NCBI GenBank assembly: GCA_011605725.1
Contig: JAAOZP010000010.1
Span: forward strand, 1-64,000
DNA length: 64,000 bases
Origin: Nitrososphaerota archaeon
GTDB lineage: Archaea; Thermoproteota; EX4484-205; JAAOZP01
Direction: 5' to 3'
The position numbers and the translations under genes were made by a program. The notes below the pieces were generated by a model that saw only the letters and a program-made list of their open reading frames with translations, was not told the DNA's origin and ran no database searches. Numbering within the stretch: position 1 is the stretch's first letter; every line of letters starts with the position of its first letter. Below are positions 1 through 64,000 of the stretch, piece after piece.

Positions 1-1454
1 CTCTTCTCCATATCAAAAGTAGCATTGGGTATGTAGAACTTAAAGAATAAAGCTTGCCTTCTTTCGTTTTTATCAGGATAAAGCTGCTTTAGCTGATTTG
101 AATCGTACCATGGAAAGTCTCGATTGTAAATTTTATTGCTCCCATTAAGCTGAGGAGCTTTGTTAGAGTACAAATTCCATTGAAGCATCATAAGGTCAAG
201 AACATCACCATCATTAGGCTTAATAATCCTCCCGCTCTTCTCCTTCTCAGCATAGCTTATCCCATACTTAGCATCAAATAGAGACCAAGCGTTAGCTATA
301 ACCTTGCCGTTCAAGCCTTCAAACATCTCAGGATGCTTAATTATTTCGAAACCTGAGTCTTGAATCCTCTTCAAATGCTCTGCCAAGATCCAAGTATTCC
401 TAGGAACATTGCTCTCAAGAACATAGTTATTTCCATCTATTGAGTAAAAGACTATCGGGCTGAAGTCAGCAATATCCTTGCTGATTTGAGTAGCATTAGT
501 TAAAAGCCAAGCTGAATCCTTATCAAGCCTTGGCAAGCCTTTCTCGTAAGCTAGAGTTAAGTTGTTAACAGCATGAATAGTTTGAATCATCAGATTTTTC
601 TTAATTAAATTCAAATCCTGATATTCTTTCAATCCTTTCAAGAACAATTCATTTCTATCTGAGCTTATCCTATTGTCTCTCTGAAATTGATCGTAAACAA
701 TTTTTACTAAAGTAGAATTAGCAGAGTAAGCTGGCAATACTAGTGTATAATTCTTAGCAAACTGTGGAAAATCTTTTAGAAAGTTTAACCCATCATACCC
801 ATTGCTATTAGCGAAATAAAGGTAATCCAAGCTGTCTTTCAAACTACCAAAAATTTTCAAGCTCTCTTCAGCCAAAGCTTTATCTTTAGCCCAAGATTTA
901 GCAAAATCAACCCAGGTAGAGTTTCCATTCTGCTTAGGATAACTAGCTATGAACTCTTCAGCCTGCTCATCGCTAAGACCAGCCTGCTTGTAAGGCTTCT
1001 TAGCTTCTTCTTTCTTCTGATTCTCCAAATGCTTGTAAACCAAATAGCTTCCTACAGCTGCGCTTGTAACTAAGCCAAGAAAAGCAATGGCTTTAACATG
1101 CTTAGAGTACAAACCCTCTTTTTTACCAACTTCTTTCCTTAAAGCTCTTATCTTTTCCCTAAGCTCACCTTCGCAAACTTTCTCCAAATCTTTAAGAGCA
1201 AAATAAATCTCTTCCCTCCTCAATCCTTTAACATAAAGCTCTTCTATGAAATCCTCATAATTCTCAACCCTTGCTTTTCTCCTTTTCAGAAAACCATTTT
1301 CAAACTTAACATTAACCCTATCAAAGTTAGAAAGAACGTTAAGCTTAGCTTTAGCTTGAGCAATCTTCTTCTCAGCACCAAGCTCAACAGTGCTTTTGTA
1401 AGGAATATAGTCTGAGCTTTTGCCTAAGCTGCCGCCTGATATACCTAGACTCAT
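1..1454 (-). CDS. Membrane-anchored protein, probably glycosylated ectodomain, >484 aa, runs off the window edge (absent from the ORF track)
   Basis: Open frame from ATG at 1454 (MSLGISGGSLGKSSDY...) with no stop to base 1; one hydrophobic segment (AIAFLGLVTSAAVGSYLVY) followed by several N-x-S/T sequons (NST, NYT, NLT, NAT, NGS). Confidence 0.8.
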   Translation of the reverse strand, partial: MSLGISGGSLGKSSDYIPYKSTVELGAEKKIAQAKAKLNVLSNFDRVNVKFENGFLKRRKARVENYEDFIEELYVKGLRREEIYFALKDLEKVCEGELREKIRALRKEVGKKEGLYSKHVKAIAFLGLVTSAAVGSYLVYKHLENQKKEEAKKPYKQAGLSDEQAEEFIASYPKQNGNSTWVDFAKSWAKDKALAEESLKIFGSLKDSLDYLYFANSNGYDGLNFLKDFPQFAKNYTLVLPAYSANSTLVKIVYDQFQRDNRISSDRNELFLKGLKEYQDLNLIKKNLMIQTIHAVNNLTLAYEKGLPRLDKDSAWLLTNATQISKDIADFSPIVFYSIDGNNYVLESNVPRNTWILAEHLKRIQDSGFEIIKHPEMFEGLNGKVIANAWSLFDAKYGISYAEKEKSGRIIKPNDGDVLDLMMLQWNLYSNKAPQLNGSNKIYNRDFPWYDSNQLKQLYPDKNERRQALFFKFYIPNATFDMEK

Positions 1455-1493
1455 ACCAACCAGTTAATTATTTAACGAAAACGGATTTAAACA

Positions 1494-1883
1494 TTAAACC
1501 ACGAGCTTCTCAAGCTGCTTATAGGCTATGAATATGTCGTTTGAAATCTGGTCTAAATCGATAATTATCACGTCCTTAATAGCTTCAGACTCTAAAAGCT
1601 CCTTCTTCGCTTCCCTTATTCCCTCATGCACAACGCTCTGGACTTCATAGGCAATGCCATTGCTGTAGTCGAAGACATCCACGTAAAGAGTGTTGCCGTT
1701 TATCGAAATAGGTGCTTCAGTGACAAAGCCATAGCCTCTTTCATGGAGAATTCTCCCTATTAAGGCCTTAACTATGAAGTGCTTAACAGACTCGTTTCCA
1801 GAAGGCAAAACCTTATTCTTCTCCCTTAAATCAAAACCTTGCTCCTCTAAATTCCTAACAGTTATGTAGTCCCTCCTCATCAC
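1494..1883 (-). CDS. Small PD-(D/E)xK-family nuclease-like protein (CoiA-like motif)
   Basis: ESxKH...K, TEAP, YVDVF...AYEVQS restriction-endonuclease-like motif pattern. Confidence 0.6.
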   Translation of the reverse strand: MMRRDYITVRNLEEQGFDLREKNKVLPSGNESVKHFIVKALIGRILHERGYGFVTEAPISINGNTLYVDVFDYSNGIAYEVQSVVHEGIREAKKELLESEAIKDVIIIDLDQISNDIFIAYKQLEKLVV

Positions 1884-1985
1884 TTGAGCAAATCATATTG
1901 TTCTTTAAAAAGTATCGGGCATGCTCTTTAGTAGAATTTGCATTTCATAACCTTATTTTGTTAAACATTTTATTCGGAAGCACTA

Positions 1986-1997
1986 TAGCGCGCGCTA
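1986..1997. repeat. Palindrome TAGCGCGCGCTA (GC-core site 1)
   Basis: 12-bp perfect palindrome in AT-rich intergenic DNA. Confidence 0.85.
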
Positions 1998-2033
1998 CGC
2001 ATTTCCAAAATTCTCTATGGTTATTAAGTTTTC

Positions 2034-2267
2034 TTAAATGCGCATTAATTCTTTCATGCGTTTATGACAAATATAACCACGCCACAAACACACAACAATA
2101 ATAACTAGGTAGATTAAAAATCCGATTTGAATGCCCCAGTTAAGAGTACTCGGCTCAGGTATACTAACGATTATACTAATAAGCCCTAGGCATCCAATTA
2201 CAAAGGCGCGTTCTAACCACTTATTTCTCTCTTCTTCTAATTCTTTAATTTTCGAAGGAATTGACAT
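2034..2267 (-). CDS. Small two-TM membrane protein
   Basis: Two hydrophobic helices flanked by charged ends. Confidence 0.65.
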   Translation of the reverse strand: MSIPSKIKELEEERNKWLERAFVIGCLGLISIIVSIPEPSTLNWGIQIGFLIYLVIIVVCLWRGYICHKRMKELMRI

Positions 2268-2323
2268 CTCGCCTTATTTTAACAATAAAACTTAAATTTA
2301 AGTCTTTTGGTGCGTAAGTTGGC

Positions 2324-2728
2324 ATGAGTGTTCCGTATATACCCTTCGAAAGCTTCCTAGACTTTACGGTTAAAGAACATATCAAGTTAGACTGTAAAGA
2401 ATTAGATGAAATAATGTCGAAATATAGCATCGAAAAGGAACTCTGCAATCTCAAAAAGATAGAAAATCTAGATAAATTAATAAGGCGAAATGTAGAGAAA
2501 ATTAGCCTTATATCATACTTTTCAGAACTCTGTTATTTAATTAAGAAGAGAAGCAAGAAGGAGACTGTCTTTAATCAGCTCTTTTTCGAGAATGAAAAGT
2601 TCGAAAAACTAAAGAAAGATTTGTTAGACAAATATAGGGAGAAGGCTGAAGAAGAAGCTATAAACTATGTAGCCTGGACCATAATAAAATTATGTAGCGA
2701 GCTTTTAGAATGGAATGTTCTTATTTAG
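2324..2728 (+). CDS. Hypothetical helical protein
   Basis: 134-aa ORF of protein-like composition; 4-nt stop overlap with the convergent ORF. Confidence 0.55.
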   Translation: MSVPYIPFESFLDFTVKEHIKLDCKELDEIMSKYSIEKELCNLKKIENLDKLIRRNVEKISLISYFSELCYLIKKRSKKETVFNQLFFENEKFEKLKKDLLDKYREKAEEEAINYVAWTIIKLCSELLEWNVLI

Positions 2729-4032
2729 ATTTTGACGTTAAGCATTTTTTCTGCTTTTTCAACACCATATGTCTTGACCAAGGCTTCACGCAAGTTATCA
2801 GCGAAATATTGCTTTATTTTTTCTTTAATGATACCATGTAGATTTTCATAAGATCTGCGTGCTTCTGGAAGAAGAGAAGACTCATTTAGTCTTTCCTCTA
2901 TAGCATCGTCTAAAGGAAGAAGAATATTATCTATCATATACATGTCGAGCTTTAAATCCTTAATACTACTATATACCATTTGTATTTCCTCTGTTGATAG
3001 AGGGATTCCCTTCTCAACCTTCTCTTTAATTCCTGGGATAAGGGTTTCCATAGTTAATATTTCTGTCGATAACTTTAAATATTTTTTGAAAGGAATTGCG
3101 AATCGCTCTTCAAAAGATTCGCATAATAGTTCAAGATAGTTTGGTGGAATAGTAGATTTTAGCATATCAGGAGAGGGATCAATATTGAATGATAATATTT
3201 CGTTTATCCGATCCAAAGTATACTGGGCGCTTGCAGCAGCTACGATGATTGTCAGAATCATTTCTGGATCTTTCTTTTTCTGTAAAAGTTCTTTGACAGG
3301 CTTCCATCTTTCGAAAATCTTTATTTGAGTTGAATTAATAGACAGCTTGCTTGGTGAAAGCAAGAATTCAGGCACTTTTTGACGATGGAGAGAATAGACT
3401 ATATATAACAACGCTGTATATAGCTCATACGCTGAATGTATGTCTTCTGGTTCCACATATTCGGATTCTCCTCTCAAAATAGATATGGCCCTTGCAAGTA
3501 AAAATATTGATGCCCTTTCCTTCTGATATACCGGGAGGCCCGCTTTATCTTTCATCGAGGAAAATTTCTTCCAAAGTTTTTCGTCTTCTTTATAGGCTGC
3601 TCTACTTATCTTGGTTCGTCCAAGATTTTCGAATATATCTTGCACTCTAATTATAGAATCCAGTATTTGATAGAGATAATAAGATTCATAATCGCTGACA
3701 TTTATTCTTCCTATAATTTGCTTAAAAAGCTCGCTTAATGGTAGCAGACTATTTATTTCTTCTATTACGCGGAATTTGTCAACCGTTATTTGGATTAACC
3801 GATTCGATGGTTTAGAGATTATTTTACCCGTAAGCAAATCAATTTCATAAGTTCCAATGGATAATGACGCATTGGTTTTTACACTCTGTATCCAAACCGC
3901 GCATTCTACAATTGTATCTAAAGGAGATACACCGATGTTAACATCTACATTCTTTAGGCTAATATCGAGTGCCTTTCTAATATCGTTTAAAATCATCTCA
4001 ACAATATTCTCACGAGACCAGCCTGCATACAT
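2725..4032 (-). CDS. Hypothetical protein with a stand-alone AAA+ lid-like (MCM/chelatase-type) segment
   Basis: aa ~140-205 KISRAAYKEDEKLW...LPVYQKERASIFLLARAISILRGESEYVEPEDIHSAYEL resembles the MCM lid pattern; no Walker motifs. Confidence 0.6.
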   Translation of the reverse strand: MYAGWSRENIVEMILNDIRKALDISLKNVDVNIGVSPLDTIVECAVWIQSVKTNASLSIGTYEIDLLTGKIISKPSNRLIQITVDKFRVIEEINSLLPLSELFKQIIGRINVSDYESYYLYQILDSIIRVQDIFENLGRTKISRAAYKEDEKLWKKFSSMKDKAGLPVYQKERASIFLLARAISILRGESEYVEPEDIHSAYELYTALLYIVYSLHRQKVPEFLLSPSKLSINSTQIKIFERWKPVKELLQKKKDPEMILTIIVAAASAQYTLDRINEILSFNIDPSPDMLKSTIPPNYLELLCESFEERFAIPFKKYLKLSTEILTMETLIPGIKEKVEKGIPLSTEEIQMVYSSIKDLKLDMYMIDNILLPLDDAIEERLNESSLLPEARRSYENLHGIIKEKIKQYFADNLREALVKTYGVEKAEKMLNVKI

Positions 4033-4533
4033 CTACGTGTATACCTCGGATGGAAATACCACCATTGTCGTGGTTTCTAATACTCCAGGTATTTCCAAGA
4101 TTTTGTTTAGTATACTCTCTAGCTCTTTTAGATCTTTTGCATCAACAGTAAGGATTACATCATAAACACCATAAATTACATCAGCTGTCATTACACCATC
4201 TAGATTTAGTAATGAACTAAATGTAATATCAATTCGACTAGGAATTATTTTCAGGAATATAAATGCATACGGTTCCTTCTTCAATGGCCTTGGGCTTTCT
4301 TTTGCTACGATAAATGTCTGAATGGCTCTTACCATATTCTCTTCTGCTCCTATTTTGCTTATTGGTTCATGCCATTTTGAGTCAAATTCACTAATAGTGT
4401 TAAACTGATTAACCTTACAGATTATATCAATTTCGCCACAAACCATATATGCACTAGCACCCATGTCTCTAATTTCGTTATGAATTCTTCTATGTGTTCC
4501 AGGCTTAGCTTTTATTCCAATGTATGCCCACAA
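4033..4533 (-). CDS. Tandem Lrp/AsnC ligand-binding (RAM) domain protein without HTH
   Basis: Two repeats: AYIGIKAKPG...VCGEIDIICKV...IQTFIV and AFIFLKIIPS...IYGVYDVILTV...LEIPGVLETTTMVV. Confidence 0.85.
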   Translation of the reverse strand: MWAYIGIKAKPGTHRRIHNEIRDMGASAYMVCGEIDIICKVNQFNTISEFDSKWHEPISKIGAEENMVRAIQTFIVAKESPRPLKKEPYAFIFLKIIPSRIDITFSSLLNLDGVMTADVIYGVYDVILTVDAKDLKELESILNKILEIPGVLETTTMVVFPSEVYT

Positions 4534-4539
4534 CTTTTA

Positions 4540-5037
4540 TCACTTTAATTTATTCCACGCGAATGTATAGATAGGTTCTAAGGGTATTTTCTTCTCCTTA
4601 AATTTTTCTTCTATTTCATCTAGGGCTTTTGCAACTTCTTTAAAGCTTACACCTCGGATTTGTAGTTCTTCGTTGATATATCTTTTATATTCGGAAGTTG
4701 CACGTAGAAGCCTAATTACTTGTACGGAAAAGCGGGCTACAGACATCCCTAGTGGCGTTAAACCGTAAAAACTATTCCGTCCCTCTCTCTGATTAAAGAC
4801 TAATCCGTCTTCTTGCAAAAGGCGCAAAGTATACGTTAAAACGGCACCGTCTGAAATATTGGTGAACTCTGCTATTTGAGAATAGCTCATTACATGATTG
4901 TTCTTTAGCCAACTAGCAAGACATATTAGGACTTTAAGTCTATTATCATCAAACATGATAGGAAAAAATCGTGCCAACACATCCATCGTAGCACTCACTA
5001 TCTTTGCTCTCTTTTCGTCTAGAGCTGCTGACGGCAT
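4540..5037 (-). CDS. Winged-HTH transcriptional regulator (ArsR/HxlR-like)
   Basis: NRLKVLICL...MSYSQIAEFTNISDGAVLTYTLRLLQEDGLV...REGRNSFYGLTPLG. Confidence 0.85.
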   Translation of the reverse strand: MPSAALDEKRAKIVSATMDVLARFFPIMFDDNRLKVLICLASWLKNNHVMSYSQIAEFTNISDGAVLTYTLRLLQEDGLVFNQREGRNSFYGLTPLGMSVARFSVQVIRLLRATSEYKRYINEELQIRGVSFKEVAKALDEIEEKFKEKKIPLEPIYTFAWNKLK

Positions 5038-5111
5038 CTTCTCTTTCCTCCTCCTTCCTCTATTTTTAGAGAAGAGAGGAGTATATAAACTTTTTCTCTT
5101 TGATAGTTATG

Positions 5112-5123
5112 ATAGCGCGCTAT
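5112..5123. repeat. Palindrome ATAGCGCGCTAT (GC-core site 2)
   Basis: 12-bp perfect palindrome; shares TTATGATAGCGCGC with site 4. Confidence 0.85.
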
Positions 5124-5275
5124 TTATTGTTCTTTTGTTCTTTAATAGTACACTTTATGATGTTTTCGCCCATACCTGTCTGGTTTTTCAACTACAAAAG
5201 TTTTGGCTCGCTTCCTTTCAAAAATTGCGCGTTAAAAACTTAAGCTATTTCTTCAAAAATTATTGAAGGAGCATT

Positions 5276-6340
5276 ATGAGCCTACAAGCTTTTTCAGACG
5301 AGTACTTGCCTAAAGCGATAATTGATAGGGAGAATGAGCAGGATGCTATAGCGAGCTACTTAAAAGATATCATGCTGATGAAGACTTCTAAAGTCCTCTA
5401 CATTCATGGTTCTCCAGGAGTTGGCAAGAGCACTGTCGTAAGAGCAGTCTTAAGCCAGTTTGAGGATTCAAACGAAAACTCTGTGGTTGCTCATTTGTCA
5501 TGCACTTCTCTAACTCCATACTTATGCTTGCAGGAGATTCACTCTAAGGTTTGCGGGCAATTGAGTAAAAGGCTTACTTCTCAGGAAATTGTAATGGAAA
5601 TTACGAGAAGACTATTGCTTAAAAAGTATGTTTTGATCGTTGCGTTAGATAATTTCGACAAGATGCAGGATGTTGAGCAGTTATTATGGAGCTTCCACGA
5701 GATCATGCAGAAGGTTCCTAGATTCGGCTTAATTTTGGTTTCAACAAGCAAGTTTGAGCTAATGGATATGGTTGGAGAAAGGCTCTACTCAAGGTTAAGA
5801 CCAGAGGTAATAGAGTTCAAGCCTTATTCAGCTAACAGGCTTTTCGAGATTATGAAGAGCAGGATCTTAGAAGCTTATGGAAAGCCTATTGCAGAGGATA
5901 GTGCTCTTGAGAAGATAGCTGAGTTCGCCGAAGTTAATGGCGGAAGCGCAAGGCATGCTTTAAAAATACTTTTAGATTCAATAGAAGAGGCACAAAGGTT
6001 AGAGTTAAGTAAGGTAAATTCTCAGGTTGTGGAGAAAGTCTTAGAACAAGAGAAGAAGAATCTTCTGTTATCTGAGCTGCATGAACTGAAAGAGGAGGCG
6101 CCGAGAGAATACGAGGTTTTGAAAGTTATAGCTGAGTTAAGCGTAAAAGAGGAAAACATTTACACAGGCTTGGTTGAGGAAGCTGTTAAGGAGAAAGGAC
6201 TTATGGTTTGTAGGCGAAGCTTGGAGTATTACTTGAGCGATTTGGAGAGAAGAGGGTTCCTCAAACTTAATAGCATTAGGATTAATAAAGGCCATTCTAC
6301 TAAAATTGAACTTATCATTCCTAGAGAATCTATTTCATGA
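5276..6340 (+). CDS. cdc6: Cdc6/Orc1-family replication initiator (element-borne)
   Basis: N-terminal FSDEYLP..IIDRENE; Walker A GSPGVGKS; Walker B variant ALDNFD; RLYSRL, FKPYS, GSARHAL sensor 2; C-terminal wHTH; GGAG RBS upstream. Confidence 0.92.
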   Translation: MSLQAFSDEYLPKAIIDRENEQDAIASYLKDIMLMKTSKVLYIHGSPGVGKSTVVRAVLSQFEDSNENSVVAHLSCTSLTPYLCLQEIHSKVCGQLSKRLTSQEIVMEITRRLLLKKYVLIVALDNFDKMQDVEQLLWSFHEIMQKVPRFGLILVSTSKFELMDMVGERLYSRLRPEVIEFKPYSANRLFEIMKSRILEAYGKPIAEDSALEKIAEFAEVNGGSARHALKILLDSIEEAQRLELSKVNSQVVEKVLEQEKKNLLLSELHELKEEAPREYEVLKVIAELSVKEENIYTGLVEEAVKEKGLMVCRRSLEYYLSDLERRGFLKLNSIRINKGHSTKIELIIPRESIS

Positions 6341-6350
6341 TTCGCAATTT
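6287..6350 (+). repeat. Direct repeat copy A = 3' end of cdc6 plus 10 nt
   Basis: 57/64 identical to 8403-8466; 6317-6350 (34 bp) is identical. Confidence 0.95.
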
Positions 6351-6509
6351 TTGCCAAATGGTGCGAGCAGTATCTATGAATATTGCTCATAAGTAACAAG
6401 CATGGATGAAGAGAATGATAATCGAGCGAAGTCCCTTCCAAGGAGCTGGCAGATACTAAAGAAGATTTACTCGAGAAAGAAGCCAGAAGATATTTAAGGC
6501 AAGAAATCA

Positions 6510-6521
6510 ATCGCGCGCGAT
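6510..6521. repeat. Palindrome ATCGCGCGCGAT (GC-core site 3)
   Basis: 12-bp perfect palindrome. Confidence 0.75.
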
Positions 6522-6572
6522 GGAAGTAAATGAAGCTCAGTTTGGAATGATTGGCATGTAGAAGAAACTTAT

Positions 6573-6588
6573 GATAGCGCGCGCTATC
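6573..6588. repeat. Palindrome GATAGCGCGCGCTATC (GC-core site 4)
   Basis: 16-bp perfect palindrome. Confidence 0.9.
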
Positions 6589-6798
6589 GATACCGCTGAT
6601 ATGCATGCCTGTACCAAGCCCACCTGATGACCGCCTCAGACCTGCAGTAAGGACTTCTCTGAGAAGCCAAGTGGCATAGGCCTCGCACGTGAAAAGGATA
6701 AGAAGCTCGGCCAGCATAGAATAGGATCAGGCGAGGTGAGAAATCAACCCTATACCCACCAACAAACTTCCTGATTAAGAGCGAAAATTTTAAATACA

Positions 6799-6806
6799 GC
6801 GCGCGC
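6799..6806. repeat. GCGCGCGC core (GC-core site 5)
   Basis: ACAGCGCGCGCCAC lies just upstream of the 6830 ORF, after a TTTTAAATA TATA-like box. Confidence 0.65.
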
Positions 6807-6829
6807 CACGTAAATTGGAGTAAACGGAC

Positions 6830-7534
6830 TTGGGCTGTAAAGTTATAGTTAGACTTGCCGTGACAACCCTCTTTTTACTTGTGCTGCTAACACTTCCAGC
6901 TGTCGTGTACGCTGCTCCTCAAGTAAGTGGGTATATATCTAGCCCAAGAAACGTGGCGTATGGAAATTCTTTTTCTATTAGCATAACTATCAAGAATAGT
7001 GGTGATAAAACTGCATATTTGTGTAATTTAGTCTTAGGCGTTCCCGCAGGATTTTCGGTATCTAAAACTAATATTTTTATTGGCGATTTAGGCCCAGGTA
7101 AAAGCAAGACATATTCAGTTAGCGTCACCGCACCAAAATATACAACTACAGGTACATTTACCGCAACGGTCTTTTATTCTAATAATCCGGGGGGCAAAGG
7201 TACTTCTTTAGCAGGATACATTTTTCCCTTAACTGTTCAGGTGAAGAGAGGAAATCTGATTACCTTTATGTTAGTTAGCACATCTGGGATACTCAAGAGC
7301 GCGACTATATCAGTTTATGATTCATCTGGGAAGTATGTTGCCGGAGGCGCTGGCATTGCGTCTAGTTCTACAAGTGGTGTCATGATTCAAGTCTATTTGC
7401 TTAATGGTAAGTATATGGTAGCCGCCGCCGGAAAAGTAGATACTCAGCGGGGAGAGAGGAACGCTTTTGGTCAAGCTAATTTTTATGCTGACAAGGATAA
7501 ATCCATACTTATGAACCTAAAGCCTATTCCATAA
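6830..7534 (+). CDS. Secreted or surface protein with an Ig-like (CARDB/NEW3-like) domain
   Basis: Signal peptide ending VYA; FSISITIKNSGD..A...GDLGPGKSKTYSVSVTAP pattern; second beta-rich domain. Confidence 0.75.
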   Translation: MGCKVIVRLAVTTLFLLVLLTLPAVVYAAPQVSGYISSPRNVAYGNSFSISITIKNSGDKTAYLCNLVLGVPAGFSVSKTNIFIGDLGPGKSKTYSVSVTAPKYTTTGTFTATVFYSNNPGGKGTSLAGYIFPLTVQVKRGNLITFMLVSTSGILKSATISVYDSSGKYVAGGAGIASSSTSGVMIQVYLLNGKYMVAAAGKVDTQRGERNAFGQANFYADKDKSILMNLKPIP

Positions 7535-7603
7535 GTTCCTCTGCAATGTGAAATTTGATCGCTCTCTGTATAAGATTTATAAACCAAAGAGAAAATACTT
7601 ATT

Positions 7604-7864
7604 ATGTCAGTTATTGACAAGATATCCAAAGAAAAACTGATAGGTTATTTTGCAGTCCTCTGGGGCGTATCTTTCTTACTTAATGGCGTATCAGGTTTGG
7701 TTTTTAACATCAGAGATATGGTAAATTCGGAAGTCTTTCAGTTATCGGCTTTAGCCAGCACGATAAATATCAGTATCGTAATTGGGTCTTTTCTTGATAT
7801 GCTAATGGGTATCGTATTAGTTGTCTTAGGGTTCAAGATACTGAAGGCCAAAGGTTCTTCATAG
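7604..7864 (+). CDS. Small two-TM membrane protein
   Basis: Two hydrophobic segments; TTTATAAA box upstream. Confidence 0.7.
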   Translation: MSVIDKISKEKLIGYFAVLWGVSFLLNGVSGLVFNIRDMVNSEVFQLSALASTINISIVIGSFLDMLMGIVLVVLGFKILKAKGSS

Positions 7865-8402
7865 GCTATAAAGAAGACCGGAATTATCGACAGACCACAC
7901 ACTCTTAACCCAATTTTCTTTCGCTTCAAAGAATTCTAATCCATGAACTCTACTCGTCTCTATAGACACAATATCATAAGTCTAAAACTTATGAAGCGAT
8001 TCCCGGTTGTATATCACGCCACGGAGATGGCGGGCTTTTAAATTATTTAATCAGGAATAATGTTTTATGGAACATTCGAAATCGATCACTTGACAGAAGC
8101 TCTTGATAAATTTATTCGAAATAATAAGGAAGAAGTGATGCGTCAACTGAAGAAATGCGTTAGGATTTAAAAAATGGGAAACTAACAATTCTATGCTCTC
8201 TATTTTTGCAATCTTTAGATTAGATTTTTACTAGATTAAGGTAGACAATAATCAGTTTCTACTCTCAATGGCGCGCCTGTTTACAATGATGTAGCAAATG
8301 CATACCTATGTGAAGAGACTCATTCCAAAATAACATTGAACAGTTTACTTGTTCATTGCCCTAATTGTCCAAATTGTCAAGAGCCTACCCCCTTGAGTGG
8401 GA

Positions 8403-8466
8403 AAAGGTCATTTAACTCAAATTGAGCTTACTATTCCTAGAGAATCTATTTCATGATTCGCAATTT
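8403..8466 (+). repeat. Direct repeat copy B = displaced cdc6 3' end (KGHLTQIELTIPRESIS*)
   Basis: Same coding frame and stop as the cdc6 C-terminus KGHSTKIELIIPRESIS*. Confidence 0.95.
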
Positions 8467-8519
8467 CTGATTGGAAAAGAGAACGATTTCTTTAGGCTTA
8501 TTAGACTTATGAAAGGAGC

Positions 8520-8624
8520 ATGAGTAGAAATCTTCACGAGCTTGTTGAAAGGATTCACGAATTGTTGAAGCAGGGTTATGAAGAATGGAAGCAGATGGAA
8601 GAAAGAACAAATAAGAATGAGTAG
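8520..8624 (+). CDS. 34-aa small ORF upstream of the integrase (MSRNLHELVERIHELLKQGYEEWKQMEERTNKNE)
   Basis: Preceded by AAGGAGC, the same RBS context as cdc6; amphipathic helix; backbone-like codon style. Confidence 0.5.
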   Translation: MSRNLHELVERIHELLKQGYEEWKQMEERTNKNE

Positions 8625-8671
8625 CTTGTCCCTAAAAACCTAACTATCGCTCATTCTCCCAGGCGGGGCAT

Positions 8672-9895
8672 TTGACCAATAGTTATATAAATAGGGACAA
8701 ACTAATTTTGATCATGGATTTTATTCGTAATTATTCTGAAAAATTTGAAAAGTTTGAGAAAAGGTTGAAAGATATAGAGTTGAGCAGGACGAATAAGCTC
8801 TTGCTCAAAAATTTTTCAGACTATCTGTTAGCGTCAGGAATATCTAAGGGCAGGGTGTTGAAGTATGCCAGCCATTTAATTCACATAGTTAAAATTCTCG
8901 GCAAAGATTTAGATAAGGCTAGTAGAGAGGATTTGATTAAAGTAATCGGAGAGATCGAGAAGAAGAACTATTCTGCTTGGACAAAGCACGATTATAAAGT
9001 TGCTTTGAAAAAGTTCTACAAGTGGCTTAAAGGAGAGCAGGAAGGCAGAGCTTTTACAGACTGGTTTAAGGTTACTGTTAAGAACAACAATAAGAAACTC
9101 CCTGAAGAATTGTTGAGCGTTGAAGATATTGAGAAGCTTGCTTCCGCTTCTTCTAACCTGAGGGATAAGGCTTTTGTTCTGGCTTTGTACGAGAGCGGTG
9201 CAAGGATTGGAGAATTCTTGCCCATAAAGATTAAGCAGGTTGAGTTCGATAGGTATGGGGCTCTGCTTACTCTGCACGGCAAGACTGGCTCTAGGAAGAT
9301 TAGGCTCATAACTTGTGTTCCTGCTTTGATCCAATGGCTTGATTCCCATCCTTGCAAAAACGATAAGGAGGCTTTCGTTTGGGTCAAGGTTAAAGCTAAT
9401 AACGGTAATGAGATTATAACTTATGCTGAGGCATGCAAGATACTTAAGGAATTGGCTAAGAAGGCTGGAATAAGCAAGCCTGTTAACCCGCATCATTTCC
9501 GCCACTCTAGAGCTACTGAGCTAGCTAAACATTTGACTGAAGCACAATTGTGCGAATACTTGGGATGGGTTCAGGGAAGCGATGAGGCAAATACTTACGT
9601 CCATTTAAGCCAGAGAGATATAGAGTCAGCAATACTAAAGCTGCACGGGATAGAGGTTGAAGAAGAGAAGGAGCTTGAGTTCAAGCCGATTGTTTGCCCT
9701 AGATGCAAGAAGCAGAATTCTCCAGGCTCAAAGTTCTGCTCATTATGCGGATTAGCGTTAGACTTGAAATCTGCGATAGAGCTGGACTCAAAGCTTGAAA
9801 GCATGGCTGAGATTTTCGCAAGCTTGCTTGAAGACTCTAAGACTAGGAGGATGATAGTTAGAGAGGCTTTGAGAAAAGGGTTGAAGATAAGGTGA
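8672..9895 (+). CDS. int: Tyrosine recombinase/integrase with C-terminal zinc ribbon (probable start ATG 8714)
   Basis: YESGARIGE (R), GKTG (K), HHFRHSRAT (HxxR), LGW, TYVHL (Y); CPRC...CSLC tail; TTATATAAA box at ~8683. Confidence 0.95.
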   Translation: MTNSYINRDKLILIMDFIRNYSEKFEKFEKRLKDIELSRTNKLLLKNFSDYLLASGISKGRVLKYASHLIHIVKILGKDLDKASREDLIKVIGEIEKKNYSAWTKHDYKVALKKFYKWLKGEQEGRAFTDWFKVTVKNNNKKLPEELLSVEDIEKLASASSNLRDKAFVLALYESGARIGEFLPIKIKQVEFDRYGALLTLHGKTGSRKIRLITCVPALIQWLDSHPCKNDKEAFVWVKVKANNGNEIITYAEACKILKELAKKAGISKPVNPHHFRHSRATELAKHLTEAQLCEYLGWVQGSDEANTYVHLSQRDIESAILKLHGIEVEEEKELEFKPIVCPRCKKQNSPGSKFCSLCGLALDLKSAIELDSKLESMAEIFASLLEDSKTRRMIVREALRKGLKIR

Positions 9896-9958
9896 GTGAA
9901 TTATTTGCTACTCGCATCTTTTTCATGCATTTAAAATCCTTAAAACTCAGAAAAACGA

Positions 9959-11467
9959 TTATAAATTGCCTTCGATAAAGGCTTGGTGATCGTAAACTAG
10001 TTTATATTTGTTCTCTTTCATTTCTACAACTGCTAAGTTCGAAAGGGTTTTCAGAGCTTGAAAAATTTCTTCCTCAGTATATCCTTCTGGCGGCATGTAG
10101 AGGTAAAGCTTGTAAGCTTTTTTAAACCTTGGATCTTGAATTAACTTGTATATTTCATTTACCGGCAGCGGTTTATTTAGGTGTAGGAGTAAAATTTTGA
10201 AAACACATCTTACAGCTCCGGCTTTTCTAAGACGAGTATCTTCTTTGCTTTGTAATTTTTCCTGCGTAAAATCTCTTTGAGGACAGAATAATATTAAATC
10301 CGGTATCTCTTCTTCTGTCAGCTTAGCATCTACTCCGATTTTTTCTAGACAAATATTTAAAGCATGCATCAATCTTTTTCTCGGATTTTCATTTTTCGAC
10401 TTTCTTAGGGCAATCGGAATTTCTGACAAAACACCGGGCCACCTTTTTTCTAAAGAGTTGTACCATAGCATTGCCATTAACTGGCCGTATGGAACAAAAC
10501 CCAGAGCAATGTTTAAATAAGGTTTGAGAGAAGAGTCTGTCGAAGCCTCTCTGAGTGTTAATATATTGACTAATGCATGTTCCAATTCTATGAAGCCTTT
10601 TTCCTCTATGCTTTTGTTAGAATTCTTGTTAATTGATGTTCCAATATTGAGGACTGAGTGAATGACTTCATGTATTAGAACTATTTTCCACAGAAATCCG
10701 AGAAAAAGCGGCCAAAAGTTACAGAAAATGAATACTTTTACTGAATCTTGTTTAATCTTAATAGGCCTTGAGCTTCCAAGTATGTAGGTTATTCCGTTCC
10801 GTCTCCCGCTTATAAGATAGCATAGTATTTTTTCACAAGATATTTTCATTTTTTCTCTTAACCACATCTCACTTAGTTTTAACACGTTTCTATTAAGATC
10901 GTATTTTTCAAACTCTTGTCGTAAAAAATCAAAATGATCATCAATACTCTTGCTCCTGTACCTTTCTATAGTCTCTCTAATAGAACTTAACAACTCATCC
11001 GTGAAAGGGTATTCGTAGTCTAAAAGATCTTCTAATGCTTTTTCTGTTTCAGACTTTTCTAAAAAAGATATTAAGGAGACTAATCTTTTCCCTAAGTAAA
11101 TACTAATGTGTGCTGCATCGCTATGTTTCTGCATAACTTTATCAAAAGATTCTGAGAGCAAGAGTATTGAGTACACGTCAAGGTGAGGGAACTTTACATC
11201 CTTTACCTTATGGAGTTCTCTTAACTTTTCTAGAAAATGCTTTGCTACTTCATCTCTTCTTGAGCTAAAGCGTTTCTCAATCTCCGTAAGGTTGCCGCAA
11301 AAGCATGTGTCAACAATTTTAAACAATTCTTCTCTTTGATCTTGACTGCTCACACGATATAATTCTGCGAATGCCTTTACCGCTAAAGCACATCCATACA
11401 ACTCGGAATCTGGAAGAGCATGAAAAGCGATATCTCTTAAGGAAGAAAGCAACTCGTTCAAAGACAT
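9959..11467 (-). CDS. Putative gluzincin-type HExxH metallopeptidase fused to a C-terminal winged helix
   Basis: IVLIHEVIHS (aa 266-270), downstream ELEHAL Glu ligand; C-terminal LPVNEIYKL...EEIFQALKTLSNLAVVEMKENKYKL wHTH pattern. Confidence 0.6.
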   Translation of the reverse strand: MSLNELLSSLRDIAFHALPDSELYGCALAVKAFAELYRVSSQDQREELFKIVDTCFCGNLTEIEKRFSSRRDEVAKHFLEKLRELHKVKDVKFPHLDVYSILLLSESFDKVMQKHSDAAHISIYLGKRLVSLISFLEKSETEKALEDLLDYEYPFTDELLSSIRETIERYRSKSIDDHFDFLRQEFEKYDLNRNVLKLSEMWLREKMKISCEKILCYLISGRRNGITYILGSSRPIKIKQDSVKVFIFCNFWPLFLGFLWKIVLIHEVIHSVLNIGTSINKNSNKSIEEKGFIELEHALVNILTLREASTDSSLKPYLNIALGFVPYGQLMAMLWYNSLEKRWPGVLSEIPIALRKSKNENPRKRLMHALNICLEKIGVDAKLTEEEIPDLILFCPQRDFTQEKLQSKEDTRLRKAGAVRCVFKILLLHLNKPLPVNEIYKLIQDPRFKKAYKLYLYMPPEGYTEEEIFQALKTLSNLAVVEMKENKYKLVYDHQAFIEGNL

Positions 11468-11481
11468 TTTACTGTTCTAAA

Positions 11482-11769
11482 TTACCACTCAACAGGCTCC
11501 AGGCAATGACGACATATTATTTTAAGGGCTTTTTCCGAATGATGAGTCTCTACAGACTCGCCGTAGGCTGTAGGAGTAACAGGAAAACCGCACTCTGCAC
11601 AAGGAATGCTTTCATGCATAATTTTCTGATAAACCTCTTTCGGTATCTTTCCAGATTTATAATCGTTTTCTAATCTTTCTCTAGCCTCCTTCTCCATTTT
11701 TAACTCACGTTTGTACAAGGCATTAGTAAGTTTTTCAACAAAATCTTCAGCTTTTTCACTCGTTTGCAT
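11482..11769 (-). CDS. Small zinc-finger protein (CAEC...CRHC) with a SHOCT-like helical hairpin
   Basis: Two CxxC pairs; LENDYKSGKIPKEVYQKI; GGAGG RBS upstream; 14 nt from the HExxH gene. Confidence 0.7.
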   Translation of the reverse strand: MQTSEKAEDFVEKLTNALYKRELKMEKEARERLENDYKSGKIPKEVYQKIMHESIPCAECGFPVTPTAYGESVETHHSEKALKIICRHCLEPVEW

Positions 11770-11829
11770 GATGTTTAATCCTCCTTTACCATTATATTTT
11801 TCCCCTTATATTTTTAAACTTTACACTTC

Positions 11830-11851
11830 ACCTACCACATTTTAGGTAGGT
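11830..11851. promoter_or_regulatory. Inverted repeat ACCTACC-N8-GGTAGGT in a divergent promoter
   Basis: Perfect 7-bp arms between the divergent 11769(-) and 11888(+) starts. Confidence 0.45.
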
Positions 11852-11887
11852 AGTAAAGTTTAATTAGGTTGAAAGGAACAACATGGC

Positions 11888-12520
11888 ATGAATAAAGATG
11901 CAGAGCGCAGGATATTACTGCAGAGAGTGTTTTACAAGGATAGAGACCTATATAAAATAGGAAAGTTTGCTGGCATAGCTTGGTTCAACAAATTTGAAGC
12001 AAAATTTGAAAGGGATATATACGCGTATTTTGCTGATGAAGAAAGAAGGGAGGCAGTGGAGAAAATTACTTTAGAAGTTTCTGATGAGAAGTTTATTGAT
12101 GCATTTAATAAAGTGTTCAAAGAGGAGCCAAGGTATATCGAGATCGATAGGTTCATTGGTGAACATTATTATTTTGATGTAAACACAGGACTTAGGCTTG
12201 AGAATAGACAAGAAAATCTTAAGAAGGAAATACGGAGTGCATTGGAGGAAACAGGTAAAAGGGGTTTTTATTTTCTTAAGGCGATTATTGAATTATACAA
12301 GGAGGGTAAATGGGATAAAGCGTACGGTGGAGCCACTTGGGCGGATATACTGGCCAAAATAAGAGAGCTTGGCGGTGAATATCCTGCAGCCCGCGACGTA
12401 GCTCTTCTAAAATCATATAAGATATACTATAAAACCGGAAGCAGAAGATACCCGACGCACACTATCCCTGAAGAAATAATTCCTTTGGTTGAGAAAGTTC
12501 TAAATGAAATGGCAGTCTGA
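11888..12520 (+). CDS. Hypothetical protein, possible C-terminal wHTH
   Basis: 210-aa ORF; GATWADILAKIRELGG...LLKSYKIYYKTGSRRYPTH helix-helix-wing pattern. Confidence 0.65.
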   Translation: MNKDAERRILLQRVFYKDRDLYKIGKFAGIAWFNKFEAKFERDIYAYFADEERREAVEKITLEVSDEKFIDAFNKVFKEEPRYIEIDRFIGEHYYFDVNTGLRLENRQENLKKEIRSALEETGKRGFYFLKAIIELYKEGKWDKAYGGATWADILAKIRELGGEYPAARDVALLKSYKIYYKTGSRRYPTHTIPEEIIPLVEKVLNEMAV

Positions 12521-12741
12521 AATCACAGCCCATACCAATTCATGTAACCCCCACAGTATTTTTACCAAAAGTTATACATGCACCTAATTAAGTGCAAATA
12601 CGCGTGTTTAACCTAAAAAATCCTAGGCTTGAATCCAGCTTGTTGTTCCACGCGTGCTATAACAAGGATTTGTGAAGCATTGTAATTAGCACGATTTTTA
12701 TGCTTAGAAAAGTGATGAACCTCATGATATTTTAAGTTAAG

Positions 12742-12756
12742 ATCCCGGCGACCCCA
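12742..12756 (+). other. Putative attR: tRNA (most like Pro) 3'-end duplicate ATCCCGGCGACCCCA
   Basis: Matches the T-loop end, T-stem and acceptor 3' strand of archaeal tRNA-Pro (..TTCAAATCCCGGCG(G/A)CCCCA); no 5' half upstream; sits at the composition boundary. Confidence 0.8.
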
Positions 12757-12853
12757 TTGCTCCAATCACGGTTTATCGTTCAAACCTCAAGCTTGCTAAG
12801 CTCCTAATATTCTATGCGAAAAGTTTATACGTCTACGTTTTTCTACCTCAACG

Positions 12854-13081
12854 TTGCCTGCTTACTATTGCCCGGAATGTGGAGGAGAGTTAAAATACGA
12901 ACCCGCTACCAAGCTATATGTATGCAAGGCGTGTGGAAGGGTTTACGAGTTTGAGGAGTTGAAAATCACTAAAGAAAAGTTTCTTAAATCCGTGATGGAG
13001 AGTGATGAGGAGAAGAGGAGGAAGCGTAGACGGGAAGTTGTTAAATGGTGGTTGGGTGAGAAGTCGGCAGAAGAGGAATAG
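12854..13081 (+). CDS. Small zinc-ribbon protein
   Basis: CPECGG...YVCKACG plus a charged C-terminal helix. Confidence 0.8.
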   Translation: MPAYYCPECGGELKYEPATKLYVCKACGRVYEFEELKITKEKFLKSVMESDEEKRRKRRREVVKWWLGEKSAEEE

Positions 13082-13260
13082 TGCAGAACCTTTTTAACAC
13101 CATTTTCAAGCCGGCTTCGATTTTCACTCGTTTTAGTAATGCGGTAAATAAATGTAAATAAGTTGTTCGCAGTTTATTGTTTTCGCTGAACCCTTAGGAT
13201 GGCTTGGCTGCTCATGAGTAATTTTTAAAAGCCTAGGGTTTTCCAAGACTATTACCAAGA

Positions 13261-14520
13261 ATGGCTAATCCAGCTGATCGTTTTAAGCCTTATAGCTTCA
13301 GCGACGTGGAGAAACAGTATGTTGAGCGGATAATGCTTGACGTTAGGAAGAGGGGGGACAAGGCTCTTTTAGACTATACTTCACGTCCAAGGCCTTTCGA
13401 CAATGTTAGGCTTACGAGAAGACAGCTTATGGTTAGTGAAAAGGAGATTAAAGAATCCGAGGAGAGAGTAACAGTTGAAGTCAAGAAAGCGATTCTATTC
13501 TTGATGAAGAGCGTTAAGAAGGTAGTTAGATTGCAGATAAAGGCTTTTCAACCAGTTGTCTTCAGGGGAGGAGGGTTTGAATACTCTCTGCGTCTTTACC
13601 CTATTGAAAGGATCGGTATTCTAGTTCCAGGTGGAAGAGCATCCTATGCTTCAACACTGGTTATGGCAGCCTATCCGGCTGTCTTAGTTGGTGTTAAAGA
13701 TATCTGTATTCTAACACCCCCGAGGCCAGACGGGTCTGTCAATCCAGCGATACTTTATGCTGCTAGGTTAATGGGTTTGGGAAGGGTTTACAGGTGCAAT
13801 ATGGTTGCGGGAGTGGGTGCTTTGGCTTTTGGTACAGAATCTATCCCGAGGGTTGACAAGATATTCGGTCCAGGGAACAGGTTTGTGATGATGGCGAAGA
13901 TGATTGCAAGCAGTTACGGTGCTTCGATAGATATTCCTGCCGGGCCTTCGGAGCTTGTTGTGCTCGCGGATTCAAGTGCAGACCCTGATTTAGTTGCTTT
14001 AGACCTAGCCGCGCAGGCTGAGCACTCGCCTGATGCTTTTACAGTGTTGGTCACGAATTCCCCTCGGATAGCAAAGTCCGTTAAGAAAATATTTACAACG
14101 CTTTCAGAAAGGCTGCATTTAAAAGTAAGGCTTAACACATATATTGTTGGTTCTGTTAGAGAAGGTGTAGAGAAATGCAACCTGCTAGCACCTGAACATG
14201 TTTCGCTGCACGTCGAGAATCCTAGGGCGATAGCCCGTCAGCTGACCGTCGCAGGAACGGTTTTTCTTGGGAAATATTCACCACCTGCTGTAGGGGATTA
14301 TGCTTCAGGAAGCAACCATATTCTTCCAACATCTGGATATGCGAAAGTAAGAGGCGGGGTGACAGTGCTTGACTATCTGAGGCTCGTATCCTATCAAAGT
14401 TTTTCCATGAAATATGTGAAATCAGTCAGCAGGCATGTTGAGGCTTTAAGCATTGCAGAGGGGCTTCCTCTCCACGGTGCGAGTGTTAAGGCTAGGCTTA
14501 TTGGGAGGCCTATTTTATGA
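13261..14520 (+). CDS. hisD: Histidinol dehydrogenase
   Basis: GILVPGGRASY, GPGNRFV, IDIPAGPSE, QAEH, APEH, GDYASGSNHILPT. Confidence 0.97.
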   Translation: MANPADRFKPYSFSDVEKQYVERIMLDVRKRGDKALLDYTSRPRPFDNVRLTRRQLMVSEKEIKESEERVTVEVKKAILFLMKSVKKVVRLQIKAFQPVVFRGGGFEYSLRLYPIERIGILVPGGRASYASTLVMAAYPAVLVGVKDICILTPPRPDGSVNPAILYAARLMGLGRVYRCNMVAGVGALAFGTESIPRVDKIFGPGNRFVMMAKMIASSYGASIDIPAGPSELVVLADSSADPDLVALDLAAQAEHSPDAFTVLVTNSPRIAKSVKKIFTTLSERLHLKVRLNTYIVGSVREGVEKCNLLAPEHVSLHVENPRAIARQLTVAGTVFLGKYSPPAVGDYASGSNHILPTSGYAKVRGGVTVLDYLRLVSYQSFSMKYVKSVSRHVEALSIAEGLPLHGASVKARLIGRPIL

Positions 14521-15290
14521 AGGCTGTCTTTCTAATAGGTACTGCTGGAAGCGGTAAGACAACCTTTGTAAAAAACTTCTCGCAATGGATGGAAGATAAG
14601 GGGGTGGATGTTGCAAGGATTAACTTGGATCCAGGAGTTATAAGCCTACCCTATTCTGCTGATTTTGATGTCAGGACGTATGTTGACACTGAGAAGCTGA
14701 TGAGGGATATTGGACTTGGACCAAATAGCGCTCTGACAGTTGCTTCAGACCTTATTGCGGTGAAGGTTCATGAGATAAGTGAGGAAGTTGAGGCAATGGG
14801 TCATGAGCTTGCCTTGATTGACACACCTGGCCAGATAGAGCTTTTCGCTTTTAGACCGGTTGGTAGAGCGTTTTCTGAAAGCTTCCTTAGGGGCCCTAAG
14901 ATGGTAATATATCTGTTTGACTACGCGTTGATGCTTGAACCATTAAGCTTCCTGGCCTCGCTTTACCTAAGCATGTCTGTTTACGCTTCTCTCGCAATGC
15001 CTCAACTAAACGTTATTAACAAGGCGGATTTAGTGAGTCCCCGCATAGTTAAGAAGATTGAAGAATGGTATTCAAATCCTTTCAAACTCTACGAGTCCAT
15101 TACTAAATCGTACAGGGGAGAGAAGCTGAAACTTGGGCAAGAGCTTTCAAAAGCATTGCCTCTTTTAAGCAGCTTAAACAAGCCTATGCCTGTTTCAGCC
15201 GTCACGATGGAGGGGTTTATAGACGTTTACTCCCAGGTTACAAGAATTCTAGGAACAGGCGAGGAATTCTCGCATGAACAGGCTCTTTAA
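14517..15290 (+). CDS. GPN-loop GTPase
   Basis: GTAGSGKT, NLDPG, GLGPN, DTPGQIE, NKAD. Confidence 0.95.
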   Translation: MKAVFLIGTAGSGKTTFVKNFSQWMEDKGVDVARINLDPGVISLPYSADFDVRTYVDTEKLMRDIGLGPNSALTVASDLIAVKVHEISEEVEAMGHELALIDTPGQIELFAFRPVGRAFSESFLRGPKMVIYLFDYALMLEPLSFLASLYLSMSVYASLAMPQLNVINKADLVSPRIVKKIEEWYSNPFKLYESITKSYRGEKLKLGQELSKALPLLSSLNKPMPVSAVTMEGFIDVYSQVTRILGTGEEFSHEQAL

Positions 15291-15325
15291 AAGGCTTCCC
15301 AGAAAGAGAAACATTTATTAAACCA

Positions 15326-16231
15326 TTGTCAAGCTTCCTCAGCGATTTGCCTGCCTTCCAGGAAACAGAGGGCCTTGAGTCAAAGGCTTATATTAGACAG
15401 ATTGAGGAGGAGCTTAAGAAGCAGAAGGAGAAGCTTACGGAGCTCGTAGCACGGAGAAGACAGCTGAGAGACGAGATTGCTGCGATAAGCAAGCAGATCG
15501 ATGAATACGTTGCTAAGAGAAACGAGCTTAACGAGCAGATTAAGAAGATAAAAGACGATATAGCGCAACTGAGAGCTTCAGAGAAAAACCTTAAGGAGGA
15601 AATGGAGCGTAAAAGAGTTGTTATAAAAAGCCGCTCTAGGAAGATAAGAATAAGTGAGAGGGAAGCTAGGGCACAGCTCTCAAGGCTTGAATGGAGACTC
15701 GCGACGGAGCACTTGGAGCCTAAAGAGGAGGCTGAGCTTGTTAAAGAGATTGAGAGAGCTAGAGCGATTCTGCGTGAGGTTGAAGCAGTCGTCAGCATGA
15801 GGAAGAACATCGGTGATTTCGAAAAGAAGATAGGTGAAATAACCTCCATGATAATGGTGAAGAGTAATGAAAAGGCAAAGCTTGTGGAAGCTTCTAATCT
15901 CTATCATGCTAAGATTAAACAGCTTTTAGATGATAAGAAGGTGAAGAAGGATGAGCTTGCTAAGCTTGATTCAGAGATAGATGAGGCTAAGAAAAAGAAG
16001 GATGAGCTTTTCATGAAAATGGTTGAGATCGATGCTAAATCCTACCTGGCGAGGATGAGACGCGTTTTGATGATGCAGCAGGAGCATGCTAAGCGTTTGA
16101 AAATGGAGGAAGCTATCAGAAGCAAGCTTGCTCTGGACGCTCAGGAGAAGCTTAAACGTGGCGAGACACTAGACTGGGAAGAGTTTAAGGCTATGATAGA
16201 GGCACAGGGTGGTCAATCCCAAGTGGGATAG
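15326..16231 (+). CDS. Archaeal coiled-coil protein (COG1340-like)
   Basis: Heptad-rich; LEWRLATEHLEPKEEAELV and EKLKRGETLDWEEF family-like motifs. Confidence 0.75.
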   Translation: MSSFLSDLPAFQETEGLESKAYIRQIEEELKKQKEKLTELVARRRQLRDEIAAISKQIDEYVAKRNELNEQIKKIKDDIAQLRASEKNLKEEMERKRVVIKSRSRKIRISEREARAQLSRLEWRLATEHLEPKEEAELVKEIERARAILREVEAVVSMRKNIGDFEKKIGEITSMIMVKSNEKAKLVEASNLYHAKIKQLLDDKKVKKDELAKLDSEIDEAKKKKDELFMKMVEIDAKSYLARMRRVLMMQQEHAKRLKMEEAIRSKLALDAQEKLKRGETLDWEEFKAMIEAQGGQSQVG

Positions 16232-17423
16232 TCTACTGTCGTTTTCAGAATTTTTGGACATACAAAAGTTTTTTAATGATGAAATACATGCCTATAGTAA
16301 AGGGCGGTTGGAAGAGAGTATTAAAAGGGCACTAATCGTATGCGTCGATCTGGATGACGATGTGGGTGTTAAGACTGGGCTACAGACACCTATACTCGGG
16401 AGGGAAAACGTGTTGAAAGCAGCGGAGAAGCTTGCCCTAGTTGATCCTGAGGAGGCTGATTCAAACGCTATGTTCGCGTCAATCAGGCTTTCCGACGAGC
16501 TGTTTCAAAAAGGCTATTTGACGGAGGTCAGTGTGATCGGCGGATTAAGGGATGGTGGCCTCGAAGCCTCTAGAAAAGCTATGGATGAAATAATGCGTGT
16601 CGCAAACTCCTTTAAACCCTCTGAGGTCTATGTTGTGACAGACGGGTTTGGAGAGGAAGACATAGAGCCCGTCATAAGGGCGAGGCTGCCTCTCGTCGGC
16701 GTTAAAAGAGTCGTGGTTAAGCAGAGCCGCTCGATAGAGGCGTCCTACATAATATTTGGAAGGTATTTGAAAATGCTCTTTTCAGATCCAAGGTTTAAAA
16801 AGTGGTTCCTCGGGCTTGGAGGCACTCTTATAATTACATTGTCACTCTTAAGCTACTTCGGCTCTGCAAGGGAGGTTTTAACCGCCTTCTGGAGTATAGT
16901 GGGGTTAGCAGTCTTGATGAAAGGGTTTGACCTAGACAAGCTTGTCTCAGCCGGTCTTAAACATGTGTTTGGGGGTGAGATGCCACCACAGTTCCTTATA
17001 CTTAAAACGTTACTATTATCCACAGGCATATCTCTAATCCTGTTCGCCCTTTCCACAGGGCTTTCCACAGGGCTTCTTCCGAATGAAACCTTGATAGGTA
17101 GAATCGGAAGATTCGTCGCGCAGACGGTCGATGTCATGCTGTTCGGCATCGCGTTAACACTTTTAAGCGGCTCAGTAAAATACCCTTTAACAGCTTCAAG
17201 TGTTCAAGACTCGCTTACAATACTCGCGAACCTAGTGACTCTTATCCCTATGCTGAGAACAGTGGGACTGGCTGTTGCAACCCCTTCTTTTGAACTAAGG
17301 ATACTCCTTCAGGTCAGCCTTCTTACCCTTATGCTTGTTTTCGCAGTAAACATCATGGTTTTCTTAACAATGAGGCTCCTATACTCGTTGAAAATACTTA
17401 AAATCAGCCAGAGAACAAGATAG
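16209..17423 (+). CDS. DUF373-family membrane protein (true start likely downstream)
   Basis: VCVDLDDDVG.KTG..TPILGRE, DPEEADSN, VTDG, VVVKQSRSIE; C-terminal TM helices; usual neighbour of uppS. Confidence 0.85.
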   Translation: MVNPKWDSLLSFSEFLDIQKFFNDEIHAYSKGRLEESIKRALIVCVDLDDDVGVKTGLQTPILGRENVLKAAEKLALVDPEEADSNAMFASIRLSDELFQKGYLTEVSVIGGLRDGGLEASRKAMDEIMRVANSFKPSEVYVVTDGFGEEDIEPVIRARLPLVGVKRVVVKQSRSIEASYIIFGRYLKMLFSDPRFKKWFLGLGGTLIITLSLLSYFGSAREVLTAFWSIVGLAVLMKGFDLDKLVSAGLKHVFGGEMPPQFLILKTLLLSTGISLILFALSTGLSTGLLPNETLIGRIGRFVAQTVDVMLFGIALTLLSGSVKYPLTASSVQDSLTILANLVTLIPMLRTVGLAVATPSFELRILLQVSLLTLMLVFAVNIMVFLTMRLLYSLKILKISQRTR

Positions 17424-17427
17424 CCTA

Positions 17428-18231
17428 ATGCTAAGAATCGTGGAAAGCGTTGCTTCAAGGATTTCGAGAAACAGGCTTTCCCTATGGCTTTACGAGAAAG
17501 CTCTCGTAAGGCAGGTTAGACAACTGCCACCCCCGAAACACATAGGGATAATAATGGATGGTAACAGAAGATGGGCTGAATCGAAAGGCTTAGAAAGATG
17601 CTTGGGGCATGTTTTTGGTGCTAAAAAGGTCAGCGAGGTTCTTAAATGGTGTTACGAACTCGGCATCAATACAGTAACGCTTTACGTTTTCTCGACTGAG
17701 AATCTTAAAAGGCCTCGTGAGGAGGTTGAACTGATATTCAACCTTTTCAAGGACAAGCTTGTCGAGATAATGGATAAGAAGGTTCTGCATGAAAGTAAGA
17801 CGCGTCTAAAGGTGATAGGTAGGAGGGATCTTATACCGGGCGAGATTATGCAATACATTGAGAAAATAGAAAGGGAAACGGAGGCTTATTCCTCGCACTA
17901 CCTGAACATTGCATTCGCATACGGTGGAAGGGCTGAAATAGTCGATGCTGTTAAGAGTATTGCTCAAGAAGTAGCAGAAGGATTATTGGAGCCAAGTAAC
18001 ATAAATGAGGAAACAATTTCAAAAAGGCTTTACACGGCTCATCTACCACAGCCTGATCCTGACCTGATAATCAGAACTTCGGGAGAGGAGCGGCTCAGCA
18101 ACTTTCTACTCTGGCAGTCAGCATACAGCGAGCTAGTGTTCATGGATGTCTATTGGCCTGAGTTTAGGAGAATAGACCTGCTTAGAGCAATAAGAACGTA
18201 TCAGAGGAGAAATAGAAGATTCGGCCTCTGA
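17428..18231 (+). CDS. uppS: cis-prenyltransferase (undecaprenyl/dolichyl diphosphate synthase)
   Basis: HIGIIMDGNRRWA, FSTEN, YGGRAEI, DLIIRTSGEERLSNFLLWQ. Confidence 0.97.
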   Translation: MLRIVESVASRISRNRLSLWLYEKALVRQVRQLPPPKHIGIIMDGNRRWAESKGLERCLGHVFGAKKVSEVLKWCYELGINTVTLYVFSTENLKRPREEVELIFNLFKDKLVEIMDKKVLHESKTRLKVIGRRDLIPGEIMQYIEKIERETEAYSSHYLNIAFAYGGRAEIVDAVKSIAQEVAEGLLEPSNINEETISKRLYTAHLPQPDPDLIIRTSGEERLSNFLLWQSAYSELVFMDVYWPEFRRIDLLRAIRTYQRRNRRFGL

Positions 18232-18436
18232 CATTCTTGGGACGAATCCAACACCTTTAAAGTGATTAAGGGACTGAATTCAAGTTACGTATGCTGGTGA
18301 CATGCCCAAAATATTCTGCTGAAGCTTCGTATAAGGGCGACGTTGAGGTGTTTACAGAAACAAGCATGTGCTCTATGACAATACGTATAAGTTCCTACAG
18401 ATGCCCAGCCCAGTTTTTACTTTCCAAGTATTTCAA

Positions 18437-19489
18437 TCAATAGGCGTTCGTAAGTTTTAAAGGGCCGGAGTCTGTTATGAGGTAAGTGTCTTCAACCCGT
18501 GCCCCACCAACACCAGGTATGTAAACCCCAGGCTCTATTGTGATAATATTGCCTGCTCTAAGCTTCTCGCTGCTTAATGGGGAGATGGAGGGAGGCTCAT
18601 GAATATCTATCCCAACCCCATGTCCTAGGCTGTGGGCAAAATACTTGCTTAACCCATATTCCTCCAGTACTTCGCAGGCTGCTTTATCTATTTCGTATAC
18701 GTTGACGCCCGGGAACGCCTTCTTCTCAGCAGCCTTCTTAGATTCCTCAACGGCCTCAATCATACGTGCAGCCTCGCTTCTCTCAGGCTTTCCCTCATAG
18801 ACTACTGTCCTAGTCAAATCGCTTTTATAATTGAAATAATCTGCTCCCGCATCTATCAGCACGAGATCTCCTTTTTTAAGTCGTCTCGAAGAGGGTGTTG
18901 CATGAGGATTGGAGGAGTTTTCTCCGAATGCCACTATAGTTTCGAAAGCAGGTTTGAAGGCGCCTTTTAAAACTATTCTAGAATCATATTCGCAAGCAAC
19001 TTCCACTTCTGCAGTGCCCTCAGTCAGCCTGCTTATGATTTCGCATACTGTTTGACTCGCTATCTCAGCAGCTTTCTTCACCCTTTCTATTTCTCGAGAA
19101 TCCTTAACTAGTCGCATATCCCTAACTATCCTGCTACCGGTTCTCAAGAGTACGCATAGTTCTTTTTCAAGCCTTAAGGCTTCCTGCATTTCTAATGCAT
19201 CGAACTCTATGTATTTTAAGCCTGCTGGTTTTTCCTTTAAAAGTCTCTGCAGGTATCCCTCACCTCTGTCTAGCTTCACGATTCTAACTTCATTCAGCGT
19301 GGAAGACAAGTTAACACTTTCTAAAGGTGTCACTAGCAGCCTGGCTTCACCACTTCTAGGTATTAGAAGCATTCCTGAAACCGGTTTCTCGCTGTCAACA
19401 GCATAGGTTATGTTTCCCTGCTCTTTTAAAGCGAGCAGATCTATGCCTGTCCTACTCAACCTGTTTTGAATTATTTCTATCCTGTTCAT
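18437..19489 (-). CDS. pepQ: Xaa-Pro peptidase (M24)
   Basis: PHA, IDAG...SDLTRT, HSLGHGVGIDIHE, TIEPGVY, RVED. Confidence 0.93.
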   Translation of the reverse strand: MNRIEIIQNRLSRTGIDLLALKEQGNITYAVDSEKPVSGMLLIPRSGEARLLVTPLESVNLSSTLNEVRIVKLDRGEGYLQRLLKEKPAGLKYIEFDALEMQEALRLEKELCVLLRTGSRIVRDMRLVKDSREIERVKKAAEIASQTVCEIISRLTEGTAEVEVACEYDSRIVLKGAFKPAFETIVAFGENSSNPHATPSSRRLKKGDLVLIDAGADYFNYKSDLTRTVVYEGKPERSEAARMIEAVEESKKAAEKKAFPGVNVYEIDKAACEVLEEYGLSKYFAHSLGHGVGIDIHEPPSISPLSSEKLRAGNIITIEPGVYIPGVGGARVEDTYLITDSGPLKLTNAY

Positions 19490-20012
19490 ACGCAGCCTCT
19501 GTTTGAAGCCGTGCTCTTAAAGCTTGCTTAAGCTCATCATCGGTACGCGCGCCGAAAATGCTTAATCCTGTTGGAGTTAGCCTCAGCATCTTGCTCCTTC
19601 CTTCTCTGCTTGCTTCAAGCAGCCCCATTTCAACCAGCTTCTTAATCTGCCTGTACGCATGCGACCCCCTGAGGCTTACTATTTTGGATTGAGCTATAGG
19701 TTGTTGTAAACCTATAAGTGTAAGCGTTTTTAATACTGCTCTGCTCATCATTGGTTTAACACCTATTCTTTTAACGAAGCCAGAGTACTCGGGCTTAACC
19801 CTCAGCATATAGTTTCCCTGCCCTATCTCGACTATTTCTAGGCTAGTATCTCTAGCCTTATACTCTTCAACGAGCCCTTTCAATGCTTTCTCAACCTTCT
19901 CAACCTTTCTGGCTCCTGCAGCCGACTTTAGCTGCTTCATTGTCAACGGCCTCCCGGATGCGAAGAGAGCAGCCTCAATCCTCTTCCTATACTCCGAATC
20001 CTTGGAAACCAT
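19452..20012 (-). CDS. scpB: SMC-Scp complex kite subunit ScpB
   Basis: IEAALFASGRPLT, LKTLTLIGLQQPIAQS.I..LRGS; downstream of smc-scpA. Confidence 0.93.
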   Translation of the reverse strand: MVSKDSEYRKRIEAALFASGRPLTMKQLKSAAGARKVEKVEKALKGLVEEYKARDTSLEIVEIGQGNYMLRVKPEYSGFVKRIGVKPMMSRAVLKTLTLIGLQQPIAQSKIVSLRGSHAYRQIKKLVEMGLLEASREGRSKMLRLTPTGLSIFGARTDDELKQALRARLQTEAAYEQDRNNSKQVE

Positions 20013-20664
20013 TTTCCACCACTATGTAATACTCGCCTTCTTCAAGGAGAATGTCAAAGCCTGGTTCCGACAAAAGGAAGAGAATTAATATAAAGGTCCT
20101 GGCCATCTCTAAGGGCTGTTTGCCCTCCAGCAGGGATCTTAATGATACTCTTCCATCCCGGCTGACCATCGTGTATAGCGTGTTTCTAAACTCTTCAACT
20201 TTCTTCTCAATCTCTCTTATGAAATCATCAGGCTGAGGTATAATGGGCGGCAGTATCTCCTCCTCGGAAGCCCTTTTAGAATAGGCCTTCTCAAGTATTT
20301 CAGAAAGAGCTTTCACGAGGCGTTCAAGATCTATGACTGGCTGGGACGGCCTGATTGGGATCTCAAGAGGATTCATTTTCTCAAGCAACTCTAGCGGGAT
20401 ATCGATTGTATCCTCAGCATCAAGGTGCTCCGTATGTTTAAGCTCAGAATCTATCGAGAGAAGCGCCTCGGTCTTCCTAAGATATATTATGGAGGATGCC
20501 AGAAGCACTAGTCCGGAGAGCGTGAACTGTAAGTATCCTTTTTCACGCAGTTCATGAGATAGTTGCTTCAGTATCTCTGCAATCTTAATGTTCCAAGGAT
20601 TTATTTTTCTCAGCTTAATCAGGTCAAACACAATGTCGTTTGCTTCACGTGTCTCATTCGACAA
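19987..20664 (-). CDS. scpA: Kleisin ScpA (probable TTG start at 20664; ORF-track start 20730)
   Basis: INPWNIKIAEI, SGLVLLASSIIYLRKT, ARTFILILFL. Confidence 0.9.
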   Translation of the reverse strand: MSNETREANDIVFDLIKLRKINPWNIKIAEILKQLSHELREKGYLQFTLSGLVLLASSIIYLRKTEALLSIDSELKHTEHLDAEDTIDIPLELLEKMNPLEIPIRPSQPVIDLERLVKALSEILEKAYSKRASEEEILPPIIPQPDDFIREIEKKVEEFRNTLYTMVSRDGRVSLRSLLEGKQPLEMARTFILILFLLSEPGFDILLEEGEYYIVVENGFQGFGV

Positions 20665-23600
20665 CAGTCGTCTCCTCCAATGCTTTTCCAACAGGCATTT
20701 CAATAAACCTTGAGAAACCGTTCTTAACATAGACTCCTATAACCTTGTCCGCCTTGCTTACAACGACGTCTCTAAGAGAAACGATTATTATCTGGCTTTC
20801 TTTCGACACTTCTTTCAACAGCTCCGTCATCCTTTCCACATTAACGTAATCTAAATGTGCGTCCGGCTCGTCGAAAATGTAGAATGCTGCGGGGAAGAGT
20901 TTTTGCATCGCGAATATCAGGCATAATGCTGCTACAGACTTCTCTCCGCCACTTACTCCACTTATTACTCTTGCCTCTTTCCCCGGGAATCTAACGTAGA
21001 CTGTTAACCCTGCTTCGAAAGGTCTTTCAGGGTCCTCGAGTTGAAGCCAACCATCGCCACCAGTCATCTTGTTGAAAAATATTGAGAAATATTTGTTTAT
21101 TCTGTTCAACCCTTCTAGGAAAGCCTCCCTCTTTCTCCTTTCAATATCCTCCATAAACTCCTGAATGCTCCTTCTTTCTTCCTCAAGTTCATTAATCCTT
21201 TCAAGAGCATTCTTATAGAAATAGACTTCTTGCTCATACTGGTTAATGGCAAGCATGTTTACTTCTTGAACCTTCTCGAGCTCGCTTCTAAGTGTTTTTA
21301 AGTAATTCTCCGTTAAGATTTCCTTATCTTCTGAAACTTTAAGCGGCTCGCCGGGAATCCTACTCTTCAACTCTTGAATCCTGCTTTCACTCATTTCTTT
21401 TTCAGTCAGCAGTTTCCTCTCAACGTCTTTAACCCTGTTTATCTCTTCGTTCAATCCTTCGATCTCCTTGTCAAGTTTCCGAATCGTTGAAACAATATCT
21501 TTCCTCTCGTCCTCCACATCCTCGCGCGTAACCTCTATTTTCTCATCCACCTTTTTCTTCAATTCTTCTATTTTTGCATTTAAATCACGAGTCAAGTTTA
21601 AAATCCCTGTATTGTCTTCTCTAATCTTAGATATTTTCTCGCCCAAAGTCTTTTCGGTATTCCTGTATTCTAAATTCTTTCTACGTAGATTGCTAACTAT
21701 ATTCTCGATCTGTGACAATTTGTTTTTAAAAACGTTTCTTTGCTTTTCGAGTCTCCTTAACTCTTTTTCAATCAGCCTTATTCTCCTGCGAATCCTACTG
21801 AGGTTTTTCTCTCTGGCTGCGATTAACGATTTCAGCCTCATTCTTTCCTTTCCCAATAAGTGTTTTCTACTTCTATCGTGTTTTCTAAATGCTTGGCTCA
21901 GTCTTCGAGACGCTTCCAGATATTCACCTGTCAGAGTGCTTAATTGCTTCTCAAGCTCCTCCACACGGGAGTCGATAGTGCTCAAATCCTCTGCAAGTCT
22001 GCTTCGAATACTTGTAGTTTCAAGTATTTGGATGCTCAAAGCCGGTCTAACATGATTATTCATGGTCTCAAGTATTCTGAATAATTCGCCAGCTTTCTCC
22101 GAGAAGTTTTTCACGACACTTCTAATGCTTTCCAGTTTCTCTTCAATGTTTTCCCTGATTAATCCCCCTTCGACGGTGAAAACTTCTCCGTTTACAGTCG
22201 CTGCCCTGAATCCTCTTCTAGCGAAGACGAGAGCATCTTCAGCATTGCTAACAACAACGCTGTTCCAGAAGAGTTTTAAGACATGTTTTTCAATATTCTT
22301 AGGATATTTGACTAAATCCATTGCATGCTTGCCACGTTTGCCGAGTTCAAACGGTATTTCTTTCCTGCTCGCTTCCCCTTCGGAAGTTAACACTTTAACT
22401 CCTATACCTTTTCCACTAAGAAAATTCATTAAGAAAAGCATGTCTAGAGAGCTTTTGACGAGGACAGCATCCATCCAATCGCCAGCCAAGGCCTCGACGG
22501 ACTTGCTCAATTCCTTTGGAAACCAGAGGCTCTCTCTCAGGGTTCCATAGATGTTTAAGCCTTTTTTCTCGGAAACTTTTTTAACGAGGTCTAAAGCCTT
22601 TCTCCTTTTCTCATCCTGAATAGCGTGGCCCGCCATTCCGGAGGCTTTTGCGAAAAGGATTCTAAACGAATCTAAACTGTTCATCAAGATTTTAACAGTG
22701 TCCATTATCTCGTCAAGCATTCTCCTCCTTTCCGCTAAAACCCTGTCGAGATCAGTCAGTTTCTCGATAACTCTGTTTTTCCTGGTTGTCTCTATTTCTC
22801 TTCTCCTGCTTAAATGCTCTATTCTCCTTCTGAGATTATCATGGTAAGTAATGATTTCTCTAAACATTTTTTCTGAATTCTTCTCCTCGAGCACTAATCG
22901 GTCTAAATCCCTGTCGACCAGAATCAGTCTGTTCTTCAGGCTATAAGCCGTCGCCTCCTGCTGTTTCTCAGCGTCTTGAAGTCTTTTTTTCTCGTTTAAA
23001 AGATGGGTGATTCGAGTGTTGATTGAAGATATTTTTTCGAGTATGCATTTAGAATCCTCTGTAAGACTTATCGTTTTTCTCTGACTCCTATTTCTTTTTC
23101 GTCTAGTTTTAGATAGTTCTCTCTTAATAGTGTTTAGCTCGCTCCTGTTTACCTCAAGCCTTTCAAGGGATTCTTTAAGCCTTTTTTCAAGATCTCTCAA
23201 CTCGTATTGAAGTCTAATTCTCTCTGAATCGGGGGTTGCAGAAGCAGCGGTTTCTAAGAGCTCCTCCATCTTCTCTATAAGGCTTCTTTTCTCAGCCTGT
23301 CTAGAGGCAAGCTCCGTCTCTAGTTTACGCCGTATAGCGTTATTCTCCTCAAGGCTTTGGGATATTTCCTCGAGTTTTCTAACAAGCTTCCAATACTCCA
23401 TTGAATTGATAATCATCTGCATTCTCTCAACCTCCTTCTCAAGCATTCTTCTCCTAAGTAGAATGTTTCTCTCTCTTTCTAATTGAAGCATCCTCCTATC
23501 GATCTCTTGAAGCCTAGCCTGCACAACCCTAAGATTATTGTCCGCCAGCTGCAGGTTGTTAAGTGCTTCCGCCTTCTTCTCATCATACTGCGCTAAGCCT

Positions 23601-24571
23601 AGTGCCTGTTCTATCTCCTTTCTCCTCTCCACGGGATTTTTATCAGCTAGTCGTGAAATCTCTCCCTGCGGTATTATGTTGTAGCCTCTTGCAGAAAGAC
23701 CTGTTGAGGAAATAGTGTCCTCAACAACGTTTTTAGAAGTCCTTTTACCGTTGAGATAATAGGTGCTTTCCCCATCCCGCCCCATTCTCCTAGCTACTGT
23801 TATAAATCTTTCTTGTCCAGGTATTGTTGAGTCACTATTATCTATAGTTATCTTCACATAGGTTTCCGCCTCCCCGCCAGCGTTATCGTTAACTAGAGAG
23901 GTGAGTTTATCTATCCTAAGAAGCCTAGGATTATTCTCTCCGAGTGCGAAACGTATCGCATCGATTAGATTACTATTGTGAACTATCAGGCCATCTCCGG
24001 TAATATATGAGCCAATGTTCTTCACATATATGTCGTATACTTCTCCTTTCCAAAATTTCTTAACGATCCTGTTTAAAACATCTAAACGCGTTTTACCCTC
24101 GTCGACAACCAGTATCCTCATGCCTTCCGATATCTGTGAAGCCTTGATCCACCTGTATGTCTCGTTTCCCCAAGCCGCCATCAGCCTGTGCTCCGGGGTT
24201 ACCTCAATCTTTCTTCCGGCTGCTGTTTCAATTTTTAATACGAATCCCTCATAAGGTTTTCTGAACACGGCACTAGCGCTTGTTTCAACACTCCTCCCTA
24301 GAAGCGTATGGTAGCTTATGAGCGGCTCCCTTCTACAAGGAATTACGTATTCCCCGTCTGTCAGCTTTATTCTTATACCTTCTGAGGACAATTCTTTGAA
24401 AAATGATTTCACGTCCAGTCCTCCCCACGGCCGTTCTATGATTGTCCAGGGGGCTATGCATTTTCCAGAACCATTTCTACCGGTTAAAACAGTTAGGCCT
24501 CTGCTTAAGTTTATAACCTGTCTACCGCCTACTGACTTGAAATTCCTGATTTCGATCCTGGTTAGATGCAA
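20654..24571 (-). CDS. smc: Chromosome segregation protein Smc, intein-containing
   Basis: NFKS, GRNGSGK/SN split by an intein, IIPQG Q-loop, central hinge, VSGGEKS signature, FDEPDAHLD. Confidence 0.96.
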   Translation of the reverse strand: MHLTRIEIRNFKSVGGRQVINLSRGLTVLTGRNGSGKCIAPWTIIERPWGGLDVKSFFKELSSEGIRIKLTDGEYVIPCRREPLISYHTLLGRSVETSASAVFRKPYEGFVLKIETAAGRKIEVTPEHRLMAAWGNETYRWIKASQISEGMRILVVDEGKTRLDVLNRIVKKFWKGEVYDIYVKNIGSYITGDGLIVHNSNLIDAIRFALGENNPRLLRIDKLTSLVNDNAGGEAETYVKITIDNSDSTIPGQERFITVARRMGRDGESTYYLNGKRTSKNVVEDTISSTGLSARGYNIIPQGEISRLADKNPVERRKEIEQALGLAQYDEKKAEALNNLQLADNNLRVVQARLQEIDRRMLQLERERNILLRRRMLEKEVERMQMIINSMEYWKLVRKLEEISQSLEENNAIRRKLETELASRQAEKRSLIEKMEELLETAASATPDSERIRLQYELRDLEKRLKESLERLEVNRSELNTIKRELSKTRRKRNRSQRKTISLTEDSKCILEKISSINTRITHLLNEKKRLQDAEKQQEATAYSLKNRLILVDRDLDRLVLEEKNSEKMFREIITYHDNLRRRIEHLSRRREIETTRKNRVIEKLTDLDRVLAERRRMLDEIMDTVKILMNSLDSFRILFAKASGMAGHAIQDEKRRKALDLVKKVSEKKGLNIYGTLRESLWFPKELSKSVEALAGDWMDAVLVKSSLDMLFLMNFLSGKGIGVKVLTSEGEASRKEIPFELGKRGKHAMDLVKYPKNIEKHVLKLFWNSVVVSNAEDALVFARRGFRAATVNGEVFTVEGGLIRENIEEKLESIRSVVKNFSEKAGELFRILETMNNHVRPALSIQILETTSIRSRLAEDLSTIDSRVEELEKQLSTLTGEYLEASRRLSQAFRKHDRSRKHLLGKERMRLKSLIAAREKNLSRIRRRIRLIEKELRRLEKQRNVFKNKLSQIENIVSNLRRKNLEYRNTEKTLGEKISKIREDNTGILNLTRDLNAKIEELKKKVDEKIEVTREDVEDERKDIVSTIRKLDKEIEGLNEEINRVKDVERKLLTEKEMSESRIQELKSRIPGEPLKVSEDKEILTENYLKTLRSELEKVQEVNMLAINQYEQEVYFYKNALERINELEEERRSIQEFMEDIERRKREAFLEGLNRINKYFSIFFNKMTGGDGWLQLEDPERPFEAGLTVYVRFPGKEARVISGVSGGEKSVAALCLIFAMQKLFPAAFYIFDEPDAHLDYVNVERMTELLKEVSKESQIIIVSLRDVVVSKADKVIGVYVKNGFSRFIEMPVGKALEETTVVE
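23975..24460 (-). mobile_element. 162-aa mini-intein (no homing endonuclease) in the Smc Walker A
   Basis: Cys1 (CIAPWT), block B TPEH, block F VYDIYV, terminal HN followed by Ser+1; removal restores GRNGSGKSNLIDAIRF. Confidence 0.95.
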
Positions 24572-24762
24572 TCTCTAAACCCTCTCTGCATCAGTCGGCA
24601 TGTGGGCATCAACCTACCGTCGAAGTGTTCTTTAATGTAACTTGTAGAAGCGTCCTTCCTCCGAAAACTGGGTGTTTTAAAGCCGCTCTGCAGCCTCATA
24701 AAGCTTAACATAAGCATCCAGGAATAAGTTTTTAAGCATTATTTTAAGAGGTTTGTGGCAGG

Positions 24763-25152
24763 TTGTCAGTATATCAAGGAGACATATTCAAGAGGAAGAA
24801 GACTGGTGGTAAGAGTCATCCCAATAGGGGTAAACGCAAGTATGAAATGGGGAGGCCACCGGCTCTTACGAGGCTTGGCGAGAATAACGTTGTCGAGAAG
24901 GTTAGGGTTAGAGGAGGAGGTTTGAAACTTAGGGTTGTTCAGGCTGCGTATGCTAACGTCGCTGTTGAAAAGAATAGGGTTGTGAAAGCTAAGGTTTTAG
25001 ACGTGGTTGACAACCCTGCGAACAGAGAGTTCAGCAGGATGAAGATAATAACTAGGGGTGCTATAATAAAGACTGAGGTGGGTAATGCTGTAGTGACTTC
25101 TAAACCAGGCTCCAACGGGGTTGTGAACGCTAAGCTGGTTTCTGAAGGATGA
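24763..25152 (+). CDS. rps8e: 30S ribosomal protein S8e
   Basis: KRKKTGG, KRKYEMGR, RVRGG, NPAN, IITRGAII, VTSKPG..GVVNA. Confidence 0.97.
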   Translation: MSVYQGDIFKRKKTGGKSHPNRGKRKYEMGRPPALTRLGENNVVEKVRVRGGGLKLRVVQAAYANVAVEKNRVVKAKVLDVVDNPANREFSRMKIITRGAIIKTEVGNAVVTSKPGSNGVVNAKLVSEG

Positions 25153-25445
25153 AAAACATTTCTAAAGAACGTTATGTGATAGTTTACCCGCAGTATTTTG
25201 ATTCTAGGGCTTCGCGGAAAATGGGGAGACGTGTCCCAAAGGGTCTTGCAGTCGACTCTCCGAGCCTAGCTAGGATTGCGGAAGCGTGTAAAAAGCTTGG
25301 CTTAAAGGTTACGCTGGAGCCTGACAAGGCTTATCCTAGGGCGAGCAATGTAAAGTGCGGGAGAATAGTGGTTTTCTGCAAGAATATGCATAAGAAAAGC
25401 CTTATTGAAAAAATAGGAGTCGTAATGAAGGGTGGTGCAGGTTGA
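25149..25445 (+). CDS. srp19: Signal recognition particle 19 kDa protein
   Basis: IVYPQYFDS..SRKMGRRVP, KAYPR. Confidence 0.95.
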   Translation: MKNISKERYVIVYPQYFDSRASRKMGRRVPKGLAVDSPSLARIAEACKKLGLKVTLEPDKAYPRASNVKCGRIVVFCKNMHKKSLIEKIGVVMKGGAG

Positions 25446-25675
25446 AACGTAAAGGAACTGTTGAAAACATTCTTAACAACAGGATTGTTTTGGTTAGGCT
25501 TGAGGGACTGGTTGGCTTAGGTTCCCTCGTCCTAAGCAGGGAGATGAAGCCGCTGGGCAGCGTTACAGACATAATAGGTCCTGTTAAAGAGCCGTATGCC
25601 GTAGTTGTATTAAAAAGAAAAGTTAAGGGAGTTGATAAAGGTGACGTCGTGTTTTTTAAGCCTAGAAAGGCGTAG
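25442..25675 (+). CDS. gar1: H/ACA RNP subunit Gar1
   Basis: LGSVTDIIGPVKEPY; conserved position after srp19. Confidence 0.9.
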   Translation: MKRKGTVENILNNRIVLVRLEGLVGLGSLVLSREMKPLGSVTDIIGPVKEPYAVVVLKRKVKGVDKGDVVFFKPRKA

Positions 25676-25732
25676 GGTTGGAAAATCTTTATAGCTTGGA
25701 AACCTATTATAAACAATGGTGATAAAACCTCG

Positions 25733-26146
25733 GTGGTCAGAAAGGTCTCGAGAAGATACAGGCTTGAGGGGAAGGTACTTAACATCATAATGCGTTCCAA
25801 GGATGGGGTGGTTCAGACGGACCTATATAAGATGCTTAACATCTCGAGCAGAGAGGGCTCGAGAATTTGCTTAAAACTGGAGTCGTGGGGGCTGATAAAG
25901 AGGGAGAAGGTTCTTCACAAGGAGAGATGGACCTATAAGCTTTACTCGACACGCAAGATTCCGAAGATAGATTCTTTAAAGGGTTCGCCGTGTTTTTCAT
26001 GCCCACATTTCAACAGGAGTTGCTCATCAGGATCTGCAATAAGCCCTGAACGTTGTGAACTACTGGATAAGTGGATACTTACGATTGGCGTGGGGGGAGC
26101 GGACGCTGAAGTCAAAGAGGCGATGGCTTCAAGAGAGGAAGCGTGA
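25733..26146 (+). CDS. tfeB: Transcription factor TFE beta (RPC34/RPC39-like, wHTH plus FeS cluster)
   Basis: wHTH (VVQTDLYKMLNISSREGSRIC..LE..GLI) plus SPCFSC..FNRSC......ISPERC..L..W. Confidence 0.85.
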   Translation: MVRKVSRRYRLEGKVLNIIMRSKDGVVQTDLYKMLNISSREGSRICLKLESWGLIKREKVLHKERWTYKLYSTRKIPKIDSLKGSPCFSCPHFNRSCSSGSAISPERCELLDKWILTIGVGGADAEVKEAMASREEA

Positions 26147-26723
26147 TCCCTATTTCTTACTTGCTAAGAAAGAAGGTTACCGTAGCAGAGCATCTTACAA
26201 GCTTAAGCAAATACTGGGTGAGTACAGGCTTATCAGGAAAGGGGATTTTGTATTAGATATTGGATGTGCTCCCGGGGGATGGCTTCAAGTTGCTTCTGAA
26301 GCGGTCGGTGAAACTGGGCTGGTTATTGGAGTGGATATCAAGAGGGTTGAAAACCTAGGGTTGGAGAATATTAAGACAATCTTGCTTGACGTTTTTGATG
26401 AAGGTTTTGTTGAAAGGGTTTTAAAAGAATCTAAAAACAAGTTTGACGTGATTCTTTCAGACCTCTCACCTAACATGTCTGGGATTTATGAGCTTGACCA
26501 CGCTAGACAGATTGAGATGGTTGAGAGAGTCATCCAACTGTCGAGAGAACTGTTAAAGGTCGGCGGGTCGATGGTGGTTAAGGTTTTCGAGGGAGAGGGT
26601 TCCGATAGGATTTACAGGAATGTTTCGAAACTCTTCAGGTTTGTTAAAAGATTTAAGCCTAAGGCTTCCCGCAGGGGGAGTTCAGAATTTTACTTGGTCG
26701 CCAAGTTTTTCAAAGGCTTCTAA
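26055..26723 (+). CDS. rlmE: 23S rRNA 2'-O-methyltransferase RlmE/FtsJ (start probably downstream)
   Basis: DPY...AKKEGYRSRASYKL, DIGCAPGGW, SDLSPN.SG, KPKASR..SSE.Y. Confidence 0.95.
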   Translation: MNYWISGYLRLAWGERTLKSKRRWLQERKRDPYFLLAKKEGYRSRASYKLKQILGEYRLIRKGDFVLDIGCAPGGWLQVASEAVGETGLVIGVDIKRVENLGLENIKTILLDVFDEGFVERVLKESKNKFDVILSDLSPNMSGIYELDHARQIEMVERVIQLSRELLKVGGSMVVKVFEGEGSDRIYRNVSKLFRFVKRFKPKASRRGSSEFYLVAKFFKGF

Positions 26724-27897
26724 TAATTCTAACAAGTTCAACAAGCCCGGCATCAGTCCTTATACAGTTGTTATCGAAACCACTTCTGCACGCTTTGAAA
26801 CCTTCTTTTAAAAGTCTCTCTATGATAAGGCTTCTGCTTGGAGGGTTAACGCGCAGGCTTGAAGCCAGCCCGGTTAAATCAATGCTCCCAATAATCTTCT
26901 GATTGTCGGACACTAGGATTTCAAGATTTTTGAAGACATCTTTATCCACTAGTGTTTTCTCTGTTTTCTGAAGCAGCATTTTCTCAATCCATTCTCTGGA
27001 GTATGTCTCACCTGTATAAAGTGGGCCTAACAGTAGAGAATCACTATTGCCGATTTCTTCAACGTCAACCACGCCAAGCGGTTCATATATTTTCCCGATC
27101 CTTCTCACTTTAAGAAACTTGATTTGCGAAACGCTTTTGAAAGCATGTTTCCTACCCTTCAAAACTTTTACGAAAACTTTAACATAGTGTCTTCTTGTAA
27201 CTGAAACAATAGGGTCTATTCCTCTTTCACTCCTCGCCGCAGCCTCAGCCACTGCTTTGAGCAGAACCCTGACCCCGATCTCTCGCATGAAACCGGTTTT
27301 TAAAACATTTACACCGTAAAGCATTCTTGCAGCCCGTTTATGCACGCCGAAAAGATTGGCAGTGTCGGTAGCTGTCACGCTTAACACACCGCCGTGTTTA
27401 ACAGCGTGAAAACAGGTGTCGAGAAACCCGACAGGTGTACCGAAAGGATCTAGGTCAAGCATGTCAAACCTGTTGCCGCTAAGGGAATGCGCAATATGAA
27501 AAATATTCGCATCCATTTTAGAGGCGTGCAACCTGTCTTCAAGCCTGTTCATCCTAGCATTCATAACTATGGTTGCAAAAGCTCTTCCGCTTGAGTCGTT
27601 TGCATAGGCCTCGTCCCATCCGGCCTCCGTAAGAACCCTTATCGATCTTACTCCTACGCCTGCCATAGAGTCTCCGAAACAAAGGTTCCGCTCAACCTCC
27701 CTCCTGATCACGTTGGCAACGAGAACTGTGAGATCCCTGTTCTCCTTCATTAAAGGATTGTAGAATACAGGTGCCCTGGAAGGAACGTATTCGTTCGGAG
27801 AAACCCTGTAGTAATCCAGCTTAGGAACAATTACTTCGACCATCCCCTCCCTGATGGTCATTGTTTCGAAATCAACTTCGTTCCCGGGTTTCTCCAC
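26710..27897 (-). CDS. trm1: tRNA (G26-N2)-dimethyltransferase Trm1
   Basis: PVFYNPLM..NRD, GVRSIR, DLDPFGTP, VTATD, E.GVRVL, RTDA. Confidence 0.93.
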   Translation of the reverse strand: MEKPGNEVDFETMTIREGMVEVIVPKLDYYRVSPNEYVPSRAPVFYNPLMKENRDLTVLVANVIRREVERNLCFGDSMAGVGVRSIRVLTEAGWDEAYANDSSGRAFATIVMNARMNRLEDRLHASKMDANIFHIAHSLSGNRFDMLDLDPFGTPVGFLDTCFHAVKHGGVLSVTATDTANLFGVHKRAARMLYGVNVLKTGFMREIGVRVLLKAVAEAAARSERGIDPIVSVTRRHYVKVFVKVLKGRKHAFKSVSQIKFLKVRRIGKIYEPLGVVDVEEIGNSDSLLLGPLYTGETYSREWIEKMLLQKTEKTLVDKDVFKNLEILVSDNQKIIGSIDLTGLASSLRVNPPSRSLIIERLLKEGFKACRSGFDNNCIRTDAGLVELVRIIRSL

Positions 27898-27975
27898 GTT
27901 TTTCAGTATCCGTCAACCCTCTTAAAACTGTTGAGGAAACCCTTTTAACTATCCTGAAATCTCAAAACGCCAGTA

Positions 27976-29316
27976 ATGTATGACGTATGTGTAGCAGGCG
28001 CAGGCGTGGCTGGTGCCACGCTTGCCAGGGAAGCAGCTAGAAGGGGGCTGAAGGTTCTGCTCATCGACAGGTCTACGATGGAGAAGGTTGGTGACAAGGT
28101 TTGCGGGGATGCACTGGGGTCACACCATTTGGATAGACTTGGGTTAACCCTCCCGTCTGAAACCTATTTCTCCATGTACCCAGGTATAGAGATATACTCT
28201 CCAGACATGCGTAGTTGCCTCAGCATAATTGCCGAGGGCTTAAGCGCATACGCTTTAAACAGGCTTAAATTCGGCCAGTTTCTCCTTAAACTGGCTTTAG
28301 ACGCTGGATGTGAATTTAAGCCGGAGACTCAGGTTAGAGGGCTGATCGTGGAGCAGGGTTGCGTGAAAGGGGTTAGACTGGCGGATAAGAATGGTGTTAA
28401 ACAGGATGTTTACGCGAAAGTGACCGTGGATGCTACTGGTGTTTCAAGAGCTCTCTGCAGAGAGCTTCAGGAAGCAGGTTTTGACCAAGAGCTTGACGAT
28501 GATGAAACACTGGTGTGCTACAGGGAGATCTTGGAAACGAGGTCAACGCCTCCCATCCCAGCCATCTACCTGGATATGGGTGATGCTCCCGGAGGCTACT
28601 TCTGGGTATTCCCAGAGGGAGAGGGGAGGGTTAACGCTGGTCTAGGTGTTACTAAGGGCTCAGCGAACCCTAAGCTTCTCTTCGAGAAATGGGTCGATAA
28701 GCTTCCTTGTCTCAAGGATAATATTGTTAAAGCTATCCATAAGGGTGGGGGAATAGTTCCCGCCAGGAGGCCCATAGACTCTGCTGTTTGGAACGGGTTC
28801 ATAGCGGTGGGAGACGCGGCTTTCATGGTTAACCCTCTTCACGGTGGTGGAATAGGGTCTTCAATGACCGGCGGCTTCCTTGCTGCTAGAGTTGCTGCAG
28901 AAGCTTTGGAGCAGGGTCGTGTTGACGAGGAAGCCCTATGGGGGTTCAACGTAGAGTACATGAGAAACTATGGTGTGAAACAAGCTGCTCTAGATGTTTT
29001 CAGGGTTTTCCTGCAAGGCTTGAACAATGAGCTGATAAATTACGGATTGGCTCAGGGACTTATCAAGAGCGAGGATCTTTTGGAAGCAAGCATGGGCGGG
29101 AAGCTTAGGCTTAACATCACTGAGAAGGCTTCAAGATTTTTCTCGGGCATCGGTAAACCAGGTTTTCTTCTGAAGCTTAACAGGACCGTTAAACTAATGG
29201 AGGATTTTAGACAGTTCTACATGGATTACCCGTCACGCCTGGATTTCGACCGGTGGAGAAGGAGGGTGAGAGCGTTCCACAACAGGGTTCACGAGGAAGT
29301 GGGAAAACCGTCTTAA
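27976..29316 (+). CDS. Digeranylgeranylglycerophospholipid (geranylgeranyl) reductase
   Basis: GAGVAG FAD motif, KVCGD, PGGYFWVFP, VGDAA..VNPLHGGGI. Confidence 0.92.
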   Translation: MYDVCVAGAGVAGATLAREAARRGLKVLLIDRSTMEKVGDKVCGDALGSHHLDRLGLTLPSETYFSMYPGIEIYSPDMRSCLSIIAEGLSAYALNRLKFGQFLLKLALDAGCEFKPETQVRGLIVEQGCVKGVRLADKNGVKQDVYAKVTVDATGVSRALCRELQEAGFDQELDDDETLVCYREILETRSTPPIPAIYLDMGDAPGGYFWVFPEGEGRVNAGLGVTKGSANPKLLFEKWVDKLPCLKDNIVKAIHKGGGIVPARRPIDSAVWNGFIAVGDAAFMVNPLHGGGIGSSMTGGFLAARVAAEALEQGRVDEEALWGFNVEYMRNYGVKQAALDVFRVFLQGLNNELINYGLAQGLIKSEDLLEASMGGKLRLNITEKASRFFSGIGKPGFLLKLNRTVKLMEDFRQFYMDYPSRLDFDRWRRRVRAFHNRVHEEVGKPS

Positions 29317-29368
29317 GCGCTATTTCTACGTCGATAAATACTGTGTCCAACCGTCTGCACCCGGGGAA

Positions 29369-30103
29369 ATGCTTATTACCCCTTTCTATGAAAATTTTCT
29401 CCGATTGGGTATCGCAGGCTTGAACGCTATTAGGCCCAGTAAATCGGAAGTAGTACTAACATTATTGAACAAATACTCATGCATATACGTTGCGACTCAG
29501 ACGCAAAGACTGTTATTCAACCCTTCCGAGATAAACATCGGTGGAATCGAGCCTGTAGATTACACATTAATAACTGACGAGCAGCCTGAGCATTTCGACG
29601 AGAACCTCATAACAGAATTATGCGTTCTCAAGAAGTCTGGGAAAATAATTGCTGACGAAACAAGCTACAGGATTCTCCGGTCACAGATCCCTAAGGAGAT
29701 GCTTGTCGCAGCAAAGCCTAACAAGCTGCTCGTAAGCAACGGGTTAATCATAAAATCATACCCAAGCGAGAACCCTGAGGCTTCTACGCCAGTAACGTAC
29801 ATGGTTACGCTTGAAAACGGATGTAAGATTTTCCAGACCGGTGCATCACCCGTGTCTAAAGCTTTGAAAAAGATAACGATGGAGGAGAAACCCGATATAA
29901 CGTTTATACCTGTAGGCTTCAGTCCTATGCTCAACGCTGCCTCATGGGTTGAGTCGGCAGAAAACTCTAACTCTAAAATCGTTATACCTTACCACGGCGA
30001 GGATCTTAGCCTTTTCCCACGTGTTGTTAAAAGGAAAGGCTTGAAAATAGGGGTTGTAATACTTAAAGTAGGAGAACCCTTTACGTATAGGGTCGGCCAG
30101 TAA
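29369..30103 (+). CDS. Metallo-beta-lactamase-fold protein with degenerate metal motif
   Basis: UlaG-like layout, but ITDEQPEH replaces THxHxDH; IFQTGA replaces HxGD; IPYH retained. Confidence 0.65.
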   Translation: MLITPFYENFLRLGIAGLNAIRPSKSEVVLTLLNKYSCIYVATQTQRLLFNPSEINIGGIEPVDYTLITDEQPEHFDENLITELCVLKKSGKIIADETSYRILRSQIPKEMLVAAKPNKLLVSNGLIIKSYPSENPEASTPVTYMVTLENGCKIFQTGASPVSKALKKITMEEKPDITFIPVGFSPMLNAASWVESAENSNSKIVIPYHGEDLSLFPRVVKRKGLKIGVVILKVGEPFTYRVGQ

Positions 30104-30243
30104 GACAGTCTCGCATGCTGGAAGCCGTATTAGTTTCAATAGCAATTCCCTTCTTAATGGACACGATGTTTTAGAATGATATTGCCTGTTTTCCAGCTGG
30201 AAAGGCTTAAAGATAAGTTGCTATACTTAAAACGTGAAGCTAT

Positions 30244-30834
30244 TTGTATAGCCTGGTCGACCTCGTGGCAAAAACACTCGTTAAGGCAGGCGGTTTTCTA
30301 GCATGGCCTGATAAGACTGATGAAGGAGTCTTGCAACCTTTTGTACTTGACCTTACTACGATCCTAAGCCATCCGCCTGTTTTCCTCCGGGTCGCATCCA
30401 ACCTTCTCCAGGTTGTTAGAAAGAAAGCCGGGTTGAAAAGCTTCGAGTTCGTCGCGGGAGTGCCCTTGGCTGGAATACCTTACGCGTCATTCCTCTGCGT
30501 TAAAACATGTAAACCCATGTTGCTTGTCAGGGAGAGAGGCGGTGGGAAGCTTGTAGAGGGTCCTTTAAAAATGGGGGATAGAGTACTAGTTGTTGATGAC
30601 TCTGTTGTGACAGGCAGACAGATACTGGAGACTGCTAGTAAAATCGTTTCGGAGGGAGGGGTGGTTGAGCAGGCTGTCGTAATAATATGTCAGAATAAGA
30701 ATGCTGTGAAAAGGCTGAAGAGCAAGGGGATAACTTTGCACGAGTTGATTGATTTCAAAAGCCTAGTTGGAAGTTTGAAGAAACTCGACGCTTTAACCGA
30801 AGAGGAATATAATTCTTTACTTTCCAATGTATAG
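30244..30834 (+). CDS. Orotate PRTase-like phosphoribosyltransferase (second paralog)
   Basis: VAGVPLAGIPY, VEG, VLVVDDSVVTG PRPP-binding loop. Confidence 0.8.
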   Translation: MYSLVDLVAKTLVKAGGFLAWPDKTDEGVLQPFVLDLTTILSHPPVFLRVASNLLQVVRKKAGLKSFEFVAGVPLAGIPYASFLCVKTCKPMLLVRERGGGKLVEGPLKMGDRVLVVDDSVVTGRQILETASKIVSEGGVVEQAVVIICQNKNAVKRLKSKGITLHELIDFKSLVGSLKKLDALTEEEYNSLLSNV

Positions 30835-30848
30835 AAAACATTAGCGCG

Positions 30849-30858
30849 AGCGCGCGCT
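30849..30858. repeat. Palindrome AGCGCGCGCT(AT) in host intergenic DNA
   Basis: Same core as the element sites; lies between convergent genes. Confidence 0.5.
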
Positions 30859-30960
30859 ATACCAATGTTTAGAACGTCGTTAGTCATGCGAGGACTAAAG
30901 GATTATGACCGTATGCTACATCTGTTACCCTTAGTTGGAAGCATTAAATATAATGTGCAG

Positions 30961-31671
30961 CTATGTTTTCGTCTTGGGTTTAGATGCTTCAGACTCCTCT
31001 ATCAGCGGAATTATCTCCTCAACGCAGAACTTTATGAATGAGGCAGGGTCGATCCTGCTGAAGATCGTTACGACAGCATCCCTAGTGATACCTGCAACAT
31101 ATCCTGTTTTTCTGTGAGAAATAACTAAATACCATATGTTTCCATGTTTCAAGTATTCTGTGAACAGACTTGTGTTAGCGAGCGATGGCCCGTATAGCGA
31201 GAGCTTCTTAATATTAGGTATATCAACATCGTCGAAGAAAACTACTTTGACAGCATCACTATTCGCATTATGATAATTCAACATTACTTCTGGGGAAATC
31301 CTGGCTTCAACAATCCTGCCGCTTTTAAGAAAGATCACTTGGCTAAACATGTTGGCAACCATGTTTGCAACAGGTTTTTTCTCCAACACTATTAGGAAGA
31401 CTCTCCTCCTTCTGAAAGCGAAGCTGAAAACTGAGTCAACTGTTTTAGCAACTATTTCTGTCCTATCCCTTCTCTTAATCGTCAGAGGCACATCTCTACT
31501 AATAATTCCCTCCAGCATGTTTTGGGAAGCCTTCAGCTCAGCAATCTCAGTCATCAGACTTAGGTCAACTCCCTCTAACGGTGTTTCAACCCTGTAACCC
31601 TTAAGCCTCTGGGCAATATCGCTCTGAGACAGGTACTCATCCAGTCTGAATATCTTTCCTGCAGTAACCAT
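30961..31671 (-). CDS. Conserved-looking hypothetical alpha/beta protein, divergent from the SMC-like gene
   Basis: 236-aa ORF with host codon style; no family securely recognised. Confidence 0.7.
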   Translation of the reverse strand: MVTAGKIFRLDEYLSQSDIAQRLKGYRVETPLEGVDLSLMTEIAELKASQNMLEGIISRDVPLTIKRRDRTEIVAKTVDSVFSFAFRRRRVFLIVLEKKPVANMVANMFSQVIFLKSGRIVEARISPEVMLNYHNANSDAVKVVFFDDVDIPNIKKLSLYGPSLANTSLFTEYLKHGNIWYLVISHRKTGYVAGITRDAVVTIFSRIDPASFIKFCVEEIIPLIEESEASKPKTKT

Positions 31672-32084
31672 TCTCTTACATAAAGCTAAGTATCTCTTTT
31701 TAACCGTTTTCAGCCTGGTCTTAACAAGTTATTCCTTGCAATGCGGTACGCGCGAAGCAGAATACAGATAGTTGGCAGCATTTTTAGCTCTAAAACACGT
31801 TTTTTAACCGGCTTAAGCCTGACGGCTCCTGATTCACTGCCGCCGAGCGTCTAAAAATGGTGGTTAAGCTGTTTCAATGTGAACGTATTTCCTCTATTAA
31901 TGAATGAGAAGAACCGTTTGACATAAACAAGCATTGTCTTACTGGATGTGGAGCAGTTTGGTTTATTTTTGAAAAACTTTTCTAAAATCTGGTGGAAAGC
32001 TCCGCCTAACGATTATTAAAGGTTTACTAGCGCGTAGCCTGATGCAAAAATCTTATTTAAGCCCTCGAAGCCTTTAAAACACTG

Positions 32085-33860
32085 GTGGAAACTACAGAGC
32101 AGGAAAAAAGTCTCCGGCTGAAAGAAGTTCGACTTGAAAACTTCATGAGTTACAAGTATGCCACTATACCTGTTCGCCCTAAGCTTAACCTTATTCTTGG
32201 TCCCAACGGGTCCGGTAAGTCGTCAATACTCTTGGCTGTTTCCGTTGGCCTTGGCCAGTCTAGGAGCGGCAGGGCTGAGAAGCTCAGCGACCTGATTAGG
32301 AATGGGGAGGATATTGCTAGGGTTACACTGGTGTTCGACAATTCTCCGGGGCAGGATGGGAAAAGGCCTGTTCCATTCATAAGGTCAGACGAGCTCGTTA
32401 TAACCAGGTACTTGAGGAGAGATGGGGAGTACTGGAGCCAGATTAACTATAATCCTGCTACAAAGATAGAGGTTGAAGAAATCCTCTCCCTCTTCGGCAT
32501 AGATCCGTCCAACATGCTGATAATCATGCATCAATACATGATTGAGGAGTTTGCCTCTCTTGAACCGTCTGAAAAGCTTAGGCTTGTTGAGGGTGCTGTC
32601 GGCCTGTCTGGGCTTAGGGAGAACATTAAGGCCTCGCAGGAGAGGCTTAGCAGGATTATCAGCGAGGAGAAGTCTGTTGAAGCACTTCTAAACGAGGCTC
32701 GTGAGACGCTGGGAATGTGGAGGGCGGAGTACGAGAAGCTTGTTAAGAAGAGGGAGCTCCAGGCTCTTCACGCCGAGTTGAACAGGCTTCTTAAATGGAG
32801 TATATATAGCCAGCTTAACGCTGAAAAGGCTAGGCTTGAGGAGAATGTTTATAGGCTTGAGACTAGGATTGCTGAGGGGAACCGGGTTGTCTCCCGGACT
32901 TTGGAGAAGTGTGATAAGGTTTGGAGCAGACTGAATAAGGTTAGGATGAAGCTTAAAAGAGTCTTTTTCAAAGCCTCTGAAAAAGGGTTTGACGACAGTC
33001 TTATCGACGAGTATAGTAGGCTGGATGAGGAGATAACTCGGTTAATTAAGAGCTATGTGAGGCTTAACGTTAAGGCGGAAGTCTTGAAATACAGGATCAG
33101 GGAGCTTGAAAGGGAGCGTCGCAGAATTCAGGAGAGGATTAAAGCTGTGGAAGACAGGGTTAAGGAAGTCAGGGAGCAGCTTGAAGGCGAAGCACCCAGG
33201 GAGACTGATCCTCCCGATGTCTTGGAGAAAAAGATTAACGACTGTATTATTCAAATAGCATCGCTCGGCACGGTCAGCGAGAACGCTGAAGAGCTTTACA
33301 AAAATTATCTCAATGTTTACAGTGATCTTGAGCAGAAGGTTAAGATGATAGTTGAAAACAGGAGGGCTGCTGAAAACGAGCTTAAAGACAGGATGGAAAT
33401 ATGGAGGAGGAAGGTTGTTGAGACGATAAGCAAGGTTAACGAAGGGTTTAGGAGAAACATGGAGGTGATGGGGGGGACAGGCGAATTAAGACTTGTGAAC
33501 TTGGAGGATATTGAGAATGCTGGCCTAACCATCTTCGTAAGCTTTGGCGGCACTAACCTGACAGAGTTTAACGCCTACACTCAGAGCGGTGGTGAGAGGA
33601 GCGCGACAGTCGTATCGTTCCTAATGGCTTTACAATCGTTAGTTCGATCAAGCATTAGAGGGATCGATGAATTGGATGTACATATGGATCCAATGAATAG
33701 GATAAAATTTTTCAAAATATTATCGGATGTGGTTGAGAAGAATCCTGGTGTGGCGTACTTCTGTATCACTCCCGGGACTCCGCCCCCGGTTAAGGATGCT
33801 CATGTTATTGTTGTCCAGAAAGTTCAGGATGAGTCACGAATATTGGAAGTTGAACAGTAA
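32085..33860 (+). CDS. Short SMC-like ATPase, ClsN (coalescin)/SMC5-6-related
   Basis: LENFMSY, GPNGSGKSS, GRAEKLSDLI, QSGGERS, MALQ, IDELDVHMDPMNR, ITP; ~590 aa; no hinge or CxxC hook. Confidence 0.85.
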   Translation: METTEQEKSLRLKEVRLENFMSYKYATIPVRPKLNLILGPNGSGKSSILLAVSVGLGQSRSGRAEKLSDLIRNGEDIARVTLVFDNSPGQDGKRPVPFIRSDELVITRYLRRDGEYWSQINYNPATKIEVEEILSLFGIDPSNMLIIMHQYMIEEFASLEPSEKLRLVEGAVGLSGLRENIKASQERLSRIISEEKSVEALLNEARETLGMWRAEYEKLVKKRELQALHAELNRLLKWSIYSQLNAEKARLEENVYRLETRIAEGNRVVSRTLEKCDKVWSRLNKVRMKLKRVFFKASEKGFDDSLIDEYSRLDEEITRLIKSYVRLNVKAEVLKYRIRELERERRRIQERIKAVEDRVKEVREQLEGEAPRETDPPDVLEKKINDCIIQIASLGTVSENAEELYKNYLNVYSDLEQKVKMIVENRRAAENELKDRMEIWRRKVVETISKVNEGFRRNMEVMGGTGELRLVNLEDIENAGLTIFVSFGGTNLTEFNAYTQSGGERSATVVSFLMALQSLVRSSIRGIDELDVHMDPMNRIKFFKILSDVVEKNPGVAYFCITPGTPPPVKDAHVIVVQKVQDESRILEVEQ

Positions 33861-33870
33861 AGCATGTCTT

Positions 33871-35037
33871 TTATTGCTCGTTCTCAAGGGATTTGGGCTT
33901 GAAATTGTTTATCAGTTCAATAGCATTTTTAATATCCTCCTCTTTCGCTCCAAAGCTTATTCTCACATGATTCTCACCATGAGGACCGAAGCCTTCGCCC
34001 GGAGCCAGAACGACTCCTGTCTCCCTTGCCAGTTCAAGGCAGAACTTGAAGGATTTAAACGGTACGTATGGGAACATGTAGAGCGAGCCCTGCGGCTCAT
34101 AGACATTCAACAGATCCATTCTTCTAAAGCCCTGCATAAACATTCTTAGGCGCTTCTCAACATTCATCCTCACGTATTCAGTTATTTCATCGATGAAGGG
34201 AAGTGTCTTTAATACTACGCGTTGCCCTAGTGTGTTTGACGTCAGGGAGGTGGCGTATCTAACCATGCCTGCCCTGCTTATCATGTTTTTATCGGAGGCT
34301 ACGAACCCTAACCTCAAGCCAGTTATACCCATGTTTTTCGAGAAGCTTCCTATGATAATAGTGTTTTCAAGACTGGCGTCGAAGCTTCCGGGGCTTACGG
34401 GCTTGTTTCCGTTGAAAAATATTTCTAAATAAGTTTCATCGGAAACAATTATGGAATCATTCTCCCGAGCATGCTCAACGAGCTTCTCCATGTCTCTTGG
34501 TGGAATAACTTTTCCAGTGGGATTGTTTGGAGAGCAAACTAGGATAAGGCTACGCCTGTCTTTCTCCCCAGCAACTTGACTGCTAACTTCTGAGTCCTGA
34601 CTGTAATAGTCTATCGTAACATCGTCGAAAAGGTTTGCCGCAATAGTGTGTTGGGGGTAAGTGGGATCAGGTAGAACAATCCTGTCTCCAGGATCAAGCA
34701 CGGTCATTAATGATACTAGAAACGCTTCCGAAGCCCCTGCAGTCACCAGAATGTTTTCAGCTTTAACATCTAAGCCTCTGCTTTCCATCAGGTATTCGGC
34801 TATCAGGCTTCTAAGCTCATTGAACCCTTCTACCGGAGGATATGTAAGGCTGCTTTCCTCAGAAGCCTTCCTGACAGCATCCTTTACTAAAGGGTGTGGT
34901 TCTATGAAAATGTCCCCTACGCTAAGGTTCATCACGGCACTTCTCCTAGATGCTGCTTCTTTCAAAATCCTTCTGTGAGGCGGCTCGACAATCCTACTTA
35001 TTCTGGAAGCTATTTTCAACCCGGTTTTCCACGACAT
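33871..35037 (-). CDS. Class I/II PLP-dependent aminotransferase
   Basis: VTAGASEA, SPNNPTG, SDETY, SFSK..GITGLRLG, APGEGFG, VRISF. Confidence 0.93.
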   Translation of the reverse strand: MSWKTGLKIASRISRIVEPPHRRILKEAASRRSAVMNLSVGDIFIEPHPLVKDAVRKASEESSLTYPPVEGFNELRSLIAEYLMESRGLDVKAENILVTAGASEAFLVSLMTVLDPGDRIVLPDPTYPQHTIAANLFDDVTIDYYSQDSEVSSQVAGEKDRRSLILVCSPNNPTGKVIPPRDMEKLVEHARENDSIIVSDETYLEIFFNGNKPVSPGSFDASLENTIIIGSFSKNMGITGLRLGFVASDKNMISRAGMVRYATSLTSNTLGQRVVLKTLPFIDEITEYVRMNVEKRLRMFMQGFRRMDLLNVYEPQGSLYMFPYVPFKSFKFCLELARETGVVLAPGEGFGPHGENHVRISFGAKEEDIKNAIELINNFKPKSLENEQ

Positions 35038-35074
35038 GTCCTGCTTTTAAAGCTTAAGCTAAGTATATGGATTC

Positions 35075-36976
35075 TTATTTTTCTTGTTCCGGGGGAATGG
35101 GTGGCATGTAGTGTATTTCGCAGTGTCTTCCAGGAATGATGCTGCGAATCTTCTCAAGCAGCATGGGAAAAGCCTCCGGAGGGAGAGACATGTCTTTAAG
35201 AAACTTTTTTGCGAGTAAAGCTGCTTCCTGATTCTTATCCTTATCTCCAGGCAGGACTGCCGCATATTTTCTGCACCTTGTCTTTACCTTGCTTAGACTT
35301 CCGTAAACCACTTCACCATCATCTGAAACGCCGATCCAAAGCTTAAGCTCCACATCTCTAATGAAGTTCTTCTCCCCTCTTATCATGAATGCTCCTTTGG
35401 GTAGGTATTGACCAGGAGGAGCCTGCTTGCTGACCTGGTTCCCCCTAACCCAGTAGACATCTAGGGAAGAATACTTATTCTCCCAAGCCTTTGAGGTGTA
35501 GCATGCTGCCATGAGCGCGGCCTCTTCAAGTTCTTCCTTTGAAGGATTTTCAACATTGTGTATGGTTACGAACGGTGCTCCTGTGAAGTCTGCATGAAAC
35601 ACTATGCTTCTGTCTGAAACATGCTTTTTGACGAGGAGCTCGTTTGTCCCAGAATCCTTGCCGGCTAGAATAAGGTTTCCGTTAACCGATAAGTTCCACC
35701 GAAACTTCTCAAACCATTTTCTTTCAACCCTCTTCTCAGGAACCATTTTTCTCCTTTCAACGGACGTCTTCTCCTTGAGCTGAACAATCTTATCATTAAT
35801 CTCGGAGAGATGTTTCTCTATTTTCTTAGCCTCTTCAAACATGCTGGAGGCGTTTAACGCGGCTGAGGAATCCATGTTAAGCTTAAACTCTGAATTGTTA
35901 AACAGTATTTTAACGATTCTTCTTTCATAGTTGGTTTCAAGAATCTTGAAACCGGCAGGTACTTCCCTCCTGTTCTTTACAGCGTCTAAAACTGTTTGAA
36001 AGTCCGCAAGGTTCTCCATGATGATTCTGGCTTTATTCCTCAGCGCTTCTACTTCGGAGGCAAGGTTCTCCCTTATTCCAACTAGCCTGCTAAGCTCTAA
36101 AGACGATTTCTCATGCTTGACGACTTCAAACCCCAGTGTAGCATAGTATTCGTCTAAAGCTTCTGAAACGGTTTCAACCTCCTTCTGCTCCATATTCTCC
36201 AGGGAGAGAAGCCTTATTCCAGACACTTCCACCGGACGGCCATTACAATAATAGATCCGTGGCTTCGGAGACTCCTCAGCCTCCTTGATGAGCATACGCA
36301 TGGTTTCGATTGCAAGAGGAATCTTTCCTTCAACGCTTGAGTCAGGATTAAGCCCCGTCCTCCTGCATATCTCGCTCATTGTTTTAGATCCGAAGCCCAG
36401 CTTGCCTGCGATCAACCTGCTGAGTTTTTCAGAAGAATATTCCTGCAGAGCTTCTAGGTTTCCGTCAGCCACCCTGGGGTCGAATATGTTAGACGGTGGG
36501 AAAACGTATTTCTCTCCCTCTCTCAGTGTTCTCGCTTTCGTCTCGACCCTCTGAGAAGTAAAGAGGATACGCCAGTCTTCAGAGACGAGGACGATGACGC
36601 CGCGTCTCAATCCTTCTATGATAAGCCTAGCTTTAAACCCTCTCTTAGAGAGGTTCATGATTATAATCCTGTCGAAGTCATACTGTTCCACGCTCTCAAC
36701 CCTAAGGTTGCAGACTATCCTCCTCAGCTTCAATACTCTGTCTTCAGGAGTGCTTGGAACTGGGTATTCATGGCGAGTTAGAAACAATGATTCCCCAGGT
36801 ATCATTACTAGCTTCTTGACAATCCCACTGTTTCTGAAAACCATCAGATAATACCCGTACTCAGGATTACTATACACATTGTCAACCCATGCTCCCTGGA
36901 GTTCCCTGGAAAGCTCCTTGGAGAGCACTAGGTAGTCGATGCTGGAAAGACTTATTTTCATAGGTTTCAAGCTCAA
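35075..36976 (-). CDS. rqcH: RqcH/NFACT ribosome quality-control protein
   Basis: LRR, QYDFDRII, WFEKFRW, AGKDSGTNELLVKKH, FHAD..GAP, P.GQYLPKGAFMIRG. Confidence 0.93.
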   Translation of the reverse strand: MSLKPMKISLSSIDYLVLSKELSRELQGAWVDNVYSNPEYGYYLMVFRNSGIVKKLVMIPGESLFLTRHEYPVPSTPEDRVLKLRRIVCNLRVESVEQYDFDRIIIMNLSKRGFKARLIIEGLRRGVIVLVSEDWRILFTSQRVETKARTLREGEKYVFPPSNIFDPRVADGNLEALQEYSSEKLSRLIAGKLGFGSKTMSEICRRTGLNPDSSVEGKIPLAIETMRMLIKEAEESPKPRIYYCNGRPVEVSGIRLLSLENMEQKEVETVSEALDEYYATLGFEVVKHEKSSLELSRLVGIRENLASEVEALRNKARIIMENLADFQTVLDAVKNRREVPAGFKILETNYERRIVKILFNNSEFKLNMDSSAALNASSMFEEAKKIEKHLSEINDKIVQLKEKTSVERRKMVPEKRVERKWFEKFRWNLSVNGNLILAGKDSGTNELLVKKHVSDRSIVFHADFTGAPFVTIHNVENPSKEELEEAALMAACYTSKAWENKYSSLDVYWVRGNQVSKQAPPGQYLPKGAFMIRGEKNFIRDVELKLWIGVSDDGEVVYGSLSKVKTRCRKYAAVLPGDKDKNQEAALLAKKFLKDMSLPPEAFPMLLEKIRSIIPGRHCEIHYMPPIPPEQEK

Positions 36977-36981
36977 GATGA

Positions 36982-37272
36982 ATGGGCGGGTACAGATTTA
37001 AACCTGAAAGCCTCATCTACTGGACAAGGGTGGCTCTAGGAGCCCTATTGGGTGCTTTACACGCCTTCTTCTGGCGGCCTCCTTCAACGATAATAAGTGC
37101 ACTCCTAAACATGTTTTTAATATACGTCTTAACCTACTATTTTTTCAAAAGAATCTACAGGAACAGGCTTAAGGATGAGAGTGCTGCTTGGAAAGAGGGT
37201 GTGGGGAGCTTTTTCCTAGCCTGGCTATTCACATGGTTCCTCCTTTATAACATTCTATTCCCCTCTGGATAG
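36982..37272 (+). CDS. EMC6/Rab5ip-like three-TM protein
   Basis: LIYWTRVALG.LLG...; EGVGSFFLAWLFTWFLLYN matches the family G...F...W...W...Y ending. Confidence 0.7.
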   Translation: MGGYRFKPESLIYWTRVALGALLGALHAFFWRPPSTIISALLNMFLIYVLTYYFFKRIYRNRLKDESAAWKEGVGSFFLAWLFTWFLLYNILFPSG

Positions 37273-37572
37273 TTTCTCCAGAAAGTCTATCCATGCTGCA
37301 AAATATCCTTCCTCCTCCTGATTTAAGTAGTGTGTTCCAACTGTTTCCATTAGGCTTTTAACATGCTTCTCCAATTCCTTCGAAGGCTCTCCAATAATGC
37401 TTCCTTCAACAGGCTTCTTAAGCGTTTGAAGGATCCCTCTTAAGCCTCTGAAGTAGCCGACTTCATATTCGCAACTAGGTTTTAAACCATCTAACTGCTT
37501 CTCAGCCTCTTCAAGCCTTTTTCTAGCAAGCATTTCAAGTATTTTATCCGTCTGCTCCGTCTTCCTCTTCAA
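37255..37572 (-). CDS. Hypothetical helical protein
   Basis: 105 aa; duplicated E.GYF..L/W motif. Confidence 0.65.
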   Translation of the reverse strand: MKRKTEQTDKILEMLARKRLEEAEKQLDGLKPSCEYEVGYFRGLRGILQTLKKPVEGSIIGEPSKELEKHVKSLMETVGTHYLNQEEEGYFAAWIDFLEKLSRGE

Positions 37573-37659
37573 TCCCGGTTCTCTTTAAAACTTAAGCCTA
37601 ATAAGCTTATCAAGCATGCTCGAAAATCTTAAAACTTTTCCAATCGTTGGGAAGAATGC

Positions 37660-38835
37660 TTGAAATACTTAGTAATAGTTGGGGACGGAATGGCTGACTA
37701 CCCGGTGGAGGAGGCGGACGGTAAGACTCCTCTTCAAGTAGCGGAGAAACCCAGCATGGATGAGATAGCTAGAAGAGGGCGAATGGGCATGCTTCAAACA
37801 CTTCGTCCGAATCTGCCTCGAGGTAGCGATGTTGCAAACCTCATCATACTTGGGTATGACCCTTGCTCCTGCTATACTGGGAGAGGTCCGTTGGAGGCTG
37901 CTGCTAAAGGTATAAGGGTTGGGAATGATGAGGTTGTTTTCAGGTGTAATCTCATAACTGTTGAAGAAAACAGGGTTATAGATTACTCCGGTGGCCATAT
38001 TACTACGAGCGAGGCTGAAGTCTTGATATCTGAGTTAAACGAGAGGTTCAGCAGTGTCGGAAGGTTTTACACTGGCGTCAGCTACAGGAATATTTTCGTC
38101 TCTAAGAGAGGCGGGGGGTTGAGGGCTATTCCGCCGCACGATATTGTTGGTGAAGACTACGGCAAGCACTTGTTGAAACCGGATAATGAGGATTCTAGGC
38201 TGCTTAACAGGATGATGATTGAATCTGTCAGTATTCTGTCTGAAAACCAGGTTAACATCCGTAGGCGGAGGATGGGTGAGAGGCCTGCGAACATGGCTTG
38301 GATATGGGGGCAGGGCAGAATGCCAGACCTGGAGCCTTTCGACGTTAAACACGGCTTAAGAGGAGCAGTTATAGCGGCCGTAGACCTTATAAAAGGGATT
38401 GGTAGGCTTGCCCGGATGTTTGTGCCTGAAGTACCGGGTGCAACAGGTTACTATGATACTAGTTACGAGAACAAGGCGGTTTATGCGGTTAAATCTCTCG
38501 AGGAATATGACTTCGTGTATCTGCATGTTGAGGCTCCCGACGAGGCTGGTCACGAAGGGTCTTTCGAAACAAAGGTAAGGGTTATCGAAGAGATGGATAG
38601 GAGGCTTTTCGGAAAAATACTTGACACCGTTGACGAAAACGTTTCAATAAGCATTCTGGTTGACCATCCGACGCCGGTGTCTGTTAGAAACCATACGTTA
38701 GACCCAACTCCTTTCGCTGTTATGAAACCAGGTTTGAATGGGGACGGGCTTCCTTTCAATGAGGATTCTGGGTTTAAAGGGTCGTTCGGGCTTGTCGACG
38801 GGATGGAAATCGTTAAATTGATTAAAAGGGTTTAA
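37660..38835 (+). CDS. apgM: Cofactor-independent phosphoglycerate mutase (ApgM type)
   Basis: VGDGMAD, GKTPLQ, GSDVANL, YTGRGPLEA, HVEAPDEAGH, DHPTP. Confidence 0.95.
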   Translation: MKYLVIVGDGMADYPVEEADGKTPLQVAEKPSMDEIARRGRMGMLQTLRPNLPRGSDVANLIILGYDPCSCYTGRGPLEAAAKGIRVGNDEVVFRCNLITVEENRVIDYSGGHITTSEAEVLISELNERFSSVGRFYTGVSYRNIFVSKRGGGLRAIPPHDIVGEDYGKHLLKPDNEDSRLLNRMMIESVSILSENQVNIRRRRMGERPANMAWIWGQGRMPDLEPFDVKHGLRGAVIAAVDLIKGIGRLARMFVPEVPGATGYYDTSYENKAVYAVKSLEEYDFVYLHVEAPDEAGHEGSFETKVRVIEEMDRRLFGKILDTVDENVSISILVDHPTPVSVRNHTLDPTPFAVMKPGLNGDGLPFNEDSGFKGSFGLVDGMEIVKLIKRV

Positions 38836-38845
38836 GTCATACTCT

Positions 38846-39175
38846 ATGGCTCCTCCTAAGAGGAAAGGCTATCTTGCCGAGCGTAAGATCAGAATGTTTC
38901 TAAATAGACACGGCTGGATGACCGTTAGGTCCGGCGGAAGCCTTGGGCTGGCGGACCTGGTTTGCCTCAGGAAAGGTAAGTGTATCCTGATGCAGGTTAA
39001 GTCTACTAGTAAGCATTCGCTGTACGTGGAAGGACCGATGCCTAGTGAAATCGAGGGGTTTCCACTTTACGTCGTAGTGGACTTTGGATATGGTAACATA
39101 AGGGTTTTCAAACCTGGTGAAAAAATTAGTAGACAAGGTGGTGTTCCGTTAAGAGAGTTCTTGGAAAAATGTTGA
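38846..39175 (+). CDS. hjc: Holliday junction resolvase Hjc-like
   Basis: KRKGYLAER, VRSGGS...DLV, MQVKST. Confidence 0.8.
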   Translation: MAPPKRKGYLAERKIRMFLNRHGWMTVRSGGSLGLADLVCLRKGKCILMQVKSTSKHSLYVEGPMPSEIEGFPLYVVVDFGYGNIRVFKPGEKISRQGGVPLREFLEKC

Positions 39176-39297
39176 ACACGCCATGGAAAAAAGTTTTAAA
39201 CCATAAGGAAAGCCTTATAGGGGTTTTGAAGCAGTGAGTACTGGTGAATTATCTGATGAAAACGTCAGGCAATAGAAGGATGGTGAAAAGTTGAGGA

Positions 39298-40839
39298 ATG
39301 GTCACGCTGGAACGGATCATTCAGAGAACACCTTTTGAAAAGCTTGCTGGCCAAACCGTAATGGGCTATGTTGACGAGGTGAAAAGCTTCAGCGAGCTTG
39401 AGGAGATTGTGTTGAAGAACGCTTTAAGCGGGTTTATAATCGGCAGGAAAGCCCTCTCAGGACTTAAGAATCCTGGGTCCTCATTGAGGGAACTGGCTGC
39501 TTCCTACAGAAGAATCCTGGGTTTCCCCCTCATTATTGCTGCTGAGCATGAAGGCATTGGGCTTGAGGGTCTCTACCCGCCTGCAACAGAGTTGCCGAGT
39601 CAAATGGGTGTGGGTGCAACCGGGGACGTGAAGTCGGCCTACATAGCTGGTTACGTGACTGCTCTAGAATTGAGGACTCTTAGTATTAACACCAACCTGG
39701 CGCCAGTGGCGAACCTTTACTCCACCGGAATGGGAGAGAATTGCTTTGGAGATGATCCTGACGAGGTTTCTAGCTACGTGGTCAGCTACATAAGGGGTTT
39801 GAGAAACGGTGGCGTCATATCTTTTGTCAAATACTTTCCTGGAAGGTTTGAGAAGCATGTTGGCGAGGGAGATCTTAACGGTCTTCTTAAAAGAGATTTC
39901 AAGCCTTTTCAACAAGCCTTCAAATCAGGTGTTGAGGGTGTTGTGATTGGGCACAGTCCGCTTCCAGTTGCAGGAGACATGGATACTCCATCATCATTAT
40001 CGTCTAAGGTTGTTGAGAGGATAGTGAAGAGAGAAATGGGTTTTAAGAATCTTCTTGTGACGGATTATCTGGATGATAAGCAGGTCTCGGAGAACTTTGT
40101 TCCGGAGGAAGCTGCGATAAAGGCTTTGGAGGCGGGAAACCATATAGTGGTGCCTTCGCGAAGAATCGAGAAAACACAGGAGGTTTTGAACATCATTCTT
40201 GAAAAAACTAGGGAGGATAGGGGTTTATACGAGAAGGTAAGAAACAGTGCTTTAGAGGTACTGAGTTTCAAGCTTAAAAAGTTTGAGAAATTCAAAAAAA
40301 CTCCTGAGAAAACGCGTGGCAGTATTATAAACCGGACTAAAGCTTGGAAAATATTTATTCGAAGCATAGCTCTGATGAAGGGTGTCGAGGAACTTCCTCT
40401 AAGATGGTTGGGTAAGCCTCTCGTCGTCGTCACAGGTAGGTTTGAAGAAAAGCTGGATGAAACGGGTAAGAATACCCTTATAGAGGTTTTGAGAGAAGAG
40501 CTTGGAGAGTTCAATCTTTTGGAGCGCTTCGAAGAAGTTTCCAGCAAGAAACTTGGAGAGATTTATAGAAGTACTCCTAGCAATACGCTACTGTTAGTAC
40601 TGGCTTACAATACGCAGGAAAACAGGCGGGAACTCTCTATGCTTAAAAAGCTTGTAGAGTTCTTCAGGGAGAGCGTAGTCATATCGCTCGGAGCCCCTGA
40701 GGATCTGCCACAGTTAAGCAGCGCTAAGATTTGCGTTGCCGCTTTCACCCCGAGCGTGACCGCCGTCAAGGCTACTTTAAAGGTTTTAAAAGGCAGGTTT
40801 AAACCCATGGGGAAACCACCTGTTAAAATATGGCTTTAA
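39298..40839 (+). CDS. GH3 (NagZ-like) two-domain protein with degenerate active site
   Basis: LPSQMGVGATGD, NLAPVA, FGDDP, KYFPG, PF, LVTD, ALEAG, C-terminal P.GK.PV. Confidence 0.8.
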   Translation: MVTLERIIQRTPFEKLAGQTVMGYVDEVKSFSELEEIVLKNALSGFIIGRKALSGLKNPGSSLRELAASYRRILGFPLIIAAEHEGIGLEGLYPPATELPSQMGVGATGDVKSAYIAGYVTALELRTLSINTNLAPVANLYSTGMGENCFGDDPDEVSSYVVSYIRGLRNGGVISFVKYFPGRFEKHVGEGDLNGLLKRDFKPFQQAFKSGVEGVVIGHSPLPVAGDMDTPSSLSSKVVERIVKREMGFKNLLVTDYLDDKQVSENFVPEEAAIKALEAGNHIVVPSRRIEKTQEVLNIILEKTREDRGLYEKVRNSALEVLSFKLKKFEKFKKTPEKTRGSIINRTKAWKIFIRSIALMKGVEELPLRWLGKPLVVVTGRFEEKLDETGKNTLIEVLREELGEFNLLERFEEVSSKKLGEIYRSTPSNTLLLVLAYNTQENRRELSMLKKLVEFFRESVVISLGAPEDLPQLSSAKICVAAFTPSVTAVKATLKVLKGRFKPMGKPPVKIWL

Positions 40840-40887
40840 GTATTATTCAGATGAGATTAAATACTGGCTGATACTTTTCTGAAGACG

Positions 40888-42564
40888 TTGAAGTGGTGGA
40901 GGATACAGTTTAAGAAAGACGGTGGAGAAACCTATTCTAATGCATACAGGCTCGTAAACAATCTTGTTGAAGCAGGGTTTAAAGTTGGAAGGGTGGTGAA
41001 GCTCAGAAGCAGCAGGGACACGCATCTTAAACCTGGCGACTTCGTGATCGGTGTAGAAGATGATTATTCGGAATGCTTGATGAAGGATCTTGGAGAGGAG
41101 TATAGTGTAGAGTTGAAGCCTTTGAAAAACGTTGAGCATCAGAGTGTTTCTTGGCTGCACGTCCCGCTAATTGGATTATACAGTGGGAACGGGGTTTCAG
41201 TATCGTACTTGAAGGAAACCGTGGAGACCTTGTTTAACATGGGTTTTAGGAGGATATCTCTCCTTCCAGGACCTTTGACGCCTGAAGACTTGCGTGCCAT
41301 AGATGTCTTAATAGTTGGCGGTGGAGATAGTTTCGAAATACTCAGGTCACTCGGGAAAGACGAAGCTAGAAATATCAGGCAATTCGTAGAGTCCGGAGGC
41401 TTATACATAGGAATATGCGCCGGTGCACTACTTTTGCTTAAACCAGTTAACCTGCCCGTATCAGCATACGGTGAGATAGAGGCTTGGAACGAGCTTCAGA
41501 TGGTTGATTGCGAACTCGTGAGCGATATGGTTTCAGAGCCTTCTTGGCCTGTTTTCTCAGGAAGACGGCTCAGCGGGATTCTAAGGACTTACCCTGTAAC
41601 AGGTCTCGTTAAGTCGAGGATTACGAGAAGAGGAATGTTGACACTGGGATATAGGGGTGAGCTCACGATGTTTCACACTGGTCCGTTTGTTAAAATCGCC
41701 AGTGCTAAACAGGTTTACGCAAAAATAATGCTGCCCCTTAATAGCGTGGAGTATGGTATACCTTGCGAGGAAGCGCTGGAAACGATGGAAGGCGCTAGCA
41801 GCATTGCGTTTACTGAACATGGATCTGGAAAGATAGTCCTATTCTTTTCTCACGTGGAGAGCCGTAGAACTCCCTTCACACACGGTTTGCTCGGGAACGC
41901 TGTGCTACTGAAAGCTTACTTGAGCGGGGAGAAGGTTTCTATGCCATCTGTAGAAGCTATGGAGCAGGAGACCCTTCGGGAAGCATCTGAATCCTGTAGG
42001 ATGCTGAAGCTGATCCGAGACTCTGCGAGCAAGGTTGTCGACCAGATGGAGAGCGTCGTGCCTTGGCTTTATGCCGCCCGACTTCCGGATAGAGCTATAA
42101 GGCTTAGCATACTTAAGCAAGCATTAGCCAGCATCCTAGAGGAAGAGGATGTTGTTCTAAGCTCGGTCAGCGAGTCTGTTGAGGCTGAGAAACTGCTTCA
42201 GGAGCTCAGAAGGAAGAAACCGGCCCTGTTTCAGACAACAGTTTTATCCAATAATCTGGCAGAATGGAAGTATGTTATTAGCAAGACTAGAAAAGCATTA
42301 ACCCCGATTCTTGAAAGAATCATGAAGATTCAGGAAATGATGGCTGATTTCTCCGCCACAGTAGTATCCTCTCCAGGGGAGGAGATCGAAAGCAAGTTCG
42401 ACCTCTTATTCAACAGTATTGTCGGCGGTAGAATGGTCAGCGGGAAGACGATGATTGTTTCGCCTGGAATCGTCTCTCCGATGCTGAGCATAATGCTTAA
42501 CATTCAAGATTTCCTTGAAAAAACAAGATTCTTAAGGAAGATCATAACGTATGTTCAACCCTAG
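40888..42564 (+). CDS. BPL_N / class I glutamine amidotransferase-like domain protein with a helical C-terminus
   Basis: IGLYSG.GV, VLIVGGGDS, IRQFVESGGLYIGICAGA, SHVE. Confidence 0.75.
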   Translation: MKWWRIQFKKDGGETYSNAYRLVNNLVEAGFKVGRVVKLRSSRDTHLKPGDFVIGVEDDYSECLMKDLGEEYSVELKPLKNVEHQSVSWLHVPLIGLYSGNGVSVSYLKETVETLFNMGFRRISLLPGPLTPEDLRAIDVLIVGGGDSFEILRSLGKDEARNIRQFVESGGLYIGICAGALLLLKPVNLPVSAYGEIEAWNELQMVDCELVSDMVSEPSWPVFSGRRLSGILRTYPVTGLVKSRITRRGMLTLGYRGELTMFHTGPFVKIASAKQVYAKIMLPLNSVEYGIPCEEALETMEGASSIAFTEHGSGKIVLFFSHVESRRTPFTHGLLGNAVLLKAYLSGEKVSMPSVEAMEQETLREASESCRMLKLIRDSASKVVDQMESVVPWLYAARLPDRAIRLSILKQALASILEEEDVVLSSVSESVEAEKLLQELRRKKPALFQTTVLSNNLAEWKYVISKTRKALTPILERIMKIQEMMADFSATVVSSPGEEIESKFDLLFNSIVGGRMVSGKTMIVSPGIVSPMLSIMLNIQDFLEKTRFLRKIITYVQP

Positions 42565-45500
42565 CTAGACATATGTTGACAGAGGTAGGTCCTTATGATA
42601 CTCGTCTAAAGAGAATGGCTCCTGTTCACTGCCATTATTATTGTTTTTAAACTGTATTGCTTCAACTATTTTCTCCGCGACCTCTAGACTCGTAATTACA
42701 GGTATGCCGAATTCTACTGCTGTCCTCCTGATTGCATACATGTCTTCAAGAGTACTCTTATCCCTATGGTCTGGAGTGTTTATCACTAGGCCTATCTTGC
42801 CACTTGCTAGGAAGCTTATTGAGTCGACCCCGTCAACAGACTTTTCGCTAAGCCTCCTAACCAGTATTACGTCGTTCAAACCGTTAGAAACCAAGAAGTC
42901 TCTTGTGCGTCGAGTGGCGGCGAGTGTAAAGCCCATTTCCTTGAGGGTTGAAGCCAGTTTTAAAGCTCTAGGCTTATCCTCGTCCCTAACTGTTATGAAT
43001 ATGATGTCGTTCTTAGATGGCAGGCTTAGACCTGAGGCTTCCCATGCCCTGGTGAAAGTATTTATGAAGTCGTAACCGATGCACGCTACTTCTCCTGTCG
43101 ACCTCATCTCTACACCTAGAACAGGGTCTGCTCCTTTAAGCCTGACGAATGAGAAAACCGGCACTTTAACTCCAACAGTCTTCTCGTTATGCTTCAACAA
43201 GTCTTTAAACTCCCTAAGCTTCCGCGTAGCAATGAGTTTTCCTGCAAGCCATATCAATGGTATGCCTCTCGTCTTGCTTACAAAGGGCATTGTTCTGCTT
43301 GCCCTAACATTAGCCTCTATAACGTAGACCTCTGAATCCTTAACCAGGTACTGTATGTTGAAAGCCCCCACTATCCGGAGTTCCTTCGCGATTCTAACCG
43401 TGTAGTCCTTAATCTTCTCGACAACGTCTTCAGCAAGCCTCTGCGGGGGAATCATGATAGTTGCGTCGCCGCTGTGTGTTCCAGCGTACTCCAGATGCTC
43501 CATCACTCCGCCTATGAATACTTCCTCGCCGTCACTTACAGCGTCCACTTCCGCTTCATAAGCTTGTTCGAAAAACTTGCTTATAACCACGGAGTGCTCT
43601 GGGGATATTCTAGTCGCGTTGCGAATATATTCTACAAGCTCCTCCTCGTTTGCAGCCACGTTCATCGCTGCTCCGGACAGCACGTAGGAAGGCCTTATTA
43701 AAACAGGATACCCTATCTCTCTTGCTTTCACAACAGCCTCTTCCATGCTAGTTACTCTCGTCCAGACCGGCTGCTTTATGCCAAGGTTGTCTAAAAGGAG
43801 GCTGAACTTCGCCCTGTCTTCAGCGAAATCTATGCTTAGAGGAGATGTTCCAAGGATTCTAACACCATGCTTATAGAGTTTTTGACTAATGTTGATCGGA
43901 TCCTGCCCACCCATTGTCACTACAACGCCTTCAGGCTTCTCGGCCTCAACAATGTCCATTACTCTTTCAAACGAAAGTTCTTCGAAATACAGCTTATCCG
44001 ACATGTCGTAGTCCGTAGAGACTGTTTCAGGATTATTGTTCACTACAATGACCTCGTCAAAACCCTCTTCTTTCATAGACCATACTGTATGCATCGTGCA
44101 ATAGTCAAACTCAACGCTGCTCCCTATTCTGTTAGTCCCTGCCCCAAGTATTATAACCTTCCTTCTGCCAGTTTCTTCCGAAATATCGGTGGCTTCATCA
44201 CCGTAGGTGGCGTAAAGATAGTTTGTAACGGATTCCCACTCCGCAGCCATCGTGTCTATCAGTTTGAAAACAGGTTTAACACCATGCTTAATCCTAAAAC
44301 TTCTAACATCGTCTTCACTCCAGCCAAGCCTCTTTGCTATCTGAATATCTGAGAACCCTAGTCTCTTAGCCTCCTTAATTTTTTCAACGATCTTCTCCTC
44401 ATCCTTCTCTCCGCGAAGATGTTTGAGCTCAGAATCTACCCGTATTATGTTCAGTATTCTGTAGAGAAACCATTTGTCTATACCCGTCAACCTACTTATC
44501 TCGTCTACGCTAACGCCAGACTTTAAAGCCCTGACGAGGTTGAAAAGCCTCTCATCACTGGGCTTAAGAAACTCAGCTAAATCTGCCGGAACTCCGTCCT
44601 CCTCACCGTCATTCCCAACTACGCCAACCCTACCTATTTGAAGCATTCTAACAGCTTTTTGTAGGGCTTCTTCGAAAGTCCTGCCTATAGCCATTACTTC
44701 TCCAACGGATTTCATCATGGTTCCTACAGTTCTGTCAACGTTTCCAGGGAATTTTTTGAAATCCCACCGGGGGAATTTCACAACAACATAGTCTAACGCG
44801 GGCTCGAAGCTGGCTTTCGTAACCCCAGTAACCTTGTTCGTGAGCTCCTCTATACGATATCCTATGGCAAGCTTCGTAGCAAGGTACGCCAGAGGATAGC
44901 CGGTGGCCTTGGACGCTAGTGCACTTGACCTTGAAAGCCTCGGGTTGACCTCGATGACGATCAGCTCCCCATTTTCAGGATTAAGGCCGAACTGAATATT
45001 GCATTCTCCAACTATTTTCAGCTTATCCACGATTCTGAGGCCAGCTTCCCTAAGCCTATGATACTCTTTGTTCGTAAGTGTCTGAATAGGAACAACAACT
45101 ATCTTCTCACCAGTGTGTACACCAAGCGGATCGAAACCCTCCATCGTCGCGACTGAAACGCTATTTCCATAATAGTCCCTCATATACTCGTACTCAAGTT
45201 CCTTCCACCCGTAGTAGGATCTCTCTATGAGAACCTCCCTATTAATGCTCCATTTCAACGCTTTTGAAACCGTCTCGTAAAGCTCATCTCGATTCCTAGC
45301 TATTCCTGAACTCTGACCTCCAAGTGTGAAAGAGGTTCTAACGAGAAGCGGGAAACCAAGTCTCTCCGAGGCCTCAACCGCCTCCTCCGGGGTTTTTGCA
45401 ACACTGCTCGGAGGAACTTTCAAACCTATCTCCCACATTGCCCTTCTAAACAGGTCCCTGTCTTCAGCTGTCCTGATTGTTTCAATAGAGCATCCGAGTA

Positions 45501-45843
45501 CTTTAACGCCATACTTGTCTAAGATGCCTGCCTCATGCAGGCCTATGCCAAGGTTGAGAGCAGTCTGACCTCCGAAGCCCAGAAGAATACCATCCACCCT
45601 TTCCTTCTCAATTATTCTTGAAACAGATTTAACGGTCAGCGGCTCAAGATACACTTTGTCAGCCATTCTCCGGCTCGTCTGAATGGTTGCAATGTTCGGG
45701 TTAACTATAACCGTCTCTATGCCTTCCTCCTTCAGAGCCTTAAGCGCCTGACTCCCACTATAGTCGAATTCAGCCGCTTGGGCTATTACTATCCCTCCGC
45801 TTCCTATTACGAGCGCTTTTCTTATATTGCTAATCCTGGGCAT
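42565..45843 (-). CDS. carB: Carbamoyl-phosphate synthase large subunit
   Basis: IGSG.IVIAQAAEFDYSGSQA, IEVNPRLSRSSALASKATGYP, NPETVSTDYD, MGS domain. Confidence 0.98.
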   Translation of the reverse strand: MPRISNIRKALVIGSGGIVIAQAAEFDYSGSQALKALKEEGIETVIVNPNIATIQTSRRMADKVYLEPLTVKSVSRIIEKERVDGILLGFGGQTALNLGIGLHEAGILDKYGVKVLGCSIETIRTAEDRDLFRRAMWEIGLKVPPSSVAKTPEEAVEASERLGFPLLVRTSFTLGGQSSGIARNRDELYETVSKALKWSINREVLIERSYYGWKELEYEYMRDYYGNSVSVATMEGFDPLGVHTGEKIVVVPIQTLTNKEYHRLREAGLRIVDKLKIVGECNIQFGLNPENGELIVIEVNPRLSRSSALASKATGYPLAYLATKLAIGYRIEELTNKVTGVTKASFEPALDYVVVKFPRWDFKKFPGNVDRTVGTMMKSVGEVMAIGRTFEEALQKAVRMLQIGRVGVVGNDGEEDGVPADLAEFLKPSDERLFNLVRALKSGVSVDEISRLTGIDKWFLYRILNIIRVDSELKHLRGEKDEEKIVEKIKEAKRLGFSDIQIAKRLGWSEDDVRSFRIKHGVKPVFKLIDTMAAEWESVTNYLYATYGDEATDISEETGRRKVIILGAGTNRIGSSVEFDYCTMHTVWSMKEEGFDEVIVVNNNPETVSTDYDMSDKLYFEELSFERVMDIVEAEKPEGVVVTMGGQDPINISQKLYKHGVRILGTSPLSIDFAEDRAKFSLLLDNLGIKQPVWTRVTSMEEAVVKAREIGYPVLIRPSYVLSGAAMNVAANEEELVEYIRNATRISPEHSVVISKFFEQAYEAEVDAVSDGEEVFIGGVMEHLEYAGTHSGDATIMIPPQRLAEDVVEKIKDYTVRIAKELRIVGAFNIQYLVKDSEVYVIEANVRASRTMPFVSKTRGIPLIWLAGKLIATRKLREFKDLLKHNEKTVGVKVPVFSFVRLKGADPVLGVEMRSTGEVACIGYDFINTFTRAWEASGLSLPSKNDIIFITVRDEDKPRALKLASTLKEMGFTLAATRRTRDFLVSNGLNDVILVRRLSEKSVDGVDSISFLASGKIGLVINTPDHRDKSTLEDMYAIRRTAVEFGIPVITSLEVAEKIVEAIQFKNNNNGSEQEPFSLDEYHKDLPLSTYV

Positions 45844-46980
45844 TCAGGCAGCCCTCCTTGTTTTTTCAACAAGCTTCAGAAACATTTCGAAGTATATTTT
45901 CGCATCATAGGGGCCTGGAGACGCTTCAGGGTGGAACTGTACTCCGAAAACCGGCTTATCTTCAAGCCTAACTCCTTCAACGGTCTCGTCATTCACGTTT
46001 ACATGTGTCAGCCTTAGCCTTGAATCCTCCAAGCTTTCCCTGCTGACTGCGAAACCATGGTTCTGACTAGTTATATAGATTTTTCCTGTTTCAAGATCTA
46101 GGCACGGATGATTCTGTCCCCTATGCCCGAACTTCAATTTGTAGGTTTTTGCTCCGAGCGCTAGCGAGATCAGCTGGTGGCCTAGACATATTCCGAAAAC
46201 CGGGACACCATATTCTATTAACCCCCTTACCGTTTTGAAGACATATTCTAGAAGCGCAGGGTCACCTGGACCGTTTGAAACAACAATGCCATCCGGCTCA
46301 AAACTCATGATTCTATCTAAAACGGTGTTGTGAGGAACCTGGATCACTTTAAAGCCGAGTACTAGAAGGTTTGCGATTATGGATTTCTTGACGCCAAGGT
46401 CTATGAGAACAGCTTGAAAACCATTGTGCTTAGCTGGCTCGTGCTCAATGATCCTGCTCGTAGAAACCTCTGCAGCGAGATTCCTCTTATTCGGATCCTG
46501 GACGCGTCTCGCTTTTTCTAAAAGAGTGTTTACATCCACATTTTCATCCTCATGATAAACTTTCAAAATACCGAGTTGGGTTCCCATGACCCTTATTTTC
46601 TGAGTTAGCATCCTCGTGTCAACCCTTGAAATGCCTGGTATGGACTCCTTCTCCAACCATTCTGACAGGGACATCACCGAGGTGCGGTGGCTGGGCGTGT
46701 CTATGCATTCCCTTACGACGAGGCCCCTGATCTTCGGCCTGTCTGATTCAAAGTCATCAGGGTTAACTCCGTAGTTTCCAATAAGTGGATAAGTTTGAAT
46801 GAGTATTTGCCCCCAGTATGATGGGTCTGTTATTGATTCTACGTACCCAACCATGCCGGTGTTGAAGACAAACTCGCCGTCAACCTCGCCTACGGCACCG
46901 AAGCCTTCGCCGCGAACAACAGTTCCGTCTGCAAGAACTATGATTGCCTTCTTCTTATTCCCATTCTTGCTTTTTGTCAC
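45844..46980 (-). CDS. carA: Carbamoyl-phosphate synthase small subunit
   Basis: FNTGMVGY.E.ITDPSY, SNGPGDP, GICLGHQ, QFHPEASPGP. Confidence 0.98.
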   Translation of the reverse strand: MTKSKNGNKKKAIIVLADGTVVRGEGFGAVGEVDGEFVFNTGMVGYVESITDPSYWGQILIQTYPLIGNYGVNPDDFESDRPKIRGLVVRECIDTPSHRTSVMSLSEWLEKESIPGISRVDTRMLTQKIRVMGTQLGILKVYHEDENVDVNTLLEKARRVQDPNKRNLAAEVSTSRIIEHEPAKHNGFQAVLIDLGVKKSIIANLLVLGFKVIQVPHNTVLDRIMSFEPDGIVVSNGPGDPALLEYVFKTVRGLIEYGVPVFGICLGHQLISLALGAKTYKLKFGHRGQNHPCLDLETGKIYITSQNHGFAVSRESLEDSRLRLTHVNVNDETVEGVRLEDKPVFGVQFHPEASPGPYDAKIYFEMFLKLVEKTRRAA

Positions 46981-47067
46981 AGACTTATTCGAGGAGAGAA
47001 AGGTGCTGTCCCGCCTATTTAAAGGTTATCCGCAAAGAAAATAAGCTGGTGTTAAGCATGAGAAGCG

Positions 47068-47802
47068 ATGTTAGAGGGCGAGTTTAGAAGGAGAATCCTT
47101 GAGAAAGCTTTTGAGAAAAAAAGCAGAGTAATCCTGGCTTTCGATGAGCATGGTGAAGACGCTGTCAACAAGCTTATCGTGCTTTGTGAAAGCCTTAAGG
47201 AACACGTGGTGGGGGTTAAGATAGGTTTGCCAACAATGCTTTCATCAGGTCTTCAAGGTCTCAGCAGGCTTATTAAAAGGTTCAAGGAGGATTACGTGTT
47301 CATAGCGGATGTTAAAATGGCTGATGTTTCACATGTTAACAGCCTTATCTCTAGGCTTCTCTACGAGACTGGGTTCGACGCGATTATATCGCACGGCTTC
47401 ATAGGCTACGAGGGTGGTTTAGAAGGTGTTTTCCACGAAGCTGAGAGGCTTGGTAAAGGAGTGATAATCGTGGTGAGCATGAGCCACCCGGGTTCAAAGG
47501 ACTTCATAGACCCGGTTTCAGATAGGCTTGTTCAAATCGCTTTGAAATACATGGCAGACGGTGTGGTGGCTCCGGCCACAAGGCTCAGAATAGTAGAGGA
47601 GGTGAGGAAGACTGTTGGCAGCAGTCTTCTAATACTGACTCCTGGTGTCGGTGCTCAGGGAGCACCCTACGGCGCTGGGCTTTCAGCCGGGGCTGACTTC
47701 GAAATAATCGGGAGGAGCATAACAAGTTCCCTCAATCCTGTTGAAAAAGCTTTGGAGGTTAAGATGGAGCATGGAAGAATACTTGGTCAAAGAGCTTGTT
47801 AA
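47068..47802 (+). CDS. pyrF: Orotidine 5'-phosphate decarboxylase
   Basis: ILAFD, VKIG, ADVKMADV, MSHPG, TPGVGAQG, IIGRSI. Confidence 0.96.
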   Translation: MLEGEFRRRILEKAFEKKSRVILAFDEHGEDAVNKLIVLCESLKEHVVGVKIGLPTMLSSGLQGLSRLIKRFKEDYVFIADVKMADVSHVNSLISRLLYETGFDAIISHGFIGYEGGLEGVFHEAERLGKGVIIVVSMSHPGSKDFIDPVSDRLVQIALKYMADGVVAPATRLRIVEEVRKTVGSSLLILTPGVGAQGAPYGAGLSAGADFEIIGRSITSSLNPVEKALEVKMEHGRILGQRAC

Positions 47803-48394
47803 AGATATTTTTAGGGCCGGTGTCTTCAAAACAGGGGATTTTAAACTGACTTCAGGAGGGTTAAGCCCTTACTACGTGGATCTGAGGACTCTCGTTTCCA
47901 GACCGAGGCTTTTCGAAAGACTTGTTGATTCATACATCGGTATGATGAAGAGCATCGGGATGGATTTTGATGTTGTAGCTGGTGTTGAAACCGCGGGAAT
48001 ACCCATCGCAACCCTAATATCCTTCAAGACTAGTACGCCGATGGTTTACGTTAGGAGTGGTGAAAGGGAGCATGGGACTGGGAGATTGGTTGAAGGGGAG
48101 CTTCAGGCTGGGAGTAGAGTGGTTGTTGTTGACGATGTTTTAACAACAGGTGGAAGCATTATGAGTGCTGTTAAATCGATAAATGCTTCAGGGGGAAGAG
48201 TAGTGTATGCACTCGTCTTCCTAGACAGGCTTCAGAATGGTGCTAAAAGACTAGGGGAAGCCGGGGTTACAGTTTACTCCGTTATAAAGATAGACAGTTT
48301 TCTCAGAATACTCCTAGAGGACAAGCTTATATCTGAGCTAGAGTATGAGAGGATAATGAAATATTTGGAGGGTTTTCGAAATGTGGAGGAATAG
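47741..48394 (+). CDS. pyrE: Orotate phosphoribosyltransferase (probable start 47771)
   Basis: GDFKLTSG..SPYYVDLR, EHGT, VVDDVLTTGGS, DR. Confidence 0.96.
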   Translation: MKKLWRLRWSMEEYLVKELVKDIFRAGVFKTGDFKLTSGGLSPYYVDLRTLVSRPRLFERLVDSYIGMMKSIGMDFDVVAGVETAGIPIATLISFKTSTPMVYVRSGEREHGTGRLVEGELQAGSRVVVVDDVLTTGGSIMSAVKSINASGGRVVYALVFLDRLQNGAKRLGEAGVTVYSVIKIDSFLRILLEDKLISELEYERIMKYLEGFRNVEE

Positions 48395-49325
48395 GGATCT
48401 GATCGATTTAACAGAGTTTACTAGGAAAGATGTTGAAACTCTTTTTAAGCAGGCGGATTTATTCCTCGAAACTAGGCTGGCACCTAATAAGATGCTTGAA
48501 GGAAAGATTATGGCTTCAGCCTTCTTCGAGCCAAGTACAAGAACCAGGCTTAGCTTTGAGTCCGCGATGCATAGGCTTGGAGGTTCCGTGATAGGGTTCT
48601 CTTCCGCTGAGGGCACATCCGTCGAGAAGGGCGAGAGCATTGAAGATACTGTTAGAATGCTTGACAACTATTGTGACGTGATAGTTATGAGGCATCGTGA
48701 AGACGGTGTGATGCAGAGGCTTGCTCAGCTTGCTAAAAATCCTTTGATAAATGCTGGCGAGGGGCAGAGCCGCCACCCAACGCAGGCGCTAATCGACCTA
48801 TACACTATTTTTAAGGAGAAGGGTATGTTGGAAGGGTTAAATTACGGCGTCATGGGCGACGTTAAGCACGCTAGGGCTGCTAGGGACTTCATAAGGGGTT
48901 TAAGCCTGTTCGGAGTCAGAGAGGTTAACCTGATAACGCCAAGGGAGCTGATGCCTGAGGAAGTTTTCGTTAAAGATTTAAACGCGAGGGGCGTTAGGCT
49001 TAACCATTACGAAAGGGTTGAGGATGTTATAGGGATGCTGGATGTTCTTTACGTTGTTAGGCTTCAAGTCGAGAGGTTTAGAGATAGGAGTGAGGCTGAA
49101 GCATTAAGGGGAAGCTACTCCATAAGCCTGAAAACGCTTGAACGCGCGAAGCGGGGGCTGCGTATTCTACATCCTCTTCCAAGGGTCTGGGAGCTTTCAA
49201 GCGAGGTCGACGGCACGCCTTACGCTGCATACTTTAAACAGGTTTCCTACAGCATACCTGTGAGAATGGCTGTTCTAAGCTTGATACTTACTGACATTGA
49301 GAGGGTTCAAGAGGGTTTGATATGA
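48381..49325 (+). CDS. pyrB: Aspartate carbamoyltransferase catalytic subunit
   Basis: FFEPSTRTRLSF, KGES, HPTQAL.D, R.Q.ER, HPLPR. Confidence 0.97.
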   Translation: MWRNRDLIDLTEFTRKDVETLFKQADLFLETRLAPNKMLEGKIMASAFFEPSTRTRLSFESAMHRLGGSVIGFSSAEGTSVEKGESIEDTVRMLDNYCDVIVMRHREDGVMQRLAQLAKNPLINAGEGQSRHPTQALIDLYTIFKEKGMLEGLNYGVMGDVKHARAARDFIRGLSLFGVREVNLITPRELMPEEVFVKDLNARGVRLNHYERVEDVIGMLDVLYVVRLQVERFRDRSEAEALRGSYSISLKTLERAKRGLRILHPLPRVWELSSEVDGTPYAAYFKQVSYSIPVRMAVLSLILTDIERVQEGLI

Positions 49326-49329
49326 AGGA

Positions 49330-50139
49330 ATGAGAGGTTCACATTATTATCATGAGGCTAACGTTGTCTCAAACATTAGGGAGACTATAAGGGTTAATAC
49401 GCTGGTCCTCAGGCTTAATGAAGGATTAAACATGGCGCCCGGACAGTTTTTGATGGTATGGAGGCCGGGCGAAGGGGAGATACCGGTAACACCCTCGCTA
49501 ATCCAGGGTGAGACCCTCAGCCTAACTATAGAGAAGGTGGGCTTCACTTCGAACAGGCTTGCATCGCTTAAACCTGGTGAGAAGGTTTTTCTGCGAGGTC
49601 CCTTGGGAAATGGCTTTAACCTCAGTCTTCCCGGAAGATACTTACTTATCGGAGGTGGAACTGGTGCAGCGTCACTGACACCCGCCTACCTGAGTCTCGC
49701 AAGCAAGGGTGTTGAAGCTCTTTTCCTAGTTGGAGCAAGGGATACGGAAAACCTTGTTTACATAAGTAGGCTTAAGGAGCTTGGAGTCAGGTTCAAGGTT
49801 GCAACCGACGATGGAAGTGAGGGTTTCAAGGGAACCCTGCCAGAGTTCTTCGAGGAATTGGTTTCAAAAGATCGCTTTGAAAACGTTCTCACGATCGGGC
49901 CTGAGAAAATGATGGTTAAGATAGCTGAGAAATGCGTTGACTACGGAATTTCCTGTCAGGTTTCACTGGTCAGGATCGTTAAATGCGGGCTGGGGCTATG
50001 CGGGTCATGCGTACTCGACCCGTTTGGGTTACGGGTCTGCGTAGACGGACCGGTTTTTTACGGCGAGAAAATCTTAGGCTCCGACTTCGGTAGATTCATG
50101 AGAGATGAGGCTGGAAGGAGGATTGAAATTGTTCAATGA
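49330..50139 (+). CDS. pyrK: Dihydroorotate dehydrogenase electron-transfer subunit
   Basis: PGQF.MVW, RGPLGNGF, GGGTG, CGLGLCGSC...VCVDGPV. Confidence 0.94.
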   Translation: MRGSHYYHEANVVSNIRETIRVNTLVLRLNEGLNMAPGQFLMVWRPGEGEIPVTPSLIQGETLSLTIEKVGFTSNRLASLKPGEKVFLRGPLGNGFNLSLPGRYLLIGGGTGAASLTPAYLSLASKGVEALFLVGARDTENLVYISRLKELGVRFKVATDDGSEGFKGTLPEFFEELVSKDRFENVLTIGPEKMMVKIAEKCVDYGISCQVSLVRIVKCGLGLCGSCVLDPFGLRVCVDGPVFYGEKILGSDFGRFMRDEAGRRIEIVQ

Positions 50140-51455
50140 CACATTTAGAAAGGATTCTAATCGGTAGAATATATTACGGGGGCGACTTTATAGAGGGGTG
50201 CGTAGGTGTAAGCAGGGGAGAAATAGTCTTCATCGGCAAGGAGGCTAATGCCCCCTCTTACGACGAGAAGATTGACTTTGGAAGACTCCTGATAGTCCCA
50301 GGCCTGATAGATATTCACGCGCACCTGAGAGACATGAGGCTTAAGCATAAGGAGGATTTCGTAACTGGGACTTGTGCGGCAGCCGCAGGGGGCTTTACTC
50401 TAGTTATAGACATGCCTAACACAGATCCTCCGACTAACAACTATCTTAGAATGATGGAGAAGATTGAGGAGGCGAGGAATAAGATAGTTGTCGACGTTGG
50501 ATTCTACTTTGGTAAGCCAGACAGCAAGAAGGAGCTTGAAAGGCTTCTGAAGACTGTTGCAATAGGGATTAAGCTTTACCCTGAGGACTATTGTGGGATG
50601 GGCGACGAAGTGTCTGGAATGTTGAAGACTGTTGCGGAGTCAAGAAGTAAAATAGTCTTTCACCCTGAAGATCTTTCAGTAATACGGGAAAGCAGGAGTA
50701 AATACCCGGAGGAGTTGAGGGGCGTTGAGAAACATGGCTTCATAAGGCCTGTTGAAGCAGAGCTTTCAGCCCTAGACCTTTTCAGAAAGATTTCGGAGCC
50801 AGGTTCCCACGCGACTCATTTAACAACCGTGAGGAGCCTAAGGAAGGCTAGGGAGAATGGTTTCACGTTCGACGTTAGCGTGAACCATTTGGCTCTTACT
50901 GATGAAGACTTGTCCTCCATGGGAAGCATATGTAAAGTAAACCCTCCTCTTAGAAGCCCTGAGGAAAGAAGCATGCTTATTGCAAGCCTTAACAGGGGGG
51001 AGATTCCGATAATCGTTACGGACCATGCTCCGCACACGGTTGAGGAGAAGAGTGCAACTCTTTACGATGAGGTTCCCTCCGGCATACCAGGGTTTGAAAC
51101 AGCGTTCCCAGTTCTTTTAGACATGGTTAACAGGGGTTTTTTGAATCTCCACAGGGTTCTGGAAGCGTTCACCAGGGGGCCTGCAGGCTTCCTCGGCAAT
51201 GACAAACTGGGGGAAATAGTTGAGGGGAAGACTGCAAACCTTACGGTTCTAGACCCTAAGGAGGAGTGGAGAGTTAACCCTGAAGACTTTTTCACTAAGG
51301 CTAAGCACTCTCCTTTTAAAAACAGGGTTCTCAAGGGAAGGGTTAAGGCAACGCTCGTCAGGGGTGAGCTTGTTTTCCAGGGTAATGAGATAATGGTTTT
51401 GAAAGGCTTTGGAAAAATATATGGTTTTAGGCGTGAATATGGGAAGGAGGTTTAA
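50136..51455 (+). CDS. pyrC: Dihydroorotase
   Basis: PGLIDIHAHLR, DMPNT.P, KVNPPLR, TDHAPH. Confidence 0.95.
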   Translation: MTHLERILIGRIYYGGDFIEGCVGVSRGEIVFIGKEANAPSYDEKIDFGRLLIVPGLIDIHAHLRDMRLKHKEDFVTGTCAAAAGGFTLVIDMPNTDPPTNNYLRMMEKIEEARNKIVVDVGFYFGKPDSKKELERLLKTVAIGIKLYPEDYCGMGDEVSGMLKTVAESRSKIVFHPEDLSVIRESRSKYPEELRGVEKHGFIRPVEAELSALDLFRKISEPGSHATHLTTVRSLRKARENGFTFDVSVNHLALTDEDLSSMGSICKVNPPLRSPEERSMLIASLNRGEIPIIVTDHAPHTVEEKSATLYDEVPSGIPGFETAFPVLLDMVNRGFLNLHRVLEAFTRGPAGFLGNDKLGEIVEGKTANLTVLDPKEEWRVNPEDFFTKAKHSPFKNRVLKGRVKATLVRGELVFQGNEIMVLKGFGKIYGFRREYGKEV

Positions 51456-51561
51456 AAAGTTTCAAACAAGCGTTGAAAAGCATTACTATGCGCGGCAAAC
51501 CGGGTTAAGATGTTGAATAGCCGGCAAGGTTAATAAGGTTTAGAAGCCTTGAGAAAGATGC

Positions 51562-52485
51562 ATGAACCCTCGTATGAAGATGGAGGTTGCTAGCCTGGTT
51601 CTCAGGTCGCCTCTGATAGTGGCTTCAGGCGTATTAGGATCCTCTGGAAGCCTGATTAAAAACGTGTCAGAGAACCCTAGCGTAGGTGCGGTAGTCACTA
51701 AGACTGTAACGTATAAACCGAGAAACGGGTATGAGAATCCTACTGTCGTTGACCTCGGATACGGCTTCCTGAACGCGATGGGTCTTCCAAACCCAGGGTA
51801 CTTGGATTACAAGGTTGAGCTTGCGTCGATAAAAAGAGACCTGGAGGTTCCCTTGATAGTTAGCATCGGGCCTTCTAACGGTGAGGAGGCTGGGAAAATG
51901 GTTGAAGCGTTAAACAGTGTCGCGGATGGTTTTGAAGTGAACGTTTCATGCCCACATGCTAAGAACCTCGGACTGGAGGTGGGTTCTGATGTGCAGACGG
52001 TTAGGAAAATCGTTAAAGCTGTCCGAGAATCCACCGGGAAACCAGTACTAGTTAAAATAAGTCCCAACGTCACGGATTTCGTAGACGTGGCTAGGAGTGC
52101 TGTTGACGCTGGCGCTGACGCTATAACGGCGATAAACACGGTGAGAGGGATGGCTATAGATGTGAACGCTATGAAGCCTGTTCTATCAAACCTTTACGGG
52201 GGTCTCTCGGGGAAAGCTATACACCCTGTGGCGGTCAGGATAGTCTACGAGCTCTATGAGAAGCTTGAAGTACCGATAGTCGGGTGTGGCGGGGTTTACG
52301 ATTGGAAGGATGCTGTCGAGCTTATGCTAGCTGGTGCAACAGCTGTTCAGATAGGGTCAGCCATAGCTTATCGCAAGATGAGCCTGAACGTTTTCAACGA
52401 GATTGAGAAGGGGATTATCGAGTATCTGACAACCAAAGGATTCAGCAGTATCAGGGAACTAGTAGGCTTAGCACATAATTCCTGA
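51562..52485 (+). CDS. pyrD: Dihydroorotate dehydrogenase (family 1B) catalytic subunit
   Basis: ASG, VTKT, NAMGL.NPG, NVSCPH, VKISPN, INT, GGLSG. Confidence 0.96.
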   Translation: MNPRMKMEVASLVLRSPLIVASGVLGSSGSLIKNVSENPSVGAVVTKTVTYKPRNGYENPTVVDLGYGFLNAMGLPNPGYLDYKVELASIKRDLEVPLIVSIGPSNGEEAGKMVEALNSVADGFEVNVSCPHAKNLGLEVGSDVQTVRKIVKAVRESTGKPVLVKISPNVTDFVDVARSAVDAGADAITAINTVRGMAIDVNAMKPVLSNLYGGLSGKAIHPVAVRIVYELYEKLEVPIVGCGGVYDWKDAVELMLAGATAVQIGSAIAYRKMSLNVFNEIEKGIIEYLTTKGFSSIRELVGLAHNS

Positions 52486-52625
52486 CCCTGCTGTACACAG
52501 TTATCCTTCTAATCCGGTGCAGGTTTACCGTCGTGATGAAGATAAGAACGGATTTTAAATACCGCTCTATGTCTTTCATGAACACGTCTTTTTTAACTAG
52601 GCGAGTGCTTAAGTCTTTTTAACCA

Positions 52626-53546
52626 TTAAACTGGCTCAAGCCAGTGGGAATACTTCTCCAACTCTCCCCTAACTATCTTGTAGAACTCTTCCTGTATTCT
52701 TCTTGTTATTTGGCCGGGCTTACCGTCTCCAATCTTATAATTATCCATCTCAACCACAGGCACCACTTCCGCAGCAGTCCCGGTCATGAAGGCCTCGTCA
52801 GCATAATAGAAATCAACCCTTGTAAGATCTCTTTCAACAACCTTCAAACCCATGTCTTCGGCGATGTGGAACACCGTGTCCCTCGTTATTCCTTCAAGGA
52901 TGCCTGACGAGGTTGACGGAGTATAGATAGTGTTGTCCCTAACCATGAAGATGTTTTCTCCACTTCCCTCTGAAACCATGCCGCGGGAATCCAGCATGAC
53001 TGCCTCATCATAGCCAGCCATCTTGGCTTCAACCTTTGCCAGAACACTGTTGATATATTGCCCAGTAGCCTTAACCCCTGCTGGGATAGTGTTAACGTCT
53101 ATTCTTCTGAAAGACGACGTCTTAACCCTTATGCCGTTTCTAATGCCTTCATCACCCAAGTATGTTCCCCAGGACCATGCTGCTACAACAACATCCACCG
53201 GAGAGTTTAAAGGGTACAACCCCATCTCTCCGTAGCCTCTGAAGGCTATTGGCCTTATATACGCGCTCTTAAGACCGTTCTCCCTGACGACGGCTTTGCA
53301 TGCTTCCTTCAGCTCGTAGAGAGAATAAGGTATCTCCATGAAGTATATTTTTGCCGAACGGTAGAATCTTTTTAAATGGTCTGTCAGCCTGAAGATCGCC
53401 GTGCCGTTTCTCGTCTCGTATGCCCTTATGCCCTCGAAGACACCGGTGCCGTAATGAAGACCATGCGTAAGGACATGTATTCTGGCATCCTTCCAGTCGA
53501 CGAGCCTGCCGTTGAACCATATTTTTTCAACTTCCCTTATTGGCAC
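52626..53546 (-). CDS. ilvE: Branched-chain amino acid aminotransferase
   Basis: HVLTHGLHYGTGVFEGIRAY, YIRP, KATGQY, EGSGEN, LEGITR, TGTAAE. Confidence 0.96.
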   Translation of the reverse strand: MPIREVEKIWFNGRLVDWKDARIHVLTHGLHYGTGVFEGIRAYETRNGTAIFRLTDHLKRFYRSAKIYFMEIPYSLYELKEACKAVVRENGLKSAYIRPIAFRGYGEMGLYPLNSPVDVVVAAWSWGTYLGDEGIRNGIRVKTSSFRRIDVNTIPAGVKATGQYINSVLAKVEAKMAGYDEAVMLDSRGMVSEGSGENIFMVRDNTIYTPSTSSGILEGITRDTVFHIAEDMGLKVVERDLTRVDFYYADEAFMTGTAAEVVPVVEMDNYKIGDGKPGQITRRIQEEFYKIVRGELEKYSHWLEPV

Positions 53547-53619
53547 AGCTCATGCACCCGAGCAGTGAACCCGGGCGGGTGAAAATAAACTTTCCTGAAA
53601 AAGTTTCGCTAAAAATATT

Positions 53620-55824
53620 TCACGATACTATTACTTCTTCCTTTCTACGAAACGCGTATAAAAGCAGTATTACGATGATTATGCTTCCAACGGACAAGGC
53701 TATCATAATTATGTTCAAACCAGTTTTAAGGTGGGTTGTGCTTCCACCAGGCTTCACCGTAATGGCGACGCTTTTCCCGAAAGTAGGCTGGATTATCGAG
53801 TAACTTAAGGCTTCGCTTTTCTCGCCAAGGCTGCTGGCTATAGAGTAGTCTACTTCAACCCTGATTTCGGAGCCCTTTGAGAAGAGCAGGTTAACCTCCT
53901 GACCGTTCCAGAGGGTTAGAATATTACCCTCGTCGTAAAACCTGAATGGCTCTATGATGACTCTGTTTCCTGAAAGCCGTATTCCCATTTGGTCAAGGTT
54001 TGCAACGTATCTTGAGCCGTTCAACAAGACTCCCTCGAAACTCCCATTGTAGCTGACCTCAACCCGTCTAACGCCGATCCTAGTTTCATTCGTGAAGAAG
54101 AGACCGTTTAGTCTTAGAAAATCTTCTTCAGCCAACTCAGGCTGGAAAACAATATTCCTCCTGTTTTGAACATCCGGAGCGAGAAGGCTGGTTCTGGCTT
54201 CGCCATACTCTATCAGCCGGAGGAACAGTGACAGCTCATCGTAAACATTCCTCAGGGAAATCACGTTTTCATTCAAACTTTTTTGAACACTCTCTAAGCC
54301 TGAGGTGGCGTTTTCAAGCATCGGGGTAATGCTAGTAAGGTTGCCTCCCATCATCATGTTAGCCTCGCCAATGAGCTTTAATGCTGAGCTCATCTCCGCC
54401 AGTGCCGAGGATGCTTGGGATAATGCTGAGAGGCCTGATCCTAAGCCTGAGCTCATCTTCACGATGCTGGAACCATATTCCTCCAGCATGTTTATGAATG
54501 ATCCTAGGCTTTCAAACAGAGTGTTCAGCTGAGGACCTGCTGATTCAAAATAGCTTTCAACGATGCTTAAACGATTATAGAGGCTGGTTATTCTCCGGGT
54601 AGCGTTTTCCAGCAGGCTTATCTGACTAGGGTCGGTCAAATTTTCTCTGAGGGTCGTTAAAGTATTGTTAATCTCTAAGAGGCTTTGTTCCGCGTCAACG
54701 ATCATTCTATAAGTCTCGTTCAGGATTAAACCGGCTGACTGTCGAGAGGAGTTAAGCCCCTGCCTCAGCCTGTTGAAATCCACTTTAGAAACGTTTTCAG
54801 CGACTATCGATAGTAGCGAAGTTACTCCGGAAAGTTGAGATGCTGCCGAGCTGAGTCCGAAACTCACTGCTTTCAAGGCTTTACTAATCATAACGGTTTG
54901 ATTACCAGTAGTCTCCAGAACGGAGCTCAGGTTGCCAAGCATTCCCGTCATCAGGCTAGTGAAGCTGGTGAGATTGCTGATGGGCGTCAGAATCATATTC
55001 ATCATGCGCATAGTCATGTTCAGCTCGTTTAACTGGGAAAGCACCGATTTCTTCACAGACTCCCCCATGGGGGAGGATGAGATCGAGATCGTTGTCAAAG
55101 GAATGGTGCCCCAATCATCAAATCCTTCTACAACAGCCTCCGCCCTTATCTCCGCCTCCTCCCTCAGTATGAGCATCCATGAAACAGAATCCTTCTCAAG
55201 AGGGCTAGTCATGTTCACAGGAGGATTGTAAACAATTTTTCCAAAGTACCTCTGAGGAATGTTTATCGTTACTGAGACGAATACTGGAGGCTTCGAGGAG
55301 GTGTTTGTCAACGGGTCGAGTAGAACAGGATTATTGTTCTTAAGCCTTACCACCCATTCCGCGGAATCACCCTCTTCAGACCTTACGAAGAATACTCCAT
55401 AAGCCGAAGTATAGTTTGGAACCGCCCCGTTAATCCTTAGGCTTGCTTCAACTTTTAGTGGAAGCCAAAGCGGCTTACCGCTAACCTCGAAAACGCTTGT
55501 ACCAGGATTAGCCTGAACAACCCATTCGACCACGCAGAAGTCTCCTGAATCCTGTTGGATACGTGCTTCCGGCGGCAACACTAGGGTTGAAACATTTACC
55601 TTGAACAGTCTTTGAGTGAAACGGTACGGGACAGTCGACTGGCCAATATTCTTGACAGTAACAGTAGATTTGAATTCAACCGTGGAGTCCCCGGTTAACG
55701 GGTTTAGGTCCAGTAAATAAGTGAGGCTTTCGCTCACAGAAACCTGCGTCTCTTCCGGATTAGCCTTCATCACTATAGGGATCATCAGCATCAGAATTAG
55801 GAAAACAGCTTGAACGCGTTTCAT
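53620..55824 (-). CDS. Secreted, C-terminally anchored protein with a long central coiled coil (YhgE/Pip-like architecture)
   Basis: Signal peptide, beta-rich N domain, ~300-aa S/L/G/N-rich heptad stalk, beta domain, TM plus RRK tail; many sequons. Confidence 0.7.
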   Translation of the reverse strand: MKRVQAVFLILMLMIPIVMKANPEETQVSVSESLTYLLDLNPLTGDSTVEFKSTVTVKNIGQSTVPYRFTQRLFKVNVSTLVLPPEARIQQDSGDFCVVEWVVQANPGTSVFEVSGKPLWLPLKVEASLRINGAVPNYTSAYGVFFVRSEEGDSAEWVVRLKNNNPVLLDPLTNTSSKPPVFVSVTINIPQRYFGKIVYNPPVNMTSPLEKDSVSWMLILREEAEIRAEAVVEGFDDWGTIPLTTISISSSPMGESVKKSVLSQLNELNMTMRMMNMILTPISNLTSFTSLMTGMLGNLSSVLETTGNQTVMISKALKAVSFGLSSAASQLSGVTSLLSIVAENVSKVDFNRLRQGLNSSRQSAGLILNETYRMIVDAEQSLLEINNTLTTLRENLTDPSQISLLENATRRITSLYNRLSIVESYFESAGPQLNTLFESLGSFINMLEEYGSSIVKMSSGLGSGLSALSQASSALAEMSSALKLIGEANMMMGGNLTSITPMLENATSGLESVQKSLNENVISLRNVYDELSLFLRLIEYGEARTSLLAPDVQNRRNIVFQPELAEEDFLRLNGLFFTNETRIGVRRVEVSYNGSFEGVLLNGSRYVANLDQMGIRLSGNRVIIEPFRFYDEGNILTLWNGQEVNLLFSKGSEIRVEVDYSIASSLGEKSEALSYSIIQPTFGKSVAITVKPGGSTTHLKTGLNIIMIALSVGSIIIVILLLYAFRRKEEVIVS

Positions 55825-56699
55825 TGCTTCACTATCAACTCCTTTTCCTCGATTGATTTTAAGGCTTTTTCATAGGTTTCCCCCGTTATGATCCTTTTTT
55901 TGAAAAGCCTTTCAACATTCTCCCTCTCCAGTTTTAAAAGGTCGAGTTGAACCTGTTTCTTCAGCCTTATCGACTCATCATCTATCGGAAGACCCTCGAG
56001 GAAGCTTCGGGGGGCTTCCTCAAATATTTGACCATCCTTCATGAACAGGATTCTGTTAGTAATGCGGGCCAGTTCCACGTTATGGGTCACAATAATAATC
56101 GTGTTTCCGAAACTATTAAGGAGCTTGAAAGTCGCTATTATTTCTGTTGATGAAGAAACGTCCAGGTTTCCAGTAGGCTCGTCTGCAAGTATGTAGGCTG
56201 GATTATTAGCCAGAGCCCTCGCAATAGCTACTTTCTGCTGCTGGCCTCCACTGAGTCTGCTCGGAGGGTTTCTCAACCTGTCTTCAGAGAAGCCGACCAG
56301 CTTCAGTAAGTAAAGAGCCTTCAGCCTAGCTTCTTTGAAAGTATATCTTTTCGAAAGAAGCATAGGGAGCATCACGTTCTCCAAGGCTGAAAGATTTCTT
56401 AGAAGGTTGAAGAATTGGAAGACAAAACCTATTTTGTTTTTCCTGAAAACGGATAGTTGGTTTTCGCTAAGCTTAGTTACATCCACACCGTCAACCAGAA
56501 CCCTTCCGGAAGTAGGCCTATCTAAGGTTCCAGCTATGTGAAGCAGTGTGGACTTTCCTGAGCCGGAGGGGCCGACGATAGACACGAAGTCTCCTTTCCT
56601 TATTGTGAGTGAAACGTTTCTTAAAGCTTTCACCTCTATATCTCTCCCCATGACGTAGGTTTTGGAAACGTCTATGCATTCTAAGGCTGGATTACTCAT
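55821..56699 (-). CDS. MacB/LolD-type ABC ATPase with C-terminal extension
   Basis: GPSGSGKST, IGFVFQFFNL, LSGGQQQ, ADEPTGNLD, VTH. Confidence 0.95.
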   Translation of the reverse strand: MSNPALECIDVSKTYVMGRDIEVKALRNVSLTIRKGDFVSIVGPSGSGKSTLLHIAGTLDRPTSGRVLVDGVDVTKLSENQLSVFRKNKIGFVFQFFNLLRNLSALENVMLPMLLSKRYTFKEARLKALYLLKLVGFSEDRLRNPPSRLSGGQQQKVAIARALANNPAYILADEPTGNLDVSSSTEIIATFKLLNSFGNTIIIVTHNVELARITNRILFMKDGQIFEEAPRSFLEGLPIDDESIRLKKQVQLDLLKLERENVERLFKKRIITGETYEKALKSIEEKELIVKQ

Positions 56700-57870
56700 A
56701 TCTCAAAGCCTCCACAGGCCTTATCCTGGAGGCGTTCCAAGATGGAAGCAGGCTACTCAGGAAGCTCGCCGAAACCGCGATAATAAGACCGTTTAAAACA
56801 GGCTCGTAGCTGATTATGAATGGCAGATTTATCTGAAACCTGAATATTCTTGGGAGCAGATAAACAACAATAACGTAGCCCAAGCCCATGCCTAGGGCAG
56901 ATCCCAATAATCCTCCTAAAAGGCCCAGCATGATTCCCTCTACTAGGAAAATGTAAAGAACCTGTAGAGGTGAAGCGCCTATAGACTTCAAAACCCCTAT
57001 TTCCCTTATCTTTTCCCTTATGCTCATCGTGATCGTGTTCATGGTTCCAACGCCGGCTACTATTATGCTTATGGCGCTTATGGTGAATATTACTGCGTCT
57101 ATCGTATCCAGAATAGCTTGGCTCTGCTTCAGGACATCCTCCTCGGTTGAGACTGAAAGACCAGGGTAAGTAGACCTTATAGCGTTGACAACGCTGCTCA
57201 TGATGCTTGAATTATAAACTCTCACGAGAATCATGTCCGCAAGCCCCCTTTTATTCAGAATCCTCTCCCCCTGCTCAAGACTCATCACAACAACCGAAGC
57301 GGGCCCTGCCAGCGCAGCCTGAAAAAGCCCACCGATCTCGGAAAGACCAACAACCTTGAAAGTAACTCCCTCCTGCATGTATGATGTCACAATCCTCACG
57401 GTTGAGTTCACTGAAACACGTAGTTTCTTAGCAGACTCCTCTGGCATTAAGCATTCTCTAGCGTTTGGAGAAGAAACTCCTGAGCCGCTTAAAATCGTCT
57501 GGAACGATTTTATCTCCTCTACTGGCACAGCCAGTATGAACGCGTTGCTCGACTCAACTAGGCCTGAGCCGATTATGACTGGAACAGCTCTTTCTACACC
57601 AGGAATATTGTTTAGAAGATGAACCACGTAGATCGACATGGGTTCACTGTTCCTAGTCCTAACTATTATCGACGATCCCAGTAGAGTATTTATCTCACTC
57701 TCAACCCTTGCACGCATGCCGAGTGAAACTATAAAGAGCGAGACGAGGGAGGCTATGCCTATTGAAATACCCAGTATAGTAAGACCTGCCCTAAGCTTCT
57801 TGCTCGAAATATCCCGCAGAGCGTAGCGTGTCAAGTATAGTAGTGTGATCATCCCCATTCGTGCGGTCAA
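56692..57870 (-). CDS. MacB/FtsX-type ABC permease
   Basis: LRAGLTILGISIG, extracellular domain, E..REIGVLKSIGA, P..ASRIRPVEALRYE. Confidence 0.93.
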   Translation of the reverse strand: MTARMGMITLLYLTRYALRDISSKKLRAGLTILGISIGIASLVSLFIVSLGMRARVESEINTLLGSSIIVRTRNSEPMSIYVVHLLNNIPGVERAVPVIIGSGLVESSNAFILAVPVEEIKSFQTILSGSGVSSPNARECLMPEESAKKLRVSVNSTVRIVTSYMQEGVTFKVVGLSEIGGLFQAALAGPASVVVMSLEQGERILNKRGLADMILVRVYNSSIMSSVVNAIRSTYPGLSVSTEEDVLKQSQAILDTIDAVIFTISAISIIVAGVGTMNTITMSIREKIREIGVLKSIGASPLQVLYIFLVEGIMLGLLGGLLGSALGMGLGYVIVVYLLPRIFRFQINLPFIISYEPVLNGLIIAVSASFLSSLLPSWNASRIRPVEALRYE

Positions 57871-57942
57871 GTGAGCATATAAATTTTATAACACTCCATG
57901 TTTCTTTTTCAACAAAAATTTAACACATACCTGTTTATAATG

Positions 57943-58764
57943 CTACAGTAGGGAATATACCATGATGCCTAAAAGGCCTGCTGCAAGGTTTGAGACAAGG
58001 TTTACCGTATGATTGTCGAAACACCTAAATCCTTTCACCAAAACATATTCCCCTTGCTTCCCAGGTTTTTCACAAAGCCTGCCGTCCGCTTTAGAAACGT
58101 ACGCTCCCTGAATGGTTGCTCCAAGCAGGCTGTCCACAATCATTCCAAGGAACCCGCCTGTTACGCATGCCGCTAGTAAGCGTTGAGCATCATTAACTCT
58201 AGAAAGGATGCCTGCACCATTAGCCTGAAGCGTCAGCGCGACAAGTGCTATAGCCATGGCTCCTGAAAGCCCTGCTAAAGTACCTAATAGGGTGACTCCC
58301 CCTGAAACTCCTTTCTCAACCTTCCTGCTAAGGTTCGTTATAAGCCTCGGCTTAGAATTGCTTAACAAGCCTATTTCAGTGGCCAGCGTGTCTGCTGCAG
58401 CCGAGCAAACACTGGTGGTGAAGAAGACGAGAAACACCTCCATCCGGAAAACATGCTCAAGAATAATAGATACCGCAGCCGGCCCGCCGTTTGCGAGAAC
58501 GTTAATCCAGCTTCTAACCCCGCCCTTCTCCTGGGTTAAAGCATCCTGCTCCTTGTCTCTACGTCGATACTTCGTGGAAGCAACGCCCAAGATTAGGAAC
58601 GCTAACAGTATTATGAAGCAGTCCCAGCCTCCTAGGAAGAGTACTACTACTCCTAGAAAAATAGAGGCTAAGACTCCGGAGAAGGTTAGGGAGTGCGAGA
58701 AATAGGTTGCTACCGCCAGCGTGACTATCACGAGCGTTTCAACGAGTATTTCGCCGAGCATCAA
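57943..58764 (-). CDS. DUF92/TMEM19-family membrane protein
   Basis: R.W.NVLANG, ADTLATEIG, G.SGGVTLLG, DSLLGATIQ, N..VN. Confidence 0.92.
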   Translation of the reverse strand: MMLGEILVETLVIVTLAVATYFSHSLTFSGVLASIFLGVVVLFLGGWDCFIILLAFLILGVASTKYRRRDKEQDALTQEKGGVRSWINVLANGGPAAVSIILEHVFRMEVFLVFFTTSVCSAAADTLATEIGLLSNSKPRLITNLSRKVEKGVSGGVTLLGTLAGLSGAMAIALVALTLQANGAGILSRVNDAQRLLAACVTGGFLGMIVDSLLGATIQGAYVSKADGRLCEKPGKQGEYVLVKGFRCFDNHTVNLVSNLAAGLLGIMVYSLL

Positions 58765-58799
58765 AAGCTGGAGGATTCTTCTCAGAGGGCTATTTAAGC

Positions 58800-59558
58800 T
58801 TAGCCTAGGGAGGTAAGTCTCTCTATAAGCTCCTTAGCAGAGCCTAGGTTTGACAATGCTACAACTATCCCGTCAACCTTAGCTATCTCCGCGGCGACGG
58901 GGTCAAGGCTCTTAGGACCATGGAGAACAATCATTTTCGGCTTAAAAGGGTATAAGTGTATCCCAACGAGCGGGCTTCTTCCATGTTGAACATTAGTGAA
59001 GACAAGCGTCCTTATGTTCGTGTAGCCGAAAACATTAACCATGTCATACCATTTGAAATATAGTATTGCTTTAACGCTGTCGAGCACAGTGTGGCCGAAG
59101 ACAAAATCGTCAAGCATGTCTGGGAATGTTTCCACCCTGCCCTCAACAGCCTCAACAACCTTCCGCATGGAAACAGGCTTAGAATACTCCTTCATATCCA
59201 GGATTATCCCTTTAAGAATCGGCTCCGTCTTCAGCAGGTCTATTAGATGTGCACCGCCCCTTTCAGCATCGCTTTCAACAAGGTTCTGAACATAGTGTCT
59301 TAGAAAACCTATTCCAGGGTTTCTCCTCCTGCCTGTTTCATAGTCGCTTATTACTGAAGCTGAAATCCCCATTTTGCTTGCTAAGGTTTTCTGCGAGATC
59401 CCGAACTTCTCACGCCAGTTTCTCAAAACTATGAAGGGCTGCTCAGCTAGGACAACGTCGCTGATGATCTTCTTCATAGACACCTGCTTGGCTACCGTAA
59501 GTAGTTCACTGAGATAGGGGACAAGCTCATCGCTCATAGTCGAGAAAGGAATAAACAT
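58800..59558 (-). CDS. Archaeal XRE-HTH regulator with C-terminal domain (COG1709-like)
   Basis: LRNWRE.FGISQ..LA..MGISASVISDYETGRR.NPG; G.TVLDS, FTNV..GRSP. Confidence 0.9.
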   Translation of the reverse strand: MFIPFSTMSDELVPYLSELLTVAKQVSMKKIISDVVLAEQPFIVLRNWREKFGISQKTLASKMGISASVISDYETGRRRNPGIGFLRHYVQNLVESDAERGGAHLIDLLKTEPILKGIILDMKEYSKPVSMRKVVEAVEGRVETFPDMLDDFVFGHTVLDSVKAILYFKWYDMVNVFGYTNIRTLVFTNVQHGRSPLVGIHLYPFKPKMIVLHGPKSLDPVAAEIAKVDGIVVALSNLGSAKELIERLTSLG

Positions 59559-59588
59559 TAGCCGATACTTAAGCCTTTACCGTAATGT

Positions 59589-60005
59589 TCAGCCACGCCG
59601 GCCAGCATAGACGCGCTTAGGGTTAAAAACCCTGTTCTCAACTATCTTTAAACCACCATTCTTAAGAATCTTCCTGTAGAAACAGGTTTTATAGCCCATG
59701 TGGCAAGCTCCTGGGCCCTCCTGCTCAACTGTGAAGAGTAGAGCACTGTTTTCACAGTTGATCTTCACTTCTAAAACCCTCTGAACAAAGCCAGAGGACT
59801 CTCCTTTCATCCAGACTCTTCCTCTTCTCCTCGAATAGTAGTGCATGAATCCGGTTGAGAGGGTTTTTAAAAGAGCATTCTTATCCATGAAAGCAACCAT
59901 CAGGACTTCTCCCTCACTATTCATCGTCACCACTGGGATAAGGCCGTTTTCAAAATTAAGTTTAGAAAGGACTCGCCTGGTTTTTCTAAAGCTTATTTTA
60001 AACAC
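59589..60005 (-). CDS. hisI: Phosphoribosyl-AMP cyclohydrolase
   Basis: GLIP, VLM.A.M, YSR.R..W.KGESSG, NCE, ACH.G..TCF. Confidence 0.95.
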   Translation of the reverse strand: MFKISFRKTRRVLSKLNFENGLIPVVTMNSEGEVLMVAFMDKNALLKTLSTGFMHYYSRRRGRVWMKGESSGFVQRVLEVKINCENSALLFTVEQEGPGACHMGYKTCFYRKILKNGGLKIVENRVFNPKRVYAGRRG

Positions 60006-60621
60006 TTGCCCCGCCTCCGCAGAGCCTTAAAAAGTTTTCAAGGATTCTCAGCCCAGCCTGCCAGCTTTTCTCAGGGTGAAACTGCACGCCGAAAATGTTT
60101 CCCTTCTCAAACACAACTGGGAACTTTAGACCCTCATAGCTAGTAAAGGCGGACGCGTCTTCAGCATCATAATCCAAGGGTGCGTAAGAGTGTACAAAAT
60201 ACATGTAGGCACCGTTCGCTAAGCCGTTCAGAATAACAGATTTCCTTACTATTTCTATATTGTTCCAACCCATGTGTGGAAGCCTTCTAACAGGGATCCT
60301 TTTAACAAGACCCCTGAAAAATCCGAGGCCTTTCTCACTCGGCTTCCCTTCTTCGCTTCCATTGAACATGAGTTGCAGACCTAAGCATATTCCAAGTATA
60401 GGATAACCGTTCTCCGCAATACTCATAATCCTTTCTCTCTCTTCATCGACCTTCTCAAAAGCAGCGGAATAGCTTCCAACCCCTGGAATAACCAGGCCGT
60501 CAAAATCTTCCTCAAGAATTATTGACGAGACTATTCTGGGTTCTGCCCCTGCTTTTTTCAGGGATGCGCTTATGCTCGCCAGGTTTCCAACCCCACAGTC
60601 GAGTATTAGTATTTTTTTCAT
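59998..60621 (-). CDS. hisH: Imidazole glycerol phosphate synthase glutaminase subunit
   Basis: GNL.S, PGVG, GICLG.Q, PHMGWN, YFVHSY, QFHPEKS. Confidence 0.97.
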   Translation of the reverse strand: MKKILILDCGVGNLASISASLKKAGAEPRIVSSIILEEDFDGLVIPGVGSYSAAFEKVDEERERIMSIAENGYPILGICLGLQLMFNGSEEGKPSEKGLGFFRGLVKRIPVRRLPHMGWNNIEIVRKSVILNGLANGAYMYFVHSYAPLDYDAEDASAFTSYEGLKFPVVFEKGNIFGVQFHPEKSWQAGLRILENFLRLCGGGASV

Positions 60622-60902
60622 CTGTGCCTACGCCTTCTCTCAAGCTCTTTCACAACTTCCTCAAGCTCTACTCCGGATGCTGCCAGAACTATGAGATAAT
60701 GGAAGAGTAGGTCAGCTGCCTCCGCGACTTTGTCACCATTACCCTGTACTGCTGAAGCGAATTCAAAAGCCTCTTCCCCGAATTTTCCAAGCACTCTATC
60801 CATTCCTCTTTCAACAATACTCGCGACATAGGATCCCTCCGGCTTCTCACGCACCCTGTTTTTAACGACTTCGAATAGTTCGCCCAAGTACTCGATGGTC
60901 AA
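60618..60902 (-). CDS. hisE: Phosphoribosyl-ATP pyrophosphohydrolase
   Basis: [20 protein letters not shown]. Confidence 0.96.
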
Positions 60903-61657
60903 AGCCTTACTTCAACCCCTTTCTCCATTAACCATCTCTTAATATCTAAAACGCTGTACTGATCGTAATGGAGGAGTGAAGCAATGAGTGCGGCATCAGC
61001 ACCCCCTTTGGTAAGAGCCTCATAAACATGCTGTAACGAGCCGGCTCCGCCTGAAGCTATTATAGGTATGTTGACGCTTTTCCTCGCCGCCTGTAAAAGT
61101 TCAACATCGTAGCCTAACTTGGTTCCATCCGCGTCTATGCTTGTCAAAAGTATTTCGCCAGCACCCTCGTATTCACATGTCTTAATCCATTCAAGCGCGT
61201 CCAGCCCAGTCGGTTCTTTTCCAGCTTTAACATAGACTTCCCATCCCTTCTCAACTCTCTTAGCGTCAACAGCAACCACTACGCATTGCTGCCCGAAAAT
61301 ACTGCTAGCCCTTCTAATCAGGCTCCTGTCCCTGACGGCTGCAGTATTGACTGAAACCTTATCTGCACCAGCCCTAAGGAGTCTTCCAAAATCCTCCACG
61401 CTTCTAACTCCTCCTCCAACAGTCAGGGGAATGAAAAGGTTTTCAGCAGTCTTCTCAACCACTTCCAACATTGTTTCCCTTCCCTTCGGCGTGGCTGAAA
61501 TATCTAGGAAAACTATTTCGTCAGCAGACTGCTCCATGTATTTGACGGCGAGCTCCGCAGGGTCTCCTATTCTCTTAAGGTTTGAAAACTTGACACCCTT
61601 AACCACAATACCGTCATAAACATCAAGACATGGAATTAATCTCTTGGTTAAACCCAT
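60899..61657 (-). CDS. hisF: Imidazole glycerol phosphate synthase cyclase subunit
   Basis: [43 protein letters not shown]. Confidence 0.98.
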
Positions 61658-61662
61658 TTCCC

Positions 61663-62244
61663 CTACAAAACCCCCTTTTCACTCGGAATATTTGAACCTG
61701 TTATTGTAACCGCCTGTTTGAAAGCAAGCCCGGCAGCTTTAAAAACGGCTTCAGCCAAGTGATGCGGATCACCGTTTCTAAAGACCAGGATGTGAAGCGT
61801 TACGCCAGATGAGTTTGAAAGGCTTCGGAAGAAGTGTGGAATCATGCTGACTCCAATGTTTCCGAGGGTTGTCTGGTTAAATCGCATGTTATGGGAGAAG
61901 AATGGTCTTCCGCTTAAGTCTAGTGAAACACATGCAAGCACCTCATCCATAGGAATAACAGAATAGCCGAACCTGTTCACCCCTTTTTTCTCACCTAAAG
62001 CCCTCCTTAAAGCCTCGCCTAAAGCTATCGCAACATCCTCAATTAAATGGTGTTCATCGCATTCAACAATGTTCTTAGCATTCAGCCTAAGGTTGAAGCC
62101 TGAGAATCTGATCATGCTCCCAAGGAGATGATTAAACATAGGGTAGGGTGTCTCTATGGTGTGCACGCCTTCACCGTCTAAGGTAAGCTCCAGTTCAACC
62201 ACTGTTTCAACTGTTTCCCTACGAACTGTTGATGTTCTTGTCAA
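61663..62244 (-). CDS. hisB: Imidazoleglycerol-phosphate dehydratase
   Basis: [36 protein letters not shown]. Confidence 0.97.
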
Positions 62245-62966
62245 TCCTCAGCAATCCTCCTTAAATCCTCTAGGCTTAGCAACCCATCATATAAGGCTTT
62301 ACCAATAACTACGCTTTCCACGCCGGTTTTTTTCAACGTCAAAATATCTTCCGGAGAAGAGACTCCTCCAGCATAAGTGAGCTTTAAACCTGTTTCCCTA
62401 AGCATGGATAAGAAGGAAAGCGTTTCATAGCGTAACCCTGCTAACGAGCCTTCTTTTCCAACATCGGTTATTAGAATTCCTTCTAAACCTATTGTCTCAT
62501 CGACTTTCAGAACCCATTTGGCGACATCCTTCTCCAAGGCAATCATGCTTTCCCTACCTATGCCTCTAAACATGTTTCTTCCCAGATAGTCTATTCCTAG
62601 AACAATTTTCCCCAAGCCTGAGAAATCATAAAGGGCATTCGTCGAACAGGGTTTCAGTCTCACGACGACCCTTGAAGCACCGTTTAGAATAAAATCTTCA
62701 ACTTGCTTCCTGCTCCTGATTCCGCCAGCGACTTGAACCGGTATCCCGACTGAGCGTATAACCCTCTTAACAATTTCAGTATTGCTTCTTCCCGTGTTTA
62801 ACGAAGCATCTATATCGACTATGTGAATCATGCGGGCACCTTTTTTCTCCCAATAAATTGCTATTGTAACCGGATCGGAGTCTTCAAGGGTCTTATTCGC
62901 AACATGACCGACTACCTCAACCCTCTTCGAATCCATTATGTCTATCGATGGAACTATTTTCATCAA
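62241..62966 (-). CDS. hisA: ProFAR isomerase (divergent)
   Basis: IVPSIDI, IHIVDID, QVAGGIRS, YAGGV, VIGKALY; within the his operon. Confidence 0.9.
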   Translation of the reverse strand: MMKIVPSIDIMDSKRVEVVGHVANKTLEDSDPVTIAIYWEKKGARMIHIVDIDASLNTGRSNTEIVKRVIRSVGIPVQVAGGIRSRKQVEDFILNGASRVVVRLKPCSTNALYDFSGLGKIVLGIDYLGRNMFRGIGRESMIALEKDVAKWVLKVDETIGLEGILITDVGKEGSLAGLRYETLSFLSMLRETGLKLTYAGGVSSPEDILTLKKTGVESVVIGKALYDGLLSLEDLRRIAED

Positions 62967-63841
62967 ATAATCACCTTATCAATATTGAGAACAAGGATAT
63001 CCCGCGCACCCTTGTTCTTAACGTTGTAAACCACTTCGAAAACCTTATCTGAATCAACGACAGTCATGACTTCCCACATGGGTTCCTTAGACTCTACTTT
63101 AGAGATCGTTGGGCCGCTCATACAGGGTAGACAGCCGACAACTTCCTTCAGACATTCTTCGGGAACATTCATCATTAGAAGCTTCTTTCCTTGGGCCATT
63201 TGCGTTGCTTGAATAATGGATATGATGCTTCCAATAATTTGCTGCTTCTCGGAGTTTTTAAGGCTGTTCCTATTGCCTATTAACACTGCCTGCGAATCCA
63301 TAATGGTTGAAAGAACCTTCAACCCGTGTATTAGAAGCGTTGTGCCTGTGCTCATAACTGAAACTATGCAGTCGGATAGACCTAGGTTCGGCATTGTCTC
63401 AGAGGTTCCTTCAACACTTATGATTTCTGCGTTAGCATTCAGGCTTTTAAAGAAGCTTCTCGATATGTTTGGGAACTCTGTTGCTACTTTGAAACCATCT
63501 TTTTTGAGCAGATCGTTTAAGTCGTTGAACCTCGATGATGGTGCTGCAAGCACGAGCTTAGCATGACCATAGTTAAGTGGAAGGACCTCTTCAACGTCTA
63601 CGCCTGACTCCTTAACGAGATCTCTTCCAGTAATACCTAGGTCTACAACACCGTTTTCAACCATCCTCGGAATATCTGCCGCACGGTTGAACACTACCGC
63701 AAGCCCTTTTAAACGGGAGATAGCTTGGTAACTCCGATCATTAGGAAAGTAAGTTATCAGACCTGATGAGCCTAGTAGTTCAAGCGAAGGCTGGAATAAC
63801 CTTCCTTTGCTGGGAAGAGCTAGGAAAACCTGGTTGCTCAA
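62963..63841 (-). CDS. hisG: ATP phosphoribosyltransferase (long form)
   Basis: ALPSKGRL, R..DIP..V..G..DLGITG.D, VATEFP, STGTTL; C-terminal regulatory domain. Confidence 0.97.
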   Translation of the reverse strand: MSNQVFLALPSKGRLFQPSLELLGSSGLITYFPNDRSYQAISRLKGLAVVFNRAADIPRMVENGVVDLGITGRDLVKESGVDVEEVLPLNYGHAKLVLAAPSSRFNDLNDLLKKDGFKVATEFPNISRSFFKSLNANAEIISVEGTSETMPNLGLSDCIVSVMSTGTTLLIHGLKVLSTIMDSQAVLIGNRNSLKNSEKQQIIGSIISIIQATQMAQGKKLLMMNVPEECLKEVVGCLPCMSGPTISKVESKEPMWEVMTVVDSDKVFEVVYNVKNKGARDILVLNIDKVII

Positions 63842-64000
63842 CTTGCCAGAACCCTCCTTAAAACATGTAGAAAGTATTTCAGCTCAATCATGGTTCCAAC
63901 AGTGACTCTTAGAAAAGACTTCTCAATACCTCCCCATTCGGATGTCACTGAACGCACCCTTATGTTTTCAGCAAGAAGCTTTTCGAAGATTCTTTGAGCG
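63838..64000 (-). CDS. hisC: 3' end of histidinol-phosphate aminotransferase (partial)
   Basis: ...IFEKLLAENIRVR...FLRVTVGT...LAS*; TTGA overlap with the hisG start. Confidence 0.8.
   Translation of the reverse strand, partial: AQRIFEKLLAENIRVRSVTSEWGGIEKSFLRVTVGTMIELKYFLHVLRRVLAS

Follow-up and report, generated by a model that had tools for sequence, protein, structure and literature searches.

Six short GC palindromes lie in an element of the 64,000-nt stretch of DNA from a hot-spring archaeon analysed here (the window). They are probably scars or linkers from a joining process of the host lineage, as members of a genome-wide (T)A(GC)3-5T(A) family that marks joins of unrelated DNA ends. 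On the best reading of the data this process is a property of the host lineage and previously undescribed; no published description of such a joint mark was found in the literature. During the rejoining of a break or the capture of a foreign or duplicated fragment, a short A(GC)m tail would be added to each 3' end. Because alternating GC is self-complementary, any two tailed ends can anneal, and fill-in and ligation of the annealed tails would then yield A(GC)nT with variable n. The accessory segments of the element may be mosaics stitched together by this host process, with the spacers between sites 3, 4 and 5 as small captured pieces. All six copies are in accessory DNA, and site 1 lies exactly at a seam. 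Against this reading, only site 1 of the six is tied to a demonstrable joint; the DNA between sites 2, 3 and 6 and the respective indel ends (70, 157 and 126 nt) has no detectable source, and no donor was found for the spacers between the sites. The tyrosine recombinase of the element is not involved in the palindromes.

The palindromes within the element and its strain alleles

Palindromes and main features of the element (window coordinates)
Feature	Position	Strand	Sequence	Remarks
129-aa backbone gene	1494-1883	minus		Divergent from cdc6; no family match
Spacer copy A	1884-1985			Diverged duplicate of the entire 129-aa gene/cdc6 spacer
Site 1	1986-1997		TAGCGCGCGCTA	Seam between truncated, diverged backbone-spacer copy and five-gene block
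Five-gene cargo block	1998-5111	minus		Indel relative to empty alleles, ~1896-5205
Site 2	5112-5123		ATAGCGCGCTAT	~75 nt upstream of wHTH gene start
Spacer copy B	5193-5275	plus		cdc6 promoter/leader; near-identical to the single spacer of empty alleles
Element Cdc6/Orc1 (backbone)	5276-6340	plus		Pfam AAA_22 and Cdc6_lid
Direct repeat copy 1	6287-6353	plus		True 3' end of cdc6; repeat family D1
2.05-kb variable segment	6354-8402	plus		Sites 3-6 in its interior
Site 3	6510-6521		ATCGCGCGCGAT	157 nt inward from left end of 2.05-kb insert
Site 4	6573-6588		GATAGCGCGCGCTATC	14-nt left flank common to site 2
Site 5	6799-6806		GCGCGCGC	Directly after TATA-like box upstream of CARDB-domain gene
Site 6	8270-8277		GGCGCGCC	Weakest; 126 nt inward from right end of 2.05-kb insert
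Direct repeat copy 2	8403-8469	plus		Remnant of a second cdc6 3' end
Tyrosine recombinase, C-terminal zinc ribbon	8672-9895	plus		The genome's only PF00589 match

The six palindromes are located where an initial annotation of this DNA had placed them, all outside credible genes. For the sole ORF over sites 3 and 4 (6229-6717, minus strand), a comparison with 1.84 billion representative proteins gave no relative, and Pfam gave no match. The 14 nt that the annotation had found common to sites 2 and 4 are TTATGATAGCGCGC, which occurs at just these two positions in the genome. Its estimate of well under one GCGCGC in the stretch also agrees with our value of 0.26 from base composition. The 6.3-kb six-site stretch holds nine of the 12 GCGCGC matches in the window, where 5.15 are expected and one of 100 shuffles reaches the observed number. 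The excess becomes modest once the genome's own intergenic GC-run density of 1.08 per kb is taken as background: 1.97 runs would be expected, and six are observed (Poisson P = 0.015).

The seam at site 1 is evident from spacer copy A, which breaks off at the expected position of the cdc6 start codon, its end (~1980) being 0-6 nt before the palindrome. Positions 1896-1985 align to the spacer of L017 with a score of 46.5, against 26.4 +/- 4.4 for shuffled sequences, none of 500 of which scored as high. The 129-aa gene adjoining this spacer is kept in G005, G020, L017, L018, L019 and L022. The block that follows encodes a 77-aa membrane protein, a 134-aa protein (plus strand), a 435-aa orphan, a stand-alone RAM/AsnC-ligand domain and a wHTH protein. 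Site 2 lies ~70 nt inward from the block indel's right boundary; positions 5124-5195 have no significant likeness to the backbone, and the GC-run length differs across the block (n=4 at site 1, n=3 at site 2). Downstream, Cdc6/Orc1 is 96-97% identical to its counterparts in L017 and L018. The 2.05-kb segment contains three gene-less spacers, 540 nt of non-coding DNA and the genes of a CARDB-domain surface protein (6830-7534) and an 86-aa membrane protein (7604-7864), and the direct repeats at its two sides are 88% identical with a 34-nt identical core.

Comparison with near-identical public strains and contigs (L- and G- labels) revealed four allelic states at the element locus. The five-gene block is missing from L017, L062, G005:C9 and G020:C288 and found in L024 and L025. 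Site 1 is present in block-bearing L024 and not in block-less L017 and L062; it is unreadable in L025, whose contig begins at window position 2629. The 2.05-kb segment is missing, with a single repeat copy left, from L024, L025, L018 and G013:C64, while L017 and L062 carry it and L063 is a stand-alone 2147-nt contig of it; site 3 is kept in all three. Since the block and the segment vary independently among strains, they are real cargo modules. The initial annotation had proposed that modules are added through the palindromes. The modules were borne out, as was the bracketing of the five-gene block by sites 1 and 2, which the alleles lacking the block confirm. However, the bounds of the 2.05-kb indel are the 67-nt direct repeat, with sites 3-6 in the interior, and the empty allele that was predicted to retain one site did not appear: in L017 and L062 the backbone is joined without any GC run. 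Within the element, both recent gains or losses at strain level run through backbone direct repeats, not through palindromes. Sites 5 and 6 bracket the surface/membrane gene pair by position, as annotated, but no allele shows the pair as a unit; the variable unit that holds it is 6354-8402.

All six sites are in DNA missing from the minimal backbones L018, L019, L020 and G013:C64. The metagenome contigs L018, L019 and L020 have no GCGCGC whatever, and the first two carry unrelated cargo, also with zero GCGCGC, in the same slot. After the integrase stop, L062 has CGCGCGCGCC and L018 has CGCTGTTATT with both flanks collinear, a 10-nt stretch being replaced by a GC run. Such a replacement requires that a break was closed again on the spot or that an element inserted itself.

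The motif family at joints and breakpoints of the genome

The genome contains 88 copies of AGCGCGCGCT, against one or two of each other N-GCGCGCGC-N' palindrome. A(GC)nT as a whole occurs 170 times, and 67% of the copies are intergenic by crude longest-ORF gene calls, intergenic DNA being 11% of the genome. This abundance in host intergenic DNA in part undercuts the cassette-site proposal of the initial annotation. The spacers that hold the sites are tandem (56), divergent (28) or convergent (27), the convergent share (27/111) being that expected from spacer length. Copies have an n of 3 to 8, and GC runs cluster in arrays. Conservation around the motif stops at a T (-1) and an A (+1), and the flanks of the copies include no common family. 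Counts in same-genus genomes are 118, 88, 70, 33, 32, 18, 16, 6, 3, 3 and, in seven genomes, 0, with at most three copies of a reversed-pattern control; the family is restricted to part of the host genus. Single-transition variants average 8.5 copies and transversion variants 1.4, and C-to-T changes inside runs distinguish strains. The motif copies are not conserved by selection.

Within the genome, 28 of 327 repeat ends lie at most 5 nt from a run, whereas chance gives 0.44% for random positions and 1.8% for random intergenic positions. The run is in one copy only at 28 of 29 such repeat boundaries. Fragment copies are flanked by GCGCGCGCT, and the copy in native context is not. Five intragenomic fragment copies have runs at both sides. 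Between strains, G000:C4:186-211 kb was compared with six public contigs. Of the 15 distinct breakpoints, 10 were at most 3 nt from a run (1.3% per allele by chance), and eight of these ten had the run in one allele only. In cases D and E, two strains carry truncations of one gene at different points, with (GC)4 at each joint; in a third strain the sequence is intact and run-free. In case A, G000 has a single run where L055 has run-243 nt-run, which fits insertion into an existing run or deletion between two runs no less than it fits the writing of runs at joints. The tie between palindromes and module joints that had been annotated in the element holds for the seam at site 1 and, across the genome, for rearrangement breakpoints.

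Alternative explanations

A(GC)nT might instead be the preferred target of an integrase or transposase whose insertion duplicates the run, so that run-fragment-run arrays grow and cargo becomes bracketed. We consider this unlikely. It would account for case A, the doubly flanked fragments, the arrays and the bracketed five-gene block. However, native alleles are run-free where other strains have the run-marked truncations of cases D and E, as are the empty alleles of L017 and L062; the run is mostly in one copy of a repeat boundary only, and block-flanking runs are often unequal, as at sites 1 and 2. Moreover, no DDE_Tnp_1, Y1 or IS110 transposase was found in the assembly, which has a single tyrosine recombinase; as the assembly is 93% complete, a repeat gene may be missing from it. 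Slightly less likely again is an 8-12-nt GC palindrome that spreads by itself into AT-rich spacers, in the manner of the yeast mitochondrial GC clusters, and then acts as a fragile break hotspot (Z-DNA or cruciform). The collinear flanks of the L062/L018 replacement, the T-before/A-after preference, which could be a TA target, and the AT-rich spacers that hold most copies are consistent with such self-insertion. It leaves unexplained why runs are found exactly at new truncation joints with a run-free native allele, and why fragments arrive run-flanked while the source copy is run-free. We know of no machinery that moves 10 nt.

It is improbable that the palindromes are operators of the wHTH regulator of the element or of a host factor, or nucleoid-organising sites. 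The motif is palindromic and largely intergenic, site 2 precedes the wHTH gene's TATA-like box by ~20 nt, and a TATA-like box also stands directly before site 5. The initial annotation had kept operators as its alternative, which fits poorly with convergent spacers that are not avoided, absence from seven same-genus genomes and decay by transitions with variation among strains; in addition, n varies, and the motif is genome-wide while the wHTH gene is found in the element only. The annotation's own model, integron-like cassette sites possibly recombined by the tyrosine recombinase of the element, is the least credible of all and was rejected. The six sites are indeed in accessory DNA less than 7 kb from the integrase. 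However, a single tyrosine recombinase faces 170 sites spread over the genome, sites are lacking in empty alleles, direct repeats form the indel junctions, and palindrome-free elements also exchange cargo. The enzyme is XerA-like and scores 40.7 bits on the integron-integrase model, far under the 265-bit cut-off. An attC identity was likewise rejected: none of sites 1-6 folds better than shuffled sequence, in line with the annotated dissimilarity to bacterial attC.

Related systems and a candidate enzyme

Several known systems share features with A(GC)nT. Palindromes that recur between modules of no relation, with a tyrosine recombinase close by, are also found in integrons (attC/attI sites with IntI). 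However, attC sites are imperfect hairpins of 57-141 nt and the present ones perfect palindromes of 8-16 nt, found genome-wide, lacking at empty sites and accompanied by an integrase that is not IntI-like; many pieces bounded by A(GC)nT are gene fragments. The GC clusters of yeast mitochondrial DNA are likewise GC-only palindromic islands scattered in AT-rich spacers and linked to recombination and deletion junctions, but they are 30-50 nt long, fall into defined classes and belong to an organelle genome, whereas A(GC)nT copies of 8-12 nt have no flanking consensus. REP/REPIN sequences with RAYT transposases and MITEs share the many dispersed intergenic palindromes; in A(GC)nT only one flanking base is conserved, a stable hairpin is impossible at such length, and no Y1/RAYT gene was found in the genome (assembly 93% complete). 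Telomerase healing, interstitial telomeric repeats and DRT10 (bioRxiv 10.1101/2025.10.16.682844) also write a fixed short sequence on ends with variable repeat number. Telomerase and DRT10 do this by reverse transcription of an RNA template; the likeness is one of outcome only, and a template RNA for A(GC)nT was looked for and not found. Filler DNA and microhomology-mediated end joining, including the archaeal PriSL primase route (PMC12019639), also unite unrelated ends, with captured fragments and with joint nucleotides from neither partner. The fillers known so far are short and variable or are copies of neighbouring DNA, whereas A(GC)nT is one and the same self-complementary sequence at many joints, occurs in only part of one genus and has a candidate enzyme only.

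Among the documented end-joining enzymes of archaea is an AEP primase capable of terminal transfer and strand annealing; for PriSL of archaea, terminal transfer and end joining by microhomology are described (PMC12019639). Here the best candidate for the enzyme would be an additional AEP primase-like protein (G000:C7:379023-379793) of predicted activity, which retains the AEP DxD and SGxRGFH motifs. Its gene or remnants occur in seven of the eight genus genomes with at least six motif copies and in none of the nine with three or fewer. This link may be a single clade effect, as a sample of 300 genomes of the phylum included no second lineage with this primase-like subfamily. G006 and G012 have the gene and few intact copies. 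The ratio of decayed to intact copies is highest in gene-less genomes with residual motif (34:3 in G010, 16:3 in G013) and 0.5-0.7 in G016, G000 and G002.

GC palindromes of an integrated element

The first 12.6 kb of the window is AT-rich (33-42% GC against approximately 45% further along) and holds an integrated element with Cdc6/Orc1 and tyrosine recombinase genes and several orphan genes (Table). Since the contig begins at window base 1, the left part of this element is missing. The six GC palindromes described in the initial annotation (sites 1-6) were confirmed at their coordinates and lie outside credible genes; the sole ORF over sites 3 and 4 has no relatives among 1.84 billion representative proteins. 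The reported excess of GCGCGC over composition was borne out, as nine matches lie between 1988 and 8276 against 0.26 predicted. These are 9 of the 12 matches in the whole window, for which shuffles gave an expectation of 5.15. When the expectation was taken from the density of GC runs in the intergenic DNA of the genome (1.08 per kb), the excess was modest: six sites in 1.8 kb of element spacer versus 1.97 (P = 0.015). Rfam and tRNA scans of the window gave no matches.

Table. Coordinates of the features discussed (window positions unless a contig of the host assembly, G000, is given)
Feature	Location	Coordinates	Strand
484-aa open frame	integrated element	3-1454	minus
Spacer copy A	integrated element	1884-1985	
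Sites 1-6 (GC palindromes)	integrated element	1986, 5112, 6510, 6573, 6799, 8270	
Five-gene block	integrated element	1998-5111	
Spacer copy B	integrated element	5193-5275	
Cdc6/Orc1 gene	integrated element	5276-6340	
ORF over sites 3 and 4	integrated element	6229-6717	minus
67-nt repeat, copy 1	integrated element	6287-6353	
2.05-kb surface-gene segment	integrated element	6354-8402	
67-nt repeat, copy 2	integrated element	8403-8469	
Tyrosine recombinase gene	integrated element	8672-9895	
Third cargo slot	integrated element	9897-12579	
tRNA 3'-end-like sequence	window	12720-12760	
Toxin-antitoxin island	G000:C4	186000-211000	
Primase-like gene	G000:C7	379023-379793	
tRNA 3' end with radA and primase-like fragments	G000:C12	18264-18857	

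Related elements were gathered with two queries, the window DNA and the Cdc6 protein. The locus is a clean natural experiment, with four allelic states of one integrated element among near-identical strains (96-99% identical). The host assembly has both the five-gene block and the 2.05-kb segment. Two contigs, L017 (Ga0272449_1008828) and L062 (ERZ27247226), lack window 1896-5205 and retain the 2.05-kb segment with sites 3-6 unchanged, while L024 (Ga0496376_000590) and L025 (SRR25522543) keep the block and lack the 2.05-kb segment. Sites 1 and 2 are both present in L024; only site 2 is readable in L025, the contig of which starts at window 2629. The more distant backbones (L018, L019, L020 and G013:C64) have neither segment, and the first three, all metagenome contigs, contain no GCGCGC anywhere. 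These alleles indicate that both segments are real and independently variable cargo, as had been supposed for the accessory modules. One product of the five-gene block, a 435-aa protein, was matched only by its own strain variants.

A third cargo slot, from the integrase to the host junction, is also variable. It holds genes of 502, 95 and 210 aa in the host assembly, four different genes (612, 102, 308 and 125 aa) in L062 (6277-10485) and approximately 1 kb in L018 (4577-5537). The sequence ...AGATCCCGGCGACCCCA resembles a tRNA 3' end and is conserved in L018 (5538-5598); ARAGORN found no intact tRNA in the window, and this sequence may be a remnant of the attachment site of the whole element. 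The 484-aa open frame at the start of the window runs off the contig and belongs to a multi-copy family, with further copies at G000:C19:164199-165231 (91%), C7:437900-438353, which also reaches its contig end, and C4:210606-210981. In L024 the frame reaches 934 aa; neither Pfam nor NCBIfam gave a match.

Direct repeats at the cargo junctions

A direct repeat of 67 nt flanks the 2.05-kb segment on both sides; its two copies are 88% identical and contain an identical core of 34 nt. Copy 1 belongs to cdc6 itself, as its end, and copy 2 is what remains of a second cdc6 end; alleles that lack the segment have a single copy. Measured inward from the segment ends, site 3 is reached after 157 nt and site 6 after 126 nt, and the DNA in between has no significant likeness to the backbone. 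The 67-nt repeat, rather than the palindromes, may be the real site of gain and loss of this module. A contig of 2147 nt (L063, Logan SRR35211551_91152) represents the segment on its own (window 6321-8462), and an identical stretch of 26 nt from the repeat core stands at both of its ends. Its layout is that of a repeat-bounded assembly bubble, and an excised circle would look identical.

The five-gene block sits between two copies of the spacer found between a 129-aa gene and cdc6. The empty alleles have this spacer once, in a form that copy B matches almost exactly; copy A is a diverged duplicate of the entire spacer (likeness score 46.5 versus 26.4 +/- 4.4 for shuffles, with 0 of 500 reaching it). 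Copy A continues to where the cdc6 start codon would lie, ending 0-6 nt ahead of site 1. Since its end abuts the palindrome, site 1 is a true seam, at which backbone sequence gives way, through TAGCGCGCGCTA, to unrelated DNA. The right block junction is approximately 70 nt beyond site 2, and the intervening DNA matches nothing. The empty allele had been expected to keep a single recombination site, but L017 and L062 are joined with no GC run at the block joint. Two further, mutually unrelated cargos occupy the same slot between spacer copies in L018 and L019, again with no GC run, which indicates that cargo can be exchanged here without the palindromes. A site-specific att reading of the spacer duplication was rejected: the right breakpoint is common to three different cargos, but the left copy ends at different points in L018 and in the host assembly.

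Elsewhere, in G005:C9 (L014 7279-7720), a nicotinamidase-like gene takes the place of cdc6 after the 129-aa gene and the conserved spacer, which has 87% identity as far as the start codon. In G020:C288, from another family (L015 207-553), the pair of 129-aa gene and cdc6 is a decayed remnant, with stop codons in the cdc6 fragment.

The gene-less or junction-proximal pieces 1900-1990, 5038-5275, 6341-6835 and 7535-8675 could not be traced to a source in the genome with blastn-short or six-frame tblastn, nor to one in 25 genomes from the same order. A CARDB gene in the related contig L061 (68% identical) matches only within the gene and is thus uninformative on sites 5 and 6. The cargo turnover of the element uses direct repeats of backbone sequence, not the palindromes. 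Site 1 alone could be tied to a demonstrable joint within the element; the simplest reading of the other five sites is that they are older seams within mosaic accessory DNA.

A genome-wide motif at DNA joints

The motif is not specific to the element. AGCGCGCGCT occurs 88 times in the 2.23-Mb assembly, in which the palindromes TCGCGCGCGA, ACGCGCGCGT, GGCGCGCGCC and TGCGCGCGCA have one or two copies each. The general form A(GC)nT, with n of at least 3, has 170 sites, 67% of them within the 11% of the genome that is intergenic by crude longest-ORF gene calls. They occupy tandem (56), divergent (28) and convergent (27) spacers roughly in proportion to spacer length, which indicates that they are not promoter parts. 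The sole biased flank position is a T before and an A after the core (51% of flanks); positions -2 to -12 have the composition of the intergenic background, and an all-against-all comparison of flanks revealed no repeat family.

Among 16 other genomes of the genus, AGCGCGCGCT has 118, 70, 33, 32, 18, 16, 6, 3 and 3 copies in nine and none in seven, while a reversed control pattern never exceeds three. In the host assembly the eight single-transition variants of the motif average 8.5 copies versus 1.4 for the 16 transversion variants, a sixfold difference genome-wide. Strains of the element also differ by C-to-T or G-to-A changes inside GC runs: at window 12650-12700 the host assembly has CACGCGTGCT and AGCACG, where L024, L025 and L062 have CACGCGCGCC and AGCGCG. 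This transition decay and these strain differences are unlike a site maintained by selection for binding. The motif-bearing genomes are mostly larger (2.0-2.3 Mb, except G012 with 1.2 Mb at 70% completeness) and the motif-poor ones mostly 1.2-1.8 Mb (G010 has 2.0 Mb); completeness is comparable for several genomes of both kinds.

The motif is concentrated at DNA joints. Of 327 repeat-segment ends in the host assembly, 28 have a GC run no more than 5 nt away, compared with 0.44% of random positions and 1.8% of random intergenic positions. One copy has the run and the other lacks it at 28 of 29 run-marked repeat boundaries. In a typical case GCGCGCGCT flanks a gene fragment of 50-200 nt, and the full copy elsewhere is uninterrupted. 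We also compared a toxin-antitoxin island (ParE, PIN, HicAB and MNT/HEPN modules) with six public contigs chosen by a protein identical to one at G000:C4:198 kb. The island is reshuffled between these near-identical strains, and most breakpoints are marked by a GC run. Ten of 15 distinct breakpoints between the host assembly and the strains lie within 3 nt of a run, eight of these in one allele only, where the chance of a run near a breakpoint is 1.3% per allele. One gene is truncated at different points in the host assembly and in L056, each joint carrying (GC)4, and the same gene is uninterrupted in L055 with no run at either point. The run is therefore new at the joint. Junction filler of this kind, present at the joint and absent from the unrearranged allele, was seen within the element for site 1 only. 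Two cases are less neat: a single run in the host assembly corresponds to a run, 243 nt and a second run in L055, and 55 nt past the integrase stop codon L062 (6331-6340) has CGCGCGCGCC versus CGCTGTTATT in L018 (approximately 4631-4640). Both flanks of the latter are collinear and homologous, and the run appeared without rearrangement. The motif is shown to mark DNA joints; it is not under selection and is restricted by lineage.

The proposal that the palindromes are recombination cores or insertion targets is thus retained in part: they go with module joints, but they are not element-specific, integrase substrates, pre-existing targets or integron-like. As substrates of the element recombinase, 170 sites would face a single gene, the only PF00589 match in the assembly, and the cargo junctions lie elsewhere. 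Sites 1 and 2 differ in length, unlike the identical cores at both junctions of an att-inserted unit, and att sites would be expected only in the element and its targets. The integron-like model fails each defining test that was run. attC sites span 57-141 nt as imperfect inverted repeats and form hairpins in single strands, whereas the sites here are perfect palindromes of only 8-16 nt, their 60-nt contexts fold no better than shuffles (z -1.0 to +1.9), and no flanking inverted repeats were found around them. The integrase scores 40.7 bits against TIGR02249 (cut-off 265) and is most like archaeal XerA (114 bits versus a 220-bit cut-off). An empty integron site retains one recombination site and each cassette adds one; here, in contrast, the joint of L017 and L062 has no GC run and the 2.05-kb segment is bounded by the 67-nt repeat.

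REP/RAYT and MITE families have an extended conserved element of tens of nucleotides, with a hairpin or terminal inverted repeats, and a cognate transposase. The flanks of the motif, in contrast, are background beyond position -1 and form no family. Searches of the assembly for PF01797, PF01609 and PF01548 found no DDE_Tnp_1, Y1_Tnp or IS110 genes, and the only transposase-type trace is a 98-aa TnpB-like remnant. An explanation by MITEs or insertion sequences was rejected, since there are no shared flanks and no matching transposase family was found. Operators for a transcription factor are expected at a fixed position relative to promoters and to be conserved in related genomes. The presence of the sites in all spacer types, including convergent ones, their absence from seven genomes of the same genus and their decay by transitions argue against such a role.

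A possible end-joining system

Double-strand break repair in archaea without Ku is, to our knowledge, still an open question. We tentatively consider it possible, at somewhat less than an even chance, that this archaeal lineage has a dedicated joining system that adds A(GC)nT, a fixed linker complementary to itself, to DNA ends that are broken or captured, possibly via an extra primase-like enzyme, and that the element is a mosaic assembled by this system. An A(GC)m tail would be added to each 3' end; the tails, being self-complementary, would pair, and A(GC)nT would be left after fill-in and ligation. Such a route would account for a palindrome that starts in A, ends in T and varies in n, and for the joining of any two ends.

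The extra primase-like gene lies next to radA and encodes an AEP with intact catalytic motifs; the Prim-Pol family (PF09250) gave no match. The gene or its remnants are present in 7 of the 8 genomes of the genus with at least six motif copies and in none of the 9 with at most three. Two genomes without the gene have motif traces that are mostly decayed (decayed to intact, 34:3 in G010 and 16:3 in G013). On this phyletic link the protein is a candidate for the enzyme that adds the motif to DNA ends. The link across related genomes may also represent one evolutionary event, that is, a clade effect; a sample of 300 genomes of the phylum held no second lineage for checking it. Telomerase-like synthesis would call for an RNA that carries the template of the added sequence beside the enzyme gene. 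None was located near the primase-like gene, although such an RNA may lie elsewhere: orthologous loci have no conserved sequence downstream of the gene, the host assembly has no GCGCGC within 240 nt of its stop codon, and folds nearby are no better than shuffles.

If such a system exists, any two DNA pieces could be stitched together, and archaea would have a new route for capturing genes and shuffling genomes. A motif written at joints would be a natural barcode of illegitimate recombination that records the places, and roughly the times, at which an archaeal genome was broken, patched or gained foreign DNA; it would also point to end joining with a fixed linker. Our full-text literature search found no report of end joining with a fixed linker and no description of such an archaeal GCGCGC intergenic palindrome. 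An excess of alternating purine-pyrimidine tracts in Thermofilum pendens has been noted without explanation (PMC4060949). According to a published report, archaeal PriSL is an end-joining enzyme with terminal-transfer activity (PMC12019639).

Fragments of the radA and primase-like locus also occur on another contig of the host assembly, C12. There a tRNA 3' end (...CCA) is directly followed by AGCGCGCGC, a radA fragment and two fragments of the primase-like gene, copied from C7:378-380 kb.

Follow-up and report, generated by a model that had tools for sequence, protein, structure and literature searches.

The window, that is, the whole 64,000-nt stretch of archaeal DNA analysed here, begins with a low-GC element of ~12.7 kb that is integrated into tRNA-Pro. 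The backbone of this element and of its siblings has a conserved order of a 129-aa ORF, cdc6, a 34-aa ORF and a XerA-like integrase, and in the window a cargo lies between cdc6 and the 34-aa ORF, flanked by two copies of the cdc6 3' end. The features of the island are the following:

1896-5205, unstranded: second variable cargo slot, upstream of cdc6, with a wHTH gene, a RAM-domain gene and a 435-aa gene; missing in siblings L014 and L019
5276-6340, + strand: cdc6/orc1, encoding an element-encoded Orc1/Cdc6-like initiator of 354 aa (Pfam, NCBIfam and PDB matches)
6287-6353, + strand: copy A of the direct repeat, covering the final 17 codons of cdc6 with their stop codon and 10-13 nt past it (repeat alignment)
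6317-6350, + strand: 34-nt block common to copy A, copy B and the empty site of sibling L015 (sequence comparison); putative crossover region
6351-8402, + strand: inserted cargo of 2052 nt (2116 nt with one repeat copy); missing in five siblings
6510-6587, unstranded: two perfect GC-core palindromes (12 nt at 6510-6523 and 16 nt at 6572-6587)
6797-6809 and 8269-8278: two more GC-core palindromes
6830-7534, + strand: CARDB-like secreted protein of 234 aa (Pfam CARDB, 2.2e-6; NPCBM_assoc, 3.2e-6)
7604-7864, + strand: hydrophobic ORF of 86 aa without a family (ORF listing, Pfam)
8403-8469, + strand: copy B of the direct repeat, which follows a stop codon and resembles the cdc6 tail as a non-coding relic or mimic; identical in L014
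8520-8625, + strand: 34-aa backbone ORF upstream of the integrase (88-97% identity in L010, L014 and L015)
8672-9895, + strand: XerA/XerCD-like tyrosine recombinase of 407 aa with a C-terminal zinc ribbon (Pfam Phage_integrase, 1.4e-18; SAM_1; Zn_Ribbon_1)
12735-12757, + strand: 3' fragment of tRNA-Pro(GGG) (tRNA match), probable attR of the whole island

The cdc6 product contains the Pfam domains AAA_22, AAA_16 and Cdc6_lid, matches NCBIfam TIGR02928 (E = 3.7e-42, 144.5 bits, under the cut-off of 181.3) as well as PDB structures of Cdc6/Orc1 proteins (e.g., 2qby_A at 1.5e-15), and belongs with the Orc1/Cdc6 initiators, whose members combine an AAA+ domain (with Walker A) and a Cdc6 lid with a winged helix at the C-terminus. 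The Cdc6 proteins of the siblings are 74-97% identical to it. In the AlphaFold model, three helices at residues 276-325 are compatible with a winged helix, and the last 22 residues (333-354) have a pLDDT below 50, so that the model does not show the C-terminal wing; from topology alone, this tail would be the wing. The reading frame is undamaged despite the insertion at its 3' end. The tail differs from that of L015 by one residue (T347I), and its KGHST-I-L residues are unchanged in 5/5 siblings. An earlier note on this DNA had suggested that a replacement of the tail could alter origin specificity, which is unsupported because the wing residues are invariant in these five siblings and the working tail departs from that of L015 only at T347I. 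A possible ORB-like motif was noticed at the cdc6 stop codon of L016.

The integrase matches NCBIfam XerA_Arch (6.5e-33, below cut-off), and its translation shows HxxR and TYVH motifs. The last 15 nt of the tRNA-Pro fragment are identical to the end of the tRNA-Pro gene located elsewhere in the same genome (C19:~162020-162106). The polarity of the fragment is that of the cdc6 repeat, as its 5' part is diverged and the 15 identical nt after it break off abruptly. In L015, the same fragment is found 960 nt past the integrase. The host gene hisD begins at 13261 of the window. Since the island ends in a tRNA-Pro 3' fragment, the resident integrase most likely serves the tRNA-Pro att site and would not target the cdc6 tail. 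No motif of at least 9 nt is common to the cassette ends and the tRNA-Pro att arm, and a scan of positions 1-13300 against Rfam gave no match.

The direct repeats at 6287-6350 and 8403-8466, reported earlier as 64 bp long with the last 34 bp identical, were confirmed (57/64 nt; 59/67 nt when extended to 6353 and 8469). Their mismatches are unevenly placed, with 7/30 in the 5' part and 0/34 in the 3' part (Fisher p = 0.003). Copy A closes cdc6 with KGHSTKIELIIPRESIS and the stop codon, followed by 10 nt, and copy B encodes KGHLTQIELTIPRESIS and a stop codon, with an in-frame stop before it. The match between both copies goes far past what chance would give (E = 4e-16 in a blastn search of the full 2.23-Mb assembly). 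Exactly two copies of the 34-mer exist in the genome, even allowing up to 3 mismatches. The possibility that copy B is a decayed full cdc6 paralog, named in the earlier note as a refutation of its reading, was ruled out, as tblastn up to E 100 finds only the last 19 codons and no further cdc6 remnant 5' of copy B. Compared with the empty-site tail of L015, copies A and B differ at 5/30 and 4/30 nt, respectively. The copy-specific changes in the repeat are four in A, three in B and one in L015, being mostly synonymous in copy A and non-synonymous in copy B. Core sites of tyrosine recombinases have inverted binding arms on either side of a 6-8-nt overlap. The 34-nt core holds GAATC-N8-GATTC, but a comparable inverted repeat occurs in 11% of shuffled 34-mers and is not significant.

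The protein of the cargo at 6830-7534, described from the sequence as Ig-like and secreted, does match CARDB and NPCBM_assoc and starts with a hydrophobic leader, and a TATA-like box lies ~40 nt 5' of its gene. One further homologue was found (P0002, 68% identity) on a 5.1-kb JGI contig, and none in 26 genomes of the class. The product of the 86-aa ORF, read as a small membrane protein, is 100% identical in L014. The region 7865-8402, previously taken for decayed fragments, is non-coding by ORF listing, and no gene of origin could be linked to it. Additionally, the four GC-core palindromes that had been noticed are present at the positions listed, and GCGCGC-type sites occur at 6 places in 1-8300 versus 2 in the other 56 kb. 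Their role as universal cargo borders was considered and dropped, as they are enriched in the window but missing from the cargo of L015 and L016 in the slot upstream of cdc6 (slot 1); they are read as operators or a donor feature and not as a recombination site.

No integrase, excisionase, recombinase domain or remnant, or recognisable recombination site was found in 6351-8402, and the insert has neither the transposase nor the terminal inverted repeats of a transposon or IS. It is present in a single copy in its own genome, and a search of 16 genomes of the genus gave no DNA match. Neither the sibling backbones nor other parts of its genome resemble it (blastn-short, tblastx). Likewise, phage records and viral contigs yielded no source of the insert, and no free circle or attP-bearing donor was found among the viral contigs.

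Five siblings (L015, G013:C64, L016, L017 and L018) have an empty site, in which cdc6 is followed directly by the small ORF and the integrase, and in this ancestral arrangement cdc6 ends ~180 nt 5' of the small ORF. L015 has the same 34-mer, continuing straight into the small ORF and the integrase. Empty sites are found in every other lineage, down to 72% DNA identity. Searches with cdc6 (60 relatives, 400 genomes of the phylum) returned nothing beyond G013 and a fragment of 50% identity in G110. A sixth sibling, L014, comes from an independent metagenome assembly and carries the same insert with both the same junctions in a different backbone. In a comparison of the window with L014, 4 substitutions over 2052 nt (0.2%) and 2 indels were counted in the insert and 0/64 differences in copy B, versus 83/1081 (7.7%) in the cdc6 flank and 21/475 (4.4%) in the integrase-side backbone. 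Also, the 112 nt to the right of copy B are free of mismatches, so that the low-divergence block may span ~6287 to 8578; equally long runs occur elsewhere in that backbone. The right end of this block (8578) had been considered as proof of block transfer and was dropped, since mismatch-free runs of 104-130 nt exist elsewhere in the backbone.

The insert is a real insertion. Its presence with two junctions in the independent assembly of L014 shows that it is not an assembly artefact, the other refutation foreseen in the earlier note. The five empty sites support the claim of an insertion at the cdc6 3' end and correspond to the alleles predicted there, in which cdc6 runs straight into the integrase region (8467-9895); alleles with a different insert at this site, also predicted, were not found among the siblings. 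Finally, because the insert is near-identical between backbones that are 4-8% diverged, the cargo was exchanged between siblings after backbone divergence, in agreement with the swap between sibling elements proposed earlier as one option.

Similar arrangements are found at other backbone genes of the element family. The 3.3-kb cargo of slot 1 in the window is flanked by diverged copies of the sequence upstream of cdc6, an insert of 1.3 kb located 5' of cdc6 in L015 is bracketed by a 43-nt repeat, and a stretch of 2.6 kb in L017 is enclosed by a duplication of 111 nt from the integrase 3' end, the mismatches being clustered 5' in both siblings. In L018, no flanking repeat was seen within 17 kb. 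The three duplicated anchors of the family (the cdc6 tail and those of L015 and L017) are unrelated in sequence, as would be expected from homology-driven recombination more than from a single fixed att site.

Here it is proposed, with slightly better than even confidence, that the cargo is a cassette without an integrase but with a mimic of the cdc6 tail, and that a single reciprocal crossover in the 34-nt block inserted it. A circular DNA with the cargo and the diverged mimic would have recombined once with the resident tail, within the identical 34 nt (Campbell-type insertion), leaving cdc6 intact and placing the diverged 5' part of the mimic at copy B. Candidate enzymes would be the neighbouring integrase (in trans or on homology), the integrase of another element, or host homologous recombination. 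The position of the crossover is inferred and not read, because the distance to the tail of the empty site is equal for A and B. This proposal is supported by the repeat geometry and its mismatch asymmetry, the uniqueness of the repeat, the empty sites, the independently filled L014, which is without slot-1 cargo, the divergence contrast between window and L014, and the like architecture of the repeats in L015 and L017. The literature documents att sites that lie within protein-coding genes, as well as the exchange of modules among archaeal elements (PMC8371274). Against it are the lack of an integrase, excisionase or recognisable recombination site within the insert, the lack of a motif common to the cdc6-tail core and the likely tRNA-Pro att of the resident integrase, the unrelated sequences of the three duplicated anchors, the non-significant symmetry of the core, the fact that no free circle, attP-bearing donor or second cargo at this site was found, and mismatch counts that, taken alone, are compatible with a target duplication followed by drift.

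A possible, if doubtful, alternative is that two siblings were joined, either in tandem at tRNA-Pro or as a cointegrate made by homologous recombination, and that a subsequent deletion, reaching from the cargo of the first sibling to the final 64 nt of cdc6 in the second, left copy B as the rest of the second cdc6. The filled locus would later have spread to other backbones in one block, through double crossover between homologous flanks. Module exchange between tandem archaeal elements via homologous recombination has been described (PMC8371274), the module inside the integrase-tail duplication of L017 is 72-94% similar to the next module, and paralogues of a backbone 484-aa gene, located in the same genome at contig ends beside tRNA-Pro, hint at an array; furthermore, the low-divergence block shared with L014 may exceed one cassette unit. 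However, this history needs two junctions (10 nt after the cdc6 stop and 54 nt before the second stop) and not one event, the insert has no trace of a sibling backbone, cdc6 directly precedes the integrase in the other five siblings, with no known donor having cdc6 and then cargo, and the mismatch-free 112 nt to the right of copy B are not telling, given the equal runs elsewhere. A chimeric join at the 34-nt repeat has a practically negligible probability; the genome is metagenome-assembled, the window begins at a contig end and repeats do break this assembly, but the contig of L014 has the same insert and two junctions in a backbone 4-8% different and without the 3.3-kb slot-1 cargo.

It is quite improbable that the repeat is a long target-site duplication, generated by a staggered-cut or replication-linked (template-switch) insertion, whose copies drifted while selection kept the 3' 34 nt. 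The numbers of copy-specific changes roughly fit drift since the split from L015, with synonymous changes prevailing in A and non-synonymous ones in B, and the 34-mer, unaltered in L015 too, may simply be conserved. Nevertheless, there are no transposase, terminal inverted repeats or further copies of the insert in the genome or genus, target duplications of 43-111 nt are not known from any transposase, and a copy B that is identical in backbones 4-8% diverged is not expected from independent drift after separate insertions. The reverse polarity, with the filled state being ancestral and the empty siblings having lost the cargo by recombination between the repeats, is highly improbable. Deletion between 64-nt direct repeats should be easy and would give an exact empty site; yet every other lineage is empty, out to the most distant one, an old repeat should show a far more decayed copy B, and the insert is only 0.2% diverged versus 4-8% for the backbones.

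The proposed cassette insertion shares features with several known systems. Archaeal and bacterial integrative elements of the lambda/pNOB8 type enter the 3' end of a tRNA or protein-coding gene without breaking the gene (PMC8371274). As with them, the insert is bounded by the complete gene end on one side and by a partial copy on the other, here the 64-67-nt repeat, in which an identical core (the 34-nt 3' block) is followed by an abrupt loss of similarity; relatives have an empty site, and the target gene is intact. In contrast to them, the insert has no integrase of its own, the gene that it entered is no host gene but the replication initiator of another mobile element, and the only nearby integrase appears to serve the tRNA-Pro att. 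The CIMEs of streptococcal ICE/IME arrays, which keep attL and attR and have lost the recombination genes (PMC5704250), are also short recombinase-less cargo between att-like direct repeats, beside a recombinase-encoding element. CIMEs use the att of the neighbouring ICE, arise by accretion and are decayed elements, whereas the repeats described here are unrelated to the tRNA-Pro att of the island and nothing marks the insert as a decayed autonomous element. Similarly to integrons, a Xer-related recombinase gene is located ~200 nt from the insertion point of a recombinase-less cassette, but an attC-like folded site, a cassette array and the divergent intI/Pc arrangement are all missing, and TATA-like boxes belong to the cassette genes themselves. 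The insert is single, the cdc6 tail is the only repeat, and the palindromes are not in the cargo of other siblings.

The resemblance to module exchange among archaeal plasmids and viruses is found in the conserved backbone anchors with differing cargo between them and in a cargo far less diverged than the backbone. The same cargo occurs here in diverged backbones, and the slots upstream of cdc6 and downstream of the integrase hold different cargo among siblings. The integrase of pTN3 catalyses homology-dependent recombination, with reported substrates of roughly 100 bp (PMC8371274; PMC5495485), close to the 43-111 nt of the duplicated anchors. The integrase of the window is XerA-like with a zinc ribbon, and any membership of the pTN3/SSV group would be hypothetical. 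A broader and unlikely reading is that the family takes up cargo in slots at its backbone gene ends (5' of cdc6, at the cdc6 tail and at the integrase tail), where recombinase-less cassettes with mimics of the local backbone would be captured, and passed between siblings, by the XerA-like integrase acting on short homology and not on one fixed att, as reported for Int-pTN3.

The insertion of cargo behind a duplicated cdc6 tail is a broadly familiar kind of event, an instructive but not surprising case of modular evolution. It provides a natural example with an empty site, a filled site and a second filled backbone, and shows that small recombinase-less cargo can be placed at a gene end without damage to the gene. 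If it is true that the neighbouring integrase or host recombination acts on ~34-64 nt of homology, this would offer a handle for engineering such elements. It also shows cargo passing between related mobile elements of an uncultured thermophilic archaeon.

The 3' end of the cdc6 gene is present twice in the window, as a direct repeat (6287-6353 and 8403-8469) that is identical at 59 of 67 nt, or at 57/64 over the span in the earlier note, which had described a duplicated tail with a mismatch-free final 34 nt, and this description was borne out. The seven mismatches are all confined to the first 30 nt, leaving the last 34 nt free of them (Fisher p = 0.003). In a search of the repeat against the whole genome E was 4e-16, and the 2.23-Mb assembly has exactly two occurrences of the 34-nt core (6317-6350), even when up to three mismatches are permitted. 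The reported content of the insert (6351-8402) was also found, namely palindromes, a CARDB-like secreted protein (6830-7534) and an 86-aa hydrophobic ORF.

Features around the cdc6 tail repeat
1983-1997, 5110-5122, 6510-6523, 6572-6587, 6797-6809, 8269-8278: GC-core palindromes of the TAGCGCGC(GC)TA type
5276-6340: Orc1/Cdc6-like AAA+ protein, 354 aa (Pfam AAA_22 and Cdc6_lid; PDB Cdc6/Orc1 matches)
6287-6353: copy A, the end of the 354-aa ORF plus 10-13 nt
8403-8469: copy B, non-coding, with an in-frame stop ahead and no start codon
8672-9895: XerA/XerCD-like tyrosine recombinase with a C-terminal zinc ribbon
13261: start of hisD

Sibling elements were collected by a metagenome scan with the Cdc6 protein, which gave six loci, and by a genus search, which gave a seventh (G013:C64). 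Alleles with cdc6 running directly into the integrase region, as sought among relatives, were seen in five of these. In L015, whose Cdc6 is 96% identical, the tail contains the 34-mer unchanged and abuts the sequence found after copy B of the window, followed by a 34-aa ORF and then the integrase; G013:C64 has the same arrangement, and the more distant L016, L017 and L018 (Cdc6 75-79% identical) are empty too. By parsimony, the empty site would be the ancestral state. L014 (97%) is filled, having the same insert and both repeat copies. Because L014 comes from a different assembly and is without the 3.3-kb cargo found at 1896-5205 in the window, an assembly artefact is ruled out.

Contig C17 begins with the window, whose first ~13 kb have a G+C content of about 37%, against about 46% for the remainder. 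At the right border of this island, the last 15 nt of a fragment (12735-12757) match exactly the final 15 nt of tRNA-Pro(GGG) on contig C19, and ~8 more nt match partly. The same fragment is found in L015, 960 nt past the integrase and with the same 40-nt arm ahead. These borders indicate that tRNA-Pro is the integration site of the island, and most likely the site served by its own integrase. C19 has the intact tRNA-Pro close to its end (window 12696-12757 compared with C19:162017-166350), and 1.9 kb beyond that gene there is an inverted paralogue, 79% identical to the 484-aa gene of the window (3-1454). C19 and C17 may abut, the assembly being broken by these inverted paralogues.

Compared with the empty tail of L015, copy A has 5/30 differences in the first 30 nt, mostly synonymous plus T347I, and copy B has 4/30, which result in S-to-L and K-to-Q. 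Because these changes of copy B are non-conservative, at otherwise invariant wing residues, and copy B is identical in both filled backbones, it fits a non-functional copy travelling with the cargo. A decayed full cdc6 paralog, the simple tandem duplication considered earlier, is absent, as tblastn with Cdc6 over the insert matched the last 19 codons only. The tail residues would correspond to the wing, as inferred from the three-helix winged-helix topology at residues 276-325 of a model that is unreliable for 333-354. The working Cdc6 keeps KGHST-I-L, which is invariant across all five siblings, and therefore the suggestion that tail replacement altered origin specificity is unsupported.

The same ORF matches TIGR02928 at 3.7e-42, below the cut-off of that model. 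Its Walker B region (5645-5659, residues 124-128) reads LDNFD, with Asn replacing the usual Glu; as all five sibling proteins have it invariantly, it characterises the family and is no lesion. A patch at 6259-6275 differs at 9/17 nt in the window only (FLKLNSI vs FVRLSSV, the other version being common to L014, L015 and G013), and so a short tract of conversion is suspected in this winged-helix strand, immediately ahead of the repeat. Two isolated fragments of related cdc6 genes were also found. One, in contig C9 of the same genome (C9:1223-1468), covers residues 3-86 at 48% identity and runs out in a (GC)n tract; the other, from a different family's genome (G110:C131:29942-30325), covers residues 116-242 at 50% identity. 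Both are probably remnants of decayed elements.

The two filled loci differ unevenly along their length.

Divergence between the window and L014
5206-6286, cdc6 body: 83/1081 differ (7.7%)
Copy A: 1/64 differ
Insert, 2052 nt: 4 substitutions and 2 indels
Copy B: 0/64 differ
8467-8941, right backbone: 21/475 differ (4.4%)

Selection does not explain the contrast between insert and backbone, because much of the insert is non-coding. This pattern indicates that cargo moved between sibling elements and that, in one backbone or both, it is much younger than the split of the backbones. The low-divergence block has its left edge between 6287 and 6302 and its right edge between 8089 and 8578; the right edge stays this broad since stretches of 104-130 nt without a mismatch are frequent in the right backbone. 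Both separate insertions of one cassette via crossover in the repeat core, and passage of the whole filled locus via a double crossover in the flanks, would fit.

A second cargo slot lies between a 129-aa ORF and cdc6 (1896-5205), holding here 3.3 kb with a wHTH gene, a RAM-domain protein and a 435-aa orphan. L014 and L019 have nothing in this slot, and in L015 and L016 it is occupied by unrelated DNA of 1.3-1.4 kb. The sequence upstream of cdc6 is duplicated on both sides of the slot, clearly in L015, where a 43-nt repeat (81%) brackets the 1.3-kb insert, and weakly in the window. In L017, the last 111 nt of the integrase gene are present twice (2393-2503 and 5033-5143, 95%), the mismatches falling in positions 15-32 and the stop codon. 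Between the two copies lie 2.6 kb with a TIR-domain gene and with diverged counterparts (72-94%) of the two genes located after the second repeat copy. GC-core palindromes occur at six places in the first 8.3 kb of the window, while the remaining 56 kb have two GCGCGC sites. Of the six, one directly follows the CARDB gene's TATA-like box and another is ~75 nt upstream of the wHTH gene. The cargo of neither L015 nor L016 contains them, so they resemble operator sites, or a signature of the donor, more than borders of the cargo.

The cdc6-tail repeat is diverged in its 5' part and identical in its 3' block, past which similarity stops abruptly; the tRNA-Pro fragment of the island has this polarity too. 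Because a single reciprocal crossover yields this arrangement, it is proposed that an incoming circle with a diverged copy of the cdc6 end would have recombined in this way at the resident tail. The main rival, in which two siblings were joined and a deletion followed, is made credible by the structure of L017; however, it requires two precise junctions and a donor arrangement seen in no sibling. A Campbell-type insertion is favoured, for which more than one enzyme is a candidate: the three duplicated anchors of the family (cdc6 tail, 43-nt and 111-nt repeats) are unrelated sequences, no recombinase was found in the insert, and the cdc6-tail core has nothing in common with the tRNA-Pro att and no significant symmetry in its GAATC-N8-GATTC. 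Candidate agents would be host homologous recombination, the resident integrase acting on short homology, as demonstrated for Int-pTN3 (PMC5495485), or a foreign integrase.

The insert itself did not qualify as an autonomous integrative element, an integron cassette or a transposon. Archaeal elements are known to insert into gene 3' ends while preserving the gene, to have att sites within protein-coding genes and to exchange modules with their relatives (PMC8371274), and bacterial CIMEs are segments bounded by att repeats without a recombinase (PMC5704250). In contrast to these, the target here is the initiator gene of the mobile element itself, the repeats are unrelated to the att of the host element, and the exchange between siblings is measurable.
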